From assembly GCA_963780185.1 (NCBI GenBank), contig CAWABA010000006.1:544001-608000 (forward strand): a stretch of DNA of 64,000 nucleotides, in the 5' to 3' direction. The notes beneath the pieces are model-generated. The model saw only the letters and a program-made list of their open reading frames with translations, had not been told where the DNA came from and searched no databases. The position numbers and the translations under genes were made by a program. Positions 1-64,000 of this stretch are shown here, piece by piece. The stretch's first letter is position 1; every line of letters starts with the position of its first letter. The stretch is from Candidatus Bathyarchaeota archaeon. GTDB lineage: Archaea > Thermoproteota > Bathyarchaeia > Bathyarchaeales > Bathycorpusculaceae.

Positions 1-58
1 CAGGCATAACTTGCCTCTCCTATGGAAGATGTTTCCATGGTTTTTATTGGTTACCATG

Positions 59-1747
59 CTAACTCTTTCCTTTTCGGGTTATAAGCCTCAAAACAAGCAG
101 TATGATGAAGCTGAAAAGAATCAAGATGCCGCAGGCTAAACCAACGGTGAGAGCGTTGACGCCTGGAATCGGCGAGGCGACGCCTCGGATGGCGTTAACC
201 CAGTTAACAATTAGGACTGGCGCAGTTACAAGGTTTGAGGTTACAGCCAAGGTCGCACCTGTTTCACTGACGCTTCGGGCAAAAACGATGATTGCGCCAG
301 AAAGAATCGAGTATTTTGTCAGCGGCAGCACGATTGAGCGGAAGACAGTGAAGGGTTTGGCGCCCAGCGTTTTGGCTGCTTCCTCCATGTCAACGCTAAT
401 CCGCTCCATAGCCGCCCCCATTGACCTGACAAAGTACGGGTACGTAATGGCTAAGTGAGCGAAAACAAGAAGCAGAAACGCAGGTATGCCTGGAACACCT
501 TGCCAGAAGAACTTCAGCGAAACCCCAAGAGCAATCGACGGCACAATTATTGGCACATTGATTAACGTGTCAAGGATGCCTGACACTGTTTTGCCGAATG
601 TATGACGAGAAATCAGAATAGCCATCGGTATCCCCAAGATAATGCCCAGCACCGTTACTATCCCCGCTAATCCGTAAGAGAGCAGAAGGCTTTGCCAGAA
701 GCTTGTCCAAACGCCCGCACCCGTTAACGCCTGAATTATAGGGGTTCCCGAAGCTATCGCTTGGAAAGCAGGCAGGGCAACGAAAAGCGAAGGCACCAAA
801 ACAACAACCAAGAAAACAAACAATGCTAAGCCGTTGCGTGTCCAAGCCGTTTTCTTGTAGCTTAGTTTCTTTTCCAAAACGGGCAAGCCATGTCCGAAAG
901 GCAACTTTATTTTTGGACTTAAAATACGTATCAAACCGAAAATAGTCAATGAAACCGAAATAAGAATTAGGCTTGTGAAGACGGTTGCGCCTTGGTAGGT
1001 TGCTTGCGGAATTTGCCCCTTTTTGAATTGGTTGCTTAATTCCTGCAGGAAGACGGGTCCGTTGACGAAGGCTCCTGCCACGATGAAGGTGGCGCCTGTT
1101 TCTGAAAGTGACCGAGCGAATGCAAGCAGGAACGCCGCAATCAGAGACGGCTTTATGATTGGGAAAGTGACTGTTCGCGACGCGGTCAACGGCGGAGCGC
1201 CGAGGGTTCTTGATGCCCGTTCATACTCCATCTTGTAATCCAGCATCGCGCCGACTATGACTCGCACGACGACTGGGAACGAAAAAGTGAAATGCAAAAG
1301 CATAACTAGAAGCCAGCCCGTAGAAATTATTGGTCCGCCGAAAAGCGTTGAAATTGGTCCGCCGGGCAAGCTCCAGAAAAGCAGAAGCGAGTAGCCCAAC
1401 GCGGCGGTTGGCACGATGAAAGGTATGTCGGCGAAAGTGTCCAGAACGCTTAGCCACTTTGATTTGCCGCGGGTTATAAGCCAAGCAAGCGGGATGCCAG
1501 CGAGCAGGTCTAAGGCGGCGACAACTAAGCCGATGATGAAGGAGTTCCTTATCGCTGTCAACGCGGTGTTCATCAAGGCGGGTTGGTTGATGACGTTTTG
1601 GACTGTCGGTATTTTAATTAATATGCCGAGGATGGGCGGAATAAGGATTAGAGCGAAAAAAACAGCGACCGCCGAGAGATAGAGGGAGTACTTTAAGGGT
1701 TTTTTAGAGGACCATTTGTTTAGTGTGTTCCACAGTTTGCTAAGCAC
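59..1747 (-). CDS. ABC transporter permease with two fused BPD_transp_1 domains (Fe3+/molybdate/tungstate/thiamine-type)
   Basis: 562 aa hydrophobic ORF with two EAA-loop motifs (YERASRTLGA, MEEAAKTLGA) and duplicated FARSxSETGAT. Confidence 0.85.
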   Translation of the reverse strand: MLSKLWNTLNKWSSKKPLKYSLYLSAVAVFFALILIPPILGILIKIPTVQNVINQPALMNTALTAIRNSFIIGLVVAALDLLAGIPLAWLITRGKSKWLSVLDTFADIPFIVPTAALGYSLLLFWSLPGGPISTLFGGPIISTGWLLVMLLHFTFSFPVVVRVIVGAMLDYKMEYERASRTLGAPPLTASRTVTFPIIKPSLIAAFLLAFARSLSETGATFIVAGAFVNGPVFLQELSNQFKKGQIPQATYQGATVFTSLILISVSLTIFGLIRILSPKIKLPFGHGLPVLEKKLSYKKTAWTRNGLALFVFLVVVLVPSLFVALPAFQAIASGTPIIQALTGAGVWTSFWQSLLLSYGLAGIVTVLGIILGIPMAILISRHTFGKTVSGILDTLINVPIIVPSIALGVSLKFFWQGVPGIPAFLLLVFAHLAITYPYFVRSMGAAMERISVDMEEAAKTLGAKPFTVFRSIVLPLTKYSILSGAIIVFARSVSETGATLAVTSNLVTAPVLIVNWVNAIRGVASPIPGVNALTVGLACGILILFSFIILLVLRLITRKGKS

Positions 1748-1998
1748 AGTCCAGCTCCCAAATTTTCAACGTCTGTCTCGCTCAAAGCGCAAGTTAATGC
1801 ATTGTTCAGATATATTAGCTGTTTCTTTAAACGACTGTTTCTCACCATATTTTCGTGTTAGAATATATATTTTTGGAGTTGCCGCCCATAATCTATAGTG
1901 GCGGGCACTTCAACGCTATAGTTTAATAGAAGGCTTTATCAGGTTTAGCCATCAGAATTTTACTTAGGGTGAATTTTTTGGAAGAGAAACATAGGATA

Positions 1999-2262
1999 AT
2001 GAAGAAAAGTTTTGAGACTGAAATGTTTGTTGACAGGAAAAGGTTGCCTTTGAACAATTTTGTGCAGGAAACAATCGGCAACATCATGGCTGGGTTTTCG
2101 AAAACGCGAAAGGTGCTGGATGACGCTCCCGAACTGATTGAAGAGAAAATTAGGCGGCTTGCCAGCTCCAGCGAGTTGACGCCCACGTTTACCCTTGAGG
2201 AGCTAGCTCACGACTTTTCTGAACTGGTACAGTGTTGCGCTCATCGTGATAAGGGCGACTAA
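1999..2262 (+). CDS. small protein resembling the stand-alone MobB C-terminal-like domain
   Basis: FVDRKRLPLNNFVQETIGNIMAG resembles the VDGKxIPLNxFVQ motif; 3' end overlaps the convergent permease and is uncertain. Confidence 0.4.
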   Translation: MKKSFETEMFVDRKRLPLNNFVQETIGNIMAGFSKTRKVLDDAPELIEEKIRRLASSSELTPTFTLEELAHDFSELVQCCAHRDKGD

Positions 2263-2995
2263 ACCGATTACGCCCCAGGCTGGAAGTATTGTGCTCCATT
2301 GGTAGCCGTTGATCATCAAGGCGCGGGTAGCGGTAACGCAGTAGCTTACAGGGTTAAACATAGAGACAGTCTGCACCCAACCAGGCAGGAAACTAAGAGG
2401 AAACAACGCTGGGCTAAGGAACAACAGTGGAAAAGTGATGACGCCGCCTATCGCGAAAACCGTCTCAGAACTCCTTGTCTTCATACCCAACGCTAAAGAA
2501 ATTCCTGACCATGCAAGCCCAAAGAACGCAAGCGTGAAAAAGATAAGCAAAATTCCGACAGCGCCAGTGGTGACATAAAAGGGCTTGTTTTCAGCAGCAC
2601 CCAAAGCGTATCCTAACCCAAGAATTATGGCTGTTTGGACTAACCACTCTGAAGGCGTCACTGGCTAATCTGCCGAGCAGAATCGCGGGACGACTTACTG
2701 GCGTCACAAGCATTTTCTGCAAATATCCCGAGTCAATGTCAGCCACTATCGAGTTTCCTGACTGCAATGCGCTTCCAAAAGCATTTTGCATCACAATTCC
2801 AGCAGCTGCAAACTCAAGATAGGCTACGCCAGCTGGTAATACTCCTGGAAAGTTGGAAAGTTTGCCTAGCAGCTGTGTGAATAATACGAGGAATAAGATG
2901 GGTTGGAAGAGGGAGAAGAATAGCAGGATAGGGGTTCGAACAAGTTTTGTCAGGTACCTTATGAATATGTAGCGGGTATCAGAAAGTAAAGTCAT
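2203..2995 (-). CDS. ABC-2 type exporter permease (one frameshift near 2645)
   Basis: ORFs 2591-2995 and 2203-2661 join into one ABC-2 permease (GYLQKMLVTPVSR; FLSPALFPLSFLPGW; NPVSY). Confidence 0.8.
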
Positions 2996-3001
2996 TTTCG
3001 T

Positions 3002-4000
3002 TTATCTCCTTGCGCCGCCCCACATGGCGCTTGGCGCCTTAACTAGTTCTTCAGTTCGGATTCTTTTGCCGGTGTGCTTCATGAAAACGTCATCCAGCGA
3101 AGGCGAAGAAAACGTTACTGATGCAATCCGAATGTCGCTGCTGTCTAAGGCGCGCACAATATCAGCTATCAGCAGACCAGCGTTTTTGGCGTAAACCGTG
3201 AGGCATTCTTCGGAATCTATTATTTGAGTGACATCCGTCATAGTTTTGATAAGTTCTTTTGCTTTAGTATTGTCTTTCTGGCAGTTTTCAAGTGCAATTC
3301 GAATGGAGTCCGCTCCGATTTCACGTTTTAGATCAATGGGTGAGCCACTTGCAACTATTTTGCCAGTGTCAATTATGGCTAGTCGTTTGCATAGTTTGTC
3401 GGCTTCTTCCAGATACTGGGTTGTTAAAAAGATGGTTATGTCTTCTTCTTTGTTTAATTTCTCCAGATAACTCCAAATGGCTGAACGCGATTGAGGATCC
3501 AAACCAGTTGTCGGTTCATCCAAAAACAAGAGTTTAGGTTTGTGAACAAGGCAGTGGCGAGGTCAAGGCGTTTTTTCATGCCTCCGGAGTAGTTTCTAGC
3601 GCGTCGGTCGGCGGCTGCTTCTAAGCCTACTAAGACTGATAAGTTCGTTTACTCGTTTTTTGATTTCGTCTCCGTCCATCTGGTGGAAGTGGCCTTGAAG
3701 TGTTATGTTTTCTCTGCCAGTTAAGTCGCCGTCGACGGTTGTTTCTTGGCTTTGAACCCCAATGATCTTGCGGATAGCGGCGGCTTGCTTTTCAAGATCG
3801 TAACCTGCGACGGTGACGGTACCCGATGTTTTTCTAAGAAGCGTGGTTAGAATTTTGATGGTTGTGCTTTTTCCTGCGCCGTTTGGTCCTAGAAAACCGA
3901 AGAATTCTCCTTCCTGCACGTTGAAGGAGATGTCGTCAACGGCTTTTGTGCCGTCAGAATAAACTTCAACAAGGTTCTTCACGGAAATAATGTCTGCCAT
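3002..4000 (-). CDS. DrrA-like ABC exporter ATP-binding protein (frameshifted near 3560-3630)
   Basis: Walker A GPNGAGKST in 3596-4000; Walker B FLDEPTTGLDP in 3002-3529; YSGGM signature in the intervening sequence. Confidence 0.85.
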
Positions 4001-4154
4001 AAGCTGTCAAATACTAGGTTTGCATTTGCAGGATAAAAACATGGCGATTTCTCCCGCAAACGTTCATTTTTTTCAAGCATCTTTAATCCGATCCTGCGCG
4101 AGGTGAGTCAGCTTATCTCAAAACTTATATTCTTAGACTCAGGAAATAAGAATT

Positions 4155-5192
4155 ATGTCCTTTTGGTTTCAAGTTGCAGAGGTCATCGGCGTTAGCGCAA
4201 TCGTTTCCGCAGTTGTTAACGCGGCATTGGAGCAATGGAAATACAAGAAAGAAAGGATGTCTGCCAGACAGGAAGAACACCTAAAATACTCGGTCGAGAA
4301 TTATCCCAACTTCGCAATGATACTCACAAGAGTCAATGACGCCCTAATTTCATGCGAAGGACTCTATTACGTAGCCAACGAAGAAGAAACCGCATCAGAT
4401 ATTACCCGTGAGGATCTATACCGTGGAGTCTCCGATCTTCTTTATTTTCTGGGCACACTCTTCAAATTCGAACAAGATTTCAAATCCAAACAGGGACAAA
4501 TGTTTAGGCTGACTAGCCAGTCAATGGAAATGGTTGCAGACAGTCTTTACGGATTTGTCAGAAGAGACATGCTGTTGAGTGAGACGCAGTGCGTGTACCT
4601 TGCGCAATCAGTGCAGGGAAGGAAGCTAAAGGATTTCCGGGATTTTAGCCAGACAGACCCAGAAGTTCGCCGAATGATCGATGGCAGCATCAACATGATG
4701 CTCAAAAGGGGAATGGCAAACTACGTCAAACGATCACTGAGCACGCTGGGTCGATTATTGACAAATGAGATAGACCGTATCCGGCTTCCAGGATATGAAA
4801 GAAAAATAATTCCCCTGTCGAAGGACCAAAATGAATACATCGAAGGGCTAAAGAGGATACCTGATATCACCTTCATGGACTACGCCGATCCTCCAGAGCC
4901 AATTCGGATTCAGATTTACAACAATTGGGACCACGAAATCCTTTGGAAAATGGGAGAACCCCAGTTTAAAGTCTGCAAGAGGAAGGAAAACGATGAACTC
5001 GAAGAACTTGCAACATTGGAAATATTTGATCCAGAAGATCCGAGCAGGCAGAGGAGGTCACGTATAGGGTCTGGAGAGACTTTGCGGGCTGAATGGCCGA
5101 GCAGACCGAACCGTGAAGAAAAGGGAGAATGGGTAATACAGTATCTCCCAGGCAGCAAGTTTTCTGAAACCTACTACACCTATGGCCAGTAA
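4155..5192 (+). CDS. hypothetical protein with N-terminal membrane anchor
   Basis: 345 aa ORF, hydrophobic N-terminus, TATA-like CTTATAT upstream; no family recognised. Confidence 0.7.
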   Translation: MSFWFQVAEVIGVSAIVSAVVNAALEQWKYKKERMSARQEEHLKYSVENYPNFAMILTRVNDALISCEGLYYVANEEETASDITREDLYRGVSDLLYFLGTLFKFEQDFKSKQGQMFRLTSQSMEMVADSLYGFVRRDMLLSETQCVYLAQSVQGRKLKDFRDFSQTDPEVRRMIDGSINMMLKRGMANYVKRSLSTLGRLLTNEIDRIRLPGYERKIIPLSKDQNEYIEGLKRIPDITFMDYADPPEPIRIQIYNNWDHEILWKMGEPQFKVCKRKENDELEELATLEIFDPEDPSRQRRSRIGSGETLRAEWPSRPNREEKGEWVIQYLPGSKFSETYYTYGQ

Positions 5193-5461
5193 GGCATGGT
5201 TTCACCCAATTACCGGGCCTCGGGCTTTATGTTGCACAAAAACAGGAGTTGGAGGTTATCTGTGATCTTTTCCTAGGAGCAGTGTTATTTTTGGCATAAA
5301 ACATGCAAAGTAATGCGATTCCAGACTATAGATTCACCAAAAAATGAAGAATTGACCAATACGGATTCAAAAAAACCATTCAAAATAATCTGCTCAACCA
5401 TATGAGCATGTTATGAGCGCTTAAACCTTCATTTAGCCAATTACGTGCAAGGCGTCACTGT

Positions 5462-5767
5462 ATGATAACTAACTTAGAAAATAACGGAAAATCCGAAGAA
5501 AATGTTCCTGAACAAACTCAAATCAAGTACATAAGGTGCCCAGATTGTGGCGAAAAAATCCCTATGGTTCCAACGTTGGGAGAAATGATTGAAGCCATCA
5601 ATCATCATGTAAGCACCCACAGAAAGCAACCAAACGCCGACGTGACAGTGGCTCACTTAAAAACGCCAACAATTTGCATGGAATTGACCAAGCAAGTCTT
5701 ACAACGAGCTTCGGACATAGATGCCGACGTGCCAGATGCTCGCCAAAAGCCTTCTCTCTGGCTTTAG
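5462..5767 (+). CDS. small C2H2-like zinc-binding protein
   Basis: CPDC...HVSTH motif. Confidence 0.6.
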   Translation: MITNLENNGKSEENVPEQTQIKYIRCPDCGEKIPMVPTLGEMIEAINHHVSTHRKQPNADVTVAHLKTPTICMELTKQVLQRASDIDADVPDARQKPSLWL

Positions 5768-5987
5768 AGCCACCCCGCATGTCGAATGCAAATTTCTGCT
5801 GATTAGCAGCATGCAAAAAGTGAACCCACTGTCGATACCGAGTAGAATTTTCGCGTTTTGCATTCTCTCTCTTTATTTTTTGTTGTTTGTTTGAGAGACG
5901 TTTTTCAAAATCTGCATTTAATAAGGCTACTAAGATAACAGAAGATGCTTGTCGTAATCGCCCAACACGTTCGCTTGGATAATTGGC

Positions 5988-6425
5988 TCATTGGCCATGG
6001 TCGACTAAGGGGTATCGGGTCATGGCAGCAAGCATTACTTCACTGAAGCTTTTTTTGCTCAGATGGCGAGCAAAATCGGAAGCAGCTATTATACCAATCA
6101 ACACCTTTTCTTTTGTAACTGGAAGTCGCCTGATTTTATACTTGACCATTATCCTCGCAGCATCTCTAAGTGAGGAGTCCTCATTAATTGTTATTAGCGG
6201 ATTTGACATTACCTCAGAGACTTTAGTATCAAGCGGTTTTTTCTGCGCCAGCACCCTTCTAACTAAATCTCTTTCAGTAACAATGCCCTTAGCTTCAACG
6301 CCATCCATCACTACGAGGTCACCTACATCTTGTTGATGCATTAGTTTTGCAGCCTCAAGAACGGTCCTATTGACCTCAATGGTGATAACATTCGTCGTCA
6401 TAAAATCTTTTACAGTTGGCATCAC
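5988..6425 (-). CDS. CBS domain pair protein
   Basis: TVKDFMT...GIVTERDL...KVSEVMS...IRRLPV...GII pattern. Confidence 0.9.
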   Translation of the reverse strand: MMPTVKDFMTTNVITIEVNRTVLEAAKLMHQQDVGDLVVMDGVEAKGIVTERDLVRRVLAQKKPLDTKVSEVMSNPLITINEDSSLRDAARIMVKYKIRRLPVTKEKVLIGIIAASDFARHLSKKSFSEVMLAAMTRYPLVDHGQ

Positions 6426-6529
6426 TTTAAGAGACCGTAACCAACGGTATAAAAGTTTTGCAAAATCACAATTCAGGATTGTGAACCAAATATGTTTAAC
6501 TTGAGTTTCCTAACAGAAAACGAAAAGGA

Positions 6530-6844
6530 ATGCACTCAGAAAAATACACGAATACGCTTTCCGCTACTGGAGAGCCACGGTTGAATATCAAGAATACGGT
6601 AAAGAGGGCCCAGTCATGCCCCTATTGCCTGGGCACAAAACAAACCAGCAGATACAAGTACGTTCAGTTAGCCCACGCGTACTTTGGCGGTTCACCGAAA
6701 TATGTTAGCAAATGGATTAGCGTTAACGAAGAAGAAATTAATGCTGTAAACGAAGGACGGATACTATTGAGGGAAGAGGGGAAAAATTACCGATACCTCT
6801 ACAAGAAGAAGGTAAGTTCAGCAACAACAATAGGATATTATTAG
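6530..6844 (+). CDS. hypothetical protein (CPYC motif)
   Basis: 104 aa ORF; a decayed paralog at 7036-7170 supports it being a real gene. Confidence 0.55.
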   Translation: MHSEKYTNTLSATGEPRLNIKNTVKRAQSCPYCLGTKQTSRYKYVQLAHAYFGGSPKYVSKWISVNEEEINAVNEGRILLREEGKNYRYLYKKKVSSATTIGYY

Positions 6845-6907
6845 CAAAACCAAAAAGCACATAAATAGCACTAGAGTGTAAACAGCAACACGACTAAGAC
6901 GAAATAC

Positions 6908-6981
6908 GCGATAATAGTACAGCTTGGTTAGTACATAGGCTTGCCAAGTCTAGGACCCGGGTTCAAATCCCGGTTATCGCA
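6908..6981 (+). tRNA. tRNA-Gly(GCC), intronless, divergent AU-rich copy
   Basis: Acceptor GCGATAA/TTATCGC, D-stem GTAC/GTAC, anticodon stem TAGGC/GTCTA with loop TTGCCAA, T-arm CCGGG-TTCAAAT-CCCGG, discriminator A; no encoded CCA. Confidence 0.9.
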
Positions 6982-7035
6982 CTGTCATAATTCCCATTGG
7001 TATTTCAATTCGACCTTTTCAAACCGTAAGATTTT

Positions 7036-7170
7036 TGCAAATTAATTCAACTCTCTAAGGTCTATTCTAGCGGCTCATCGAAATTCATTGGCAAATGGCT
7101 CTAACCTAACAGAAGAGACAAAATCCCCGATACGCCTACAAGAAAAAAGTTCAGTTCAGCGGCAACAATA
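7036..7170 (+). pseudogene. decayed paralog of ORF 6530-6844
   Basis: Translates CKLIQLSKVYSSGSSKFIGKWL* vs YKYVQLAHAYFGGSPKYVSKWI, then RYAYKKK vs RYLYKKK. Confidence 0.65.
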
Positions 7171-7277
7171 TGGCATAACCACAAAGCAGATAAATAACAG
7201 CCGAGACTATCACAAAGTTAGCCCGAATCGGTGAGAGCATCGCCAGAGGTCGTATTCCAATAAGATTTCATGTATGT

Positions 7278-7384
7278 GCGGTCGTAGTCTAGTTTGGTCT
7301 AGGACATCAAGCCCCTGAGTTAGGCTCTGGGCGTGTAAGCCTGCCACGCTGACGACCCGGGTTCAAATCTCGGCGACCGCACCA
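7278..7384 (+). tRNA. tRNA-Gly(GCC) with 29-nt non-canonical intron (7310-7338, position 29/30) and encoded CCA
   Basis: Acceptor GCGGTCG/CGACCGC; bulge-helix-bulge TAGG-ACAT-caa-GCCC...GGGC-GTGT-aag-CCTG; splicing gives anticodon arm TCAGC-CTGCCAC-GCTGA. Confidence 0.93.
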
Positions 7385-7560
7385 TAACCCATTCATTTTT
7401 CCTAGCGCGGTCAGAAGGTCGTGTAATCCAAAAAAGTGAAACATCGTGAGTTTGCTTTCCCCGAGAATAAATAATGGGTAGGCTGGTTCTCGAACGCCTA
7501 GAGAAGGCGCCTTTTGGGAAGCAATGCTGCTTCATCATTTACGACTGATCCAAACCCGAA

Positions 7561-7692
7561 ATCTAAAAATCAGCTCAAGAAAAGCCCCAATTGGCAACCT
7601 CCCACCTATAGGGATACCCAGTACTTATTACAAAAACCTAACAAGCATGAGTTCCGAATGTAGCCAACCTACCCCCGCCCCACTATTTACAA
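7561..7692 (+). repeat. dispersed non-coding repeat, degenerate copy C
   Basis: Colinear with 48315-48450: CTAAAAA.CA..., CAACCT.CC, AGTA.TTA..CAAAA, ATG.GTT, AGCC.ACC, CCCCACTATTT. Confidence 0.55.
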
Positions 7693-7831
7693 TTGGGAAC
7701 AGCAGGTAAAAAACGAGCGACAGCAAACCAGTCTTAGCTCAAGTCAATTGAAGATTCTTTCTTAGCCTCTTCAGGGCAGCTTCAGCGGGGTTTTAATGCA
7801 TTGATTTATAAATTGAAGATTCCATAAGGAA

Positions 7832-8023
7832 ATGAGATTCCAAATGAAATTGCGAAGAAAGAAACCTGAAGATTCTTCCAGCCAACAGGAACCGCAGAAA
7901 AAAAAGCTCAAAGGAAAATCTAAAGGTTTCGAAGTTTCTGAAGACAAAATGAAGTTTTTTATCGCAAAGGGTGTGGGTAAAAAGCACGCGCGCTACGCTG
8001 GAGGAAGCTTGGTGGATGAATAA
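7832..8023 (+). CDS. short ORF resembling the start of the cytoplasmic domain of the downstream protein
   Basis: EVSEDKMKFFIAKGVGKKH vs EIADSKVKFFVAKGRRKKH in 8016-10430. Confidence 0.45.
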   Translation: MRFQMKLRRKKPEDSSSQQEPQKKKLKGKSKGFEVSEDKMKFFIAKGVGKKHARYAGGSLVDE

Positions 8024-10430
8024 ATCACTTTTAAGCATAGTTTTAATAGCCTTAATGGTTAGTTCATCGGTTTTGTTTGGCACTGGCTCAAATAACGGGC
8101 ATTTATATGCTTTTGGTGCAATTCCTTTGGCTGCTCCGAACGTGTCTGCTTCGCCTGGCACGGTGGATCAGGGTCAGACTAGCAGTTTGACCTCTACTGC
8201 TGTGACATCAGGCACTTCTCCGTACACGTATCAGTGGTTTGCGAGGGCTCCAAGCGGAACCTATGCCAAGGTGGGTACGAGTTCGGCGAGTTACAGCTTT
8301 GTGACCACGAGTTCTACGACTACGGGCAGCTGGAGCTTCATACTTCAGGTGACAGACAGCACGAGCGCAGCCGTGAATACTACTGCGACTTCAGTTACGG
8401 TTGATCCTGCGTTGGTAGCTCCGACGGTGACGGCTGCTCCAGTTACCGTTAATCAGGGCCAGACTTCTGCTTTGACTTTTTCCACAGTGACCGCTGGCTC
8501 TGGAGGTTATACATATCAGTGGTTCGCAAAGGCTTCTGGTGCTGGTTCTTACTCGCTGATTAGCGGTGCGACTTCACTCAGTTACAGCTTTTCAACCACG
8601 GCGTCTACGGCTGCTGGCAGCTGGGGCTTCTTATTGCAGGTTAATGACAGCACGAGTGCATCTGTTAATACTACTGCGGCTTCAGTCACGGTGAATTCTG
8701 CTTTGGTAGCGCCTAGAGTGACGCCTACTCCGGCTGTGGTTGACCAGGGGCAAACTTCAGTTTTGACTTCTGCAGCTGTTTCATCCGGCACTAGTCCGTA
8801 CACTTATCAGTGGCTGGAGAAGGCGCCCGGAGGCGCATACGTTGATGTGGGCTCGAATTCAGCGAGTTTCCACTTTAATACTACTGGTTCAACGGCTACG
8901 GGTGATTGGAACTTTGAGCTTCAAGTGACTGACAGTGCTAGTCCGACTGTGACGGTGACTTCAAGTCCTGTAAATGTTACGGTGGATTCTGCTTTGGTTG
9001 CTCCGACGGTGACCGCTGCTCATGTTAAGATTGACGAAGGCCAGACGTCAGTTTTATCTTCTTCCGCGGTGACCACTGGCTCTGGTGGCTACAAATATCA
9101 GTGGTTTGCAAAGGCTCCAAGAGGAAGCTACGCTACAGTAGGCACAAACGCTGCGAGCTACAACTTTGTGACCTCAGTTTCCAACGCTACGGGCGGTTGG
9201 GGTTTCATACTTCAGGTTACTGACAGCACGGGTTTGGCAGTAAATTCTACTGCGGTAATAGTGACCGTTAATGCGCGTGCTGCACTACCCTTTTGGGTAA
9301 TTTACGTGTTGATTGCCATCGTCGCAATAACAGTGCTCTTAATAATAATCTTGTTTGCGTGGCGCAGGCGCACGCGCAAAATGAGCACTAAGAAGGATCA
9401 ACCAGCCGATGACGCTGCTAAGAAGAAACAACCCGTCAATGTCGGCGTTGAGGTATCCAAAGTTGAGATCGCTGATAGTAAAGTAAAGTTTTTTGTTGCA
9501 AAAGGGCGCCGTAAAAAACATTGGGTTAGTGTTAAGGAAATTCCTATTCTTGAGATTGAGCACATTGAAAGTTCTGACAACCAGTTAACCGTCACATGGA
9601 AAGGCGTCGCTGACTCGTTTTATACAAAGGATAAAATTGTCTCGTTCACCGCGCTGGTGGAGCAGGTTAATGGGATACTTGAAGAACAACGCGCAAACCA
9701 GCTGAAAACAGCCGAAGCTAACGAGAAAAACACCCAGAGAAAGAACGAGTTGCAGGCGGTAATCGAAAAGTCAATCCATATAGTTGACTCATCATTCGAC
9801 GTCTTGATCGGGCTGCAGGATAAACGGATAAGTTGGCCGCAAGTAGAAGCCTTCGCAAACGAATTGAGCACAAACCTGAATTTCACCGGGCAAACCTTAC
9901 CGCCACTGGTTCTGGATTACTCAAAAATCGTCTCCGCTGTTAAAGCACAGGTGCCGAGGGATGCTTCAAAGGAAGCCTTCGACATCCTGAAAGCATTAAA
10001 CGGGTACTTCGATGCTTTAAAACCTGAAGAAGACGCCAAAGAAAACCCGCTTAATTTTCAGACAACCAAAACATTGATTTCAGTCTATTTCATGTTAAAC
10101 GACCTTTTGCTGGCCAGGTTCGTAGGCGACAAAACCAACAGCAGAGAAATCGGCGAGCTTGAAGCGGCGCTGCAAAGTTTGGCTGAGGTTAACTTCAAAG
10201 TTGATGTTGAAGCGCTTAAGGGAAGCATAAGCGTGGAGGGAGAGAAACAAGTGGCCATTGATGACAGCCGCGCAATTTTCAAAGATCAGCTGAAGAAGCT
10301 TTCTGAACTTGCCTTCATAGTCAAAGAAGTTCCTGTTCAAGCTTCAGAAACTCAGCCCTTAGAAGAGGCGCCTTCGGAAGATTTACAGCCGCTAACGTCG
10401 GAACCGTCAGATATTAGAAAAGATAATTAA
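8016..10430 (+). CDS. single-pass membrane protein: signal peptide, four ~96-aa Ig/PKD-like repeats, TM helix, ~350-aa cytoplasmic domain
   Basis: Repeats of APTV...QGQTS.L...YTYQW...W.F.LQVTDS; TM FWVIYVLIAIVAITVLLIIILFAW followed by RRRTRK; ATG 8016 after GGAGG. Confidence 0.85.
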   Translation: MNKSLLSIVLIALMVSSSVLFGTGSNNGHLYAFGAIPLAAPNVSASPGTVDQGQTSSLTSTAVTSGTSPYTYQWFARAPSGTYAKVGTSSASYSFVTTSSTTTGSWSFILQVTDSTSAAVNTTATSVTVDPALVAPTVTAAPVTVNQGQTSALTFSTVTAGSGGYTYQWFAKASGAGSYSLISGATSLSYSFSTTASTAAGSWGFLLQVNDSTSASVNTTAASVTVNSALVAPRVTPTPAVVDQGQTSVLTSAAVSSGTSPYTYQWLEKAPGGAYVDVGSNSASFHFNTTGSTATGDWNFELQVTDSASPTVTVTSSPVNVTVDSALVAPTVTAAHVKIDEGQTSVLSSSAVTTGSGGYKYQWFAKAPRGSYATVGTNAASYNFVTSVSNATGGWGFILQVTDSTGLAVNSTAVIVTVNARAALPFWVIYVLIAIVAITVLLIIILFAWRRRTRKMSTKKDQPADDAAKKKQPVNVGVEVSKVEIADSKVKFFVAKGRRKKHWVSVKEIPILEIEHIESSDNQLTVTWKGVADSFYTKDKIVSFTALVEQVNGILEEQRANQLKTAEANEKNTQRKNELQAVIEKSIHIVDSSFDVLIGLQDKRISWPQVEAFANELSTNLNFTGQTLPPLVLDYSKIVSAVKAQVPRDASKEAFDILKALNGYFDALKPEEDAKENPLNFQTTKTLISVYFMLNDLLLARFVGDKTNSREIGELEAALQSLAEVNFKVDVEALKGSISVEGEKQVAIDDSRAIFKDQLKKLSELAFIVKEVPVQASETQPLEEAPSEDLQPLTSEPSDIRKDN

Positions 10431-10503
10431 CAATACGTATGGATATGACTCTACTGCGATATTACTTGGAGATTCGCTAGCTTTATCTATAAAGCATCTC
10501 AAT

Positions 10504-11100
10504 ATGAGTTCAGACAAGTGGGGGATAAGTAAATTGGCTAAGAATCCACAATCAAAGGACGACTCCTTAGAGGCCTTAGATTTCATTGTAAACGTTCTCA
10601 AAGAACATGAAAAAGACCTAGACAAATTGATCAATGAGTTAGCAACCGTAACCGAGCAGCTTGGAGACACAGGCGACCTTGGCGGCAAAGTAGAAAAAGT
10701 TGAAGAAAAAATAACCAGCTTACAGAAAGAAGTCGCAGGCATGATGAGTTACATCTCAGGCGTCGCACCCAGAGAAGCATTACCGATGACGAAAGAATCG
10801 CAGGAAGCCATACCAGCAGCTTCACCAGCGCCAGCACAGGCAGGGGCGGGAGGGCCCTCGGTGGTTTTAAGGTGCAAGCAATGGGAAGACTTCCAAAACT
10901 TGGCGTTCCAAGCTCAAACACTGTCTTTCACCTACAAGGAAGAAGAAAAAATCTTTCAGGCAGACGCCCTCAAAGGAAACAGAATAATCACTTACAGCGG
11001 CACGCTTCCAAAGTTCTCTCAAATCTTAAAAGCGTGGCTTTCCAAGGAACTGGGTATCCAGGAAAGAAGCATCCTTGAAGGCGTTCTAGCTATAAGCTAA
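10504..11100 (+). CDS. hypothetical protein with N-terminal coiled coil
   Basis: 198 aa ORF with typical codon usage and TATA-like TTTATCTATAAA upstream. Confidence 0.8.
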   Translation: MSSDKWGISKLAKNPQSKDDSLEALDFIVNVLKEHEKDLDKLINELATVTEQLGDTGDLGGKVEKVEEKITSLQKEVAGMMSYISGVAPREALPMTKESQEAIPAASPAPAQAGAGGPSVVLRCKQWEDFQNLAFQAQTLSFTYKEEEKIFQADALKGNRIITYSGTLPKFSQILKAWLSKELGIQERSILEGVLAIS

Positions 11101-11149
11101 ATCTGAATTTTCAATTCTTAAACCTTATATTCTTTTCTCGGTATCTTAG

Positions 11150-11640
11150 TCCTGTCAGTGATGGAGGGCTAATCAAGGTTGAAGGCTAAACCACCTACTA
11201 AGCCAAAAAGTTTTTTCCGTTTTCGAAGCCTTCTCCTTTCTCCTCGATGACGGATGGCACTGGTAGCCAACATACAAGAAAGCCCTCCATCACCAACATT
11301 GTAGATAAAACCGCTAAGCGTACCCAACATGTCCAGGATGAGGGAAGCAAATTACGCCAAGACTTAAATCCAATCGGCAACAATCATACCTTGGTTGATT
11401 TGTTTGGCTGTTGATGTTTCAAGAGCAAAGAAACCGAAGCTTCCCAAAAAGCGGTTGCTGAAGAAAACAAATAGAAGATAAATGAGCACGCAAGCCCTGC
11501 CTTCTGCGAGATTTTTGATTTGCCAGCAAGGAACATGCCGAAAAAAGGGAGCGCCCCGCGCTAACGGTGCTGTTCTCAAAAAGGGAATTCGCCAAAAGTG
11601 CGCGATTTCCGCCGATTGGAAGGAAAGCAGGTTTGCCTGC
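11150..11640 (+). ncRNA. candidate large structured non-coding RNA (unassigned)
   Basis: TATA-like TTATAT 11125-11130; 13-bp stem 11158-11170/11281-11293; 10-bp stem 11369-11378/11611-11620; many internal hairpins; A-rich loops on + strand; terminal hairpin 11627-11640. Confidence 0.55.
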
Positions 11641-11643
11641 GAC

Positions 11644-12168
11644 TTACTTGGGTGTTGTCAGGTATTTGAGGTGGAACGGTTTGATTACGATTCCAGTTTT
11701 TAAGTCAGCGTGGAAAGTTTGGCTTTCGATAACCCAATCAGATAGTTCTGAATCGTGTGCCCTTATGAATTCGGCGAAATTCGAGAAGTCTTCATGAAGC
11801 GAAATGCAGACTGCATCCCAGCCCATTCCTCTGCCGTCCAAAACCAATATTACGCTAGGTTGTTTGAGGTACCAATCTTTCATTTTCTGTAAGGCTTCAG
11901 TTTTCTCGTCGCCTGTTTTTAGTTTGAGTTTGCTTTTTAGAAAAGTGAAGGCTGCTATTTCAAACCCTATTTGCCCGAATTTTGGGATAACTGTGTATCC
12001 TTCGATGTAGTTGTCTTCAAGCATGGCTCTTCTTCGTGTAACCGTAGGTTGAGAGACACCTAGGGATTTGGCTAGTTGCCTATCGCTTCTATGCGAGTCT
12101 TTCATTAACTCAAAAAGTATTTTGTAATCTATCGGTTTCAGTTCTTTCATTGCAACCAACTTTACCAT
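11644..12168 (-). CDS. Lrp/AsnC family transcriptional regulator
   Basis: IDYKILFELMKDSHRSDRQLAKSLGVSQPTVTRRR HTH followed by GYTVIP. Confidence 0.9.
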   Translation of the reverse strand: MVKLVAMKELKPIDYKILFELMKDSHRSDRQLAKSLGVSQPTVTRRRAMLEDNYIEGYTVIPKFGQIGFEIAAFTFLKSKLKLKTGDEKTEALQKMKDWYLKQPSVILVLDGRGMGWDAVCISLHEDFSNFAEFIRAHDSELSDWVIESQTFHADLKTGIVIKPFHLKYLTTPK

Positions 12169-12344
12169 TCATGACGTTTTTGTTATCATATATAAATCTT
12201 GACAAAAATTTTACGTAAAGTTGAAGGTAGAACAGATAAGCAGTTCCATTGTTGGTTTAAGTATAATTTGGTGATGTGAAGCATAGACAAATACTTTTAA
12301 GAGAAAAAGCAGGTATAGAACAACTTAACAGGAGCTTCAAGTCT

Positions 12345-13703
12345 ATGTCACCCCAAATTTTAAACGAAGTTGAACAGGAAGTCACAGAACTTCTCTGCAA
12401 CCTAATACGAATAAACACGACCAACCCGCCAGGCAACGAAACAGCAGCGGCAAACTACATAGCCCAGTACCTGGGCAAAGACGGTTTAAAGACTGAAGTT
12501 ATCGAAACCGCGCCTGGAAGAAGCAGCGTTATTGCACGACTAAAGGGGACGGGGGAAAAACCCAGCCTCCTTTTACTGTCACACCTCGACGTGGTTGCAG
12601 CTAACAGCCAAGAATGGACCGTTGACCCGTTTGCTGGAGCAGTAAAGGACGGTTACGTTTACGGCAGAGGCGCCTACGACATGAAATCCATGACAGCCAT
12701 CGAAGTCATGGTAATGAAGCTTCTGAACAAAAACCATGTTACGCTCAAAGGCGACGTGGTTTTGGCAGGCACTCCTGACGAGGAACAGGGAGGGGAAGAA
12801 GGAGCAGGCTACCTTCTAAAAAACTACAAAGAGAAAGTCTTATGCCCCTACGTAATCAACGAAGGCGGCGGATTAGCTTTCCCATCAAAAAAAGGCTACG
12901 TGTTTCCAGTGCAGACAGCGGAGAAAGGCATCCTTTGGCTTAGAGTAAAAGCGAAGGGGACGCCTGGTCATGGGTCTATGCCTAACACGGCTGATAACGC
13001 TGTTATTCGCATGAACAAAGTCATTGATAAACTGGCGAACTATAAGCCGCCGACCATTTATGTTCCCACCCTGAAAAAGTTTCTCGCTGAAATGGGAAAG
13101 CAAGATAAAGAGCTACAGGAAGCTTTTTCATATCTGCTCGCAAACCCGACGCAAAGCGAACAGATTCTGGACCAACTCGCAAAAAAGGACAGCGCCCTGG
13201 CAGAGGAAATTAGGCCAAGAACCAAAATGACTATTGCGCCCACGATGATTCACGGCGGAGTTAAGGAAAACATTATTCCTTCAGATTGCGAAGCAGTGTT
13301 TGACTGCAGAATTCTTCCGGGGCAAAGCATCGACGAAACTATTGATTTAATCAAGGGTCTGCTCAAAGATGTGGGGTTGGATAAGCTGAGTTTCGAGTTT
13401 ATTCAGGCGCATGGCGGCTCAGAATCATCCATGGATACGGAACTCTACAGCACCATCACGAGTGTTCTAAGAGAGTTTGAACCGGGATGTGGAGTGACGC
13501 CGACCTTGACCACTGGCGGCACCGACTCACGTTTCTTCAGGGAACTTGGTAGCGTATGCTACGGGTTCCAACCTATGATTCCCGACGAACCCAACGACCA
13601 GCTGGAAAAACGAATGCACGGCATAGACGAACGTATAACAATAAACAACCTGGTTTACGGAACAAGCGTGCTTTACGAAACAGTGAAGAGATTCATGACC
13701 TAA
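12345..13703 (+). CDS. M20/M25/M40 family metallopeptidase
   Basis: SHLDVV, GRGAYDMK, DEE, GHGS, GGTD and HGIDERI motifs. Confidence 0.93.
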   Translation: MSPQILNEVEQEVTELLCNLIRINTTNPPGNETAAANYIAQYLGKDGLKTEVIETAPGRSSVIARLKGTGEKPSLLLLSHLDVVAANSQEWTVDPFAGAVKDGYVYGRGAYDMKSMTAIEVMVMKLLNKNHVTLKGDVVLAGTPDEEQGGEEGAGYLLKNYKEKVLCPYVINEGGGLAFPSKKGYVFPVQTAEKGILWLRVKAKGTPGHGSMPNTADNAVIRMNKVIDKLANYKPPTIYVPTLKKFLAEMGKQDKELQEAFSYLLANPTQSEQILDQLAKKDSALAEEIRPRTKMTIAPTMIHGGVKENIIPSDCEAVFDCRILPGQSIDETIDLIKGLLKDVGLDKLSFEFIQAHGGSESSMDTELYSTITSVLREFEPGCGVTPTLTTGGTDSRFFRELGSVCYGFQPMIPDEPNDQLEKRMHGIDERITINNLVYGTSVLYETVKRFMT

Positions 13704-13734
13704 GCGGTTAAAGACTGATTTTTTCAATGGAACT

Positions 13735-14079
13735 TTAGGTTCTCGACCGCAAAAGCGAGCGAATGCTTGAGAAAGCTACATACAGAAGATAGATGGCACA
13801 GAAAACAGTTACTCCTATCTCAGAGTTCAGAATTATCGGGTTTTTTTCAATTCCAAGAAAGGCGCCTTGAGAGGATATCCGAAGAAAGACCAGAAATTGC
13901 AGAAACACACTTCCTGCCAAACAGCCTATGCCTATACTGTGAAAAGCTAACCGTAAACCAAATGTGTGTTCAGTGGGCTTGCCATTAACCATTGTTTTAA
14001 AAATCCCCTTAACTTGAACAAAAAGAGCGATTGAAGGTATAGAAGTATGCAGGTTATCATAAAGATTTGTTGTAGTCAA
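13735..14079 (-). CDS. small membrane protein (start uncertain)
   Basis: Two hydrophobic segments in the C-terminal half. Confidence 0.5.
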   Translation of the reverse strand: MTTTNLYDNLHTSIPSIALFVQVKGIFKTMVNGKPTEHTFGLRLAFHSIGIGCLAGSVFLQFLVFLRISSQGAFLGIEKNPIILNSEIGVTVFCAIYLLYVAFSSIRSLLRSRT

Positions 14080-14192
14080 ATGTTACTCACTCAATGATTG
14101 ATTGTTAATCAAGTGATTTTTGTTGCTTCGCACGATTGCATGAATATACAAAAACTTAAAATTGGATGTTCACGAAGTGATTGCGGGTAAAA

Positions 14193-14579
14193 ATGGCTAG
14201 AAAATCTCTCGCTTTAGCGCTCATCATAGTGTTGGTTGTATCGATGTCTTTAGCGTTCATCTTGCCGAATTCCTCACTTCTTGGCCCAAAAAAATCTAAC
14301 AGCGACACAAAATATGCCGGCTACACCGCGATACCGCTGTACAATAACACTAATACTAACGTGCAGGTTGGAAGCTACAATTACGCTTTCGCCTATCACC
14401 CGACGACCATTATTAACAATTCCACGATTGAGGGATCCCTTACGATTTGCAGGCAAGGCATCTTAACGCCAACAGAGTTTCCATTGACTACAAACACATC
14501 ACATGATTACTATACAGTGACGTTTGCCATAACAAAAATCAATTCTAACTACATCACCGTAATGGTAAACGTAATTTAG
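14193..14579 (+). CDS. small secreted/membrane-anchored hypothetical protein
   Basis: N-terminal hydrophobic helix; N/T-rich body with N-glycosylation sequons. Confidence 0.6.
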   Translation: MARKSLALALIIVLVVSMSLAFILPNSSLLGPKKSNSDTKYAGYTAIPLYNNTNTNVQVGSYNYAFAYHPTTIINNSTIEGSLTICRQGILTPTEFPLTTNTSHDYYTVTFAITKINSNYITVMVNVI

Positions 14580-14724
14580 AAGCCAAATAAATCGGCTAAG
14601 TTGGCAAGCAACTTACGGAAAATATTCTTGATTTTTTGCTTGAGACAAAAAAGAAGTTTAAGTTTTCTTTCCACAAAAAAGAAAGAAAAATGAAATTGTG
14701 GGAGTTTTTGGTTTGTTTTTGAGT

Positions 14725-17700
14725 TTACTTGGTTTTCTTTCGTCTGCTTATCATTATGCCCGCTAATGCGATTACTACTGCAACGATGACTACGACTGCA
14801 ACTATGTAATACAGTGTGTTCGGAGTTGGCGCTGGAGTTGCTGTTGGAGTTGTTGTTGATGAGGGTGCTGAGAACTGTATGTCGATTTGGTGAGTGCTGA
14901 AGTGCGTTGTGAACCATACGTAGTAGTTGGTTCCGTCTTGGCTGAAGCCTTGGTTTGCTGCGAGTTGCCCATCGATGTATACTGACGGAACTGTGCCGAT
15001 GGCTATATCGGATATTGGAAGGGTCATGTTGATGAAGCCTGAGCTTCCGCTTTGGCCATTTATTGTGAATCGCACTGCTGTTGTAGAGTTGCTTGAGTAG
15101 GATGTGATTGTCATGCCAGATAGTGTTGCATTACCAGTTACCTGTATGTTGACGGATGTGTTGGTTGAAGTTAAGGTTGCAGGCACCGTGAACGTTGCTG
15201 AGGCGCTCATTGGCGCGTAGGTGGCGGTGATTGAGTGTGTGCCCAATACGTTTGTGAAGGTGTGGGTGGTCGGTGTGCCGACTGAGGAGCCGTCGACTTT
15301 GACATCAGTGATGTAGTATCCGCTTGTCGGGGTTATAGTGAAGGTTTGGCTTGAACCGTAGTTCACTGAACTTGTGCCGGGGCTTATTGTTCCACCGCTG
15401 GTCTGAGTGACGGTGATTTGATATGTGATTAGGGCGAAGTTTGCTGTGATTGTTCCTGCTCCAGTTATGGTTGCTGTCGTGGTAGCTGAGGATACGCTTG
15501 CAATTGAGTTACCGCCGCCTGACCATGACCCAAAGTTGTAGCCTGTGTTTGCGGTAGAGGAGAGTGAGATGACTCCTACGTTTTCCCATTGTGTACCTGA
15601 AGGTGATGTTGTTCCAGCGCTAGCGGGGCTAACGGCGAAGGTGATTTGGTACTGGTGAGCGTATATTGGCACAATGGTAAGGGTGGCTGAGACTGTTCCG
15701 ATGATGCCGTTTGATGGAACCCACTGTTGAGTGCCGCTTGTGATTGTGTTGTTGACGGCCCATGTTGAGCCTGCATCTAACCAAGGCAACTGCGTGGCTG
15801 TAGTCAAGGTCAAGCTGAAAGCGCTACTTCCGTATTGGGTGCCTGTCAGTATGATGCTTGAGGTTGGTGTCGAGTTGTCTGATGTGGTGTAGTTGGCTGG
15901 GATTTGGTATTGGTTGTAGTATGATGGATTAGCCGTTGCGGTTGCAGTTACGGATGAGAGCGCAGTGTATGTGCCTGCGTCCGCTGAAGTGACAATCCAG
16001 CGTTCGTTGCTGCTAACTATTGGGCTGTTATATTTCAATGCGGAGCCCGCGTCTGCCCAAACCTTTGCCGTTGCGGTTGGAGCCAAAGTTGGGGTGGCAG
16101 TTTGCCCTGCGGTGCCGAAGCTGGTGTATGAGGCGACGTTGGTGACGGTTGGGTTGCCTGCTGGTGTGTTAGCTATTGAGTATTCGAGTGTTAGCTGGAA
16201 TTGGTTGTAGTAGGTTGGTTTCACTGTGGCTGCGGAAGTGACTGATGATACGGCTGTGTAGGTAGTGCTGTCGGCTGATGTGACTATCCAGCGTTCTGTG
16301 CCGCTGACTATTGGACTTGAGTAGGTAACTGCGGACCCTGCATCAGCCCAAACCGTTGTTGTAGCGGTAAGCGCCGGAGTTGCAGTTAACCCTGCAGTTC
16401 CTAAGCTGGTGTATGTGACAATGTTTGTTACTGTTGGAGTGCCAGCTGGTGTGTTAGCGATCGAGTACTCTAATGTTAGCTGGAATTGGTTGTAGTATGC
16501 GGGGTTCACTGTTGCGGCGGCAGTAACTGATGAAACTGCTGTGTAGGTAGTGCTGTCAGCCGAAGTGACGATCCAGCGTTCTGAGCCGCTAACGATCGGG
16601 CTTGCGTAAGTAACCGCAGACCCTGCATCAGCCCAAACCGTTGTTGTAGCGGTTGGAGCTACGGCGGGAGTCGCTGTCAAGCCAGCTGTGCCTAAGCCAG
16701 TGTATGACACTATGTTAGTAACTGTGGGTGTTCCAACTGGAGAGTTAACGATGTTGTACTCGAGGGTTAGCTGGAACTGGTTATAGTAGGATGGATTCAC
16801 GGTTGCAGCAGCTGTAACTGATGAAACAGCCGTGTATGTGGTGCTGTCAACTGAAGTAACGATCCAGCGTTCTGAGCCGCTAACTATTGGACTGTTGTAT
16901 CTAACTGCGGAGTTAGCGTCGACCCAAACTTGAGTTGTGGCGGTCAGGGCAGGAGTTGCAGTTGTGGCTGTGCCTAAGGTGGTGTATGAAACTATGTTTG
17001 TAACTGTGGGTGTGCCCGCTGGTGAGTTGGCAATGTTGTACTCCAATGTTAGTTGGTACTGGTGATAGTACATTGGCGCGATGGTAACGGCACTGTTTAC
17101 CGTTCCTGAGGTGCCTGATGAGGCGTCCCAACGTTGAGTGCTGCTTGTGATTGGGTTGTTAACGCTCCAAGCTGTGGTGGCGTCTAACCAGATACTTTGT
17201 GTAGTGGTGGTTAATGTCGCAGTGAAAGCGGAGCTGCCGGACTGAGTGCCAGACAATGTGACACTTACGGAAGGCGTAGAGGTGTCTGAGGTACTGTAGC
17301 TTGCTGTCACTTTGTACTGGTGATAGTAGAGTGGAGCAATAGCTGAAGATGCGCCCACTGTTCCGGAGGTGCCAGAGGTAGCGATCCAGTGCTCGGTGCC
17401 TGAAGCGGCAATCGGGTTATTTACACTCCATGTCGATCCGGCATCAAGCCATGGAGACTGTGTTTCAGTTGTAAGAGTCAAAGTGCCGCTACTGCCGAAT
17501 TGAGTGTCAGTTAGAACAACACTTGCGGAAGGCGTAGAGTTGTCAGAGGTACTGTAGCTTGAGGACACTTGGTACTGGTGATAGTATGATGGGTCCACGG
17601 TTGCAGCAGCTGTAACTGATGAAACAGCCGTGTATGTGGTGCTGTCAACTGAAGTAACGATCCAGCGTTCTGAGCCGCTAACGATCGGGCTTGCGTAAGT

Positions 17701-20700
17701 AACCGCAGAGCCTACATCAGCCCAAACCGTTGTTGTAGCGGTTAAAGCTGGGGTTGCAGTCGCAGTGTTGCCAAATGTAGTGTACGTAACTATACCAGTG
17801 ACTGTAGGTGAACCTGGCGGGGAATTAGCAATTGAGTACTCCAGAGTTAACAGATACTGGGCTTGCGCCGCGTCGCTGATCGCGTGATAAGTTGTCATGG
17901 TTATGGTTGGGACTGAAACTGTTCCGCTTCCGCTTCGTGTGACAGTCGTTGTTGTGGAGTCAACTGTGTAGCTGATTAGGTTGAGTCTGCTTCCACTTGT
18001 AACAGCCCAAATATTATTCAGTACAACGTTGACGCTTGTACCGCTGTCGTACCAGCCGTCAGATGTAGGTGAAGCTGTGATCGAGTACTTTGACCCAATC
18101 AATGTTGAATCAGTCAGATAGTACTGTGTTACTGAGGCGAAGGTGACCGTTTGAGGCGAATTCATTGTGACCGCAGAGGTGGTCAAAGTGCCTGAGCCTT
18201 GCCGCGCAGGATTCTGACTGACACCGTCAATCGCGTAGTTAGTTATGGCAGTTCTGCTTTGTCCTGCGATAGTGTTCCATACCCAGTTGCTGGAAACAGT
18301 TGTGGATGTGCCGCTGTCGTACCAGCCAGTGTCGCCGGCGACTGTTGAGGCAGTACCGTAAGCTATGTTGTTGCCGCCGGTCACTGTTAGGAAGTACTGG
18401 GTTACTGATGTTGCTGTGACGAATTCGTGATTTGCAATAGCACCAGTGAATACTGTAACTGTGCTGGTGGTCAAGGGATCACTGCTCATGGCGCCGCCGT
18501 TTAGTGCGTAGCCAGTTAATCGCATGCCTGTATTAGTGGTTCTGCTCCAGATGCCGTTGAGAACGACTGTCACTGGTGTGCCTGTGTCGTACCAGTAATT
18601 GTCACCGGTGATGGTTGGCAAGGTTATCGAGTTAAGTGCTGCAGTGGAGGTGGTGTCTAGAGTCACTTGGTATTGAGTTACTGAAGTGAATGTGACTGTG
18701 TGAGGAGCGGTCATTACGACTGTGCTTGTTATGACTGTTCCAGCGGTTGCAACAGCTACGGGTGAATTGCTGTCTACTTGCCAAGTTGTGACTCGTTGAC
18801 CTACGCCGCTTGTTCTACTGTAGACGCCGTTTGAACTGACCCATGTAGCGGTGCCGCTGTCGTACCAGTTGTCGTTTGTCGGCGAAACAGTGCCGTAGAG
18901 GATTGAGTTTCCGCCGTTGACAGTGAGGTAATATTGGGTTACTGAGATGAAGCTCACGGTGTGGGCTGCATTCATGACTATTGGTGTAGTGGTCAGAGTG
19001 CCTGAGCCTTGGCGTGTTGGGTACTGGTTTGAACTATCGAGTTGCCAGTTGGATACGGCAGTTCGTTGACCTGATGCAGTGTTCCATACCCAGTCGCTGG
19101 AAACAGTTGTGGATGTGCCGCTGTCATACCAGCCTATGTCGCCTGCGATTGCAGGTGCAGTGCCGTAGACTACGGTGTTGCCGCCGGTCACAGTCAAGAA
19201 GTACTGAGCCGTGGATGTGGCTGTCACGAAGGCATGTCCGCTGATGGCGCCGGAAAGCACAGTAACTGTGGCTGTTGTGGCAGTCGGAGTGGTCACGCCG
19301 TTTACTGCGTAGCCAGTTAGTCTTGTGCCAGTTGTTGCGCCTCTGCTCCAGATGCCGTTTAAGACCAGGCTGACTGAGGTTCCGCTGTCATACCAGTAAC
19401 CGGTGTCGCCGCTGATGGTTGCCGGTGTTATTGAGTTTAGCGCGTTTGTGGTTGTTGAGTCCAATGTCACTAGGTATTGAGTAACTGTTGCGGCGTTAAT
19501 CTGATGCGTAGCGCTCATCGTCATCGTGGTTGTCGTGAATGTGCCTGTTGTGGATTCAGGGATGCTTGTTGCGCTGTCCCAGCTGTAGGAGGACACACGT
19601 GTCCCGGAGCCCGTGCTTGGGCTACGGCCGTATACGCCGTTTAAGGTGGCTGCGACGCCGGTTGTTCCTGCATCGTACCAGTAATTGTCCCCTGAGATTG
19701 TCGGCGAAGTAACGCTGACCAAAGCGCTTGCAGCGCCGGAGTTGAACGTCAACTCGTACTGGACAACGCCTGTGGCGGTTACGAATTCGTGGCTGCTGAT
19801 GGCGCCGCTGAGGACTGTGACTGCTCCAGTGGTAAGTGTTGTAGTGGGAGCTCCGCCGTTTAATGCGTAGCCGGTTAGCCTGTTTCCTGTTGTTCCGGTG
19901 CCTCTTGCCCAAACGCCGTTAAGCACAACTGTTACTGGTGTTCCAGAATCGTACCAGTAGCCGGTGTCGCCGCTGATGGTAGCTGGTGTTATTGAGTTAA
20001 GGGTAGCCAGTGAAGTTGAGTCCAATGTCACTTGGTACTGGGTCACTGAGGTTGCGGTGATGGATTGCGGAGCGGTTATGCCGGCACTTGTGAGTGCTGT
20101 TACCGTGCCTGTTGTAAGTGTTGTGGTGCTTGTTCCGCTGTTTAGTGCGTAGCTGGTGAGTCTCATGCCGGTTCCTGTTGTCCCGGTGCCTCTTGCCCAA
20201 ACGCCGTTAAGCACGACAGTCACTGTTGTTCCAGAATCGTACCAGTAGTTGTCGCCGCTAATTGTCGGCGAGGTAATCGAGTTAAGAGCTAAAGCGGTGG
20301 TTGCATCCAAAGTAACCTCGTACTGAGTCACAGAAGCTGCCGTGACGAATTCGTGGCCTGAGATAGCGCCGTTCATCACTGTAACTGCTCCTGTGGTTGC
20401 GGTGGATACGCCGGTTCCGCCGTTTAGCGCGTAGCCTGTTAGCCTGTTTCCTGTTGTCCCGGTGCCTCTTGCCCAAACGCCGTTAAGCACGACAGTCACT
20501 GGTGTTCCAGAATCGTACCAGTAGTTGTCGCCGCTAACTGTCGGCGAAGTTATCGAGTTAAGAGCAGCCGTGGAGGTCGCGTCTAAAGTCACCTGATACT
20601 GAGTTGTTGACGTCGCCGTCACGAACTTGTGGCTGCTAATAGCGCCTGAAAGCACTGTGACGCCGCCAACTGTGGAAGTCGGAGTATTAGACCCGCCGTT

Positions 20701-23700
20701 TACAACGTAACCCGTCAATCGTGTTCCTGTGCCGCCTGCTCTGTTCCATACGCCGTTGAGGACCAAAGTGACTGGGGTTCCGCTGTCGTACCAGTAGGTG
20801 TCACCGCTTACGGTTGGCGAAGTTATCGTGTTAAGAGCCGCTGTCGTTGTGGCGTCTAAGGTTACTTGGTACTGAGTTACGGATATTGCCGTAAACGATT
20901 CTGAGCTTGCAATTGGTCCAGAGTAGAGTGTAACTGTTCCTGTAGTTGAAGTTGGAGTAATTGTCAGACCGTTGATTGAGTAGCCTGCCAGTCTTGTCCC
21001 TGTACCAGCAGCTCTGTTCCAGACACCGTTCAGCAGCACGTTTACTGCTGTTCCGCTGTCATACCAGTAGTTGTCGCCGCTGATAGTTGGTGAAGTTATC
21101 GAGTTAAGAGCTGCAGTCGAAGTCGCGTCCAAAGTTACCTGGTACTGAGTTACTGAAGTGAAGGTCAATGTGTGTGCACCTGACATAGTGATGGAAGTTG
21201 TGGTTACTGTACCCGTGGTTGCGACAGATGTTGCTGGGTTCGAGTCTACCTGCCAGGATGAAATGCGTTGACCAACTCCGCTAGCTCTGTTGTATATGCC
21301 GTTTGAGCTGACCGTTGTGGATGCGCCTGAGTTGTACCATTGGTCACCGAAGAGTGAAGCTGTGCCGAAGGTTACGCCGTTACCGCCGACCACTGTTAAG
21401 AGGTACTGGTGGTAGTAGCCGGATTCAGATACGGTTCCGGTTCCTGAAACGGTCTTGGCGTCCTGTGAACCTGCAAGCGCCCAGCGTTCTGTATTGGAAG
21501 AGGCTATGGCTGTGACGTAGGTTACTTTGCCTGTTCCCGCGTCAACCCATGTGGCTGCTGCCGGAGTTACTCCGCCTGAGCCGTCAGAGGTGATTGCCTG
21601 GCTGGCTCCGAACTGGAAGTAGTGACCGACGGTTAAGCCGTTAGCGATGTGCGTGCCATCGTTCACGACTGAGTAGCTGAAGGTAACTTGGTACTGATGA
21701 TAGTATGGTTCGTTGATTACTGTGAAGGTGTCGACGTTTATGTTGTTAGGTGAAGATGCAAGTGCCCACTGCTCAGTGCCTGAGTAGGCTACTGTGTTGA
21801 ACGTGACTTGTGCGGTACCTGCGTCAACCCATGCTGAGGCAGGTGTAATTGCGCCTGAAGAGTCAATTGAGAGGGTTTGGGTTACGCCGAATTTCTGGAA
21901 TGACCCGACGATTGAACTCGTTGGGATGACTGATTCGTCTTGCGTGGTGCACAGGAAGGCAACGCTCCATTGATGGAAGTATTCTGGGTCAGCTGTTCTA
22001 GATGCTGAGCCGACTGAGGCTATGACTGTGTGTGTGGGTCCGAGGTCGCTTGTGGATATTTGGTAGCGTTCGTGTCCTGAAATCGAGACTGGTGAAGCGT
22101 AATTAATTGAGGTTCCGACGTCTACCCAGTCGTTTGAAAGGGAGAGCACACCTTGTTGGTTAGTTGAAAGATGCATTGCACCGCCGAACTGTGTATAGAA
22201 CACCAAGTTTGCTTGGTTTGATATGGCTGAGCCGTCGTTGGTTGTGTAGTCGAAGGAGACTAGCCATTGGTGATAGTACCCTGTCTCAGTGATCGTTGCA
22301 GAAGATAAGACGTTGTAGTAACTGGTTGAAGTCAAAGCCCATCGCTCGACACCTGAAGAAGCAACAGCTGTTCCATAAGCAACATTGTTGTAGCCTGCAT
22401 CAAGCCAAACAGTGCCTGCTGAAGTCACACCGTAAGTTCCGCTTGGAGACGAGTAAAGCGTTACAGTGTTACCGAACTGTGTGTATGAGCCTATGGCTAA
22501 GTTGCTGCTGGCGTCGCTGTCCCAAATGGCGCTGGAATCATTGGTTGTGTAGCTTAAAGTCACATGGTACTGGTGATAGTAGGTTGGGTCAACAGTGTCT
22601 GCTCCGCTTACGGTGTCTACGACTGAATAACCGGCTGAGAAAGGCAAGTTTATCATATAGCGTTCTGTGCCGGAAATGCTAATTGGATTGGCGTAAAAGA
22701 CACTTGAGGCTGCGTCGGTCCAGTCGCTGAATCCAGTTGCATGGTTGCCTAAGACGGCACTGCCGAATTGATAGTAGACAACCGCCGGAGGAGTTACTGA
22801 GCTGCTGTCTGAGGTGCTGTAGGTGAAGGTTACCAGATATTGGTGATAGTAGCTTTCTGTGTATGATCCTGCGCCCGCTACATTTTGATAGTCTGTTCCG
22901 CCGCCCAAGAATATGGCGTGTGATGCCCATTCCTCTGTGCTTGAAGCAGATATTAGGAAGTAACGTACGTTGGCTGTGCCTGCATCAACCCATGTCGCTG
23001 CGGAAGGCGAAACTGCGCCTGCGCCGTCAGACATGATTGCGTGCCAAGAGCCGAACTGATAGTACTGGCCGATATCGCCGCTTGGAACATTGCTTGCGTC
23101 GTTGACAACTGAGTAACCGAAGGTTACTGAGTACTGGTGGTAGTAGTCGGGGTTAGTCGGCGAGGTAGATGAATCAACTGAAGTGGAAATGTATGATAGC
23201 CCGCCCACGGTTGTGAAGTCTATTGACCACTGCTCAGATGATGTGGAGTCGCTTGTCAGTGTGGGGTATGCAACTGTTGTGCCTGCATCAGCCCAATCAA
23301 ATGCACCGCCGCCAGAGTCTGCAGTCATAGAATCGGACAGACCAAACTGGGTATAGTAGGCTGTTGGAGCAGCTGGAGAGCCGCCGCCGATGACTGTGTA
23401 TTCAAAGGTCACTTTGAACTGGTGATAGTAGGTCGGGTCAATCGTCAAAGTTGATCCGCTAACGCTGGAAACAATCTGAGATAAGCCGCCGACAACGGTG
23501 TAGTCTGCTTGCCAACGCTCAGTGCCAGATGCGCTGATTGGATTGTCGTAGGAGACTGCTGTGCCTGCGTCGACCCACTGTATCACGTGATGGTCTGTTG
23601 CGGCTATCACGGTGTATGCTCCGCCGAACTGTTTGTAGTGTGCGGTCGGAGCGCTTGGAGAGCCGTCAGTTACTGAATATTGGAATATGACGCTGAATTG

Positions 23701-26700
23701 ATGATAGTACTCTGGGTTAGCTGTCACTGCGCCTGTGCCAACTGAGGAGATAACCGTGTTGGTTCCTGTGTCGGCTGAGTCAATTATGTATTGTTCTGTG
23801 CCTGCCAAGCCGATTGCTATTGGTGAGTTGTACAGAACTGCTGTGCCTGCATCTGCCCAGTCGCTTGATTTGGAGAGGGCGCCTGAACCGTCAGTTGACA
23901 AGTAAGATGTGCTGCCGAATTGAGTGTACGCAACCATGCTAGATTGGCTTGCAAGAGCGGTTGCATCGTTGGTTGTGTAGGCGAATGATACCATGAATTG
24001 GTGGACGTAGCTTGTTGGAGGCGAAATCGTGCCGCCGCTCGTCGTTATAATTGGCTGATAGGCGTTGCCGTAAAGTGCCCAGCGCTCAGTTCCTGTGCTG
24101 GCGTGGGAAGTTCCTGGGAAAGTCACGGTTGTGCCGTAGTCAACCCATCCCGCTGTGCTGTAGGAATCACCAGAGTTTAGAGTGACAATGGTTGAACCAC
24201 TAGTGCCGAAGTAGGTGCCTGTAACTGCAACGTAGTCTGGTGCTGAAAGACCCGAGACGGCGAAGGTGTTCTGCAACTGGTGATAGTATGTGGGGTTAAC
24301 TGTTCCGGATGCAGCTAGTGACGATACGACTGTGTGGGATCCGCCGTCACCTGAGGCAATCATGTACCGCTCGTCGCCGGAAATGGCGATTGGAGAGTTG
24401 TAGAGGATTGCGGTGGTTGCGTCAACCCAGTCGCTTGCCACCGTGAGTGCGCCTGAACCGTCAGTTGAAACGTAGCTCGTAGCCGTGGATGATGTGTAAG
24501 TTATCAGGTTCGTCTGGCTTATGAGTGGTGAAGCGTCGCTGGTTGTGTAGTCGAAGTAAATCAGGTATTGGTGGATGTATTGATCGCCGTAGGCTGCTCC
24601 TCCCGTTGTGATTGGACCATAAGTATCTCCTGAGGAGGCCCAGCGTTCGGTTCCGCTGCTCAAAGTGGTTGTTATTGGGAAAGTTGCTGTAGTGCCGTAG
24701 TCAGTCCAGCCTGTGGTGCTCCAGCCGTTGCCCGTATTGAGCTCTGCAATTGTTGCTGGTACGCCAAAAGCGGTTCCATTGACGTCAATTGAGTCGCTGG
24801 CGCCTGCACTGCCGTCGAGGAATGTTGCGTCGAAAGTGTTCTTCATTTGTCTGAAGTATTCGGGGTTAGCCGTCTTGTGGCTTGAGCCAACAGAGGAAAT
24901 TACGGTGCTGGTTCCGCTGTCTGCTAGGGCAATCTTGTAGGCCTCGTTTGCTGAGATTGAAATGGGTGAATTGTACAGGACCGATGTTGTTGCGTCAGCC
25001 CAGTCGCTTGACTTGGACAAGACGCCAAAAGCATCTGTTGAAAGATGCATTGTGCTTCCGAATTGGGTGTAAGTTACCAAGTTGGCTTTGCTGTTAAGAG
25101 TCGAAGCATCACTCGTTGTATAAGCAAACGAAACTGAGAACTGGTGATAGTACTCAGCACTGGCTGTCATATGGGTACTGTCTACCGTGGCTATTACTGT
25201 GTGAGACCCTCCGTCGCCTGAAGCAATCATGTACTGCTCGTCTCCGGATAGCCCGATCGCTATTGGAGAGGCGTACGTGACAGCGCTTCCCGCGTCGACC
25301 CATTCCGTGGATGCAGGTGTAAGTGCGCCGCCGCTGTTAGTTGACAGGTATGTTGCGCTTCCGAAGTGTTGGTAAGTCACTACGTTAGATTGGCTTGCAA
25401 GGTTTGAGCCGTCATTAGTTGTGAAGGAGAATGAAACCGAGAATTGGTGATAATAAGAGGTCTCATACGCCGTTCCCCATGTGTTGACTAAGAAGAGTTG
25501 AGGTGAAGAGGATAGAGCCCAACGCTCAGTGTTTGAGGATGCAGTTGCAGTTACGAAGTTAACTGTTCCTACGCCTGCATCAACCCAAACGGCAACTGAT
25601 GGTGAAACGCCGCCTAAGCCGTCAGAGGTGATATCGTTCGATGAGCCGAATTGCCAGTAGTGACCGACAACAAGTGTGTTAGGGATGTCACTGAGGTCAG
25701 AAGTGCTGTAGCTGAAGTCGACTTTGTACTGGTGATAGTACAATGGGTTGGCTGTTACTGCACCTGTGCCAACTGAGGAAATTACTGTGTGTGTTCCCGC
25801 GTCGGCTGAATTAATCATGTACTGCTCATGTCCTGCCCCGCCGATTGCTATCGCTGAGTTGTACAAAACGGTGGTGCCTGCATCAGCCCAGTCGCTGGAA
25901 GCTGACAATACGCCGGAACCGTCGGTTGATAGATGCATTGTGCCTGTGAACTGGGTGTAAGTCACCAAGTTAGATTGGCTTACAAGAAGCGAACCGTAGT
26001 TTACCGTGTAGGCGAATGATACCAAGAATTGGTGAGTGTATGCGTGTGAGTAGCTGCCTCCGCCTGCTGCTAAAGCGCCTGTTGAAGCTGCGCCGCCGCT
26101 AAGAGCCCAACGTTCACTGCCAGTGCTTGCACTAGAGGTTGCTGGGAAAGTAACCGCAGTGTTACGGTCGCTCCAAGCTGTTGTGCTCCAGCCGTTGCCA
26201 GTGCTAAGAGTCACGATGGTTACCGGAGATGAGCCATATAGTGAGCCGGTTAATACGACGGTGTCGCTGCCTGAGACTCCAGTTACGGTGAACGTGTTCA
26301 ATACCTGTAGGAAGTAATCAGGGCTAGGTGTCAAAGTTGATCCGCTGACGCTGGAAACAATAGTTGATTTGCCGCTTGAAACCGTAAAGTCTGCTTGCCA
26401 ACGCTCATTTGCAATTGCACTTAACGGGTTATCATATTGGATTGCCGTAGTTGCGTCAACCCAGTCAACAGCACCGCCAGTAAGAGCAGTTATAGTCTGC
26501 GCGGAACCAAACTGGGTGTAGTACGCTGTCGGGTCGCTTGGAACAGCTAAGCCGCCGCCGTTGTTAAATGAATACTCGAATGCGACTTGGAACTGGTGAT
26601 AATACAGGTATGCAGTTGTTTGGGTAGCGGAAACTGTACCTGAAGCAGTCGTTGCTGTCTGCCAGCGTTCGTTGCCTGCTGAGCCTGTAAGCGGGTTATC

Positions 26701-28985
26701 TACTGCCCATGAGGTAGTTGCGTCAAGCCAGTAGTCTGTAGCTGTGCCTGTGAGGGTTGGTGTATAAGCGCTTCCAGCTTGTGTGGCTGTTAAGACTGGT
26801 GCTGATGCGCCTGTGTCGCCGTCAACAATTGAGTAAGACAGGACAAACTTGAATTGATGATAGAAGTTCATTGGAGCAGAGCCGCTCGCAGTGACAAGAT
26901 AGTATGCGAAACTTGGATTGACTTCCCAGCGCTCCGTTCCAGAAGAAGCTGTAGCGGTTGAATATGTAAGATGGCTACCTGCATCAGCCCAGTCGCTTGA
27001 TGGAGACGTAACGGCATATGTGGTTGTTGAGTCGATAGACATGGACGAGCCAAATTGCTTGTAATCGCCAATGACCAAGCCGCTTGCAATGGGTGTAGGG
27101 TTGTCGTTGGTGCTGTAGCCGAAACTGACCACAAATTGGTGATAGTAGCCAGATTCTGAAAGAGTGCCGGTAGCAGAAACGTCATGCTGTCCGGCGAAGA
27201 AGCCAACGCCCAACGCTCGGTAGTTGAGCTTGCGACAGCGGTAACGTAATTCACGTTGCCTGCGCCTGCGTCGACCCAAGTTGCTGAGGAAGGTGAAACG
27301 CCGCCTGAGCCGTCAGAGGTTATAGAGTTTGATGAACCGAACTGCCAGTAGTGACCGACGACGAGGCTGCTATCAATGTCGCCGCTGTTGACTACTGAGT
27401 AGCCGAAGGAAACTTCGTACTGGTGATAATAGCCGTATTCAAAGATGTTGTTGCCTGGACCCAAAGATAAACCTGAGAAAGAGTCTGACCCTGCGGATAG
27501 AGCCCAACGTTCTGTGCCAGATGTAGCAGTGTATGTTGTGAAGGTTATGGAACCTGCTGCATCGACCCATGTTTGGTACGTCCAGCCACCATAGTTGTCG
27601 CTTCCAGTCGTGTAGGTATAGGTCCCGTCGGAGTAGTATGAATAGAAATTGATGGAAGAACCAAATTGAGTGTAAGTACCCATGAGGGCGCCCGTTGGAA
27701 TCCCGCTGAGGTCAGTTGGGTGAGCATAGAGCCCCATGTAGTATTGGTGATAGAAATGAGTCTCTGTTATGGTGCCAGAACCAGTGACGCTGTATTCGTT
27801 GGCGTAGGTGCCTAACGTTGGATTGTACGCTATCGCCCAAGCTTCATCACCAACGGTGGTCCTGTAATAGGCAACTGTGTTGCTGCCGGCGTTAACCCAA
27901 TCGCTGGAGGCTGTCCCGCCGCTGACTGCAGCGCCATAACCGCTGCCTGGAGCCGACCAAATATCTACGTAGGAGTTGAACTGCGCAAAGTTTCCAATAG
28001 CCAAGCCGCTGCCCACGTTATGTATTGTTGAGTCGTCGTCGGTAGTGTAGGCAAAGGAGGTAAGGTACTGGTGATAGTACGTTGGGTTGATTGGGGATGT
28101 GCTTGAACCGACGCTTGAGGCAACTGTGGAGACACCGCTTGAAATTGTTAAGTCTGTTTGCCAACGCTCGGAGCCGCCTGAACCAACCAGCGGGTTAGTG
28201 TATGTGACGGCGGTTGTTGCGTCAACCCAATCGGACACGGAAGTGTCGGTGGCAGCAGTCTTTGTTAGAGGTGTACCGAATTTGGTGTAAGAGGCAGTTG
28301 GAGCTGAAGAGCCGCTCGCGCCGCCATTCACGGAGTATTGGAAGACCACATCAAACTGATGATAGTACAAAGGAGTTACGGAAATGGGTCCGGTAACTTG
28401 ACCACTTGCGCTAGCTGGGTTACTTATAGCCCACTGCTCAGTCAACGAAGGTGTGTAGATTGGATCATCAAAGGAATAAACTGTTTGTGCATCCAGCCAA
28501 ACACTCTGAGTTGAAGCGGTGAAACTAAAGGATCCTTTGGTGCCGTACTGGTAACCATAAAATCGGGCTGCTGGCGATGGAGTTGAAGCGTCAGATGTTG
28601 AGTAACTGTAAGTTACATAAAACTGTCGGTAATAGGTAGGATTTAGTACCGTATCAGCGCTCGCGGTCCCGCTTAACGTGGCATTATTGGTCTCCCAACG
28701 CACTAAACCATTACCATAAGCCGGATTAGAAATTGACCATGAGCTACCAGACGAGACTTCATAGGCTACTGGGCTAGTAGTCAGGGAAACAACCTGAGGC
28801 CCTGTATTGAAGTCTACATAAGTGAAGGTTGGTGCGGTAGTTGGAATTGAAGTGTCGGATACTGAATAGCTTAAGAAGAAAGTATCGTAAGTTGAAGCTT
28901 TTGCTTGGTTTACGCATAGGTAACTGACTGATAGTATGGCTATGGTTACGAGCAATATTGCTAATATTTTCATGTTTTTTTGCAT
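14725..28985 (-). CDS. giant (~4750 aa) repetitive cell-surface protein, one frameshift near 27186
   Basis: ORF 26868-28985 (signal peptide) and ORF 14725-27279 share ERW...YYHQF repeats and join at RWALASSPDS/HDVSATGTLSESGYYHQ; C-terminal InlB-B-like repeats, T/P linker, TM helix and RRKKTK tail. Confidence 0.9.
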
Positions 28986-29898
28986 TTTTTAATCCTCTCT
29001 TCCTTTTTTGTTAATGTTGTAACTGTGTTGTTTGTTATTGTTGCAGCTATCGATGAGTAAAGACGTGACGTTTGGGGAACCATTTGCCAAAAAAGAGTCA
29101 TTTCTAACTGTTTTTTGAGTTAAATTTGAGGTAAAAATATCGAAATTTAATGTGCTAGTATACCCTCTCATCTCTCGTCTTCCTCCATGACATGTAACTG
29201 CTTGGCTGGCTCTTATCTTAAAAGTAGTATATAAAATATGTGGATGAAAGATACATGGATATTTAATGCATATTATACAGAAATATACCTGCATTGTTCT
29301 ATGCCTATCATGCTGAACATGTTCATGCACATTTGATGCACAGAAAACAACGAAAAAAATAGCAACCGCCCCCACGCAACGGAAAACCAAGGCGTCCACT
29401 CGAAAAACGGCTTTTCTCCATGGAAAATTAGGAGTTTTCCCCACAAAAGAAGCATATTGAAACATATTAGAAACATACCAAGGCATACGGAAGACCCGAG
29501 AAGGCGTTGCCCCGCATAACGTTAGACTGCTTTGGCGAGCTATTTGGCTCGTCTAGATGCCCCTATTTGGTTCCTCTAGAAAACCGTAGGGGGGATGGGT
29601 ACGAAAAAATAAATATCCTGCTTAAGACGCCAAAAATCCCAGCTTGGCTGAAGGGAAAGAACTTCGCTCGTTGATGATGATGGAGTATTTTCCTTCTTCT
29701 TCCAAAAAAGTAACCTCTAGGAGACGCAAACGTGGCAGGGACAAGCAATTATTTGCTGACAAAGTATAGCAAAAAGCAATAAATGATCAGGGTAAGCTAC
29801 GTATCGCAAGAAACAAAGATTCTGAGGCACTAAAATTTTTTATACCTACATCAACCATTCTATTAGCTGCAGAGCGCAAGCTCGGTGTATAACCACTA

Positions 29899-30441
29899 AT
29901 GATCAGCACCCAAACATTAACCAACTTAGGCGAAAAGAACTTTGAACCGACCAAAACCGTTGGCTTAATCTCAGACACACATGTGCCAAAAAGGGCGGCA
30001 AAGATTCCTCAGAAAGTTTTTGACATCTTCCAAAACGTGGATTTCATCGTACACGCCGGCGACCTTGTTGAGTTATCAGTCATCGACGAGTTGGAGCAGG
30101 CCGCACCGGTTTTGGCAGTTCACGGCAACATGGACAGCCCCCAAGCCAACGAATCCCTGCCCACGCTCAACTCGCTGAAAATTTTCGATTGGAAAATCGG
30201 CGTAATGCATGACCCAGACGCCTTAAATGGCTCCGACAAGATGCGCTACATTGCAGAAGAAAACGCCTTTAACGTTTTAGTTTACGGCCACACGCACACC
30301 CCAAGGATCAAGTGGGAAGGAGAAATCCTCTTTATCAACCCTGGAAGCCCAACTGACCCAGCGTCTTTTCTTAACAAACCCTCGGTGGGGCTGCTGCAGA
30401 TAACGCGCAAGGCAATTAAGCCTCAGATAATCGACCTCTAA
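29899..30441 (+). CDS. YfcE/MJ0936-type metallophosphoesterase
   Basis: SDTH, HAGD, GNMD, GHTH and NPGS motifs. Confidence 0.93.
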   Translation: MISTQTLTNLGEKNFEPTKTVGLISDTHVPKRAAKIPQKVFDIFQNVDFIVHAGDLVELSVIDELEQAAPVLAVHGNMDSPQANESLPTLNSLKIFDWKIGVMHDPDALNGSDKMRYIAEENAFNVLVYGHTHTPRIKWEGEILFINPGSPTDPASFLNKPSVGLLQITRKAIKPQIIDL

Positions 30442-30896
30442 CCCATCAATGCAGACCAATAAAGAACGCCGTAAAGAACAAAACCAAAAGCCAAAGCGAC
30501 AAGCCACACCGTGATGGTTGCCAACATGAACTTTTTCCTCGTAAAGCACTTTTCTAAGCCGGTGCGGCGCCAAGAAAGAACAAGCCACAGACCAAGCGAA
30601 ACAGCTACGACGCCAAGCGGCACATGGATCAGGGTGATGATTGAGGTTAAGTCGGATAGGTGTGGGAGAACGAAAACGGGGATGATCGCTAAAACTAAGG
30701 TGGGCACCATGAACGCGAATATCATGGATAGGTGCAGAATCAGGGCGGCTGTCATGGCGCGGGCGTGTTGTGGAAACTTTGCTTTGCTCCGTAGCCAGTA
30801 GCCGTAGAGCAGCAGAAACAGAACGATTGCTTGGATGGTTAGGCTAACGGTGGCGAATAGTAGGAAGGGGTTGTTTAGAAGCGACATGGCGCTCAT
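30438..30896 (-). CDS. DUF420-like four-TM membrane protein
   Basis: Four hydrophobic helices with conserved His residues (QHARAM, LILH, LIHVPLG). Confidence 0.65.
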   Translation of the reverse strand: MSAMSLLNNPFLLFATVSLTIQAIVLFLLLYGYWLRSKAKFPQHARAMTAALILHLSMIFAFMVPTLVLAIIPVFVLPHLSDLTSIITLIHVPLGVVAVSLGLWLVLSWRRTGLEKCFTRKKFMLATITVWLVALAFGFVLYGVLYWSALMG

Positions 30897-31022
30897 TAAA
30901 CCACAGACGTCTAAACGTATAAAGTTTCACTTTCACTCACCCCTCCCCTGCCCCAAACATTCGCTGGAGCAGTTTCCTTAAAAGGACTTAACGCCAAAAG
31001 ACGGCTTCTAGAGGTAAAAAAC

Positions 31023-31160
31023 ATGGAGCATTGTAAAAACCCGTGGAAAGACGACTGCAAAAGCGAAAACATCAAACTCTACATCGAGCTGAAAGGCGAA
31101 AAACTGCCGATATGCCAGCAATGCTGGAACAAGATTGCTGACCAAGAAATCGAGTGGTGA
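31023..31160 (+). CDS. 45-aa Cys4 zinc-finger microprotein (absent from ORF track)
   Basis: MEHCKNPWKDDCKSENIKLYIELKGEKLPICQQCWNKIADQEIEW; GAGGT RBS at 31011; stop overlaps next start. Confidence 0.75.
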   Translation: MEHCKNPWKDDCKSENIKLYIELKGEKLPICQQCWNKIADQEIEW

Positions 31161-31402
31161 GTGGCTTGGAGAGCTTTAGCGCTAACAGCGCCAAATCGTA
31201 TCTTGGCAGAAACGTCAACCTGCACCTGAAAGACGGCGCAGTCATAGTGAACGTGCAGCTAACTGGAATCCACAAGATTTCAGGAAAAAACAACCAGGTC
31301 GAATACGCGGCATCTGGAAAACGCAAAACCAGCCGAATACCCCTAAGACACGTCGCTTGGGCAGAGCTTATAAACGCAAATCTCATGCAGAAAGCCGCCT
31401 GA
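31154..31402 (+). CDS. small hypothetical protein, possibly Sm/Lsm-like fold
   Basis: YLGRNVNLHLKDGAVIVNVQLTG...IPLRHV resembles Sm1/Sm2 spacing. Confidence 0.6.
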   Translation: MVSGLESFSANSAKSYLGRNVNLHLKDGAVIVNVQLTGIHKISGKNNQVEYAASGKRKTSRIPLRHVAWAELINANLMQKAA

Positions 31403-31456
31403 AACGGACAAGAAACGGGATAAAAGGAGAAATAGCAGAACAATAATTCAAACCCT

Positions 31457-31837
31457 ATGCGCTGTTCAAACTGCGGCGTCTGCTGCACAGAAACTGAGAT
31501 GCTTCTCTGCAAAAAAGACATCGAACGCCTAGTAAATCGCGGATTCAAACAGGAATTCTTCGCCAAAGTCAACAGGGAAGGCTACGTCCAACTAAGGAAC
31601 AGCAAAAACTACTGCGTATTCTACGACCCCAAAAACCGCCAATGCAGCGTTTACGTTGACAGGCCGGCAGGTTGCCGAGTTTACCCGGTTATTTTAGATG
31701 AGGAAAAAGGAATAATCCTTGACGACATCTGCCAATCCAGAGACACCATAACAGAGGTTGAAAAGTCAGTCAAGGGCAAACGAGTAATTAGGCTGCTCGA
31801 GAAAATCGATGATGAGGCAGACAAGAGGCACTTCTAA
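31457..31837 (+). CDS. YkgJ/FliB-like cysteine-cluster protein
   Basis: CSNCGVCC...CVFY...CSVY..RPAGCRVYP. Confidence 0.9.
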   Translation: MRCSNCGVCCTETEMLLCKKDIERLVNRGFKQEFFAKVNREGYVQLRNSKNYCVFYDPKNRQCSVYVDRPAGCRVYPVILDEEKGIILDDICQSRDTITEVEKSVKGKRVIRLLEKIDDEADKRHF

Positions 31838-31854
31838 AAAATCGGTTCCACAAT

Positions 31855-32013
31855 CTAACGTGCTTTGCATTGGAAGCAGAATACTTTTTTGCCGCTCTCA
31901 GCATTAACTTCTTCAATCGGAATAAGGCTTGTTCTAACCAGTTTGTCACAGCTGTCGCAGAAAAACTGCACTTCAGCCACTCGGCTGTTACTCTGAAGAA
32001 TTTTTATGGGCAA
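31855..32013 (-). CDS. small zinc-ribbon protein
   Basis: CDSC...CFQC; TTG at 32013 just after the stop of the upstream small gene. Confidence 0.6.
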   Translation of the reverse strand: MPIKILQSNSRVAEVQFFCDSCDKLVRTSLIPIEEVNAESGKKVFCFQCKAR

Positions 32014-32017
32014 AAAA

Positions 32018-32164
32018 TCAATGTCCTTCCTTTGAAGATTTATCCTTAGCAAGCAGGTATTCGACGTATTCTCTCATTGTACGATCGGTTTCCGCTGCTC
32101 GCTTTCTGATGTCTTCATGGACTTTGTCCGTAACTGTTATGCATTTGTATCCTTTTCTCGGCAA
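32018..32164 (-). CDS. 48-aa ribbon-helix-helix-like protein (absent from ORF track)
   Basis: MPRKGYKCITVTDKVHEDIRKRAAETDRTMREYVEYLLAKDKSSKEGH; TTG start with GGAG upstream. Confidence 0.7.
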   Translation of the reverse strand: MPRKGYKCITVTDKVHEDIRKRAAETDRTMREYVEYLLAKDKSSKEGH

Positions 32165-32269
32165 ACTCCCTATCTCCTCCCGTACTTTACAGTACCATGA
32201 AATATATAATTAACGGTGAATCTTGAATATTATTAAAAGCTTATATTAATGTACGTCCGCTAACTAAGC

Positions 32270-32467
32270 TTGAGAGGGGAACATAAAACGCCGAAAAAAG
32301 GCTACAAAAGCATCACTGTAAAGACGGAGGTCTACGATTACTTTTTTAGCGAGTGGCTTAAAGTCAAAGAGGAATACGCCATAAAGAAGGGAATTCGCAG
32401 TTTTTCGGCGTACGTTACCTACCGTTTGGCGCAGCTTATGGCGGAAGACAAGAAACTGACAAAGTAA
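32270..32467 (+). CDS. ribbon-helix-helix-like protein, paralog of the divergent gene
   Basis: PKKGYKSITVKTEVYD...IRSFSAYVTYRL. Confidence 0.7.
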   Translation: MRGEHKTPKKGYKSITVKTEVYDYFFSEWLKVKEEYAIKKGIRSFSAYVTYRLAQLMAEDKKLTK

Positions 32468-32533
32468 ACAGAGCCACCGCCAGCCCCTACAAGTTTAAAT
32501 ATGCTTGCGATGACTTGTCAACCGTGAATACCC

Positions 32534-33532
32534 ATGCCTTGCACCGTAATTGTCGGCGCCTTCTGGGGAGACGAAGGCAAAGGAAAAATAATATCCTACT
32601 TAGCGCTTAAAGACAACCTTGATTTCTGCGTCAGAACCGGCTCCGTGAACGCGGCACACACGGTTTGGTTTGAAGGCAAAAAATACGCCCTACACATGGT
32701 CCCAGCGGCCTTCATTAACCCTAAAACCCGTCTGCTAATCGCGGCAGGAGCAAACGTTGATGTTAAGACTTTTTTCAGCGAGGTTGAACTGACAGGTGTG
32801 CAGGGGAGAATCGGCATTGACCAAAGCTCCTCGATAATTGAGGAAAAACACAGTGCTCAGGACAAGGCAAGCGCGGTTAACAAGGGCATCGGCACCACTG
32901 GACGCGGCGTCGGACCCGCCATAGAAGAACGAGTACGCCGCACAGCAAAACTCGCCAAAGACATCCCCGAATTGAAACCGTACCTTGCCGACGAAGTTCA
33001 GGAAGTTAACGACGGCTTAGACGCAGGCAAAAGCGTGCTTTTGGAAGGAACACAGGGATTCATGCTTTCGCTGTTTTTGGGAGGCGGCTACCCCTACGTT
33101 ACAGGAAGAGATACGGGTGCCTCAGCCATCGCATCGGAGTCGGGAGTCGGACCTACTAGAGTCGACGATGTGCTAATCGTGTACAAATCATTCATCACCC
33201 GTGTCGGCGGTGGACCGTTGCCTGGAGAAATTTCAAAAGAAGAAGCGCAGAAAAGAGGCTGGTTTGAAACCGCGGCGGGAACAGGAAGAGACCGACGTTC
33301 AGCACCCTTTGACTTTGAATTGGCAAAGAAAACGGCGAAAATAAACGGCGCCACGCAAGCATCGCTCACCAAGCTAGATACCCTTTTCCCAACATGCAGA
33401 GGAGCCAAAAAATACAGTGATCTGCCAGCAGAAGCTAAAGCGTTCATAAAAGAGGTTGAAACCAGAACCGGCGTGCCAGTTGTTCTGATCGGGACTGGCC
33501 CCGAAGCGTTAGATATCGTTGACCGAAGGTAG
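32534..33532 (+). CDS. purA: adenylosuccinate synthetase
   Basis: WGDEGKGKI, IGTTGRGVGPA, EGTQG, YPYVT motifs. Confidence 0.97.
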   Translation: MPCTVIVGAFWGDEGKGKIISYLALKDNLDFCVRTGSVNAAHTVWFEGKKYALHMVPAAFINPKTRLLIAAGANVDVKTFFSEVELTGVQGRIGIDQSSSIIEEKHSAQDKASAVNKGIGTTGRGVGPAIEERVRRTAKLAKDIPELKPYLADEVQEVNDGLDAGKSVLLEGTQGFMLSLFLGGGYPYVTGRDTGASAIASESGVGPTRVDDVLIVYKSFITRVGGGPLPGEISKEEAQKRGWFETAAGTGRDRRSAPFDFELAKKTAKINGATQASLTKLDTLFPTCRGAKKYSDLPAEAKAFIKEVETRTGVPVVLIGTGPEALDIVDRR

Positions 33533-33711
33533 CGTTTTTACGCTGCCGTTCCTGTAACATTTGAGGTCGTCAGCGGCAATCGGCGGCAGGATAAAGAAAG
33601 ATGAAGCCCAGGCCCTTACAGGCGAGGGAAAAATTAAGGGTTCCTCATATTACTTGGCAGTAAAACGGGTTAATGAAAGAATAAACTTCGCAACGTCTAT
33701 TCCGAAGCGAG

Positions 33712-34014
33712 TCAAATTCTATGCCATTGTGGTTTTAGCGGTTCGTTTTCAGCTTTGTTTGTTTGCGGTGCATTCTCCTCTTTTAAGTCAAAATGGTCTC
33801 TTTCAACCGCCAAATTGATTATCTTTTGAGAATAGCATGCAGAGCAGTAATGTTTTCCATCTATTTCATAAAGCGTACGTGATACAACGCTGATAGTTTC
33901 GTTGCATTCGGCGCAATGGATAAATTTGGTTTCCTGCCCTATTTTTTCATCTGATTTTCTTTCGTTTACGAAAATATTAGTTTGCGGTTTGAAATGTTCA
34001 CTGTCCCAACCCAT
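33712..34014 (-). CDS. small zinc-finger hypothetical protein
   Basis: CAEC...YCSAC. Confidence 0.55.
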   Translation of the reverse strand: MGWDSEHFKPQTNIFVNERKSDEKIGQETKFIHCAECNETISVVSRTLYEIDGKHYCSACYSQKIINLAVERDHFDLKEENAPQTNKAENEPLKPQWHRI

Positions 34015-34203
34015 GGTTTTCCTTTCCTCCAGACTGAGACAAGATGTTTAGCATGTCTTGCGGTAAAAAGCTTTCCACATTCCATCCGATAAGAAAAGTT
34101 CTTTTTTCTGTGGTAACTGAAAGATTGCTTTTTTCTCAGAATTTTTCTGCGGGTATTATTATGGAAAAGTCTTATTAGGTTATTGAATTTCATGTATGTC
34201 AAC

Positions 34204-35610
34204 ATGAGATTTAAGCAACTGTCGATTTTGCTTGTTATCTTGCTGGTTTCGCCTTTAGTCATAAATTGTTTCTCGGCGGCTAAGGCTCAACCCGCGCAGA
34301 CGTCGCCTGACCTTTATTTTGGCGTTGACGTCGCGTTCGCAAGCATCCCTGTAACTGAACAATTGATTGATAACATTAGTTCCTACACTAATTTCTTCAT
34401 TATTGGATGCGCCGAAAAGATAGGCAACAACTTCTACGGCGGCGGAATCTACAATGAAACAAGGCTTAGCATCGTTAGCCAGTATGCTTACGACAAAGGT
34501 TTAAGTTTCATAGTTTACAGCGACGACCTTAGTTACCCCTCGAAGCAATGGCTTGAAAATGCCACTGTGGATTTTGGCAAAAGCTTCATGGGAATCTATT
34601 ATTTTGACGAGCCGGGAGGGAAAACGCTTGACCAAGCTGCTTACCCTGTGCTGCTTTCTGCGAACAACTTTACTGACGCGGCTGACCAGTATGTTCGAAC
34701 TTTGAATACTTGGGTTCGCGGTCCGCAGTTGGGGATAACCCGCAATTTTGATTACCCAACAGAATATCCGCTGTTTACTTCAGATTACGGGTTGTACTGG
34801 TACGATTACCAAGCGGGGTACAACACGGTTTTTGCGGAGTTCGGGGTTAACAGCGGAAGCGAAAACTACAGTCGACAGTTAAGTATGGCTCTCTGCAGGG
34901 GAGCAGCCTCCGAATTTAATCAGAACTGGGGAGTTATGATAACTTGGTCATCTACCAAGTATCCTTACATGGAAAATAGCACGGATCTTTACAATGACAT
35001 GGTGCTGGCATACCAGAACGACGCAAAATACATAGTTGTTTTTGACACTAACGCGAACTGGACTCAAAACGTCTTGGATTCTAAACAGCTTGACGCGATG
35101 AAGCTGTTTTGGCAGTATGCTCAGGCTAACCCGAGGACTGTGAGACAACCAAGTGACCGTTCGGTTTATGTTCTTCCGCAAGACTTCGGCTTTGGTTTTC
35201 GTAGCCCCAACGACACAATTTTCGGGTTATGGAATGCCAATTGGAACGGTACAGCTTCTCTTACTTTTGTCGCTGACATCAGCATGTGTGTAGTCTCTTT
35301 TCTGCAGATGCTTGGCTCTAAACTGGACATAGTCTACCCGGTCACTAACGGAACCGTTGAGTCGGTTGGGTACAAGAACGTGATTTACTGGAACGATACT
35401 TCGCTTGTGCCGAACATGCCGAGCATGCCACTTTCAAGCCATGCCGTAGGCATCTACAAGCCGCCGCCCATCGCACCATTCCACCGAAAAACCACACAAA
35501 CCAACGACACAACGATGAATGAAGTCTACGTAATCGTCGCTGCCATTGCAGTTGGCGTTACCATTGGCGGAGTAACTTTAACGATTAGAAAACGCCGCTT
35601 ATCCGCTTGA
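34204..35610 (+). CDS. membrane-anchored extracellular protein, possibly glycoside-hydrolase-like
   Basis: Signal peptide, YYFDEPGG, aromatic-rich core, C-terminal TM and RKRR. Confidence 0.75.
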   Translation: MRFKQLSILLVILLVSPLVINCFSAAKAQPAQTSPDLYFGVDVAFASIPVTEQLIDNISSYTNFFIIGCAEKIGNNFYGGGIYNETRLSIVSQYAYDKGLSFIVYSDDLSYPSKQWLENATVDFGKSFMGIYYFDEPGGKTLDQAAYPVLLSANNFTDAADQYVRTLNTWVRGPQLGITRNFDYPTEYPLFTSDYGLYWYDYQAGYNTVFAEFGVNSGSENYSRQLSMALCRGAASEFNQNWGVMITWSSTKYPYMENSTDLYNDMVLAYQNDAKYIVVFDTNANWTQNVLDSKQLDAMKLFWQYAQANPRTVRQPSDRSVYVLPQDFGFGFRSPNDTIFGLWNANWNGTASLTFVADISMCVVSFLQMLGSKLDIVYPVTNGTVESVGYKNVIYWNDTSLVPNMPSMPLSSHAVGIYKPPPIAPFHRKTTQTNDTTMNEVYVIVAAIAVGVTIGGVTLTIRKRRLSA

Positions 35611-35633
35611 ACTCGCATCAGAAGTTTTTGGTG

Positions 35634-36889
35634 CTACGTAAAGTAGGATGGTTGCACTGCTGCTTGGATGGTTGAGCATGCGATGAACGTTGAGTTTTCA
35701 GCTGCATTGAGGCTTATTGATAGGTACCGTGCGTTGCTGAACCATTGGTTGTTTCCTTCGCTGAGGGCTTGATTGTCTTTTGCAATGCTTTGGAAAGCAG
35801 TTAAAAACGCGTTAGCCGCGCTACTGCTGTTCCACTCTATTTTCCAGGTGAAAAGGTAGCTGCTGTTGTCGCCGCCGTTTTGGTAATAGGTGAAGCTGTC
35901 GCCTATCCAGCCTGCTGAAATGGTTTGGGCTTGGCTCTGTGTAAGCCAGTTGCCCAGGAGGTCTTCGATGAAGTATTCGCCGTAGGTGTTGTAGTTTTGT
36001 CCGTAACTTGTCTGCATCTGAGTCCAGTTCCCGCCTGACGGCGTTGGCAGCGTAACAGGTTTGGCGGTGACGTTTTCAAAGTATTCTTCTGGGTTAAGTA
36101 TCTGCGCTGTGGTGCTTGGAACGTATCCTGAGGTGTAGGCTCGGTTGACCGTGGCGAAGCCGCCGCTCTGATGCAACGCGTTAATGAAGATGCCGCCTTG
36201 CGTGTAGGGGAAATAATCCAAGTTTGAAAGCGTGTCAGGATGAAGGTCGGAGAGCGTGATGATGTCGGCTGGGAAACCTGGGGTTGAGCTGTGACGTCGG
36301 CTTTGATTGCGCCTGTTTTGGTCAGGTTCGTGTACGTGTCAGCCATGAAGGAGGCGTCGCCTTCTATGAGGGCTGTGTGTGCTTTGTCTTCGTCAAACGT
36401 GGTTGGCGAAGGAAGATTTGATTGCCAAATGTGGGTTAATTCATGCACAAAAGTGGCTTCGGAGCTCGGCAGGTCCCATGGGTTAAAGTTTTCTTTTACA
36501 ACGTAAATCTTGCCTTCCCAAGTTGCCGCTACATAGTTTCCTGCCCAATCAACTTCGGCTTGGTAGAGGCTGCGGTTCTGCGGAATCAAAAAGAGCCCTT
36601 GATAGATGTTTTGCTGTATCGTAATTGCCTGCAGGTTCTGCTGTGCGTAGCCTTTGCCCCAAGTGTCAATCGCCCACTGCTTGGTAACCACCTCAAGATC
36701 AACTCTGGGAAGCGTCCCATTTCGGATTTGCTCCCAGGCGCCATAAGCATTGTTAAATATTTTTTGGGCTTGGGCCTTGTAAGCCGCCATGCTTGGACTC
36801 GGCTGGTTAACAACGATGAATAACGTTACCGCCACGACAGCGATGACGAGGCAGGTGGCAGCAACCACGATTTTTCTTTTGAAATTCAA
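35634..36889 (-). CDS. surface zincin-like protein (Hvo_1808-like), frameshift near 36270
   Basis: HELTH...ALIEGDA, then FPYTQG, P.TTAQILNPEEY, GW.GDS in the second frame. Confidence 0.75.
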
Positions 36890-36992
36890 ACGCTCACCCG
36901 AAGCATTACAGTTAGGCGGTTTAGGAGTCGAGCAAAAAATAAACGTTTCCCCAAATGGCTAAAAAATGCCGTTTTAGGGTGTGTTTGGAAAG

Positions 36993-38585
36993 TTAGCCAA
37001 GGCATTTGCGGATTTTTGCGGCTTCAAGCAGCGCTTTCTTTGCCTCGGCGTCTTCTTTGTGCAGGTAGCTGAGCAGGAAGTTGTTTGTGAAGTTTTCGTG
37101 TTTCCGTCCGCAGACGTTTTTAGGTCCAAGTTTTATGCCTAAGTTCCGCTTCGACCGTTTTCAGGTCTTCGAGGCTGTTCTGGAGGGCTTTTCTAACTGT
37201 TCCCTCGCTCATGTTGGCTCTTTTTGCCAGTTGGTTTCCCATTTCCAGAAGCATGCTTATGTTTTCCCAAGAAACATATTCGCCGATGAGTTTGAGGTCA
37301 GTCTCCATTTTCACGTAGTACTTTTTTAGAAGCTGGGTTTCTTTGTCGTTTAACTGGTTGAGTGCTCTTAAACCGATAAATTCAGGCGGTAACCCGACGC
37401 TGTACAGGGACGCGGAGAAAGAAATTGCCCGTGGCAAACTTACTCCCGCAACGCTTCTGCTGTAGCCGAAGAGCCCGATGTGGAGTTTTCTTGCTCTTCT
37501 CTGCAGGAACATAGGCTGAAACCGTGTTTATGAACGGAGCCATTAACTCGATTTGGCTCTCGTACTCTTGCCTGCATTTGGAAAGAACTCCCAGAAGGCT
37601 CTGTTCCTCGTCGGCGGTGACGGCTTCTGGTTCGCCGTTTGGAAGCCGCTGATTTAGGCAATCGATGCCTTCCTTTACCTGTGCAAGGGGGTAATCGTAC
37701 CTGAATGCTGATTGCACAGTTACAGTCGATACGCCTCTGTATTCTTCCAAGGAAGTTATCGATGTTTTCTGGTGAAAGATGCCCCCTGAACGGCTTTGAG
37801 CCAACTCCCATGATGGGTTCGATTGGCGTGTTTTGTTGTTTTTCTACTTGCTTGAGTTTGCTTAGGGCTATTTTGGTTAGCAAAACGGCACATAACAATC
37901 CATAGTTTAAAGCGGGGTCGGATCTTGCGAGGAAAACCCTTTGACGCGCAGGCTTAACCGAGTTCAAGTAGGGTAATATTACGTTGTCGACGTGCAGTAT
38001 GCTGTCGAAGTCTTCGACTAGGGGAATTACCTTTATTGTTTTTGGGTGGAAGGACCCTAGCCAATCCTTGGTTTTTGTGGATTCGTAAAGGGTTAATTCT
38101 TCGTCGGCGATTATGGCTTTTTTGTAGTAGTTTAGAAGCATGATGAGTTCTTGGGCGTCGGTTGTGAAAGGCAAGATGACTTCGAAAATGGGGGTAACTG
38201 GCCGCTTGTACATTAAGGAGGCGACGTCGTAGGCGACGGGGATGTTTTGGAGGGTTTCCATGAAGAATTTGCGTTCGGCACCCTCGATTTTCGGGTTAGG
38301 TATCCTGTATGTTAAGTAAACGTCTTCGCCTATGGTGTGGGCTGAAAAGTAATCCCAATGCTTCTGCAAAAGCTTACGAACGACCCGTGTGTCTGTGTCT
38401 TTGCCTTCTGAATCCCACATTACCTCTTGACAACCCAACGTGCTGTAAGAGTAGAAGGCTTCATACACCTCTGCCGTCCCGTTGATAACCTCTTCTGTGC
38501 TCCATTCTGGAATGGCAGCGTTGTCAGGGTGCTGAGTAGACATCGTTGCCGGAGCCTTATGCTGATCAATAAATTTGCTGTTCAT
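36993..38585 (-). CDS. ppcA: archaeal-type phosphoenolpyruvate carboxylase (frameshifts near 37745, 37505, 37125)
   Basis: MSTQHPDN, MWDSEGK, FLARSDPALNYG, PFRGHL, TVQSAFRYD, RRARKLHIGLFGYSR, LPRAISF; ends EAAKIRKCLG*. Confidence 0.92.
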
Positions 38586-38845
38586 TTTAAGCCCACTACA
38601 TTATGCTTAATCTTCAGCAAAGACAGAGGGTTTTATTTTAATTTTGCAGTTCAACCAGCGCATGTCGCCATACAAATCACCCATTATTTCGACTCAACCG
38701 CAAGGGCGTCCGAAGCCGCATCGGCCTCAGGCACCGAGAAGTGTTGGGTTTGAAGAAACGGGAGGCTTCGCGTTTGGTAGAAAATATGGCAAACTTTTAA
38801 TAACAATAAACAGGAAACTATTGCAACGCTTGGAGTAGGCTAAAC

Positions 38846-39817
38846 TTGAAAAAAACCATCACCGCCATAATCCTTGCAGCTTTAATCTTGGCTGCGTTTC
38901 CCATCCTGATTGTACCGAATGCGAAAGCGAGTGCCGCAGAGGCTAATGTTGTGTCTTACAGTTATTACACCGCTTCTGCGAATAGTCTTCTGGCTGCAAA
39001 GGCTGGTGACTTGGTTGTTGTCGGCGAAATTCAGAATGTCGGTTCAAACATCATTCAGAACGTAACGTTAACCGGGACAGCTTACAACTCCAACGGGACT
39101 GAACTTGGCACCGGCCAAGGGACAGCGTTCGTGTATGAAACAATCCCTAACGGGAGAGCCCCCTTCAGCATAGATATTGCGCCGCAAAGCAGCAGTACAA
39201 GTCAAATTGCGGCTTCTTCAGTTGGCTCTGTCACCGTGACGGTTCTCTCCGTGACTGACACCGTTGTGCCTCCCTACTCAGGCTTTAAGGTTCCAGCGAC
39301 TCCTACCGCCTTCAACAACAGCGGCGTCTACACCACTGTGGGCACAATAGTCAACAACGGCTCGCAGACGTTAGGGTACATTTGGGTTGTAACCACCTTC
39401 TACAACAACGCGCACACGGTTGTAGGTTTGAACTTTACAAATTACGTGAATACTCCCCTTGCACCTCTCAGTCCAGGTCACGCGACAAGATGGGTCGCTA
39501 CACCCATAGACAACACAATGGACCTAAGCAATGAAATAGCGTCATCCTCATACGTGATTGACTCAATGCCATATTCAACTTCGACGTCGACGGCTACGCC
39601 AACTCCGACTGGCTCAGGTTCATCTTCGCCGTTTCCAACGCTACCCGTAGTCGTCGTGGTAGTTGTCGTTGTCGTTGCAGTTGTGGCTTTGATGTTGCTA
39701 AGAAAACGGCAAGGAACAGAGACCCCGCTGCCTCCACCGCCACCTCCACCACCAACGCCCGAAGCCACCGAAAACCCAAGCACTTCTTCTGTTTTTTTCT
39801 TAAGAAGCCCTTCTTAA
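38846..39817 (+). CDS. FxLYD-like domain membrane-anchored surface protein
   Basis: Two VGEIQN/VGTIVN...TxY-N domains, poly-Val TM, poly-Pro cytoplasmic tail. Confidence 0.75.
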   Translation: MKKTITAIILAALILAAFPILIVPNAKASAAEANVVSYSYYTASANSLLAAKAGDLVVVGEIQNVGSNIIQNVTLTGTAYNSNGTELGTGQGTAFVYETIPNGRAPFSIDIAPQSSSTSQIAASSVGSVTVTVLSVTDTVVPPYSGFKVPATPTAFNNSGVYTTVGTIVNNGSQTLGYIWVVTTFYNNAHTVVGLNFTNYVNTPLAPLSPGHATRWVATPIDNTMDLSNEIASSSYVIDSMPYSTSTSTATPTPTGSGSSSPFPTLPVVVVVVVVVVAVVALMLLRKRQGTETPLPPPPPPPPTPEATENPSTSSVFFLRSPS

Positions 39818-39902
39818 AGTTAAACTGAAAAAGCTAAAATGCTTTTTGCGAAATAGCCCAACAACAAATTTTTCATTTAGAAATAAGCAGCTGAAGTGTG
39901 GG

Positions 39903-40701
39903 TTATGTACCAAATCTGCGTTTTCGGAGTTGGAATGTTCTGATGGCTCTAAGAAGGTCGATTAAGCGAAAGTCTGGCCAATAGACATCCAAAAAGAGCA
40001 GTTCGCTGTAGGCGGCTTGCCAAAGCAAAAACCCGCTTAACCGTGTTTCGCCTGAAGTACGTATAATCATGTCTGGATCCTGCTTATCCATATGCGAAGT
40101 GTAAAGGTACTTACCAAACGTATCCTCTGTAACGTCAGATATCTCCAACTCGCCATCCTTAACTTTCTGAGCGATGGTTTTAGCTGCATCCACAATTTCC
40201 GCTCTGCCGCCGTAAGCAAAAGCAAAATTCCAGAAATAGCAATCGTAATCCGCAGTGGCTTTTTCAATGTCCGCGATGGCTTCCTGCAGAGCTTTGGGCA
40301 GAAGGTTAACTCTTCCGATAATTTTCACGTGGACTTTGTCGCGGTGTAGGCGTTCGTCTTTGAGCAGTTTGCGGAATCTTTCCTCGGCAATCTGCATAAT
40401 TTTTTCCACTTCCTCCGATTTGCGAGAAAAATTCTCTGTGGAAAACGTGTAAAGAGTCACGTATTTAACATCAAGCATGTGGGTCCAATCTAGGAGCAAC
40501 TCAACCGTGTCGGCGCCTTGCCTGTGACCATACTTATCCTGCGCGAGCATAGGGTCAGGTTCCTGCCCGTTTGCCCACCGCCTGTTTCCATCCAAAATTA
40601 TGGCGATATGTTCAGGCTTTATTCCGCCTTTCACCTGCTGCCAAAGCCACTTCTCATAAAGCTTGTATGCACCGATGAAAGAAAGCATTTTTTTAAGCAT
40701 T
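39903..40701 (-). CDS. uppS: cis-prenyltransferase (polyprenyl diphosphate synthase)
   Basis: HIAIILDGNRRW, FSTENF, YGGRAEI, IRTSGETRLSGFLLWQ. Confidence 0.96.
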
Positions 40702-40824
40702 AAGCCTGACTCCGCAAGTTGGATGTTTGTTTGGATGATAGGTTGGATATTTGCATTATGTTTAACCCTGAATTCTTTCAAATAAGTCTTGCTCTAATCC
40801 AAGGGAATAACGTCGGGGATTTCT

Positions 40825-42060
40825 TTATTTAGTGACTTCGTCCTTTTCGGGTTTTTGGAAAAAGTCTTTGGACGACCTGTTGACGATGAAGATCAACAGT
40901 ACCGACGCTATGCCGATGAGGATTCCTACTATGACTGTGTAGATGAACACGGAGAAGATTGGGTCGTTAAGAACAGAAACTGCTCCTCCGCCTGACTTAA
41001 TCGGGTTATAGAGCACGTTTGCTGTTGCATCAAGAATCCAGCGCATCCACGCGATTGAAACGATTAAGCCGACGTTACGCAGCATCCTTGAATCCCGCTC
41101 AAAGTACAGACGCACACTTCGCCCAAAAAGAACTATGATTACGCCAATAACTATCAGGGTTTCTACTCCTTTGATAAAGAACGTAGCTATTTTGGGGGCT
41201 GCGGCGACCCAGCCTTCGAAAGAAGTCGGAAACGGCGCCCCGTTAATGTTTACGTTTTGAACCCCCAGATAAACGCTGACTGCGATGCATAGGATTCCTG
41301 CGAAAACCGTGTAGTTTGAGATTTGCATGGGCAGCGACGGCGGCGAATACTCCCTGACCCATGTAACCGCTTCTTTAGCTGACTTGTCAACGCCGAAGCC
41401 TTTGATAAGCAAGAAGCCGCCGATAACGATTACAATGGCAATCCCGAAGTAGGCAATAGCACCGGGATAAACGTAGTTGTTGATAGCCCAAAGAATGCCG
41501 AAAATTAAGACCAATAATCCAGGCAGACCAAGCGCTATACGTGCGTACCGTGGGTTTTCCACCAGCAATTTAGCATATTTGGTGAAGACCGCTGCTGTTT
41601 CCTCGATTGATTCACTATGCTTTATCACTATACGCCGAACCGAAGACACGGGCACTCTGGATTCTACCAGCGGCAGCACTGCCTCGTCAGAGTAGCCGTC
41701 TGAAACCAGAATAACCTCGCTGGCGTTGAAGGAGTCAAGCAGGTTATTTAGTTCAGCAACGAGTTTTCTGTCTGCACTGACCCCGCCGAGCTCCGAGCCC
41801 GATATGGTTGCGACTTCAAAAATTTCTTCAGGCAACTTCTCGTTCTGCAGCCTGTCATGGAGACGCACCGCCTCAAACATGGCGTTCGCATCAGGTTCCT
41901 CAGGATCCTTTAAAGCTAATGCAACGGCTCCGTCCAGATTGGCGGTTCGTCCAAGAAGCGGCGTCTTAACTCCCGCTTTAACTTCTAGGTCGCCGTCTCG
42001 ATCGACACATAAAATCAGGATACGCTTTTGCGTCTGATCTTGCGTTTCCTTCTTAGCCAT
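40825..42060 (-). CDS. DUF373 family membrane protein
   Basis: LCVDRDGD...DPEEPDAN...SDGYSDE followed by a multi-TM C-terminus. Confidence 0.88.
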   Translation of the reverse strand: MAKKETQDQTQKRILILCVDRDGDLEVKAGVKTPLLGRTANLDGAVALALKDPEEPDANAMFEAVRLHDRLQNEKLPEEIFEVATISGSELGGVSADRKLVAELNNLLDSFNASEVILVSDGYSDEAVLPLVESRVPVSSVRRIVIKHSESIEETAAVFTKYAKLLVENPRYARIALGLPGLLVLIFGILWAINNYVYPGAIAYFGIAIVIVIGGFLLIKGFGVDKSAKEAVTWVREYSPPSLPMQISNYTVFAGILCIAVSVYLGVQNVNINGAPFPTSFEGWVAAAPKIATFFIKGVETLIVIGVIIVLFGRSVRLYFERDSRMLRNVGLIVSIAWMRWILDATANVLYNPIKSGGGAVSVLNDPIFSVFIYTVIVGILIGIASVLLIFIVNRSSKDFFQKPEKDEVTK

Positions 42061-42095
42061 CTGGACTTCAATCCAATATTACTTTCGAGTTAACT

Positions 42096-43071
42096 TTAAT
42101 CTTGTGCTTCCGAATCCTCTTTTGAGTCTTCACCCATCATAAGCTGAAACTCATCCCAACTTACCTCTTCGCCTTTCTGAAGTTTTTCCCTCGCTTCAGC
42201 GCTAATCTTCTCTTTGATTGCTTGCTCCTTTTCCTTGAGTGCTTGCGCCCTCTCCTTGTTGGCGCTTTGCTGTTCCTGATTAGTCTTTTCATAGGCGGCT
42301 CTTTCGGTTGCCCTGGTTTCGGCTTCAGCTTTGGCTTCCTTCGCCAATTCGGCTTTTACACTGTTAAGTTGTCCAATTAACTCCCCGATTTTTTCGTATA
42401 TTTGCGGAATCGTTTCGTCTTTTGTTTTGATGTAAAGTTGATGTTGACCGTCGGCTTGAGCTCTGCTGTTCTTCATAACGTTTACTTTTTCAATCATTTT
42501 CGAGTGGATTTCTTGGCTTTTAGCGGCTAACTCTGTTACTTCCTTATGGTAAACTGATGCTTGCTCGTCGAACGTTTTTCTCTGAGCCAATGCGGCTTTG
42601 ATTTTCTTGTTCTGCGTGTCGATTTTCTTGTAGCCGCTCAGCATTATTTCAAGCTGTTTAACATTCTCTATGAGGCCTTTTTCTTCTTTTAAGTCAAGGG
42701 AAGTGGTCGAAATCTTCCATTCAATTGCGTCATGCTCTTCCTGTAAATTGCGTTGGCTTTCGCGTGGAAGAGTCTTTTTAAGTTCAGCGATTTTGTCTCT
42801 GGCGATTTTTATTTCTTCGTTAAGCGGGTCGGATTGAACCCTGATTGCGTCCCTTTGACTTTTGAGTAGGCTGACTTTTTCGTTTATTTGGTCGCGTTCG
42901 GCTTTTAACGCATTAATCTCGTCTCTTGCCTTCTTTACTTCCTCGTTCAGCTCGTTTCGTCTATCAACGCAGTTCTTTGATCTGTACGTTTGCGTTGTTA
43001 GCTTCTTCTCTGAGTTTTTGGATTTGCTGGATGATTTCTTGTTTTGAATTCATGTTTTGTTCTTTTGTCAC
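42096..43071 (-). CDS. archaeal coiled-coil protein (frameshift near 42975)
   Basis: Reading frame open from ~42965 to 42096 with heptad character; ends AREKLQKGEEVSWDEFQLM. Confidence 0.75.
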
Positions 43072-43223
43072 GAGGAAGCCTCTGATACCACTTTCATAGT
43101 GTCGTAGCGGTGGAATTTATAACGATTATCCATAATAAACATTCTTTTTATGGGGTAAAGATCGGTTTGGCTTATAATTTTTAAATACATGGTGCACCCA
43201 TTGTGAGGTTGAGATGTACAGTT

Positions 43224-43634
43224 ATGACGTATAATTACGATGACTTGTTAAAGAAGGCTTGCTCTCAAATGCCCGAAGTCTCCGCAAAACATGAACGCTT
43301 AGAGTTGCCGAGATTAATGGTGAGCATGGTTGGCATGAGAACAATAATCTCCAACTTCAAAGAAGTCGCCGACGCCCTCGACCGCGACCCCCAACACATC
43401 CTAAAGTTCCTTACAAGAGAAATGGCGACAGCCGCCACCTTCCAAGATTCAAGGGCAATTTTCCAAGGCAAATTCCAGCGGGACAGTTTCGAACGCCTGC
43501 TGCAAAGGTACCTTGAAAGCTACGTTGTTTGCCCAGTTTGCAAACGCCCCGACACAAGGGTAGTTAAGGAAAAGCGTTTGTCTTTTCTGGTCTGCAACGC
43601 ATGCGGCGCAAAATCATCTATAAAGCAGCTCTAG
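43224..43634 (+). CDS. eif2b: translation initiation factor 2 subunit beta
   Basis: TIISNF...RDPQHILKFL.REMAT, CPVC..PDT, CNACGA. Confidence 0.95.
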   Translation: MTYNYDDLLKKACSQMPEVSAKHERLELPRLMVSMVGMRTIISNFKEVADALDRDPQHILKFLTREMATAATFQDSRAIFQGKFQRDSFERLLQRYLESYVVCPVCKRPDTRVVKEKRLSFLVCNACGAKSSIKQL

Positions 43635-43648
43635 GCGAGGGACCTTAA

Positions 43649-43945
43649 ATGGAAGTCTACGTGAACATGAAACAAGCTGGCAGAAACGTTCTCTTAGCCG
43701 TCTGCGACTGCGACTTGCTAGGCAGAACGCTTAAAGAAGGAAAAATCGTTTTCAAAATCAAAGAAGAATTCTACAACGGCAGAAAAGCAACCGTCGACGA
43801 AGCCATGAACATGATCGACAACTCAAACATAGTTAACCTCGTAGGCAAAGTCTGCGTAGAAAAAGCCATAGCGCACGGCTACGTGCACCCCGAAGCAGTC
43901 ATAGAAATCGAAGGCATACCACACGCCCAAATAATGAAGCTTTGA
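43649..43945 (+). CDS. DUF424 family protein
   Basis: LLAVCD..LLG...FYNG...NLVG...GIPHAQ; usual neighbour of aIF-2beta. Confidence 0.9.
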   Translation: MEVYVNMKQAGRNVLLAVCDCDLLGRTLKEGKIVFKIKEEFYNGRKATVDEAMNMIDNSNIVNLVGKVCVEKAIAHGYVHPEAVIEIEGIPHAQIMKL

Positions 43946-44174
43946 TTATGCTTTTGGACAAAAAATAAGACTTTTTATAATCCTGAAATGACGGTTCAAG
44001 CATTTTAGCAATCGTTTCAGCGCTTCAACTACCCTTGGATTTTCTTCGCTTGTTCCCAATCTACTTTTTCTGTGGAGAATCGGACAACATGTCCGCTTTG
44101 GCAGAGCAGGTTTCCATGCAAGAACAACGGCACTCGCCGGGCAATCAGTTACTCAGAAAACATTTGCTGACTTT

Positions 44175-44600
44175 TTATTTAACTTGGTCTTGAAGGATTC
44201 TTGCTTCTAGACAGCCTTTGCATAGTTTGCGTTTGTATCTTGTTTTGTAGTATTCTTCGAATTCTTTGTGGCAAGAGCTGCACCTCAATTTGGGCTTTTT
44301 CACTTCGAGAAGCGTGATTCTTCTTGCTATTTCCATTTTAACTTCTTCATTATGCTCCTGCTGGAATGCTTCCTTCAACAACTTGAGGGCATACTCTGAA
44401 CTTCTATCTCCAAAAAGTTTTCCAAATGGACTCAGAGGCTTTCCTGACTCAAAAATTTCTTTCGGCAAAATGCATACGAAATTTGCTGGGTAACCTTTGA
44501 AGTTGTTCGGGTCAATAACCGCAAAACGATACTGCTTCACCCAGTTTTTCCTGCTCAAAGGTTCAAAGACCATTAACCGATAATCAAACATTGGGGACAC
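44175..44600 (-). CDS. hypothetical protein with C-terminal zinc finger
   Basis: CSSC...CKGC; YPANFVCILP motif. Confidence 0.65.
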   Translation of the reverse strand: MSPMFDYRLMVFEPLSRKNWVKQYRFAVIDPNNFKGYPANFVCILPKEIFESGKPLSPFGKLFGDRSSEYALKLLKEAFQQEHNEEVKMEIARRITLLEVKKPKLRCSSCHKEFEEYYKTRYKRKLCKGCLEARILQDQVK

Positions 44601-44791
44601 TTAGAAGAATCCAAGGCAATAAATCAGCTAATATTGCTTGCCAACATATAATCTATAGAGCTTTATTGATTGTTTAGGCTAATTTATTATGACAGAAAAA
44701 ACGTGTCAAAAAAGGTCGACGCAATACAGAAGGATTTACAAGACTAAACCAAAGAAGCCCGTCTTCGGGCGGAACCTTTTTTGTTGACGAA

Positions 44792-45361
44792 CTATTCAGT
44801 TAACGTTTTTTTTGCTACCTCACTAGCCCAACTTCGGATGCCGTCTAAATCTCTTAAGTCGTATACCCCAGCAGCCGATTCTTTGTAGCCCGCGCTTTCG
44901 AGTTTCGGCTTGATTGATGACAGCGTCTTCTTGAAGAAGAAGTTCATCTGGTTAAAGTCGTAGCATCCGCCGAAGAAGCCCAACGCGATCGGGTTAATTT
45001 TGAGTTCAACGGCTTTTTCTTCAAGGTATTTTCTCCTCGCATCATCCATTTCCGTCTTCTTCTTTTCGCCTTCGGAAAGCGGATTTGCGGCTCCGCAGGA
45101 GACGAAGAGGGCAACCTTCTTGTTTGCCAGTTCTTCTCGGTGTTTTTTGAGGAATTCCTCGGGTTCTTTGGTCCATTTGCCCATCTGGATGCCGCTGCCA
45201 ACGATGATGAGGTCGAATTCGCCTATGCTTTGCACTTTCTCTTTTTTGGCATCGACAACTTTCACTTCATATTCTGTCTGTCGAAGAGTGCCTGCAATAA
45301 CTTCCGACGTTTTGGCAGTTGCGCCAGTGCGGGTCCCAAAAACAATCAAAGCCTTTTTCAT
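44792..45361 (-). CDS. flavodoxin-domain protein (HemG-like)
   Basis: GTRTGAT FMN loop, IIVGSGIQMGKW, DLRD...IRSW. Confidence 0.9.
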   Translation of the reverse strand: MKKALIVFGTRTGATAKTSEVIAGTLRQTEYEVKVVDAKKEKVQSIGEFDLIIVGSGIQMGKWTKEPEEFLKKHREELANKKVALFVSCGAANPLSEGEKKKTEMDDARRKYLEEKAVELKINPIALGFFGGCYDFNQMNFFFKKTLSSIKPKLESAGYKESAAGVYDLRDLDGIRSWASEVAKKTLTE

Positions 45362-45885
45362 TTGGAACCCTCAGTCTTTGTAAAAGTATAGGTGTATTCC
45401 CCTTTTTTCAGGAAGTTAAACATTTTTCCTTCAGTCACCATCGACAGAATATCAGGTTCCTTTAGGTGATGGTCGTTGAAAGACAGCAAGCCTTCATTTT
45501 TCAGGGTTCTGTAAATCTCTTTCAAAACGGCTTGTTTGTCCTCCAAGTCGTGGAAAACATCATACATCAAAACCAAATCTAAGCTTCCGTCAGGCAAGCC
45601 AGTTGCCCCCTCAGAAAGAATTGTCTCCACGTTTTTCAACCCGTTCTTGGCAACAAGGTCTTTTACCATCTTTATAGCGATTGGCATTGCGTCAAGGGCG
45701 TACACTTTGCCTGTTTCCCCGACTAAACCGGACGCAGCAACCACGTAGCCGCCTGGACCACAGCCGAAGTCGAGCACATAAAAACCCTGTTTTATCCCGA
45801 CTTCCTTCAAAATGTTAGCTCTCGGGTTACGGTAATCTCGAATCTTGAATTCTAAAGCCATCAGCCTAAACCATACACTTGACAT
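45358..45885 (-). CDS. class I SAM-dependent methyltransferase
   Basis: VLDFGCGPG, VYALD, DVFHD. Confidence 0.9.
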   Translation of the reverse strand: MSSVWFRLMALEFKIRDYRNPRANILKEVGIKQGFYVLDFGCGPGGYVVAASGLVGETGKVYALDAMPIAIKMVKDLVAKNGLKNVETILSEGATGLPDGSLDLVLMYDVFHDLEDKQAVLKEIYRTLKNEGLLSFNDHHLKEPDILSMVTEGKMFNFLKKGEYTYTFTKTEGSK

Positions 45886-46176
45886 TGAACTTTCGACCTC
45901 GCCTGCCCTTTCACAGGCTGGTGTTGACGTCTCGTCTAATGTGTTTGGTTCCGCTTATGAGTCTTGTTGAAAAATTGAGGGTGAGCGCGAAGGCGCAATT
46001 CTTGTTTTCAGTGCCTACTATGGCTACGGATGCGGCATGATTGGAAACCAGACCATAAAACACATCCTGCCTTTTTCATCAGGATTTTTCCTTTTTTGAA
46101 AATCAAAGCTGCCATGCAGGCGGCGGCTTGTTTAACCGTCAATCATAAATATTCAAAGCTGAGTATAGCCTGAATT

Positions 46177-46446
46177 ATGTTGAACTTTCAAGTTGAAGAC
46201 AAAGGCGGATGTGACACGGCGAAGCGGCATTCAAGTCCATTCGCGCCCATCGTCGCTTCAATCCTAGGAGCGCTCGTTTGGCTGGTTTTTATTCTGTTCT
46301 TTGCGTTGTTCTGGTCTGGGGGTTACAGCCTTTTTCAGGACTTTGTCGTCTTCATTGCCACGCTGTTGATTACCGTACTAGTGATAGGGTTGATGTGGCT
46401 TATCTGGGGTAGAAACCAATGGCACTGGTGGTCAAGCCACTACTAA
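46177..46446 (+). CDS. small two-TM membrane protein
   Basis: Two hydrophobic helices; TATA-like ATAAATA upstream. Confidence 0.6.
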   Translation: MLNFQVEDKGGCDTAKRHSSPFAPIVASILGALVWLVFILFFALFWSGGYSLFQDFVVFIATLLITVLVIGLMWLIWGRNQWHWWSSHY

Positions 46447-46600
46447 CGCAGCCGCCGCTTCACACCAGAAAAAAACGTTACCAAAAAATCTATAACCGAC
46501 TCCGACCTAGTTTTCGCATCCGACAAAAACGGCGGATTCTCTTCTATAGAAAATCTTTTATTATCAACCGAGCAATCGGTGAGTGGGAAGCTATTTTTTG

Positions 46601-47461
46601 CTAATAGTTTTGCTTTGATTTCGCCGATGGTGGTGTCTTTTGCTTTGTATAAACTGTGAATGCTACAAAGCAAGCAATCAACGCAACAATGGCGCCAAAT
46701 GGATATTCAGGAGCCACAAATCCCACTGGATTAACGGTTACACCGTTTGAAGCTTGAGCTTCGGACGCAGCATAATAGTAGTCGCCACCAAAAACAGCTT
46801 TAAAGTACACGGTTGAACCAGTAGGCACACTATGATAAGAAGGCTGGAAACCCAAAGCAGCTTGCCCGTTACTATAAGTATAATCACTGAAAAAATAAGT
46901 CCAGTCACCAGAGCCCACCTTATAATAGAAGTCGATGACCTCATGGTAAAGTCCATTTCCGTTACTAGTCAAAGTTGCAGTCACCGTCGTGTAGCCATCA
47001 GGAGCAATGCTGGTAGGAGAACAATCAAGCGACAAAACAGTAGGATTAATGCAGACGGTTACACCGTTTGAAGCTTGAGCTTCGGACGCAGCATAATAGT
47101 AGTCGCCACCAAAAACAGCTTTAAAGTACACGGTTGAACCAGTAGGCACACTATGATAAGAAGGCTGGAAACCCAAAGCAGCTTGCCCGTTACTATAAGT
47201 ATAATCACTGAAAAAATAAGTCCAGTCACCAGAGCCCACCTTATAATAGAAGTCGATGACCTCATGGTAAAGTCCATTTCCGTTACTAGTCAAAGTTGCA
47301 GTCACCGTCGTGTAGCCATCAGGAGCAATGCTGGTAGGAGAACAATCAAGCGACAAAACAGTAGCAGCAGATTCAGCTTTAGCCTGATTTACAAAGCTCA
47401 TAGAAACAACCATTAAACAGATCAGAGTTAAACAACAAAACGTAAAGTAACGGTTCCTCAT
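46601..47461 (-). CDS. secreted Ig-like tandem-domain protein with PEF-CTERM-like sorting signal
   Basis: Signal peptide, two identical ~103-aa domains, VAPEYPFG followed by TM and basic tail. Confidence 0.8.
   Translation of the reverse strand: MRNRYFTFCCLTLICLMVVSMSFVNQAKAESAATVLSLDCSPTSIAPDGYTTVTATLTSNGNGLYHEVIDFYYKVGSGDWTYFFSDYTYSNGQAALGFQPSYHSVPTGSTVYFKAVFGGDYYYAASEAQASNGVTVCINPTVLSLDCSPTSIAPDGYTTVTATLTSNGNGLYHEVIDFYYKVGSGDWTYFFSDYTYSNGQAALGFQPSYHSVPTGSTVYFKAVFGGDYYYAASEAQASNGVTVNPVGFVAPEYPFGAIVALIACFVAFTVYTKQKTPPSAKSKQNY
46734..47364. repeat. perfect 310-bp direct repeat, period 321 bp
   Basis: 46734-47043 identical to 47055-47364. Confidence 0.92.
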
Positions 47462-47959
47462 TTCCTCGGTCTCCTTTTTCCTTTCTAACTTGGCATTATC
47501 TTCATAGCATTTGCTTAAAAGACTTGTCCAAGAAAAAAAGCATCTAGAGATTTCTCACATTCAAAACAGCCAAATAAATCCTGTAAATGCGGAAAATGGT
47601 GGTTTGAGAGTTGAAAAAAGCTCGGGTGCAGCGATTTTGCAGTGAGTACAGAGTCAAAAATGCTGGATTCACACTGAAAACACCTGAATCAGGGCTTCAA
47701 GTGCACCTTCTAAATCTTAGATAGAAGAGCATCAAATTCGTCTTCTAAATAGCGTTTAAACCCTTTTTCTATCAACTTTGATATGTTTGAGCGTGCTATC
47801 CTGAAAATAACCAAGCCGTCTTCAATACTCTTTTTTGCTGAAGTGTCTGCTTGTCCGCAGAAAGACTTTGTTGTTATGTACACTCCACAGCAGTTCTCAA
47901 AAACACTTTTGGAACGAAGCATAGACACGAAGTGTTCCATGTTTTCTGAACTAACAACT

Positions 47960-48178
47960 TCCTTCGTTGGCAAGCATAGCTTTGCGGGGAAGAAGGTGGC
48001 GTTGTTCTTCACGCTGGACAATAATCCGCGTGGCGCCGTTGAGAAAACAAAGAAGCTGATGTCTGGCGCGTACTTTGTCGGCGAACTCGTGCTTGTGAAG
48101 CCAACCCAAGACAAGGAAGCGGCGAAGAAGAAAATCGGTGAATGGTGCGGCACGCTTAAGGCGAAACTCCAGATTTAA
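47960..48178 (+). pseudogene. C-terminal fragment of a flavodoxin
   Basis: SFAGKKVALFFT...KKKIGEW with no N-terminal FMN-binding loop. Confidence 0.55.
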
Positions 48179-48300
48179 CCCTCTTAGGACATTTTGTGAG
48201 GGACCTTACAGGCGGTTAAGCCTACAAACTTTTGGAATATTCCAAAAACCCAAACGGAAGCCACCATTTCCGCGCCACCTGCAATTCAAGCCCACAACAG

Positions 48301-48470
48301 AATCTAAGCCTAAACCTAAAAACCAACCTGAAACAAGCACTTCCAAAAACAACCTACCGACGGGAGGGGGTCTAGTATTTACATCAAAATTCCATTGTAA
48401 AAATGGGTTAATCCCAAGCCGACCCCACGAGGTACCCCACTATTTGTAACCAAAAACCAACACAAGAACT
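48301..48470 (+). repeat. dispersed non-coding repeat, copy A
   Basis: Colinear with reverse complement of 55088-55256; shares ACCGACGGGAGGGG(G)TCTA.TATTT, GTAAAAATGGGT and GGTACCCCA. Confidence 0.8.
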
Positions 48471-48567
48471 AGCCACCTTCCCAGAAATTGCCGCTCCACC
48501 CATTTCCTTGAAACCAAAACTCTTAGAAAACTGTTATAGCCTAGTTCGCTCAAGCCAATGTGACTGA

Positions 48568-49248
48568 GTGATGTGTTTGGCTAAAGCTTTGATTGCTGGC
48601 GTTGACGAGGCGGGGCGCGGATGCGTTATCGGACCGTTAGTTGTTGCCGGCGTCATGGTGAAAGCAGAGGTTTTGCCGATTCTCACCGAGCTAGGCGTCA
48701 AAGACTCCAAACTGCTTACGCCCCAGAAACGGGAGCTGCTGTACCCCGCAATTCTGCAGCTAGCCGAAAAATACCACACGATAAAGGTGCCGCCAAGCCA
48801 GATTGACACAGTTGTAGAGAGCACCCGACGCCTGCATAAACTAAACCGCCTGGAGGCTCAGACAATGGCGCAGATTATTGATGAGTTAAAACCTGAGGAA
48901 GCGTACGTTGACGCGGCCGACACGGTTGAGCACCGATTCGGGAACCACATACGGGAATGCCTCAAAGTTAAAACCCGAATCATTTCACGGCATAAAGCTG
49001 ACAGGATTTACCCTGTGGTTTCAGCCGCATCCATCATTGCGAAGGTTGAGCGGGACAGAGAAGTTGCAGCATTGAGGGCACAGTGGGGCGACTTCGGCAG
49101 CGGATACTTAACCGACGACAAAACCATGACTTTTCTGCGCCAACTGCTGGAAAAAAACGATGAATACCCGAGCTTCGTCAGGAAATCATGGAAACCCGCG
49201 AAAAGAGCAAAAAGCGAAAGAGGCACAACCCAAAGTACGCTGGCTTAA
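48568..49248 (+). CDS. rnhB: ribonuclease HII
   Basis: GVDEAGRG..IGPLVV, VKDSK, HKAD..YPVVSAASIIAKVERD, GSGY. Confidence 0.96.
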   Translation: MMCLAKALIAGVDEAGRGCVIGPLVVAGVMVKAEVLPILTELGVKDSKLLTPQKRELLYPAILQLAEKYHTIKVPPSQIDTVVESTRRLHKLNRLEAQTMAQIIDELKPEEAYVDAADTVEHRFGNHIRECLKVKTRIISRHKADRIYPVVSAASIIAKVERDREVAALRAQWGDFGSGYLTDDKTMTFLRQLLEKNDEYPSFVRKSWKPAKRAKSERGTTQSTLA

Positions 49249-49384
49249 CAGTCTTTAGCATAAACATGTCACGTTTGTAGTCAAATAGCTAGGTGAAACG
49301 TCTACAAAAAAACATTAGTTATATAAATGTCGAGTCCCATCCTTTAATCTGGGAGAGAAGCGAGTTTTAGACGGCGGTTGCCTA

Positions 49385-51067
49385 ATGAGCGAAAAAGACG
49401 TTACAAGGTTCCTCCAAATTCTGGGTCTCTCAAAACGGGAAATTCAGGTCTACATGTTCTTAGCTAAAAGCGGCGTCCAATCAACAAGCTTCGTTGCCAA
49501 AAGACTTAAGATGGAACGTGTCCAAGCCTACCGCACGTTCAAGAAGCTGCAGGAGAAAGGCTTCATCGAAGCCACGTTGGAGCGACCTACCAGATTCACC
49601 ATCGTTGCGTTTGAAGCCCTTGTGGACTCGTTCATCACGACTAAAAAGAACGAAGTCACCAACCTGACAGACCAAAAACAAACCCTGCTAACGGCTTGGC
49701 AGTCAATCAGCGCGCCTGAATCAGAGTACCCTGTGGCTAAATTCTCAATCATTACAGGCAAGAAAAAGATTCATTCAAAAATGCTTTCCATGATTGAAGA
49801 ATCAAATCATGAAGTCATAATCTTAACAACTTCCTTGGGATTGATTCAGGAAGATATAGCAGGAGTCTTCGACTCAGCCATCAGCGCATCACAAGACCGC
49901 AACATACAGCTACAGATTATAACCGACATCTCTCAGGAAAACTACAAAACGGTCGAGAGAATGGACCGCACCATAGCAGAAGAAAAATTATCCATGAAGC
50001 TTCGCCACGTCGGAATGACCTCCAAGTTCTTCCCAAGATTCCTCATAAAAGACGAGGAAGAAGCCATGCTGTACGCGCCCTTCGGCAACGAAGCATCCGT
50101 CCTGAATTTGGAAGATGAGGGCTTATGGATTAACGACAAGATGTTCATCTCTGTTTTGAAGGCTTTCTTTGTTCAGATGTGGCAGTCAGGCGTTGAAGCG
50201 TCAAGACGGATCGATGAGTTGAAAAGCGGAATCCCCATAGGCGAAACGTTGGTCATCAAGGACGCTGACGAAGCATGGAGCAAAGTCACGAAGGTGCTTG
50301 ATGGCGCCAAAAAAGACGTTGTGGTGATTACTTCATCGCAAAGCATCAACCGCCTCGCAGAAGAAGACCCCCTTATGGAGTACTTCAAAAAAGGCTTAAA
50401 AATCCGAGTTATGGCCTCCATCGACCTCGACAACCTGGAACCCGCACAGAAACTTGCAACACGCTACGAAATCAAACATGTTCCAATCAGCTACCTCACG
50501 ATGATGCTTGTCGACAACAAGCACCTGTTCATGTTTAAGATGCCGCCTCTTAGCGACTTCGGCTCAGAAGCCGCATTCTACTTAACAGACACATTTTACT
50601 CAACAGACCCCAGCCAAATCGAAAGAGTAAGCGAAATGCTCAACGACATCTGGAAACGAGGCATAGAAATCCAAGAAGTCAGCAGCCAAGCCGGCACCAA
50701 ACTCCCCGCGGTCACGGTTTCAACAAACGAGACTATAGCGATGATTGTTGACAAAATGATTAGAAACGGCGTCACCTCGGTTTTAATTACTGAGCAGCAA
50801 AAACCAGTCGGTGTACTCAACGACCGCGACCTCCTCAAAGACATCGTTGAAAAACGGAAGAACCCTGAGAAGGCTTTAGCGAAAGACCTCAGCTACACGC
50901 CCCTGATAAACCTGCAGGAAAACGAAACAATGATTACCGCCATGAAGCAGATGGGAGAAAAAGGCATCAAGAGAGCCGCACTGGTCAAGAACGGACAACT
51001 CATCGGCATGCTGGTTGAGCCAGTGGCTAAAAAAGCCGCGATTGAAGTTAAAGCCGCTGCTCAATAG
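49385..51067 (+). CDS. TrmB-family regulator with two effector-binding domains and a C-terminal CBS pair
   Basis: TrmB wHTH (LGLSKRE...YRTFKKLQEKGFI...RP.RF), two PLD-like TrmB effector repeats, VGVLNDRDL...GIKRAALV. Confidence 0.85.
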   Translation: MSEKDVTRFLQILGLSKREIQVYMFLAKSGVQSTSFVAKRLKMERVQAYRTFKKLQEKGFIEATLERPTRFTIVAFEALVDSFITTKKNEVTNLTDQKQTLLTAWQSISAPESEYPVAKFSIITGKKKIHSKMLSMIEESNHEVIILTTSLGLIQEDIAGVFDSAISASQDRNIQLQIITDISQENYKTVERMDRTIAEEKLSMKLRHVGMTSKFFPRFLIKDEEEAMLYAPFGNEASVLNLEDEGLWINDKMFISVLKAFFVQMWQSGVEASRRIDELKSGIPIGETLVIKDADEAWSKVTKVLDGAKKDVVVITSSQSINRLAEEDPLMEYFKKGLKIRVMASIDLDNLEPAQKLATRYEIKHVPISYLTMMLVDNKHLFMFKMPPLSDFGSEAAFYLTDTFYSTDPSQIERVSEMLNDIWKRGIEIQEVSSQAGTKLPAVTVSTNETIAMIVDKMIRNGVTSVLITEQQKPVGVLNDRDLLKDIVEKRKNPEKALAKDLSYTPLINLQENETMITAMKQMGEKGIKRAALVKNGQLIGMLVEPVAKKAAIEVKAAAQ

Positions 51068-51119
51068 GATAGCTTGTTCCTCATTTTCTTAAGCCCGAAT
51101 AAACGGCAAATGATATTAG

Positions 51120-51836
<717 letters not shown>

Positions 51837-51844
51837 ACATGTGA

Positions 51845-52732
51845 TTGGCTTTGAAGGTTGAACCCGAATGTGAATCTTGCCTGCTTTCGCGGGCACAAAC
51901 CGAAACTTACCAAGCGACAACAAACCCTGCCCTACGTTTCCGATGTCTCGCGGAAGTTGTTCGTCTTCTGAATCGGGAATTCAAATCTTCTTCTGTAGCC
52001 GCGGACTTAGGAACGAAGCGGGACCGCTTAATCAAGGAGTTAACAGGCAACAACGACCCTTACAGCAGAACCAAGAAAGCCGCTAACGAAAAAGCGCTAA
52101 AGCTTCTGCCGCATGCGAAAAAACTTGTTGAAGCAGGGTACAGTCAGCAGGAACGGTTCAAGAAGGCTTGCCTGTGCGCCATCGTGGGGAACATCATGGA
52201 GTTTGACATTCCAGGTCACAAGTTTACGCTTGACAGTTTAGCCGCGTGCATTCGGGAAGCAAGCAAAGACCTCTTCATCGACGACATCGACAGAGCGTAT
52301 GAGTTAGCGAAAAACGCTGACAGCGTGCTTTATTTGGCGGATAATGCTGGAGAAATCGTTTTTGACAAGCTGCTGGTTGAGCAGCTCAAGAACATGGGCT
52401 TGAAAGTAACTTACGTAGTTAAAGGGGGCTCCGTTATCAACGACGCCACCATGGAAGACGTAGTTTTGACAGGCATGGATGCTTTAGCCGACGACGTGTT
52501 GACCACGGGCACCGACGCGGTTGGCTTGCTTAAAAAAGAAGTTTCTCCTGAATTCCTCAAGGTTTACGACGCGGCAGAATTGGTTTTCGCCAAAGGCATG
52601 GGGTACGCTGAAACCCTCACGGAATACAAGCTAACCAAGCCGCATCTGCTGCTTTTCAGAACAAAATGTGTTCCCGTAGCAAACTATTTCTGCGCTCCAC
52701 GCGACAAGAACATCGCCAAGCTGATGCCGTAA
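51845..52732 (+). CDS. ARMT1/DUF89 damage-control phosphatase
   Basis: CxxC N-terminus, AIVGN, LADNAGEI.FD, NDAT, AKGMGYAE, KC.PVA. Confidence 0.9.
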   Translation: MALKVEPECESCLLSRAQTETYQATTNPALRFRCLAEVVRLLNREFKSSSVAADLGTKRDRLIKELTGNNDPYSRTKKAANEKALKLLPHAKKLVEAGYSQQERFKKACLCAIVGNIMEFDIPGHKFTLDSLAACIREASKDLFIDDIDRAYELAKNADSVLYLADNAGEIVFDKLLVEQLKNMGLKVTYVVKGGSVINDATMEDVVLTGMDALADDVLTTGTDAVGLLKKEVSPEFLKVYDAAELVFAKGMGYAETLTEYKLTKPHLLLFRTKCVPVANYFCAPRDKNIAKLMP

Positions 52733-52733
52733 A

Positions 52734-54798
52734 ATGAAGCTGCCCACTATCGCATTCAACCAAAACGAGCTTTCCCGCTTCGGCGAGGCTATCGGCAAAG
52801 AGTGGCTTATAACGAACGGGTTAGGCGGCTACGCGTCAGGCACGGTTTTAGGCGTTAACTCGAGAAAATATCATGGGCTTTTGGTTGCCGCGTTGAATCC
52901 GCCTGGCGAACGCACAGTTTGCCTCTCAAAACTTGATGAAGACATCTCCGTGGGCAGCGACGTTTACAGACTTGGCGCTAACGAGTTTGCAGGCACGATT
53001 TATCCGCATGGCTACGATTTTCTGACTGGTTTTTCATCTTCACCGTTTCCCCAGGTGGACCTACCGCGTTGGCGCTGTTGAGCTTAGCAAAACAGTGTTT
53101 ATGCCTAAAGGCAAGAACGCTGTCTCAACAATCTACAAGGTCACAAACCGCGGCGCAGCAAAAGCTAAACTTGCCATCTACCCCATGTTAACGTGCCGAC
53201 ACTTCCACACCGTTGTAAACCGAAAGGAAAAGCCGCTGGAGTTCACCCAGAAAAGCAGCCTGCAAGAGATAGAAATCGCCTTCCGGAATCCTGCCGCAAC
53301 AATCGTCTGCAGAGTGACGGACGGCGAGTTTCATGAGAAAACCAACTGGGTGGATGGCTTACTGTACCGTGCGGAGGCGGCAAGAGGCGAAGCCAGCCGT
53401 GACGACTGGCTCCAGCCAGGCTATTTCGAGCTGCATCTTGATGCTGAAGAAGAAAAACTGTTTGCAGTCAGCGCCGCCGCAGATGTTGACGGTCATGCTG
53501 CGTGGGAAGCTTTGGATTCGCTGGGCAAAACAACTAACGAAGTCAATGACTTGTTCAATGGGGAACAGTCAAGGCAGAGAAATTTGCTTTACGGTTTTTA
53601 CGGTTTGCATCCTGAGGCTCCAATGACCGATTGGCTGAGCTGGATTCTTTTAGCCGCCGACTCTTTCGTAGTTGCCGACGCTGCGGGCAAAAAAGCAGTT
53701 ATCGCGGGATACCATTGGTTTGAGCCGTGGGGAAGGGACACGTTTGTTTCGTTGCCGGGCTTGTTGCTGGTTACAGGCAGGTTTAACGCGGCAAGAGATA
53801 TTCTGCAAGCCTTCAATCGGTACTGCAAAAACGGGCTAATCCCAAACTACATCGCCGACAAATCAGGCGAACCCGCCTACAACACCGTCGACGGCACCCT
53901 CTGGTACATCAACGCAGTCCTCCAATACCTCAAATACACAGGCGACTACCCCTTCGTAGAAGCTCAGCTCTGGAGCAACCTGCAAGCAATAATCAGCAGC
54001 CACGAGAAAGGCACGGACTTCGGCATAGGTGTGGACAGCGACGGCTTGTTGAGGCACGGGGCGAGGCTGACGTGGATGGATGCGGAAGTCAACGGGGAAC
54101 CCGTAACGCCAAGAGCGGGCAAAGCCGTGGAAATCCAAGCTTTATGGTATAACGCGTTGCTGGCTATGCGGCTGTTGGCGGGCAAGTTCGGCGAGAAAGC
54201 TTTGGCGGAGAGGTATGCTGCGATGGCGAATAGGGCACGCGTGAGTTTCAATGAGAAGTTTTGGAACCCAACTTTAGATTCTCTCTTCGACGTTTTGGAG
54301 TCTGGTGGACCTGACGCGTCGCTTCGTCCTAACCAGGTTCTGGCTGTTTCGCTTGAGTACCCGATTCTTGACCCTGCCAGATGGCAAAGGGTTGTCGATG
54401 TTGTAGACCGCGAGTTCGTGACGCCTTATGGTCTGCGGACGCTGTCGATGACTGACCCAAGGTTCAATGGGAAATATGTCGGCGACCGAACCAGCAGAGA
54501 CCGCGCATACCACAACGGAACAATCTGGCCGTGGCTGTTAGGACCCTACATTTCAGCTTACCTCAAAACCCAAAACCACAACCAACAGGCACGCGAACAT
54601 GTCCTGCAAAAGCTCGTCGAACCCTTCTTTAACGTTGGGATTAGGCAGGCTGGGCTGGGGTCGATAAGTGAAATCTGTGATGCCGATGCGCCGAATCTGC
54701 CGAGGGGCTGCATTGCGCAGGCGTGGAGCGTTGCTGAGCCGCTTAGAGTCTACGTTGAAGACGTGCTGCTGGTTAAACCGCGTTTTGAGCCAGTTTAG
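52734..54798 (+). CDS. glycogen debranching enzyme (amylo-alpha-1,6-glucosidase), frameshift near 53050
   Basis: EWLITNGLGGYASGT, AGYHWF..WGRDT, TWMDA, RPNQ, YHNGTIWPW, QAWS; extra C in a CCCC run. Confidence 0.93.
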
Positions 54799-55087
54799 CT
54801 TGGTTTTGCTTTGTTTTTTGTCGCGAAATTTGGTTACGAATAGTAGCCTACCTTTAGGGTTGTCGTGCTCTGTCTGGCTTGTGTTTTAGGAAAAGAAGGA
54901 AAATACTCCCTTCATCTTTATTCATCAATAACTCGACGTTAAGACACTGTAGACCTTGAGGTTTGAATCGAAACCAATTGTGTCATCATCTTCATCATCA
55001 TCAACAACAATAACCGCCTAGACGGCTCTGCCAAGCTCAGCCTATAATATAGCGTCGCAGATGCATTGATGAAGCCATTAGTCAACT

Positions 55088-55256
55088 GAACCATTTTTGT
55101 GGTGGTTTCTGTTCACAAATAGTAGACCCCTCCCGTCGGTCTTTCGGACCCATTTTTACGTTGGTTTTTTGAGGTAAAAATGGGGTACCCTGTCAATCGG
55201 GAGAGATTTTAAAAAGGGCTTGTTTTGGGTTGGTTTTTTGTTTTAGGGTTTAGATT
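55088..55256 (-). repeat. dispersed non-coding repeat, copy B (inverted relative to copy A)
   Basis: See copy A; begins just after the flpA stop in sense orientation. Confidence 0.8.
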
Positions 55257-55278
55257 GGGCTTAGGTTGTTTTTCGTTG

Positions 55279-55977
55279 TTATTGTTTCTGTGCGACTATC
55301 ATCGCGTGCAACTTGTCGAAAGGCTCCAAATTGACGACCTCAGCAACGTTAAAGCCTCTCTTGCGCAGGATGCCTGCTTCCTGACGGTAAACCGCTTCAG
55401 GATCCATGGTTACGTCGATGCTTTGGGATTTGACGGCTATCATGACCCAGCCCTGCGGCTTAAGAAAAACGTCGGCGTTGTCTGCCAGCAGCTTTGCCTG
55501 CTCCGGCTGCGCCACATCACAATAAACCGTGTCCACTTTGCCCGAGATGAACATGGCGTATCTCTCTGGCATGCGCGCGTCTTCAAGAATCGGCGTTATG
55601 TTGGGGCGAAAAGCGGCAACGTTATTGACTAAATCGCGGATGGAACGCTGCGCAAACTCCACGCAGTACACATGCCCCGACTCGCCAACGATGTCAGACA
55701 CGTGGCTCGGCGTAGTTCCCGACGCAGCTCCTAGATAAAGCACTTTGCTGCCTGCCTCAATCGGCACGTTTTGCAAGCCTCGGATGATGGCTCCCGCAAG
55801 CTTGCTTCGAAAAGCATCCCAAACCCGATATTCGGCGCCCTTATGCTTGACAAGCCTTTCGCCGTAAACGTTCAAGCCAGGCGTCAGGTTGCGTGTGGCA
55901 AGACGTTTTGCGCCGTCTTCAAGCGTAACCTCATAGATATCCTTGAACTTCGGATGCGGCTTAACCCTGACGGTCAA
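55279..55977 (-). CDS. flpA: fibrillarin-like rRNA/tRNA 2'-O-methyltransferase
   Basis: VYGERL, RSKLAG, VLYLGAASGTTPSHVSDI, DVAQPEQ. Confidence 0.97.
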   Translation of the reverse strand: MTVRVKPHPKFKDIYEVTLEDGAKRLATRNLTPGLNVYGERLVKHKGAEYRVWDAFRSKLAGAIIRGLQNVPIEAGSKVLYLGAASGTTPSHVSDIVGESGHVYCVEFAQRSIRDLVNNVAAFRPNITPILEDARMPERYAMFISGKVDTVYCDVAQPEQAKLLADNADVFLKPQGWVMIAVKSQSIDVTMDPEAVYRQEAGILRKRGFNVAEVVNLEPFDKLHAMIVAQKQ

Positions 55978-57512
55978 CGCCGCTCTCTTCTCCGACGCCT
56001 ATCCTTGTGCGCTCCACCACGGTTATCTCTAAATGGTGGTCTTCCGCCTCCGCCCTGTTGCGGTGGCCTGTATGGGCGCTCTCCGCCTTGAGCTGGCGGT
56101 CCGCCTTGTGGAGGTGGTCTAAATGGGCGTTCTCCACCTTGAGGGCGCTCGCCGCTTTGAGAGGGCGGGTTGAGCGGTCGTTCTTCGCTTTGCGGAGGAG
56201 GTCTAAAGGGTCGTTCGCCGCCGCCCTGTTGCGGTGGTCGATATGGACGTTCTCCGCCTTGAGAAGACTGTCTAAATGGGCGTCCCCCGCCGCCTTCCCT
56301 GCGTTCCCTGAACGGAGGTTGCCCACCTCTTTCTTGTCTCGGTTTAGGCTCCTTTGGTGCCGGCGGCTCTTTGTATTTTACGTGGATTTCCTCTATGCGT
56401 TTGATAACCTCTGCTCTTAGCCGTTCGCCAATGTAGTTGCCTCCGAAAGCGTCGGCTCTGGCTGCAATGGCGAGTTTCCCAGCGATGACTCGAGCGATTT
56501 TTCCTCTTTGCCACCGTTTGGCGTCATGTAGCAGGGTGTGCTGGAAGATTAAGCCGTGTTTGGGCGGTCTTGCTCCTGTTTTGAGTGAACGGAAGAGGGC
56601 TTTTTCAGCGCCTAAAACCTGAATGGTGCTGGCTGGTCTCATGGCGAGGTTTTGTAGACTGCCCGCGATGGCGATTAGCCGCGCGCCCAAAAGTGCGCCT
56701 GCGACTGTTCGAACGTTGGGCGCCATTTCCTCCATAATTCGGTCAACATAGTTCTCCATGTTTTTGCGCAACTCGTAGAAGGCAAGCACGTTTTGGGCTA
56801 ATTCCTGTATCTGGGAGAGGTCAAGCTCTGCGATGTCTGCGCCCATGGATGCTTCAGCGGCTTTCGCAAGCAACACCGCCCGATCCTTAGGAACATTTTC
56901 CTTCTCTAAGGCTTCAGGCGTGAAGTTTTCTCTGTAGCCCAGATTCATGACTAGGCGTGAGTAGGTTTCGTGTTTTTCGATTAGTCGGTCCAACTCTGGG
57001 AAATAGACGCCGTACCATTCGCGGAGTCTGCCCATAAACAGGTTAACTGTTCGGTCCAAGTCATCCAGCGTCTGAATGCCCTGAGCCACGATTAAGTCCC
57101 TTTTTTCAGCGGCGCCTTTAACGCGGAGTTTAGTTAGTTCCATGCTGACGTTGCGGTTCCAAAGGCTCAACTCCTGCTCATCAGAGACAAAACCCGACTC
57201 AACCGCCACCGTATTCATCAACGCACGTAAATCCTCGGCTTCAGAGGCTTTGGCGACTTCAACGTTGACGTTCATTTTACGTTGGGTTTCCTCTGCCAAA
57301 GTGGCGTTTTCAAAAACAAACATGTCGTAACCCCCATTTTTAAGCAGGGTTACCAATGCGAAAACTTCGTCAGACAGCTTGCCTGCTTCTGTTTTGAGCA
57401 GGCCTTTTGCGGCTGCTACGGGTTTCTTTGGAAACAGAACCTTGTCAACTAAACTTTTCTTGTCGTCGAAGGCTGCGACGCCGAACGGGAATTGAATTAT
57501 GAATGCTTTCAT
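55974..57512 (-). CDS. nop5: Nop5/Nop56 box C/D RNP protein with repetitive C-terminal tail
   Basis: RLREWYG..FPEL, PASTIQVLGAEKALF, PKHGLIFQH, RGKIAR. Confidence 0.96.
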   Translation of the reverse strand: MKAFIIQFPFGVAAFDDKKSLVDKVLFPKKPVAAAKGLLKTEAGKLSDEVFALVTLLKNGGYDMFVFENATLAEETQRKMNVNVEVAKASEAEDLRALMNTVAVESGFVSDEQELSLWNRNVSMELTKLRVKGAAEKRDLIVAQGIQTLDDLDRTVNLFMGRLREWYGVYFPELDRLIEKHETYSRLVMNLGYRENFTPEALEKENVPKDRAVLLAKAAEASMGADIAELDLSQIQELAQNVLAFYELRKNMENYVDRIMEEMAPNVRTVAGALLGARLIAIAGSLQNLAMRPASTIQVLGAEKALFRSLKTGARPPKHGLIFQHTLLHDAKRWQRGKIARVIAGKLAIAARADAFGGNYIGERLRAEVIKRIEEIHVKYKEPPAPKEPKPRQERGGQPPFRERREGGGGRPFRQSSQGGERPYRPPQQGGGERPFRPPPQSEERPLNPPSQSGERPQGGERPFRPPPQGGPPAQGGERPYRPPQQGGGGRPPFRDNRGGAHKDRRRRRERR

Positions 57513-57810
57513 GTCTTAAAGCCTCAGTAAACTAAGTACTGTCAAGAGTTTAACCTAATAAATAATTGTTTTTAATTTGCACATTCAGAGATTAACGTGG
57601 CATCGTTTTAGTCAGACAATCGCGTTAAGTTGCCTATTCGTATTTTTCTAGTGTTGTAGAAGTTTTTGTTTAAAGTCTTTATTATGCCTGTTAGTGAATG
57701 TTTAGAGTATGAAAAATATAGCAAGGCCGTTAGTCCAGAAACTTTGACTGTTCAAGTCAAGAATCTTTTACGATAAGCCTTTTATTGCAAACCGTTTCCA
57801 AGAGTAATCC

Positions 57811-59097
57811 ATGAATAACTGGGGTAAAACCATTGCTTTACTGCTTGTTGCCTTGTTCTTTACTTCTTTAGTTACCCTATCATCCGCTGTGCCTGTTCAT
57901 GCTGCTGCTTTATCATGGAATGTTCAAACGGTAGATGGAAACGCTGTCTATGGCGGCGATTGCCCCCTTGCAGTTGACTCAAACAACGTAACCCACATAG
58001 CCTACAGCCAATTGACCAATGACGAGAAGTATTCTATACAGTACGCAAGCTGGAACGGCACAGGCTTCAACACACAAGCAATAGACACGGTTGAGGGCAG
58101 CGTGTACAGTCTTGTACTGGATGCAAACGATAATCCGCATGTATTATACAGTCACTCGTTTGAATCATATAATCAGGCCTTCATTAACGAATTAATAATT
58201 GCCACTTTGAACGGAGGAAGCTGGGTTCGCCAAGATACAGGCATTAACGCACGTTATGCAGTCCTTGCCTTAGACTCATCTGGCAACCCGCACATCGCGT
58301 ACACCGACGACAAAACCGTGAAATATGCAAGTTGGACAGGAACAACCTGGACTAACCAGATAGTAGACACATATGCCAGCATTCCTCGTAGCTTGTTTTT
58401 GTCGTTCGACTCCCACGATACACCGAAAATTCTCTACGCTTTCACGAGAAGTATCACCCTTGTTCAGGACATGGGTTGGAACTATGAAAATTTGAAGCTT
58501 GCAAGCTTCGAAAATTCTGGCTGGGACATCCAAAATTTCACCTTAAACGTGAATGATTTCGGCGACATGGTTTTAGATTCTAAGGGATTTCCCCACTTTA
58601 TTTGTCAAGAGTTCTTTCCGATAACGACTGGAGGCGGCAACAGCACCCTTTTTTACGCCAGTTGGAATGGGGTAGTTTGGAATACAGAGCCAGTTATTTC
58701 TAACACGGCTCTTAATTCAATCGGTTCCTTAACGTTAGACTCCAACGGCAACCCCCACATCTGCTATGTTATCCCCGCTCCAAATGGTGAGACAAAAATG
58801 CTTTATGCTAGTTGGACGGGCAAAGCCTGGAATACGCAAACCGTAGAAAATATTTCTGCGAGTGGTCCGTGCTACTTAGCATTGGATGTTAGCGGCAACC
58901 CACACATAAGCTCCATCGGAGATTCATTCTATTGGATTGCGACTTTGAAGTATGCCGCAGCCACAGAGGCAACACAGACGCCTCCGCCAAGCATTCCAGA
59001 CTACGCTATACTGTCATTAATATCGGCGGGTATCATTGTGGCAGTTGCAGCTGTTTTCTACGTTTGGAAAAAGAAGATAAAGATGCATGCTGAGTAG
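57811..59097 (+). CDS. secreted membrane-anchored repeat (probable beta-propeller) protein
   Basis: About seven repeats of LxLDSxGNPHI.Y...YASW.G..W; signal peptide; C-terminal TM and KKK. Confidence 0.8.
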   Translation: MNNWGKTIALLLVALFFTSLVTLSSAVPVHAAALSWNVQTVDGNAVYGGDCPLAVDSNNVTHIAYSQLTNDEKYSIQYASWNGTGFNTQAIDTVEGSVYSLVLDANDNPHVLYSHSFESYNQAFINELIIATLNGGSWVRQDTGINARYAVLALDSSGNPHIAYTDDKTVKYASWTGTTWTNQIVDTYASIPRSLFLSFDSHDTPKILYAFTRSITLVQDMGWNYENLKLASFENSGWDIQNFTLNVNDFGDMVLDSKGFPHFICQEFFPITTGGGNSTLFYASWNGVVWNTEPVISNTALNSIGSLTLDSNGNPHICYVIPAPNGETKMLYASWTGKAWNTQTVENISASGPCYLALDVSGNPHISSIGDSFYWIATLKYAAATEATQTPPPSIPDYAILSLISAGIIVAVAAVFYVWKKKIKMHAE

Positions 59098-59100
59098 ATT

Positions 59101-59685
59101 CTACTGTCGCTGAATTTTTTGGATTTGTTTGTATCTAAAACACGTGACTAAGTGGTCGTTTACTAGGCCTGCGGCTTGCATGAATGCGTAGCATATGGTT
59201 GGGCCGACAAATTGGAAGCCTCTTTTCTTTAGGTCCTTGCTCATCGCTTCTGACTCAGGGGATTCTGCTGGCAGTTCGGATAGCTGGGTAAAAGTGTTTT
59301 GGATGGTTTTGCCGTGGACGAATTGCCAGATGTAGGTGTCAAAGCTGCCGAATTCCTTTTGAACTTTCAAGAAGCAGCATGCATTGTTGACGGTAGCCGC
59401 GATTTTGGATCGGTTTCGAACTATGGCAGCATCTTTCACTAAGCGTTCTATGTCGTTGTCGGTGTACTTTGCGATTTTCTCTGGATCAAAGCCGTCGAAA
59501 GCTTTTCTGAAAGCCTCCCTTTTCCGCAGAATAATCAGCCAAGAAAGCCCTGCTTGAAAAGCATCCAAAACCAAAAACTCAAGCAGCTTATCGTCATCGT
59601 GGACGGGAACGCCCCATTCCTCATCGTGATAAGCCACGTAAAGCGGATCATCAACGTTCCAACATCTATTCAACTCATGGGTCAT
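59101..59685 (-). CDS. tag: DNA-3-methyladenine glycosylase I
   Basis: RCW...YHDEEWG, FQAGLSW, FVGPTICYAFMQAAGLVNDH...C. Confidence 0.95.
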   Translation of the reverse strand: MTHELNRCWNVDDPLYVAYHDEEWGVPVHDDDKLLEFLVLDAFQAGLSWLIILRKREAFRKAFDGFDPEKIAKYTDNDIERLVKDAAIVRNRSKIAATVNNACCFLKVQKEFGSFDTYIWQFVHGKTIQNTFTQLSELPAESPESEAMSKDLKKRGFQFVGPTICYAFMQAAGLVNDHLVTCFRYKQIQKIQRQ

Positions 59686-59798
59686 TGACTCGCACTCTCT
59701 CTAGCACTCAAATGTCGCTCAGATACTCAGGTCTTAGATAGATTTCCGCTTAAATGCTTTTCATGCTTGAACCGACGCAGGTGAGAACCTAACCGCTT

Positions 59799-60137
59799 TT
59801 ATTTTTTTGTGGAAGTTTGCGGTTCAAATGGCTTGAGTTTGCCATCTTTGTCTGTGATGTATAGTTGAAAGTCGTATTCTCTGCAGTAGTTTTTGAAGTC
59901 TCTCCACTGCGTTTTGTCGCCTTCAAAATCCTCTTCAGTCACAATTTGGCAAATTCGTTTTAAGCAGCCTTTATGTGCCATAACGTCTGGTACGATGCCG
60001 CCGACCTCGGAGGGTTTTTCCCAGCCTTCAGTATTCGCCTTCACCAGCCAATTGTCTTTTTTGAGATCTTCGGCAATAGTTCTTACACACGCATCATGGT
60101 TGTCTAATTTTCCAGATTTTTTCTCAACCACTTTCAA
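59799..60137 (-). CDS. hypothetical protein, possible PD-(D/E)xK-like fold
   Basis: GIVPDVMAHKG...ICQIVT. Confidence 0.55.
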   Translation of the reverse strand: MKVVEKKSGKLDNHDACVRTIAEDLKKDNWLVKANTEGWEKPSEVGGIVPDVMAHKGCLKRICQIVTEEDFEGDKTQWRDFKNYCREYDFQLYITDKDGKLKPFEPQTSTKK

Positions 60138-60213
60138 AACCCCATAGATTGCTGTTTTAGAAATGTTAAATTAAGGATTTAAAGTTGAACCTCTAGCCTT
60201 GTTTTCCCTGAAG

Positions 60214-60444
60214 TTAAGCGGCGTTTGTCTGCGTCTCGGGTTTGTAGAGCGCTATCGCGGCGCCTAAAATGATTGATCCGACACCTAAAAGCATGAAAAG
60301 TACGACTGCGGCTCCACTCATCGAGTAAATGCTGAAGACGAATCCCCAGACAGCCGACCCGCTGAGAAGCACGCCGAGCAGAATAATTGCGATTCCGCCA
60401 AGCAAATTGTCTCTGCGTTCATCACTCAAATTCGGCAGTTTCAT
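60214..60444 (-). CDS. small two-TM membrane protein
   Basis: Two hydrophobic helices. Confidence 0.6.
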   Translation of the reverse strand: MKLPNLSDERRDNLLGGIAIILLGVLLSGSAVWGFVFSIYSMSGAAVVLFMLLGVGSIILGAAIALYKPETQTNAA

Positions 60445-60514
60445 GAGGCTTACCTTTCAGCAAACGTTAATCGGATAGACTTGTTATTGGCGTTGGGGTA
60501 GAAATTCTTTTGCG

Positions 60515-61054
60515 TCAAGACGCTTTTTCCAAAGTTTCCATTATCTGCCTGTACCTGTTGTCGGTGAAGGTTAGGTTGTATTCTTGGAATTCCTGGAGCA
60601 TTTTTTGCTGTTCTTTTTCGGTGAAGTACCTCATTGATGAGATGAAGAAGTGTTTGTCTTCTTTTTCGATGTGCCGGGGGTACAGTTCAATAAGGGTGTT
60701 TAGCGCCTCAAGTAGGCTGCTAAAGGACCCAGCGTTGCCGCCGATGTAGCTGGCTTCTTGTTTCTCAAGGATAGTCACGGTTCTTCGTGCGGAGGCATGC
60801 TCCAAAATTAGTTCCCGCATCATCGCGGCGTCGGCTTCAGACAGCTTCCTTTTGTAGAGTGCGTTGAACAGTATGCCTTCTTCCTTTCCATGGTGGTAGC
60901 GGTCGGCGTAGGTTCTGAAAAAATCAACGGATGCAACAACGAAGTTTGGGTCAACCTTGCCAGAGGCAACGATTTTCTGGTGTTCTTTTTTGAGGACACC
61001 GACCGCGTGGAGGATTAAGCGGTGTTCGCTGATTAAAATTTCAACAGGCAACAT
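60515..61054 (-). CDS. hemerythrin HHE cation-binding domain protein
   Basis: EHRLI, HHGKEE, EH, HIEKED. Confidence 0.92.
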   Translation of the reverse strand: MLPVEILISEHRLILHAVGVLKKEHQKIVASGKVDPNFVVASVDFFRTYADRYHHGKEEGILFNALYKRKLSEADAAMMRELILEHASARRTVTILEKQEASYIGGNAGSFSSLLEALNTLIELYPRHIEKEDKHFFISSMRYFTEKEQQKMLQEFQEYNLTFTDNRYRQIMETLEKAS

Positions 61055-61120
61055 AACTCGAGACGTTCCTTTTTAATGCTATGTCGTGGGAATCCTAAAA
61101 GTTTGCGCAAAAGGCGGCGT

Positions 61121-61525
61121 TTAACCCGTGCTTTCTCCGTTTTGCTCGGTTTCACCAAGTTCTTTTTTGAGGTTTTTTTCTGAGAAGAAAAGCAGCGCGG
61201 CAACTATGCCGAGGATTACGGCGGCTGAAATGGATAGAGCGGGAACAAGGTTGACTGATGATGTTGCGGACATGGGGACTGCGGTGGGTGCCGCGACAGC
61301 GGAGGTTGGGGCTGGCGTGCCTGTGTTGTAGGGACCCGCTGTTGGGCTGGGGGTTGCGGGGGTGCCGTTAAAGTATTGGGCTGGGGTTGGCTCTGGCGAA
61401 GGCTGCTGTTGAGTTGAACCTTGCGGTCCAGCCGGCAAGAAGCTTACGCCTGCAGCAAGAGACAGAACTAGCGCAACGGCAAGAAACGGCGCAAACAACA
61501 TTTTCCTATTCAACAAACTTCGCAA
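61121..61525 (-). CDS. membrane protein with P/T/A-rich linker between two TM helices
   Basis: ORF composition. Confidence 0.65.
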   Translation of the reverse strand: MRSLLNRKMLFAPFLAVALVLSLAAGVSFLPAGPQGSTQQQPSPEPTPAQYFNGTPATPSPTAGPYNTGTPAPTSAVAAPTAVPMSATSSVNLVPALSISAAVILGIVAALLFFSEKNLKKELGETEQNGESTG

Positions 61526-61678
61526 CCTTTAAACTTTGATTCCTTAGCGCCATTAAACGGTACAAACCGTTATTTAATGTTATATTTTAGGTTCCCTGTA
61601 CTAAGGTTTCGAACATTTGCTTTGAAGCCGTTCTGGGGTAGTTTTTAAATTGCTCCCTGCTCCTTTGTCTGGTTTGTG

Positions 61679-62108
61679 GATGGCTTTGCCTGACGACGAC
61701 TCCAAAGAAGTGCTCAGGGGAACAACGCTGGAAGTTTACCGTTTCCTGCTGAAAAGCAACAAGCCAGTGGGAACACGCGAACTGCAAAGAGCACTCAACC
61801 TAAGCAGCCCCTCAGTAGCCACGTATCACCTGTCCAAGCTGGAGGATGCGGGCTTGCTCAAGAGGGAAGGAGGCGGCTTCACAGTCAGCAAGTACCTTCT
61901 GGAAAACAGCGTCAAAGTCAACCGTTTCTTGATTCCAAGGTTCCTCTTCTATGCCATCTTCGCCGTCGCCGCCCTCGCCGTCGAATTAACCCTGATGAAG
62001 CCCACCGTGCTTACTCGTGAATACGTGTTTTCAGCGCTTGCAATCGGCATACTTGCCGTCTTCTGCACCTACGAAACAGTCAAAACATGGCTCCGAGGCA
62101 ACCTGTAG
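61679..62108 (+). CDS. membrane-bound winged-HTH transcriptional regulator
   Basis: GTRELQRALNLSSPSVATYHLSKL..AGL followed by two C-terminal TMs. Confidence 0.85.
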
Positions 62109-62366
62109 GACACAAAAGATGCTGTCCGAGATGCGTTTTAAGAGAGCGGTTAATCTTTAAGGCTTATTTCTAAAAACTGGAAAAAGATTTTCACAATCTC
62201 CGCGGTATTGCTTGAAATGGGGCTCAGATTGCACTTTTTCTGGCTGCAAAGTCTCGAATAACCGCAAAAACGGCTCTAAAATCAGGGAATTAAACTCTTA
62301 GTTAACTTTAAACGGTTGCTTGAACAATATGAGTGGCACCGATTTGGGACTGGTGGGAAAGGGTTT

Positions 62367-64000
62367 ATGGTTAATCAGCCTCCGCTTCGTGCACGCGGCG
62401 TCAAGGTGCTTAAAGCTGTTTCTTCACCGCTTAGGCTGCAAATCCTCAATTTGCTCTTTGACAGAAGCGCCCTGAGTTACACGGAACTCATGAACGCGTT
62501 GAAAATGAACCCGAGTCGAGACGCGGGCAGGTTCGCGTACCACCTAAAGTTCCTGCTGAAGGCTGATTTGGTTGAGGCGGATGTTGAAGCAAAAAAATAT
62601 TACCTGACTGATTTGGGCAAGATGGTTTTGGATGTGGCTGACCGTGTTGAAGCGAAGGCGGTCAAGCCCAGAGGCATGGTTGTTCGCACTTCGCATTTGA
62701 CGATGGAAGAGTTCGACGCCAACAAAATCGCGAATTCGCTCATAAAAGAGGCTAAGGTGCCTGCGGAGTTGGCGCAGAAAGCAGCGAAAGAAACCGAGAA
62801 ACGCCTGGTCAAGTCAAAAACCAAGTATCTTACCGCCGCGCTAATCCGCGAAGTCGTAAACGGGATTTTGATTGAGAAAGGCTATGAAGACTACCGTCAC
62901 AAACTCACACGCGTCGGCATGCCTGTGCACGAAGTAACTGCGCAGATTGAAGCTAAAGATCAAGCCTCAGATTCAGCAGCCATCATCACCAAGGCGGGTG
63001 AAGCGGTGCTGGAAGAGTACACGCTGCTTAACATTTTTCCAAGAGACATCGCTGACGCTCACCTCTCTGGCGCCATCCACATCGACGGCTTAGGCACCTG
63101 GATAACCAAACCAAATGAAGTCAACCATGACCTACGTTTTTTCCTGCAGAACGGACTCAAACTGGACAATCCCCTGCAAGCCAACATTGAGCCGCCCAGC
63201 ACCTTCGAATCGGCGCTTGCCATCGCGCTGGATGTTTTGCTGCATGCCAACAAAGAAGTCAGCCGAACCCAAACCTGCAGCTACTTCAACGTCTTCCTAG
63301 CCCCATACGCAAAAGGCGTCGATCCAGCGCGGCTTAAAGAAAACCTGCGCCTGTTCATCTTGAACCTGAACCAGCACTCGCAATCGGCGTTAGCGCTTGA
63401 ACTCTCCATTCCCAAAGCGACCGCGGAGAGGGAAGCCGTGGGTCCGAACGGAAAAATCTGCGGCAAATACAGCGACTACGCAGCAGAGAGCCAGCTTTTA
63501 GCTGCGTTGGCAATCGAGGTTTTTTCGGAGGAAAGCCAAAAGAAGCCGCTGCTTAACCCCAAGCTGATTATACGAGTTGGCAAAGAATCCTTCGCGGATG
63601 AAGCCTCAAAGATGCTTTTGCTTAAGGCGCATCAGTTGGCGGCTGAAAAAGGCGCACCTTACTTCGCCAATGCGTCGCGCAAAGAAACCGAAAATGCCGT
63701 CTACTCATCCACCGGCGTTAAACTTACTTCGGATTTGACAAGCGACTGGGAAACCGACACATTGCGCACGGGCTGCCTTGGCTGCGTAACAATTAACATG
63801 CCCAGAATCGCGTTGGAATGCGAGAAGGACAAAAACAAGTTTTTCGACCTTGCCCGCGAACGCTTCGAGCTTGCCGCCCGCGCCTTAGGAATAAAAGGCG
63901 CCGCTCTGAAGCAGTTCGGCAGAAACTCTTTGCCTTTCCTTCTGCGAAACGGCAACGGCGACGTTTACTTCAGGCTGGAAAACAGCAGCCGCATGATTAA
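62367..64000 (+). CDS. wHTH + ATP-cone + class III ribonucleotide reductase (NrdD)-like fusion, runs off window end
   Basis: Open frame from ATG 62367: SSPLRLQILNLL...AYHLKFL (ArsR-like), VVRTS...EEFDANKIANSL...LIREVV (ATP-cone), IADAHLSGAIHI, HDLRFF, PYF, DWETDTLRTG..G.VTINMPRIA (NrdD). Confidence 0.9.
   Translation, partial: MVNQPPLRARGVKVLKAVSSPLRLQILNLLFDRSALSYTELMNALKMNPSRDAGRFAYHLKFLLKADLVEADVEAKKYYLTDLGKMVLDVADRVEAKAVKPRGMVVRTSHLTMEEFDANKIANSLIKEAKVPAELAQKAAKETEKRLVKSKTKYLTAALIREVVNGILIEKGYEDYRHKLTRVGMPVHEVTAQIEAKDQASDSAAIITKAGEAVLEEYTLLNIFPRDIADAHLSGAIHIDGLGTWITKPNEVNHDLRFFLQNGLKLDNPLQANIEPPSTFESALAIALDVLLHANKEVSRTQTCSYFNVFLAPYAKGVDPARLKENLRLFILNLNQHSQSALALELSIPKATAEREAVGPNGKICGKYSDYAAESQLLAALAIEVFSEESQKKPLLNPKLIIRVGKESFADEASKMLLLKAHQLAAEKGAPYFANASRKETENAVYSSTGVKLTSDLTSDWETDTLRTGCLGCVTINMPRIALECEKDKNKFFDLARERFELAARALGIKGAALKQFGRNSLPFLLRNGNGDVYFRLENSSRMI

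Follow-up and report, generated by a model that had tools for sequence, protein, structure and literature searches.

Here we describe a small RNA of ~145 nucleotides (nt), very probably a real and new structured RNA, that is encoded directly downstream of the gene for a 198-amino-acid (aa) protein (p198) in a 64,000-nt stretch of the genome of Candidatus Bathyarchaeota archaeon (assembly GCA_963780185.1, contig CAWABA010000006.1, positions 544,001–608,000, forward strand; hereafter, the window). Bathyarchaeia are abundant, mostly uncultivated archaea of sediment and peat, and no description of their non-coding RNAs was found in the literature, as far as indexed records show. The RNA lies in a gap between convergent genes (window positions 11150–11640) that a sequence-only reading had interpreted as a single RNA of ~490 nt with two domains. 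Conservation and covariation are instead confined to ~145 nt (domain 1 of that reading), and we consider it likely that the 490 nt comprise four separate things, that is, the small RNA, a spacer, a 28-codon gene and a trailer (Table 1). The helices listed in the earlier reading are present where it placed them, although not as parts of one 490-nt RNA.

Table 1 Features in and around the gap (positions in the window)
Feature	Position	Strand	Remarks
p198 gene (198 aa)	10504–11100	+	N-terminal helical hairpin, disordered linker, C-terminal alpha/beta domain
BRE/TATA-type promoter of small RNA, CTTATAT	11118–11131	+	Fixed spacing in homologues
Promoter-proximal conserved motif, TATCTTAGTCCT here, TATCTTAAGTCTT in most homologues	11142–11153	+	Between TATA box and inferred start
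Small RNA, ~145 nt	11154–11298	+	5′ end inferred from TATA spacing, 3′ end from end of terminal stem
P1, 5′ arm	11158–11170	+	Pairs with 11281–11293
P1/P2 junction, 5′ strand, UCAAGGUUGAA here, UGAGGUUGAA in most genera	11173–11183	+	Conserved
P2, 5′ strand (GGCU 11184–87, ACCA 11190–93, GCCA 11202–05)	11184–11205	+	Pairs with 11255–11268
P3 hairpin, UCCGUU-U-UCGA / UCGA-U-GACGGA	11216–11254	+	Closes 17-nt loop 11227–11243 (AGCCUUCUCCUUUCUCC)
P2, 3′ strand (UGGC 11255–58, UGGU 11261–64, AGCC 11265–68)	11255–11268	+	Pairs with P2 5′ strand
P1/P2 junction, 3′ strand, AACAUACAAGAA here, AACAAACAAUGA in most genera	11269–11280	+	Opposite strand of conserved junction
P1, 3′ arm	11281–11293	+	Pairs with 11158–11170
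Unconserved spacer	11299–11362		Unalignable among 8 relatives with both flanking genes
TATA-like box of small ORF, CTTAAATCC here, CTTATAT in relatives	11363–11371	+	Position conserved, ~26 nt before TTG start
Small-peptide gene of 28 codons; product LICLAVDVSRAKKPKLPKKRLLKKTNRR, very basic	11395–11481	+	Conserved coding pattern
Unconserved trailer	11482–11643		Between convergent small ORF and Lrp/AsnC gene; unalignable among relatives
Lrp/AsnC-type HTH regulator gene, 174 aa	11644–12168	−	Pfam HTH_24 and HTH_AsnC-type

Fold and conservation of the small RNA

The small RNA folds with a minimum free energy (MFE) of −51.4 kcal/mol (z −5.86; 0/200 shuffles), and the window copy scores 129.9 bits with the covariance model (CM) R1. 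The perfect 13-bp helix that had been taken to close domain 1 (11158–70/11281–93) is present and corresponds to P1. Homologues were aligned in the sets A1 (30 sequences), A2 (42, structure-blind MAFFT), A4 (56, CM) and A7 (45, CM, 7 families). Double-change cells number 89 in A2 against 46.8 when shuffled (0/500; 36–47 when slid), 241 in A4 against 79 (0/500; 45–57 when slid) and 290 in A7 against 91.6. The covariation proposed earlier as a test is strong for stems P1 and P2, with compensatory changes in 9/9 and 16/16 modelled pairs, respectively (P2 comprising helices 4–6). P3 is invariant in 30/30 A1 sequences, has 96.6% of its cells paired in the A4 set and shows compensatory changes at 7/9 pairs in the wider set A7. 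The P1–P2–P3 fold is also the MFE structure of most of 48 singly folded homologue stretches, as judged by eye and untallied, with at least L062 and L070 off-target. A core of 42–43 nt has 100% identity in five genomes of other genera (BLAST); within the RNA, conservation is highest in the P3 loop, and the P1/P2 junction is purine-rich and conserved, the GGTTGAA of its 5′ strand being invariant or nearly so.

The inner pairings previously assigned to domain 1 gave way to this fold. The TGGC/GCCA hairpin (11255–58/11266–69) is not a conserved pairing, and homologues instead pair GCCA 11202–05 with UGGC 11255–58 and GGCU 11184–87 with AGCC 11265–68, that is, the covarying P2. The letters of the proposed GAAGGCT/AGCCTTC pairing belong to P2 and the apical loop and lack clear covariation support: across rows, GAAGG/CCUUC shows double changes in three rows of family f7 (GAAAG with CUUUC) and G–U in four rows, whereas at least six rows break a pair and three f7 rows are gapped on the 3′ side. 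RNAalifold on the first MAFFT alignment had chosen invariant GAAGGC/GCCUUC together with UGGC/GCCA, with zero covariation, and was superseded by more divergent homologues.

Promoter and absence of known families

The TATA-like TTATAT reported upstream of the gap was found as described, at 11125–30. In 52/56 homologues, the AAGTCTT motif ends 25–32 nt downstream of the start of a TATA-like hexamer, which is preceded by an A-rich BRE-like word, and family f6 (rows L096–L098) keeps this promoter although its RNA is not beside p198. The motif at 11142–11153 is conserved at >90% in A1 and A2, has no second exact copy in the genome (just scattered matches with 1–2 mismatches) and may be an operator or a processing signal. 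A T4 run near the 3′ end of the small RNA occurs in only 11/56 homologues, and no terminator-like T run lies between the p198 gene and the RNA in the window. Modelled helices contain 113 G–U pairs, just slightly above the 85 A–C cells; because a U–G pair in P3 is conserved (43/56) and because of the side on which the promoter lies, we infer a + strand transcript, the ends of which are placed as in Table 1. In X1, the sole metatranscriptome run found (share 0.06; contigs only), contigs of relatives lie on parts of both flanking genes and none over 10705–11620, which says nothing either way.

A gathering-score search of the whole window with Rfam 15 returned just two tRNAs (6908–6981 and 7278–7381), and a sensitive search of 11000–11750 gave six matches, the best at E 0.14 and all far below gathering. 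Domain 1 has no match to any Rfam family, and, as the earlier reading had noted, the gap holds no RNase P, SRP, rRNA or tRNA match; archaeal SRP RNA and RNase P RNA (RF01857 and RF00373) score above cut-offs elsewhere in the genome (C5:2147–2461, 145.9 bits, and C6:424163–424465, 190.1 bits). For domain 1, the earlier proposal of a structured non-coding RNA that is hitherto undescribed, lies on the + strand and has a TATA-type promoter of its own is supported, and we think that the small RNA is probably independently transcribed, rod-shaped and of an undescribed family.

Distribution and linkage to p198

The small RNA was detected by BLAST in 138/147 genomes of family f1 and with CM R1 in 53/151 genomes of the order of the window and 0/117 genomes of other orders of the class; divergent f7 copies were found with filters off and by degenerate pattern search. 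As judged from these genome searches, the family was found only in one order of Bathyarchaeia. Within this genome, the flagged stretch is single-copy except for a 28-nt degenerate copy of the core on contig C10, and a repeat or mobile element was accordingly rejected.

All 2,544 homologues of p198 are unnamed or ‘hypothetical’, and the NCBI names are Candidatus Bathyarchaeia. The TTG at 10534 lines up with the MSKK... start of homologues and is probably where the protein truly begins. Sequence searches with p198 against Pfam, NCBIfam and the PDB gave nothing beyond coiled-coil noise. The C-terminal domain occurs in 24/151 genomes of the order and 0/117 of other orders, so that p198 shares its order-limited spread with the small RNA. 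Outside f6, the RNA lies directly downstream of p198 on the same strand, 50–120 nt past the stop codon, in 38/38 genomes in which both occur. In f6, 7/12 cases have the two within 1 kb of each other in other orientations, and 4/12 pairs are on different contigs. Variant RNAs without detectable p198 occur in three genomes (G017, G086 and G090; 95–97% complete), and in G256 a 93-aa ORF with homology to the p198 C-terminal domain (E 1.5e-16) precedes a second copy of the RNA.

The C-terminal domain was modelled with a pLDDT of 87.4, and ~30 of its top 50 Foldseek matches are small ribosomal chains and the SRP Alu-domain protein chain (top matches: E 0.01–0.3, probability 0.5–1.0, TM 0.41–0.75); no match reached E ≤ 0.001. 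The suggestion that the upstream 198-aa protein is a partner is credible from adjacency and equal spread, whereas the fold match is weak. Because of this linkage and weak fold match, we tentatively propose that the small RNA works together with p198, a point on which our judgement is almost evenly balanced.

The remainder of the gap

The gap had been described as having no convincing ORF, but a conserved 28-codon ORF on the + strand, which fell below the 30-aa limit of the ORF listing, shows a coding pattern. It is intact in 19/21 BLAST matches (17 distinct intact ORFs, 26–36 codons), its variable sites are distributed 12/7/20 over the codon positions, its differing codons are synonymous in 524 cases versus 320 non-synonymous, and the indels seen are in frame. 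The kept open frame, third-position bias and in-frame indels mark 11395–11481 as a protein-coding gene, the peptide of which has no Pfam or NCBIfam match. The distance of ~26 nt between the TATA-like box and the TTG start suggests a leaderless mRNA. Two of the hairpins claimed for domain 2 (11407–26 and 11432–56) lie inside this gene, and the TATA-like box overlaps the 5′ arm of the claimed domain-2 helix. In the trailer, the pairing GGAATTCGC/GCGATTTCC is present at 11584–92/11602–10 (8/9 pairs), as is the GCAGG-TTTG-CCTGC hairpin (11627–40), a possible terminator. The Lrp/AsnC gene is linked to the small ORF and not to the RNA, beside which it stands in only 8/29 loci. A 5′-leader or riboswitch of the downstream gene was rejected, as the gene that follows is not the same across 12 loci of other genera.

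Comparison with known ribonucleoproteins

The best structural matches of the p198 C-terminal domain recall the SRP Alu domain with SRP9/14 (1e8o_A, 4ue5_E and 5aox_D) and one small protein chain that recurs in many large ribosomal subunits and that we take to be eL38; the matched SRP Alu and ribosomal chains all bind structured RNA. However, these p198 matches are weak (E ≥ 0.01) and come without a sequence-family match, the small RNA forms one rod and lacks the Alu fold with its two loops, and the real SRP RNA of the genome is elsewhere. The small RNA also resembles Y RNA, the partner of Ro60 (Rsr), in being a rod of ~100–150 nt whose ends pair, whose interior has a conserved region for protein binding and whose loop is rich in pyrimidines, yet it has no Rfam Y RNA match and the genome has no TROVE/Ro60 gene (no match to PF05731 in this 93.5%-complete genome, in which positive controls matched).

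Alternative explanations

The interpretation of the gap as one ~490-nt RNA with two closed domains seems to us barely tenable. In its favour, neither closing helix has a mismatch in this genome, the 10-bp match of domain 2 (11369–78/11611–20) exceeds 200/200 trailer shuffles, and the whole gap folds modestly better than shuffles (+ strand, z −2.97, 0/100; − strand, z −2.05, 1/100). The folding-energy comparison suggested earlier is strong for domain 1, whereas domain 2 alone is weak (z −2.46, 1/200 shuffles). Although perfect here, the 10-bp helix does not stand as the closing helix of a domain: it is a window-only inverted repeat whose 3′ arm lies in the trailer, it is missing from 7/7 relatives that carry the small ORF (one of them 95% identical across domain 1), and the longest complement in these seven is 6–8 nt, no better than shuffles. 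The nearest relative (L030) has replaced the 3′ arms of both this helix and the GGAATTCGC helix, without compensation for the former. Moreover, the stretch between the arms contains a conserved coding ORF that has a TATA box of its own, 11299–11362 and 11482–11643 are unalignable among relatives, and the two conserved blocks (RNA and small ORF) travel with different genes. Virtually no weight falls on the idea that domain 1 is a gene for a small protein, such as that of the 61-aa ORF on the minus strand at 11198–11383. ORFs of 53–61 aa do overlap domain 1 in this genome, but none of the reading frames remains open through the core in every one of the 53 homologues (shortest stop-to-stop spans of 6–21 codons per frame), the indels of domain 1 are not multiples of three, and the core is 100% DNA-identical across genera while its flanks covary as helices. 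Domain 1 might also belong to the 3′-UTR of the p198 mRNA, arising by read-through or processing and acting in cis on stability or autoregulation, which we consider improbable. Its constant position downstream of p198 on the same strand (38/38 outside f6), a TATCTTAAGTCTT motif just 5′ of the stem that could be a processing signal, and the missing T run between gene and RNA would all fit; the BRE/TATA elements at fixed spacing in 52/56 homologues would not, nor would the f6 RNA, which keeps its promoter yet stands upstream of, divergent from or off-contig from p198, nor the variant copies that occur without p198.

A free-standing, trans-acting sRNA, the anti-Shine-Dalgarno-like loop of which masks ribosome-binding sites while p198 is unrelated or merely co-regulated, is unlikely but deserves consideration. 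As in the Shine-Dalgarno-masking sRNAs of bacteria and archaea, the 17-nt CU-rich loop (11227–11243) is exposed and invariant, and its CUCCU and CUCC words match the core of the 16S 3′ tail of this genome; variant copies persist without p198, and, among the start regions of 3,048 crude ORFs scored against the loop, some pair well (down to −21.6 kcal/mol). On the other hand, a search with 8-nt seeds and duplex energies found no outstanding target in the genome (best non-self duplex −33.5 versus −32.1 kcal/mol in the reversed-sequence control), and the leader of p198 itself ranks only 500 of 3,048. The RNA is also far more structured than such masking needs, as a loop-only function requires neither an invariant junction nor a covarying 30-bp rod, and its staying beside one protein gene across at least seven families would be unexpected. 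The remaining candidate, a guide ribonucleoprotein of known kind (box C/D or H/ACA) missed by the Rfam models, appears very improbable. In box C/D sRNAs (50–70 nt), boxes C and D lie close to the 5′ and 3′ ends, respectively, and form a terminal K-turn, with unpaired guides of 10–12 nt upstream of D/D′; in H/ACA sRNAs, an ACA immediately follows the lower stem on its 3′ side, a pseudouridylation pocket is present and the upper stem contains a K-turn or K-loop; and a K-turn consists of a C stem, a 3-nt bulge and tandem G·A/A·G pairs from GA on both strands. Like these L7Ae-binding particles, the small RNA has paired termini, L7Ae genes are present in the genome, and most genera have a tandem-GA internal loop on both strands with a 3-nt bulge, which may fit the K-turn consensus; in many genera, the junction words ...UGA (5′) and CGAUGA or CAAUGA (3′) resemble box D and box C. 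Under a strict pattern, however, both GA words occur in 25/56 homologues, one in 9 more and neither in 22, including the window, the signature being present in other genera and missing in the genus of the window, and the presumed C stem has conserved mismatches. The RNA is of 145 nt and not 50–70, its box-like words are reversed and internal rather than terminal, and the would-be guide positions are paired in P1. No rRNA or tRNA complementarity of 10–12 nt was seen at the canonical distance from the D-like box, and the best Rfam C/D match for the region (sR10 model) has E 3.1 and 11.7 bits versus a gathering score of 45. An ACA word after P1 is not conserved either (CAACA, GACC, UAUUGA, GUUUAA), and no Rfam H/ACA match was found.

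A proposed ribonucleoprotein

As a whole, the observations are in our view probably best explained by a new small RNA that, together with p198, forms a small ribonucleoprotein with the CU-rich loop as its working surface. In this model, p198 would contribute a coiled coil and a C-terminal fold resembling small RNA-binding proteins, and, in most genera, an L7Ae-type protein would probably also bind the K-turn-like junction. The exposed loop would most plausibly pair with purine-rich, Shine-Dalgarno-like RNA, although that it acts by such pairing is at present a rather doubtful proposition. We regard as still more speculative, and unlikely as a complete package, an order-specific particle of ~145-nt RNA, coiled-coil and SRP9/14-like protein and, in most lineages, L7Ae, the loop of which imitates the 16S anti-Shine-Dalgarno tail and competes for mRNA start sites or docks on ribosomes.

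In summary, the first reading of this gap is corrected in that two thirds of the proposed RNA carry no RNA structure and conceal an unannotated 28-codon gene, whereas the small RNA, with a 42–43-nt core identical across genera, belongs with the most highly conserved non-ribosomal sequences encountered in this analysis. The covariance model is now able to annotate the small RNA in several hundred genomes. The RNA and the adjoining protein of the same phyletic spread constitute a concrete, testable pair; the RNA is amenable to in vitro transcription, and the protein is of small size. If a loop-bearing ribonucleoprotein does act at start sites or ribosomes, it would represent a new kind of translation-control particle in the uncultivated Bathyarchaeia.

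A structured RNA predicted in the intergenic gap

The sequence-only reading had interpreted the gap between a 198-aa ORF and the gene of a 174-aa Lrp/AsnC-type regulator as one structured non-coding RNA of ~490 nt, undescribed in archaea and consisting of two domains. Comparative sequence analysis indicates that its first part (domain 1, ~145 nt) is a new structured small RNA restricted to the window's order, and that the larger size and the second domain have to be given up. The 13-bp and 10-bp helices and the TTATAT on which that reading relied are all present (see table).

Features of the gap and its surroundings, in window coordinates
Feature	Position	Strand	Remarks
tRNA match	7278-7381	+	104 nt on a 71-position model
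198-aa ORF	10504-11100	+	
Gap	11101-11643		between the 198-aa ORF and the regulator gene
TATA-like TTATAT	11125		
Domain 1	11154-11298	+	candidate RNA
13-bp helix	11158-70/11281-93		in domain 1
Domain 2	11360-11643		rejected as an RNA domain
TATA-like box CTTAAATCC	11363-71		CTTATAT in relatives; ~26 nt upstream of the small ORF start
10-bp helix	11369-11378/11611-11620		perfect inverted repeat
Small gene	TTG 11395 to TAA 11479-81	+	28 codons; very basic peptide LICLAVDVSRAKKPKLPKKRLLKKTNRR
Hairpin	11627-40		
Lrp/AsnC-type regulator gene	11644-12168	-	174 aa

Folding against shuffled controls favours domain 1, which on its own reaches z -5.86 with 0/200 shuffles equal; the excess is only modest for the whole gap (z -2.97 on the + strand, -2.05 on the - strand), and domain 2 folded alone gives z -2.46 (1/200 shuffles equal). 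In BLAST comparisons with 41 related genomes, 10504-12168 contains two conserved stretches: conservation of the 198-aa gene extends into the gap as far as ~11276-11296, and a short block (11393-11482) stays with the 174-aa gene also in genomes that have the 198-aa gene elsewhere. Across a larger sample, 11141-11300 is matched in 166 of 301 genomes from the order (138/147 in f1, the window's own family), and five genomes from other genera share the core at 11212-11254 with 100% identity over 42-43 nt. Within its own genome the stretch occurs once, except for a 28-nt degenerate version of the core, TTAGAAGCCTTCTCCCTTTCTCCTCGAT, at G000 C10:64724-64752 (L002 ~1502-1529), which stands right behind a gene's stop codon without flanking stems and scores only 19.4 bits with R1, our covariance model of the domain 1 RNA.

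Most of 48 homologous stretches folded singly share one structure, as judged by eye (at least two rows, L062 and the first of L070, come from off-target stretches). A terminal stem (P1) forms its outermost part and leads to a conserved junction (5' ...GGUUGAA, 3' AACAAAC.AUGA...); the long stem P2 is free to vary in sequence while keeping complementarity (for example, GGCCGACCAAAAGCAGCC with GGCUGCUUUUGGUCGGCC in L067), and the invariant hairpin P3, UCCGUU-U-UCGA / UCGA-U-GACGGA, surrounds the 17-nt loop AGCCUUCUCCUUUCUCC. Covariation, proposed earlier as a test, bears this structure out. Given that model-fitted alignments are biased towards the model, we give precedence to a structure-blind MAFFT alignment (A2, 42 sequences), in which 89 double-change cells compare with 46.8 after shuffling (0/500 shuffles reach 89) and with 36-47 after sliding the partners. 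In A4, a model-fitted alignment of 56 sequences, there are 241 such cells versus 79 shuffled (0/500) and 45-57 slid, with compensatory changes at 9/9 P1 and 16/16 P2 pairs, and A7 (45 sequences, seven families) has 290 versus 91.6, with 7/9 P3 pairs altered on both sides. Two pairings drawn earlier inside domain 1 are replaced: the conserved partner of TGGC 11255-58 is GCCA 11202-05 instead of GCCA 11266-69, and GGCU 11184-87 pairs with AGCC 11265-68. GAAGGCT/AGCCTTC is not a conserved pairing and could still be a tertiary or alternative contact.

Promoter, strand and ends

The proposed promoter of its own is well conserved: in 52/56 homologues a TATA-like hexamer, of which TTATAT is the window's version, starts 25-32 nt upstream of the point where a conserved AAGTCTT word ends and is preceded by an A-rich BRE-like word. 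In archaea the TATA centre usually lies ~26 nt upstream of the transcription start, a spacing that would put the start at ~G11154, at the base of the terminal stem. Conservation exceeds 90% over the 13 nt between TATA and this putative start, TATCTTAAGTCTT, which in the window read TATCTTAGTCCT; the genome holds no second exact copy, the word is absent upstream of its RNase P and SRP RNA genes, and it is possibly an operator or processing signal. Transcription from the + strand is supported by the promoter side and by a P3 U-G pair retained in 43/56 sequences, with only a slight overall excess of G-U over A-C cells (113 versus 85). As a T4 run occurs close to the 3' end in only 11/56 homologues, the 3' end is a guess. 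In one metatranscriptome run, contigs fall on the flanking genes only.

Distribution and linkage to the 198-aa gene

R1 finds one match in the window's genome. In the class sample it matches 19/151 genomes, every one in the window's order (other orders 0/117), and in the order sample 53/151: 32/35 in f1, 3/3 in f2, 2/5 in f3, 12/25 in f6, 1/35 in f7, 1/1 each in f8 and f9, and 0/34 in f11. Family f7 is undercounted, given that with filters off a full-length match of 18-21 bits lies directly behind the protein gene in 5/9 loci without a strong match. These weak matches retain GGUUGAAAG, CUCCUUUCUC and CAACAAACGAUGA, and a two-word pattern occurs in 12/35 f7 genomes with just 2 control matches in all 151 genomes. 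Extra or variant copies (L073 in G292, L075 in G017, L076 in G213, L077 in G250, L095 in G086 and L099 in G090) keep the P3 hairpin and loop, differ in the outer stems and have no adjacent 198-aa gene; in G086 the copy lies behind a gene that is related (34% identity, E 1.6e-41) to the C-terminal half of an 819-aa protein encoded in the window.

The 198-aa protein family has 2544 matches, none with a name beyond 'hypothetical'; the NCBI records among them carry the label Candidatus Bathyarchaeia. Its profile is found in 105/151 order genomes (f1 29/35, f6 21/25, f7 31/35), and its C-terminal domain in 24/151 genomes of the class sample, with 0/117 outside the order. The protein had been suggested as a partner, and its gene is usually the neighbour: outside f6, the RNA lies directly downstream of the 198-aa gene on the same strand in 38/38 genomes that have both. 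The 12 f6 genomes are more varied: in 3 of them the RNA precedes the gene on the same strand and in 4 the two diverge, the distance being no more than 1 kb in all 7; 1 genome has the RNA 11 kb away, and the remaining 4 have it on a different contig. A variant RNA without a detectable 198-aa protein occurs in three genomes of the window's genus, and in G256 a second RNA copy stands behind a 93-aa ORF that shows homology (E 1.5e-16) to the C-terminal domain of the 198-aa protein. The persistent proximity of RNA and gene points to a shared function. The 198-aa gene has a strongly conserved promoter word of its own (GGATTCGCTAC.TTTATTTATA) ~45-50 nt upstream of the start (window 10460-10534 and homologue loci) and a purine-rich leader; the homologue-aligned start in the window is TTG 10534, not ATG 10504. 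One genome of the genus carries a second full-length paralogue (G013 C11:50093-50650).

Alternative identities of domain 1 fare poorly. As anticipated, Rfam places no ncRNA family in the gap (no RNase P, SRP, rRNA or tRNA match): at gathering thresholds the whole 64 kb yields nothing but two tRNAs, and a more sensitive search finds in 11000-11750 six matches at chance level, the best with E 0.14. The length of the tRNA match at the far side of the 198-aa ORF relative to its model makes an intron probable. Domain 1 fails every test for Rfam families generally and for box C/D, H/ACA, SRP, RNase P and Y RNAs, and no such RNA turned up among literature listings on Bathyarchaeia/Bathyarchaeota non-coding or small RNAs outside subscription journals. 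A coding region is rejected, as 0/6 frames stay open across the core through 53 homologues (shortest stop-to-stop spans, 6-21 codons). Position behind the 198-aa gene would suit a 3' UTR; the f6 arrangements, in which the promoter is kept, argue that the RNA is a gene of its own. A leader of the downstream gene is likewise rejected, given that downstream genes vary among 12 loci of other genera.

A small gene in place of the second domain

The 10-bp helix said to close domain 2 has no counterpart elsewhere: all seven relatives sharing the region (7/7) lack it, their longest complements being 6-8 nt and no better than shuffles, and the conserved block within it is coding; domain 2 is therefore rejected as an RNA domain and, with conserved structure confined to domain 1, the single two-domain RNA proved wrong. 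In the nearest relative (95% identity across domain 1), one helix arm has an uncompensated change and the other is replaced. The window's own 10-nt complement is matched in length by 0/200 shuffles; this inverted repeat, specific to the window's genome, links the small ORF's promoter region, which its 5' arm overlaps, with the trailer.

The gap, thought to lack a convincing ORF, holds a conserved 28-codon gene that contains two of the proposed hairpins (11407-26 and 11432-56). The ORF is intact in 19/21 BLAST hits (three duplicate other rows, one is truncated and one spurious), giving 17 distinct intact ORFs. Variable sites per codon position number 12/7/20, differing codons are synonymous in 524 cases versus 320 non-synonymous, and the observed length differences are whole codons. 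The spacing of its TATA-like box suggests a leaderless mRNA. The product has no match in Pfam or NCBIfam, and the ORF is conserved beside the Lrp/AsnC gene within the genus. Relatives do not align over 11299-11362 and 11482-11643; the hairpin near the regulator gene may be a terminator for the convergent genes.

Possible function of the RNA

Searches of the 198-aa protein against Pfam, NCBIfam and PDB sequences returned no family except coiled-coil noise. AlphaFold2 (33 homologues) predicts a helical hairpin at residues 18-86 and, beyond a disordered linker (87-114), an alpha/beta domain modelled with confidence (120-192; pLDDT 87.4 and pTM 0.78 for the domain alone). Foldseek with this domain finds nothing in the PDB at E <= 0.001; of the 50 matches listed, about 30 are one small chain of many large ribosomal subunits, which we take to be eL38, or an SRP Alu-domain core protein chain, presumably SRP9 (1e8o_A, 4ue5_E, 5aox_D and 4uyk_A), at E 0.01-0.3, probability 0.5-1.0 and TM 0.41-0.75. 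The C-terminal domain thus resembles these proteins in predicted fold through weak matches only, a lead that it may bind structured RNA, not a sign of family membership.

A K-turn combines GA words on the two strands with a 3-nt bulge and a C stem. A strict pattern in 25/56 homologues (5' strand ..GA-GGUUGA, 3' strand ..C(A/G)AUGA..) fits this consensus with the C stem towards P2, and the two GA words mostly come and go together (25 homologues have both, 22 have neither and 9 have one). A K-turn is therefore plausible in the family, judged by sequence, and inapplicable to the window's copy: its genus, the window included, has lost the GA words and extended P1 instead. Such a junction would bind L7Ae, a family with two members in the genome. 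The loop contains CUCCU and CUCC; in view of the 16S rRNA 3' end (...GGAUCACCUCCU), purine runs of Shine-Dalgarno type could be its pairing partners, and a genome search singled out no specific target.

The clues to function are linkage, fold resemblance and loop composition. On the likeliest reading, the domain 1 RNA would work jointly with the 198-aa protein.

What the first reader, a model, noticed from the sequence alone, without database searches (positions are those of the whole stretch)
62367..64000. wHTH-ATP-cone-NrdD fusion lacking both catalytic cysteines: candidate dNTP-sensing pseudoenzyme transcription factor
Seen: a >544-codon ORF, missed by the ORF track because it has no stop in the window. 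It has an ArsR-like wHTH (aa ~10-95), an ATP-cone (~105-185) and a class III RNR body. Established: archaeal NrdD carries a Cys just before HDLRFF (P.NC..HD) and the thiyl-radical Cys in the finger loop (MGCR-type) between PYF and DW..DTLRTG. Here those positions read KPNEVNHD (63108-63131) and AVYSSTGVKL (~63696-63725), with no Cys. Inference: a catalytically dead RNR keeps its nucleotide-binding sites as a sensor for a DNA-binding domain. It would be an archaeal analogue of bacterial NrdR (Zn-ribbon + ATP-cone) built from the enzyme itself.
Basis: partly seen in the sequence, partly recalled or inferred. Interest (0 to 1): 0.85.

Follow-up and report, generated by a model that had tools for sequence, protein, structure and literature searches.

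The report
Dead anaerobic reductase fused to DNA-binding domain
This archaeal gene encodes a copy of the anaerobic ribonucleotide reductase that has lost its catalytic residues, kept an ATP-sensing domain and gained a DNA-binding domain, so it is probably an undescribed nucleotide-sensing gene regulator that databases label as the enzyme.

Summary
Window 62367-64000 is the first 544 codons of a 739-aa protein (the rest was read from the genome): ArsR-type wHTH, ATP-cone, NrdD-like barrel and Zn ribbon. Against this genome's own working NrdD, both active-site Cys are replaced, the glycyl-radical Gly-Tyr reads Ser-Ile-stop, and the substrate-binding NxN flap and HxHD motif are also gone.

It is a family, not a decaying gene. 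79 of 96 full-length rows (95 cluster representatives plus the query) lack all three radical motifs. It occurs in 102 of 151 sampled Bathyarchaeia genomes. dN/dS is about 0.03-0.10, and the ATP-cone is the most conserved part.

In 30 of those 102 genomes it lies directly upstream of, and co-directional with, a class III or class II RNR gene. That supports a nucleotide-sensing RNR regulator.

- The old active site is not kept as a sensor.
- This genome also has a true bacterial-type nrdR-nrdD-nrdG operon with NrdR boxes on another contig. The dead gene here abuts pyrB, a relic of an ancestral dead gene -> RNR <- pyrB layout.

Its DNA targets in this genome are unknown. No publication was found in the searched library. 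The scan had flagged the same family before in other genomes.

The parts
62298..62313 (+). BRE/TATA-like promoter block (TTAGTTAACTTTAAAC) about 54 nt upstream of the ATG, followed by a conserved leader
   Evidence: The block is conserved at 70-90 % per column across 70 aligned upstream regions (69 orthologous loci plus this one), followed by a second conserved block near the expected transcription start. Its promoter role is inferred, not shown.
62367..64000 (+). Coding sequence of the wHTH-ATP-cone-dead-NrdD protein, codons 1-544 of 739; the gene continues 586 bases past the window end (G000:C6:606367-608586)
   Evidence: Of 81 CDS (80 orthologous loci plus this one), 80 have no internal stop.
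62406..62651 (+). ArsR/SmtB-type winged helix-turn-helix, aa 14-95
   Evidence: HTH_5 and DUF7347 score above their Pfam cut-offs. The AF2 model shows helix-helix-helix-helix-strand-strand-helix with pLDDT 81-88. G54, F56, Y58, H59, Y78 and G84 are at least 90 % conserved in 65 sequences (64 dead representatives plus the query). dN/dS 0.042.
62676..62924 (+). ATP-cone plus conserved linker, aa 104-186; the most conserved part of the family
   Evidence: Pfam ATP-cone 30.3-32.1 bits, cut-off 25.8. 9 of the 15 invariant columns of alignment A2 lie here (V106, I121, L125, E128, R161, L168, R182, G184, P186). dN/dS 0.031. The same cone variant occurs in active NrdDs.
62985..64000 (+). NrdD-like alpha/beta barrel, aa 207-544 in the window (to about 700 in the genome), followed outside the window by the Zn ribbon and a truncated C-terminus
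   Evidence: PF13597 216.6 bits. TIGR02487 230 bits, below its cut-off of 326. AF2 pLDDT 90-98 in the barrel. Foldseek top hits are class III RNRs, TM (target) 0.60-0.75.
63108..63131 (+). Beta-1 site where the second catalytic Cys should be (KPNEVNHD; Cys -> Glu251)
   Evidence: 0 of 79 dead-clade sequences have Cys in this column.
63696..63725 (+). Finger-loop region where the thiyl-radical Cys-Arg should be (AVYSSTGVKL; no Cys)
   Evidence: 0 of 79 dead-clade sequences have the Cys and 1 % have the following Arg.

Best explanation
The gene encodes a catalytically dead paralogue of the class III ribonucleotide reductase NrdD that works as a nucleotide-responsive DNA-binding regulator of deoxynucleotide metabolism.

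Shown:
- The radical triad (finger-loop Cys, beta-1 Cys, C-terminal Gly-Tyr with its tail) and the substrate-triphosphate elements are gone.
- The fold, the Zn ribbon, an ArsR-type wHTH and an ATP-cone are kept under strong purifying selection.
- The family is old and widespread in Bathyarchaeia, and reaches Nitrososphaerales and a Thorarchaeota MAG.
- Its recurrent position is directly upstream of an RNR gene of either class.

Inferred:
- The ATP-cone binds ATP/dATP, as it does in the working NrdDs that carry the same cone variant.
- Nucleotide occupancy changes the arrangement of an NrdD-type dimer or higher oligomer.
- That change sets whether the two wHTH heads can bind operator DNA at RNR (and perhaps its own) promoters. 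The barrel would serve mainly as an oligomerisation scaffold.

In this genome's family the neighbouring RNR genes have been lost from the locus, leaving the gene tail-to-tail with pyrB. The only RNR operon found is a bacterial-type nrdR-nrdD-nrdG unit elsewhere. The protein is still conserved, so it must still act, but on targets that I could not identify.
For: Loss of catalysis:
-.
- 79 of 96 aligned full-length rows (95 representatives plus the query) lack all three radical motifs; 8 are active-type and 9 partial.
- TIGR02487 scores 230 bits, below its cut-off of 326, while the genome's own NrdD scores 1086.6 on NF006126.

Fold: AF2 pLDDT 89.7, pTM 0.80. Foldseek's best hits are all class III RNRs.

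Architecture is family-wide: of the 65 sequences of alignment A2 (64 dead representatives plus the query), 65 hit NRDD, 63 ATP-cone and 58 DUF7347/wHTH. 0 of 8 active-type representatives have a wHTH.

Selection: dN/dS is 0.042 (wHTH), 0.031 (cone), 0.100 (barrel), with dN three times lower in the head than in the barrel. 80 of 81 CDS are intact. The ATP-cone and linker hold 9 of the 15 invariant columns of A2.

The cone variant VRTS...YLTAPLIRE...R..R.G.PV is shared with active NrdDs (P0183, P0193, P0206) and with 11 of 18 NrdD genes adjacent to dead genes.

Distribution: 102 of 151 sampled Bathyarchaeia genomes, 64 of 79 genera. 554 species genomes hold a relative.

Context:
- The dead gene is directly upstream of, and on the same strand as, a canonical NrdD in 24 genomes of 12 families, and a class II RNR in 6 genomes of family f11. 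That is 30 of 102, read by hand from the coordinates.
- All 20 such loci that I fetched confirm the order.
- Several families have the dead gene with a class II RNR but no canonical NrdD, so it is not a mere NrdD subunit.

The pyrB adjacency is explained as a relic. pyrB lies convergent just beyond the RNR genes in 11 of 18 RNR-adjacent loci and directly after the dead gene in 80 of 80 close orthologous loci. It lies within about 150 bp in 9 of 20 RNR-less loci from other families, and within 2.4 kb in 3 more.
Against: - No DNA binding, nucleotide binding or regulation has been measured.
- No operator was identified for this genome. The element found before RNR genes next to dead genes in some families has no copy here (best score 17.7, against 21.8-29.2 for the training sites). 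It was found in only 12 of 20 training loci and 3 of 8 held-out loci, and those 3 are from genera already used for training.
- The working RNR operon here has its own regulator, NrdR, with conserved boxes. I saw no element there resembling the target's upstream block; that comparison was by eye only and was not scored.
- The N-terminal Lys-Arg pair of textbook ATP-cones reads Arg-Thr-Ser here, so nucleotide binding is inferred from conservation and from active relatives, not shown.
- 72 of the 102 genomes with the gene show no RNR adjacency. Many contigs are short, so 30 is a lower bound.
- The tree is weakly resolved and unrooted.
Confidence: 0.6

Rival explanations
1. It is a non-catalytic protein partner of RNR rather than a transcription factor. 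It would heterodimerise with, or dock on, the working reductase or its activase and tune activity through its ATP-cone, with the wHTH used for protein contacts.
For: - The barrel and its scaffold residues are kept.
- NrdDs are dimers whose ATP-cones pair (PMC11226230 passages).
- The gene is adjacent to nrdD in 24 genomes.
Against: - It also sits upstream of class II RNR genes (6 genomes). It is also present in families where no canonical NrdD was found (f11, f20, f29, f21, f24), and its relatives are labelled Nitrososphaerales.
- The wHTH recognition-helix region (G54, F56, Y58, H59) is at least 90 % conserved and passes ArsR-type Pfam models.
- In this genome it is not linked to nrdD.
Confidence: 0.12
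2. In this lineage it regulates, or works with, pyrimidine biosynthesis (pyrB) rather than RNR. It would sense adenine nucleotides to balance pyrimidine supply.
For: - pyrB is tail-to-tail with the gene (median gap about 15 bp) in 80 of 80 close loci.
- pyrB lies convergent downstream (within about 150 bp in 9, within 2.4 kb in 3 more) in 12 of 20 RNR-less loci from other families, at only 33-43 % protein identity.
Against: - Where RNR genes are adjacent, they lie between the dead gene and pyrB (11 of 18 loci). The pairing is therefore best read as what is left after loss of the RNR genes.
- The genes are convergent, so they are not co-transcribed.
- pyrB has its own conserved promoter and leader, with no clear element shared with the target's promoter.
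Confidence: 0.12
3. It is still an enzyme that uses different chemistry or different residues, for example the Cys pair in TGCLGC.
For: The fold and the Zn site are intact, and two Cys lie on the strand after the finger loop.
Against: - Those Cys align to Ser/Val in the working enzyme and vary across the family.
- The radical Gly, its Tyr and the whole C-terminal tail are missing.
- The NxN flap and HxHD are lost.
- The score is below the NCBIfam equivalog cut-off.
- No activase is adjacent.
Confidence: 0.02
4. It is a decaying pseudogene or an annotation artefact with no function.
For: Loss of all catalytic residues.
Against: - The ORF is full-length and intact in 80 of 81 CDS (80 orthologous loci plus this one), with dN/dS 0.03-0.10 in every domain.
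- It is present in 64 of 79 sampled genera.
- The AF2 model is confident.
Confidence: 0.01

Closest known systems
Class III (anaerobic, glycyl-radical) ribonucleotide reductase NrdD (PF13597; TIGR02487; solved examples 1H78/1HK8 phage T4, 4COI/4COJ Thermotoga maritima, 8P2S Prevotella copri, 9D3X Streptococcus thermophilus)
   Same: Same fold: 10-stranded barrel, N-terminal ATP-cone and C-terminal Zn ribbon. Shared scaffold motifs (AHxSG..H, N-x-P-R strand, RLA.LD, GG). Clearly homologous and probably derived by duplication of an archaeal nrdD with the same ATP-cone variant.
   Different: - No thiyl Cys, no beta-1 Cys, no radical Gly-Tyr or C-terminal tail.
- No NxN flap, and a degraded HxHD.
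- An added N-terminal wHTH.
- Scores below the equivalog cut-off.
- It therefore cannot be a reductase.
NrdR (TIGR00244), the bacterial RNR-specific repressor: Zn ribbon + ATP-cone. ATP/dATP-driven oligomer switching controls binding to paired NrdR boxes (PMC9110341, abstract and passages).
   Same: A DNA-binding domain joined to an ATP-cone. The gene is placed at or upstream of RNR genes in many lineages. The proposed logic (adenine-nucleotide state controls DNA binding) is the same.
   Different: - The DNA-binding domain is an ArsR-type wHTH, not a Zn ribbon.
- It carries a 540-residue dead enzyme body.
- P0001 gives no TIGR00244 hit.
- There are no NrdR boxes at its own promoter.
- It coexists with a genuine NrdR in this genome.
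ArsR/SmtB-family winged-helix regulators (PF01022 HTH_5, PF12840 HTH_20)
   Same: The N-terminal 95 residues match these models above Pfam cut-offs and have the family's helix/wing topology in the model.
   Different: No evidence of a metal site. The score is below NCBIfam's metalloregulator cut-off (32.9 against 55). The effector module is an ATP-cone plus an RNR body.

Membership tests
Catalytic class III RNR (NrdD) | NrdD alpha/beta-barrel fold and sequence homology | tested here: met
   PF13597 216.6 bits. Foldseek top hits are class III RNRs: E 6e-27 to 5.9e-19, TM (target) 0.60-0.75.
Catalytic class III RNR (NrdD) | Radical-initiator Cys at the tip of the finger loop (PcNrdD Cys416; PMC11226230) | tested here: not met
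   The Cys-Cys-Arg of the genome's own NrdD aligns to Gly-Val-Lys. No Cys lies in aa 444-469. 0 of 79 dead-clade sequences have it.
Catalytic class III RNR (NrdD) | Second catalytic Cys on beta-strand 1 (PcNrdD Cys171) | tested here: not met
   It aligns to Glu251 against three references. 0 of 79 have it.
Catalytic class III RNR (NrdD) | Glycyl-radical loop R-x-x-G-Y and C-terminal tail | tested here: not met
   The protein ends DRFASI-stop. In the dead clade, Gly is kept in 16 % and Tyr in 3 %.
Catalytic class III RNR (NrdD) | Substrate-binding NxN flap and HxHD triphosphate motif (PMC11226230) | tested here: not met
   The flap columns are gapped in P0001 and kept in 0-8 % of the clade. HxHD reads H-I-D-G, and its second His is kept in 11 %.
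Catalytic class III RNR (NrdD) | C-terminal four-Cys Zn site | tested here: met
   C707, C710, C721 and C724 are invariant in alignment A2.
Catalytic class III RNR (NrdD) | NCBIfam equivalog score cut-off | tested here: not met
   TIGR02487 230.1 bits against 326.35; NF006126 153.8 against 548.
NrdR | N-terminal Zn-ribbon DNA-binding domain / TIGR00244 match | tested here: not met
   No TIGR00244 hit for P0001. The genome's real NrdR scores 154.6.
NrdR | ATP-cone domain | tested here: met
   PF03477 30.3-32.1 bits, cut-off 25.8.
NrdR | Binds paired palindromic boxes at RNR promoters in a nucleotide-dependent way | not testable with these tools
   NrdR-box-like pairs exist only at the nrdR operon (genome-wide best 23.7, next 17.4). 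The target's upstream regions score at shuffle level.
ArsR/SmtB wHTH regulators | HTH_5/HTH_20-type winged helix | tested here: met
   HTH_5 29.7-30.5 bits (cut-off 22); DUF7347 31.7-32.1 (27.6). Model topology is H-H-H-H-E-E-H. NCBIfam HTH_metalloreg scores 32.9, below 55.
ArsR/SmtB wHTH regulators | Sequence-specific DNA binding as a dimer | not testable with these tools
   No operator was established for this genome.
ATP-cone domains | Basic and aromatic nucleotide contacts (PcNrdD Lys7, Arg8, Tyr83, Arg87, Arg91; PMC11226230) | tested here: inconclusive
   The C-terminal-helix pattern Y..YR....R is present, with R177 at least 90 % conserved and R182 invariant. The N-terminal Lys-Arg reads Arg107-Thr-Ser, nearly invariant in the clade and shared with active NrdDs. 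The residue correspondence is by sequence only.

The most novel reading that the evidence does not exclude
The protein is a transcription factor that reuses the whole allosteric apparatus of an RNR. The ATP-cone would read ATP/dATP, and the retained barrel dimer interface (the former specificity site) would still bind dNTP effectors. DNA binding would then report the balance of the dNTP pool rather than only its size. It would be the main RNR regulator of TACK archaea that lack NrdR. In this genome it would run alongside an acquired NrdR and control a wider set of nucleotide-metabolism genes.
Probability: 0.18. Interest if true: 0.88.

Novelty: new variant of a known kind. Interest (0 to 1): 0.72.

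Why it matters
How most archaea control RNR transcription is an open question. The one paper I read on this describes NrdR as rare in archaea (PMC9110341). A widespread and deeply conserved wHTH + ATP-cone + dead-NrdD protein placed upstream of RNR genes is a concrete, testable candidate for that missing regulator.

It would also be a clear example of an enzyme turned into a sensor for its own pathway.

Practically, records for the family members examined carry names such as 'anaerobic ribonucleoside-triphosphate reductase', 'ArsR family transcriptional regulator' or 'helix-turn-helix domain-containing protein'. Metabolic reconstructions that read the first name as evidence of anaerobic dNTP synthesis, for example in Nitrososphaerales MAGs, would be wrong.

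This genome adds a natural experiment: the dead paralogue persists under purifying selection even though its neighbouring RNR genes are gone and a bacterial-type NrdR operon is present.

Tried and rejected
- **Operator search.** A conserved element (ACTACAGnATTTTATACAG, then a BRE/TATA-like block) precedes the RNR gene next to dead genes in 12 of 20 loci. It has no copy in this genome. It was recovered in only 3 of 8 held-out loci, all from genera already used to define it. I keep it as a lineage-restricted lead, not as the family's operator.
- **Other motif scans.** A matrix built from the conserved block after the target's TATA found nothing informative in this genome, and the window's own site scores below threshold. 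NrdR-box scans of the target and pyrB upstream regions were at shuffle level.
- **Shared pyrB motif.** No convincing motif shared between the pyrB and target promoters was seen by eye; this was not pursued statistically.
- **Complex prediction**, residues 1-200 in two copies: no answer (score 0.05, mark 0.42). This is neither support nor evidence against.
- **The look-up of sequencing runs**, kind rna: no RNA holder was listed. This says nothing about expression.
Context for distant members came from the genome search and the fetch from genomes instead.
- **Tree.** The treekit default search did not finish in 300 s. The FastTree result is weakly resolved, midpoint-rooted and has long-branch warnings. 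I use it only to say that all 9 active-type rows fall inside one supported clade of 21 rows.
- **dS is near saturation.** Between 7 and 12 of the 15 pairs were saturated, depending on the domain, so the dN/dS values are approximate.
- **Structure.** The tools give no coordinates, so I could not superpose the finger-loop tip or map the specificity site.
- **Literature.** Searches found no paper describing this architecture. PMC9531940 was searched by terms only and nothing relevant appeared. The supplements of PMC9110341 (NrdR distribution in archaea) and of RNR phylogeny papers may mention such sequences.
- **Adjacency counts (30 of 102)** were read by hand from the coordinate tables. One search left 133 weaker matches unlisted and many contigs are short, so the count is a lower bound.
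- **Finger-loop regex.** 6 of the 18 adjacent NrdDs did not match my strict pattern. I read one of them, L089, and it has Cys-Cys-Ala there. The other five were not examined.
Full report
**What is there**

The window ends inside a long open frame. The window is G000:C6:544001-608000. In the genome the frame runs to a stop 586 bases beyond the window end. It gives 739 aa from the ATG at 62367. That ATG is the conserved start in the orthologous loci.

- Pfam finds an ArsR-type winged helix (HTH_5, DUF7347; aa 14-89), an ATP-cone (aa 104-177) and the NRDD family across the rest. All score above their cut-offs.
- An AlphaFold2 model built on 103 sequences is confident (pLDDT 89.7, pTM 0.80).
- Its best structural matches are all class III RNRs (S. 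thermophilus, P. copri, T. maritima, phage T4; TM 0.60-0.75 on the target).

**Is it dead?**

The same genome has a canonical NrdD on contig 10. It scores 1086.6 bits on NF006126, while the target reaches 230 bits on TIGR02487 against a cut-off of 326. The defining features are taken from passages of the P. copri NrdD paper (PMC11226230). Aligned to the canonical enzyme:

- The beta-1 Cys is Glu251.
- The Cys-Cys-Arg at the finger-loop tip is Gly-Val-Lys, with no Cys anywhere in aa 444-469.
- The protein stops at DRFASI where the enzyme has SRVVGYL plus a tail.
- The NxN flap over the substrate is deleted.
- The HxHD triphosphate motif reads H-I-D-G.

The four Zn-ribbon Cys are kept. RNR chemistry is not possible with this set of residues.

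**It is a family**

A search of 1.84 billion cluster representatives gave 1706 hits. I aligned the query with the 95 representatives of 600-800 aa, 96 rows in all. Of these, 79 lack all three radical motifs, 8 are active-type and 9 are partial.

- Of the 65 sequences of alignment A2 (64 dead representatives plus the query), 65 hit NRDD, 63 hit ATP-cone and 58 hit the DUF7347 winged helix.
- None of the 8 active-type sequences has a winged helix. Two of them carry a second ATP-cone instead.
- In the 48 columns that are invariant in nine active enzymes, the dead clade keeps scaffold positions (for example N477, P479, R480, G548, E551, D610, Y630, G665). It loses the radical and substrate positions.
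- The most conserved stretch of the family is the ATP-cone and the linker after it. The recognition-helix region of the winged helix comes next.
- Against 15 orthologues, dN/dS is 0.042 (winged helix), 0.031 (cone), 0.100 (barrel) and 0.030 (C-terminus). dS is close to saturation. 80 of 81 CDS have no internal stop.

The ATP-cone is a variant in which the usual N-terminal Lys-Arg reads Arg-Thr-Ser. The same variant occurs in active NrdDs and in 11 of 18 NrdD genes that lie next to dead genes. It is therefore probably a working cone, and the dead gene probably arose by duplication of such an nrdD.

A FastTree of the barrel puts all 9 active rows inside one supported clade of 21 rows, and the other 76 rows (dead or partial) outside it. 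That is compatible with one old origin, but the tree is weak and unrooted.

**Distribution**

A relative is encoded in 554 species genomes of the named collection. Almost all of the best 80 are labelled Bathyarchaeia or Bathyarchaeota; a few carry Crenarchaeota, Nitrososphaerota or 'uncultured archaeon' labels, and two carry odd labels that are probably binning errors.

In an even sample of the class, 102 of 151 genomes have it at E <= 1e-100. That is 69 of 95 high-quality genomes and 64 of 79 genera. It was not found in families f18 (0 of 27) and f15 (0 of 5).

Distant clusters come from Nitrososphaerales/Thaumarchaeota and from a Thorarchaeota MAG. Source names vary between 'anaerobic ribonucleoside-triphosphate reductase', 'ArsR family transcriptional regulator' and 'helix-turn-helix domain-containing protein'.

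**Context**

In this genome the neighbours are:

- a small HTH_20 protein, upstream on the same strand;
- a hemerythrin-domain protein, further upstream on the opposite strand;
- pyrB, convergent downstream.

No class I/II RNR was found in the genome, which is 93 % complete. The only working RNR locus found reads nrdR, nrdD, nrdG on contig 10.

I read the coordinates together.

- The dead gene lies directly upstream of, and on the same strand as, a canonical NrdD in 24 genomes of 12 families.
- It lies the same way before a class II RNR in 6 genomes of family f11.
- That makes 30 of 102, a lower bound because contigs are short.
- All 20 loci that I fetched confirm the order, with gaps of about 30-580 bp.
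- Families f11, f20, f29, f21 and f24 have the dead gene and a class II RNR but no canonical NrdD.

Association with RNR genes of either class argues for a regulator of RNR genes rather than an NrdD subunit.

**The pyrB pairing**

pyrB is tail-to-tail with the gene in 80 of 80 close loci. In RNR-less loci from other families it lies convergent downstream in 12 of 20: within about 150 bp in 9 and within 2.4 kb in 3 more. In RNR-adjacent loci it lies convergent just beyond the RNR genes in 11 of 18.

The simplest reading is an ancestral layout of dead gene -> RNR gene(s) <- pyrB. The window's family has lost the middle part.

**NrdR in this lineage**

NrdR passes its cut-off in 20 of 151 genomes: the window's genome, all 15 other sampled members of its family, and 4 of 27 in f18. 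The NrdR paper calls it rare in archaea (PMC9110341).

Upstream of nrdR in this family there is a conserved palindrome right after a TATA-like box, with a second half-site about 20 nt further on. This arrangement resembles the paired boxes about three helical turns apart that the paper describes.

A matrix built from these boxes finds its only strong site in this genome at the nrdR operon (23.7, next best 17.4). It scores at shuffle level upstream of the target and of pyrB. So here the RNR operon appears to be under NrdR, and the dead gene is not in that regulon.

**What it binds**

The target's own upstream region has a conserved BRE/TATA-like block (window 62298-62313) and a second conserved block near the expected start site. 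I could not show that either is an operator.

A conserved element precedes the RNR gene next to dead genes in some families, including one class II case. It is lineage-restricted and absent from this genome.

**Verdict**

The catalytic death, the architecture, the selection and the RNR-linked context are shown. The mechanism is inferred by analogy with NrdR and with ATP-cone control of NrdD: adenine nucleotides at the ATP-cone change the oligomer so that the winged helices do or do not bind DNA.

I put 0.6 on a nucleotide-responsive DNA-binding regulator of dNTP metabolism. The main rivals are a protein-level RNR modulator (0.12) and a pyrimidine-pathway role in this lineage (0.12).

The 'sensor' is the ATP-cone rather than the old active site. 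In this genome the protein is not a stand-in for NrdR, because a real NrdR is present.

No description of the family was found in seven literature searches. Earlier agents of this scan reached a similar reading on other genomes. I retested their points here.

Noticed in passing
L002 (G000:C10:64833-69560), about 585-680 and ORFs 698-3964: A bacterial-type nrdR-nrdD-nrdG operon in an archaeon, with a conserved palindrome plus a half-site after a TATA-like box. NrdR passes its cut-off in the window's genome, all 15 other sampled genomes of its family and 4 of 27 of family f18. It was not found in the other sampled Bathyarchaeia, which suggests acquisition by transfer.
   Followed up: partly
L007-L035, upstream of pyrB (about 1 kb beyond the target's stop): pyrB has a conserved promoter region with an inverted repeat (GTTGC-N9-GCAAC) before a TATA-like box, and a conserved leader of about 45 nt. 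This could be a pyrimidine-responsive control element. The window's own pyrB upstream looks different, and its start codon is uncertain.
   Followed up: partly
L089:3252-3557 (also L085, L087, L088, L101 intergenic regions): A small ORF of about 100 aa with a Cys-x-x-Cys motif lies between the dead gene and nrdD in family f5. It looked glutaredoxin/NrdH-like by eye only; no family search was run. The adjacent NrdD there has Cys-Cys-Ala rather than Cys-Cys-Arg in the finger loop. This may be a redoxin-dependent NrdD subtype.
   Followed up: partly
window 61650-62108 (+): The gene just upstream encodes a 152-aa protein with an N-terminal HTH_20 winged helix and a hydrophobic C-terminal half (apparent membrane segments). 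It is conserved next to the target in only 6 of 80 close loci.
   Followed up: partly
proteins P0177, P0181, P0185, P0192, P0197, P0203, P0205, P0231, P0242, P0250: Relatives of 1000-1700 aa match the query in 2-5 separate stretches. This is what inteins or other insertions would give. I did not determine whether these are dead or active forms.
   Followed up: no
L087 and L102 dead genes; P0136, P0141, P0155: A few dead-clade members still have an R-x-x-G-(Y) string or a Gly at the radical position while lacking both Cys. Loss of the glycyl loop was apparently later and patchier than loss of the Cys residues.
   Followed up: no
window 62314-62366: The stretch between the TATA-like block and the ATG is unusually conserved for non-coding DNA across the orthologous loci (…AATAATAGGTAG…GCACC…GGGAG…). 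No explanation was found. It could be an operator at the start site or a structured leader.
   Followed up: partly
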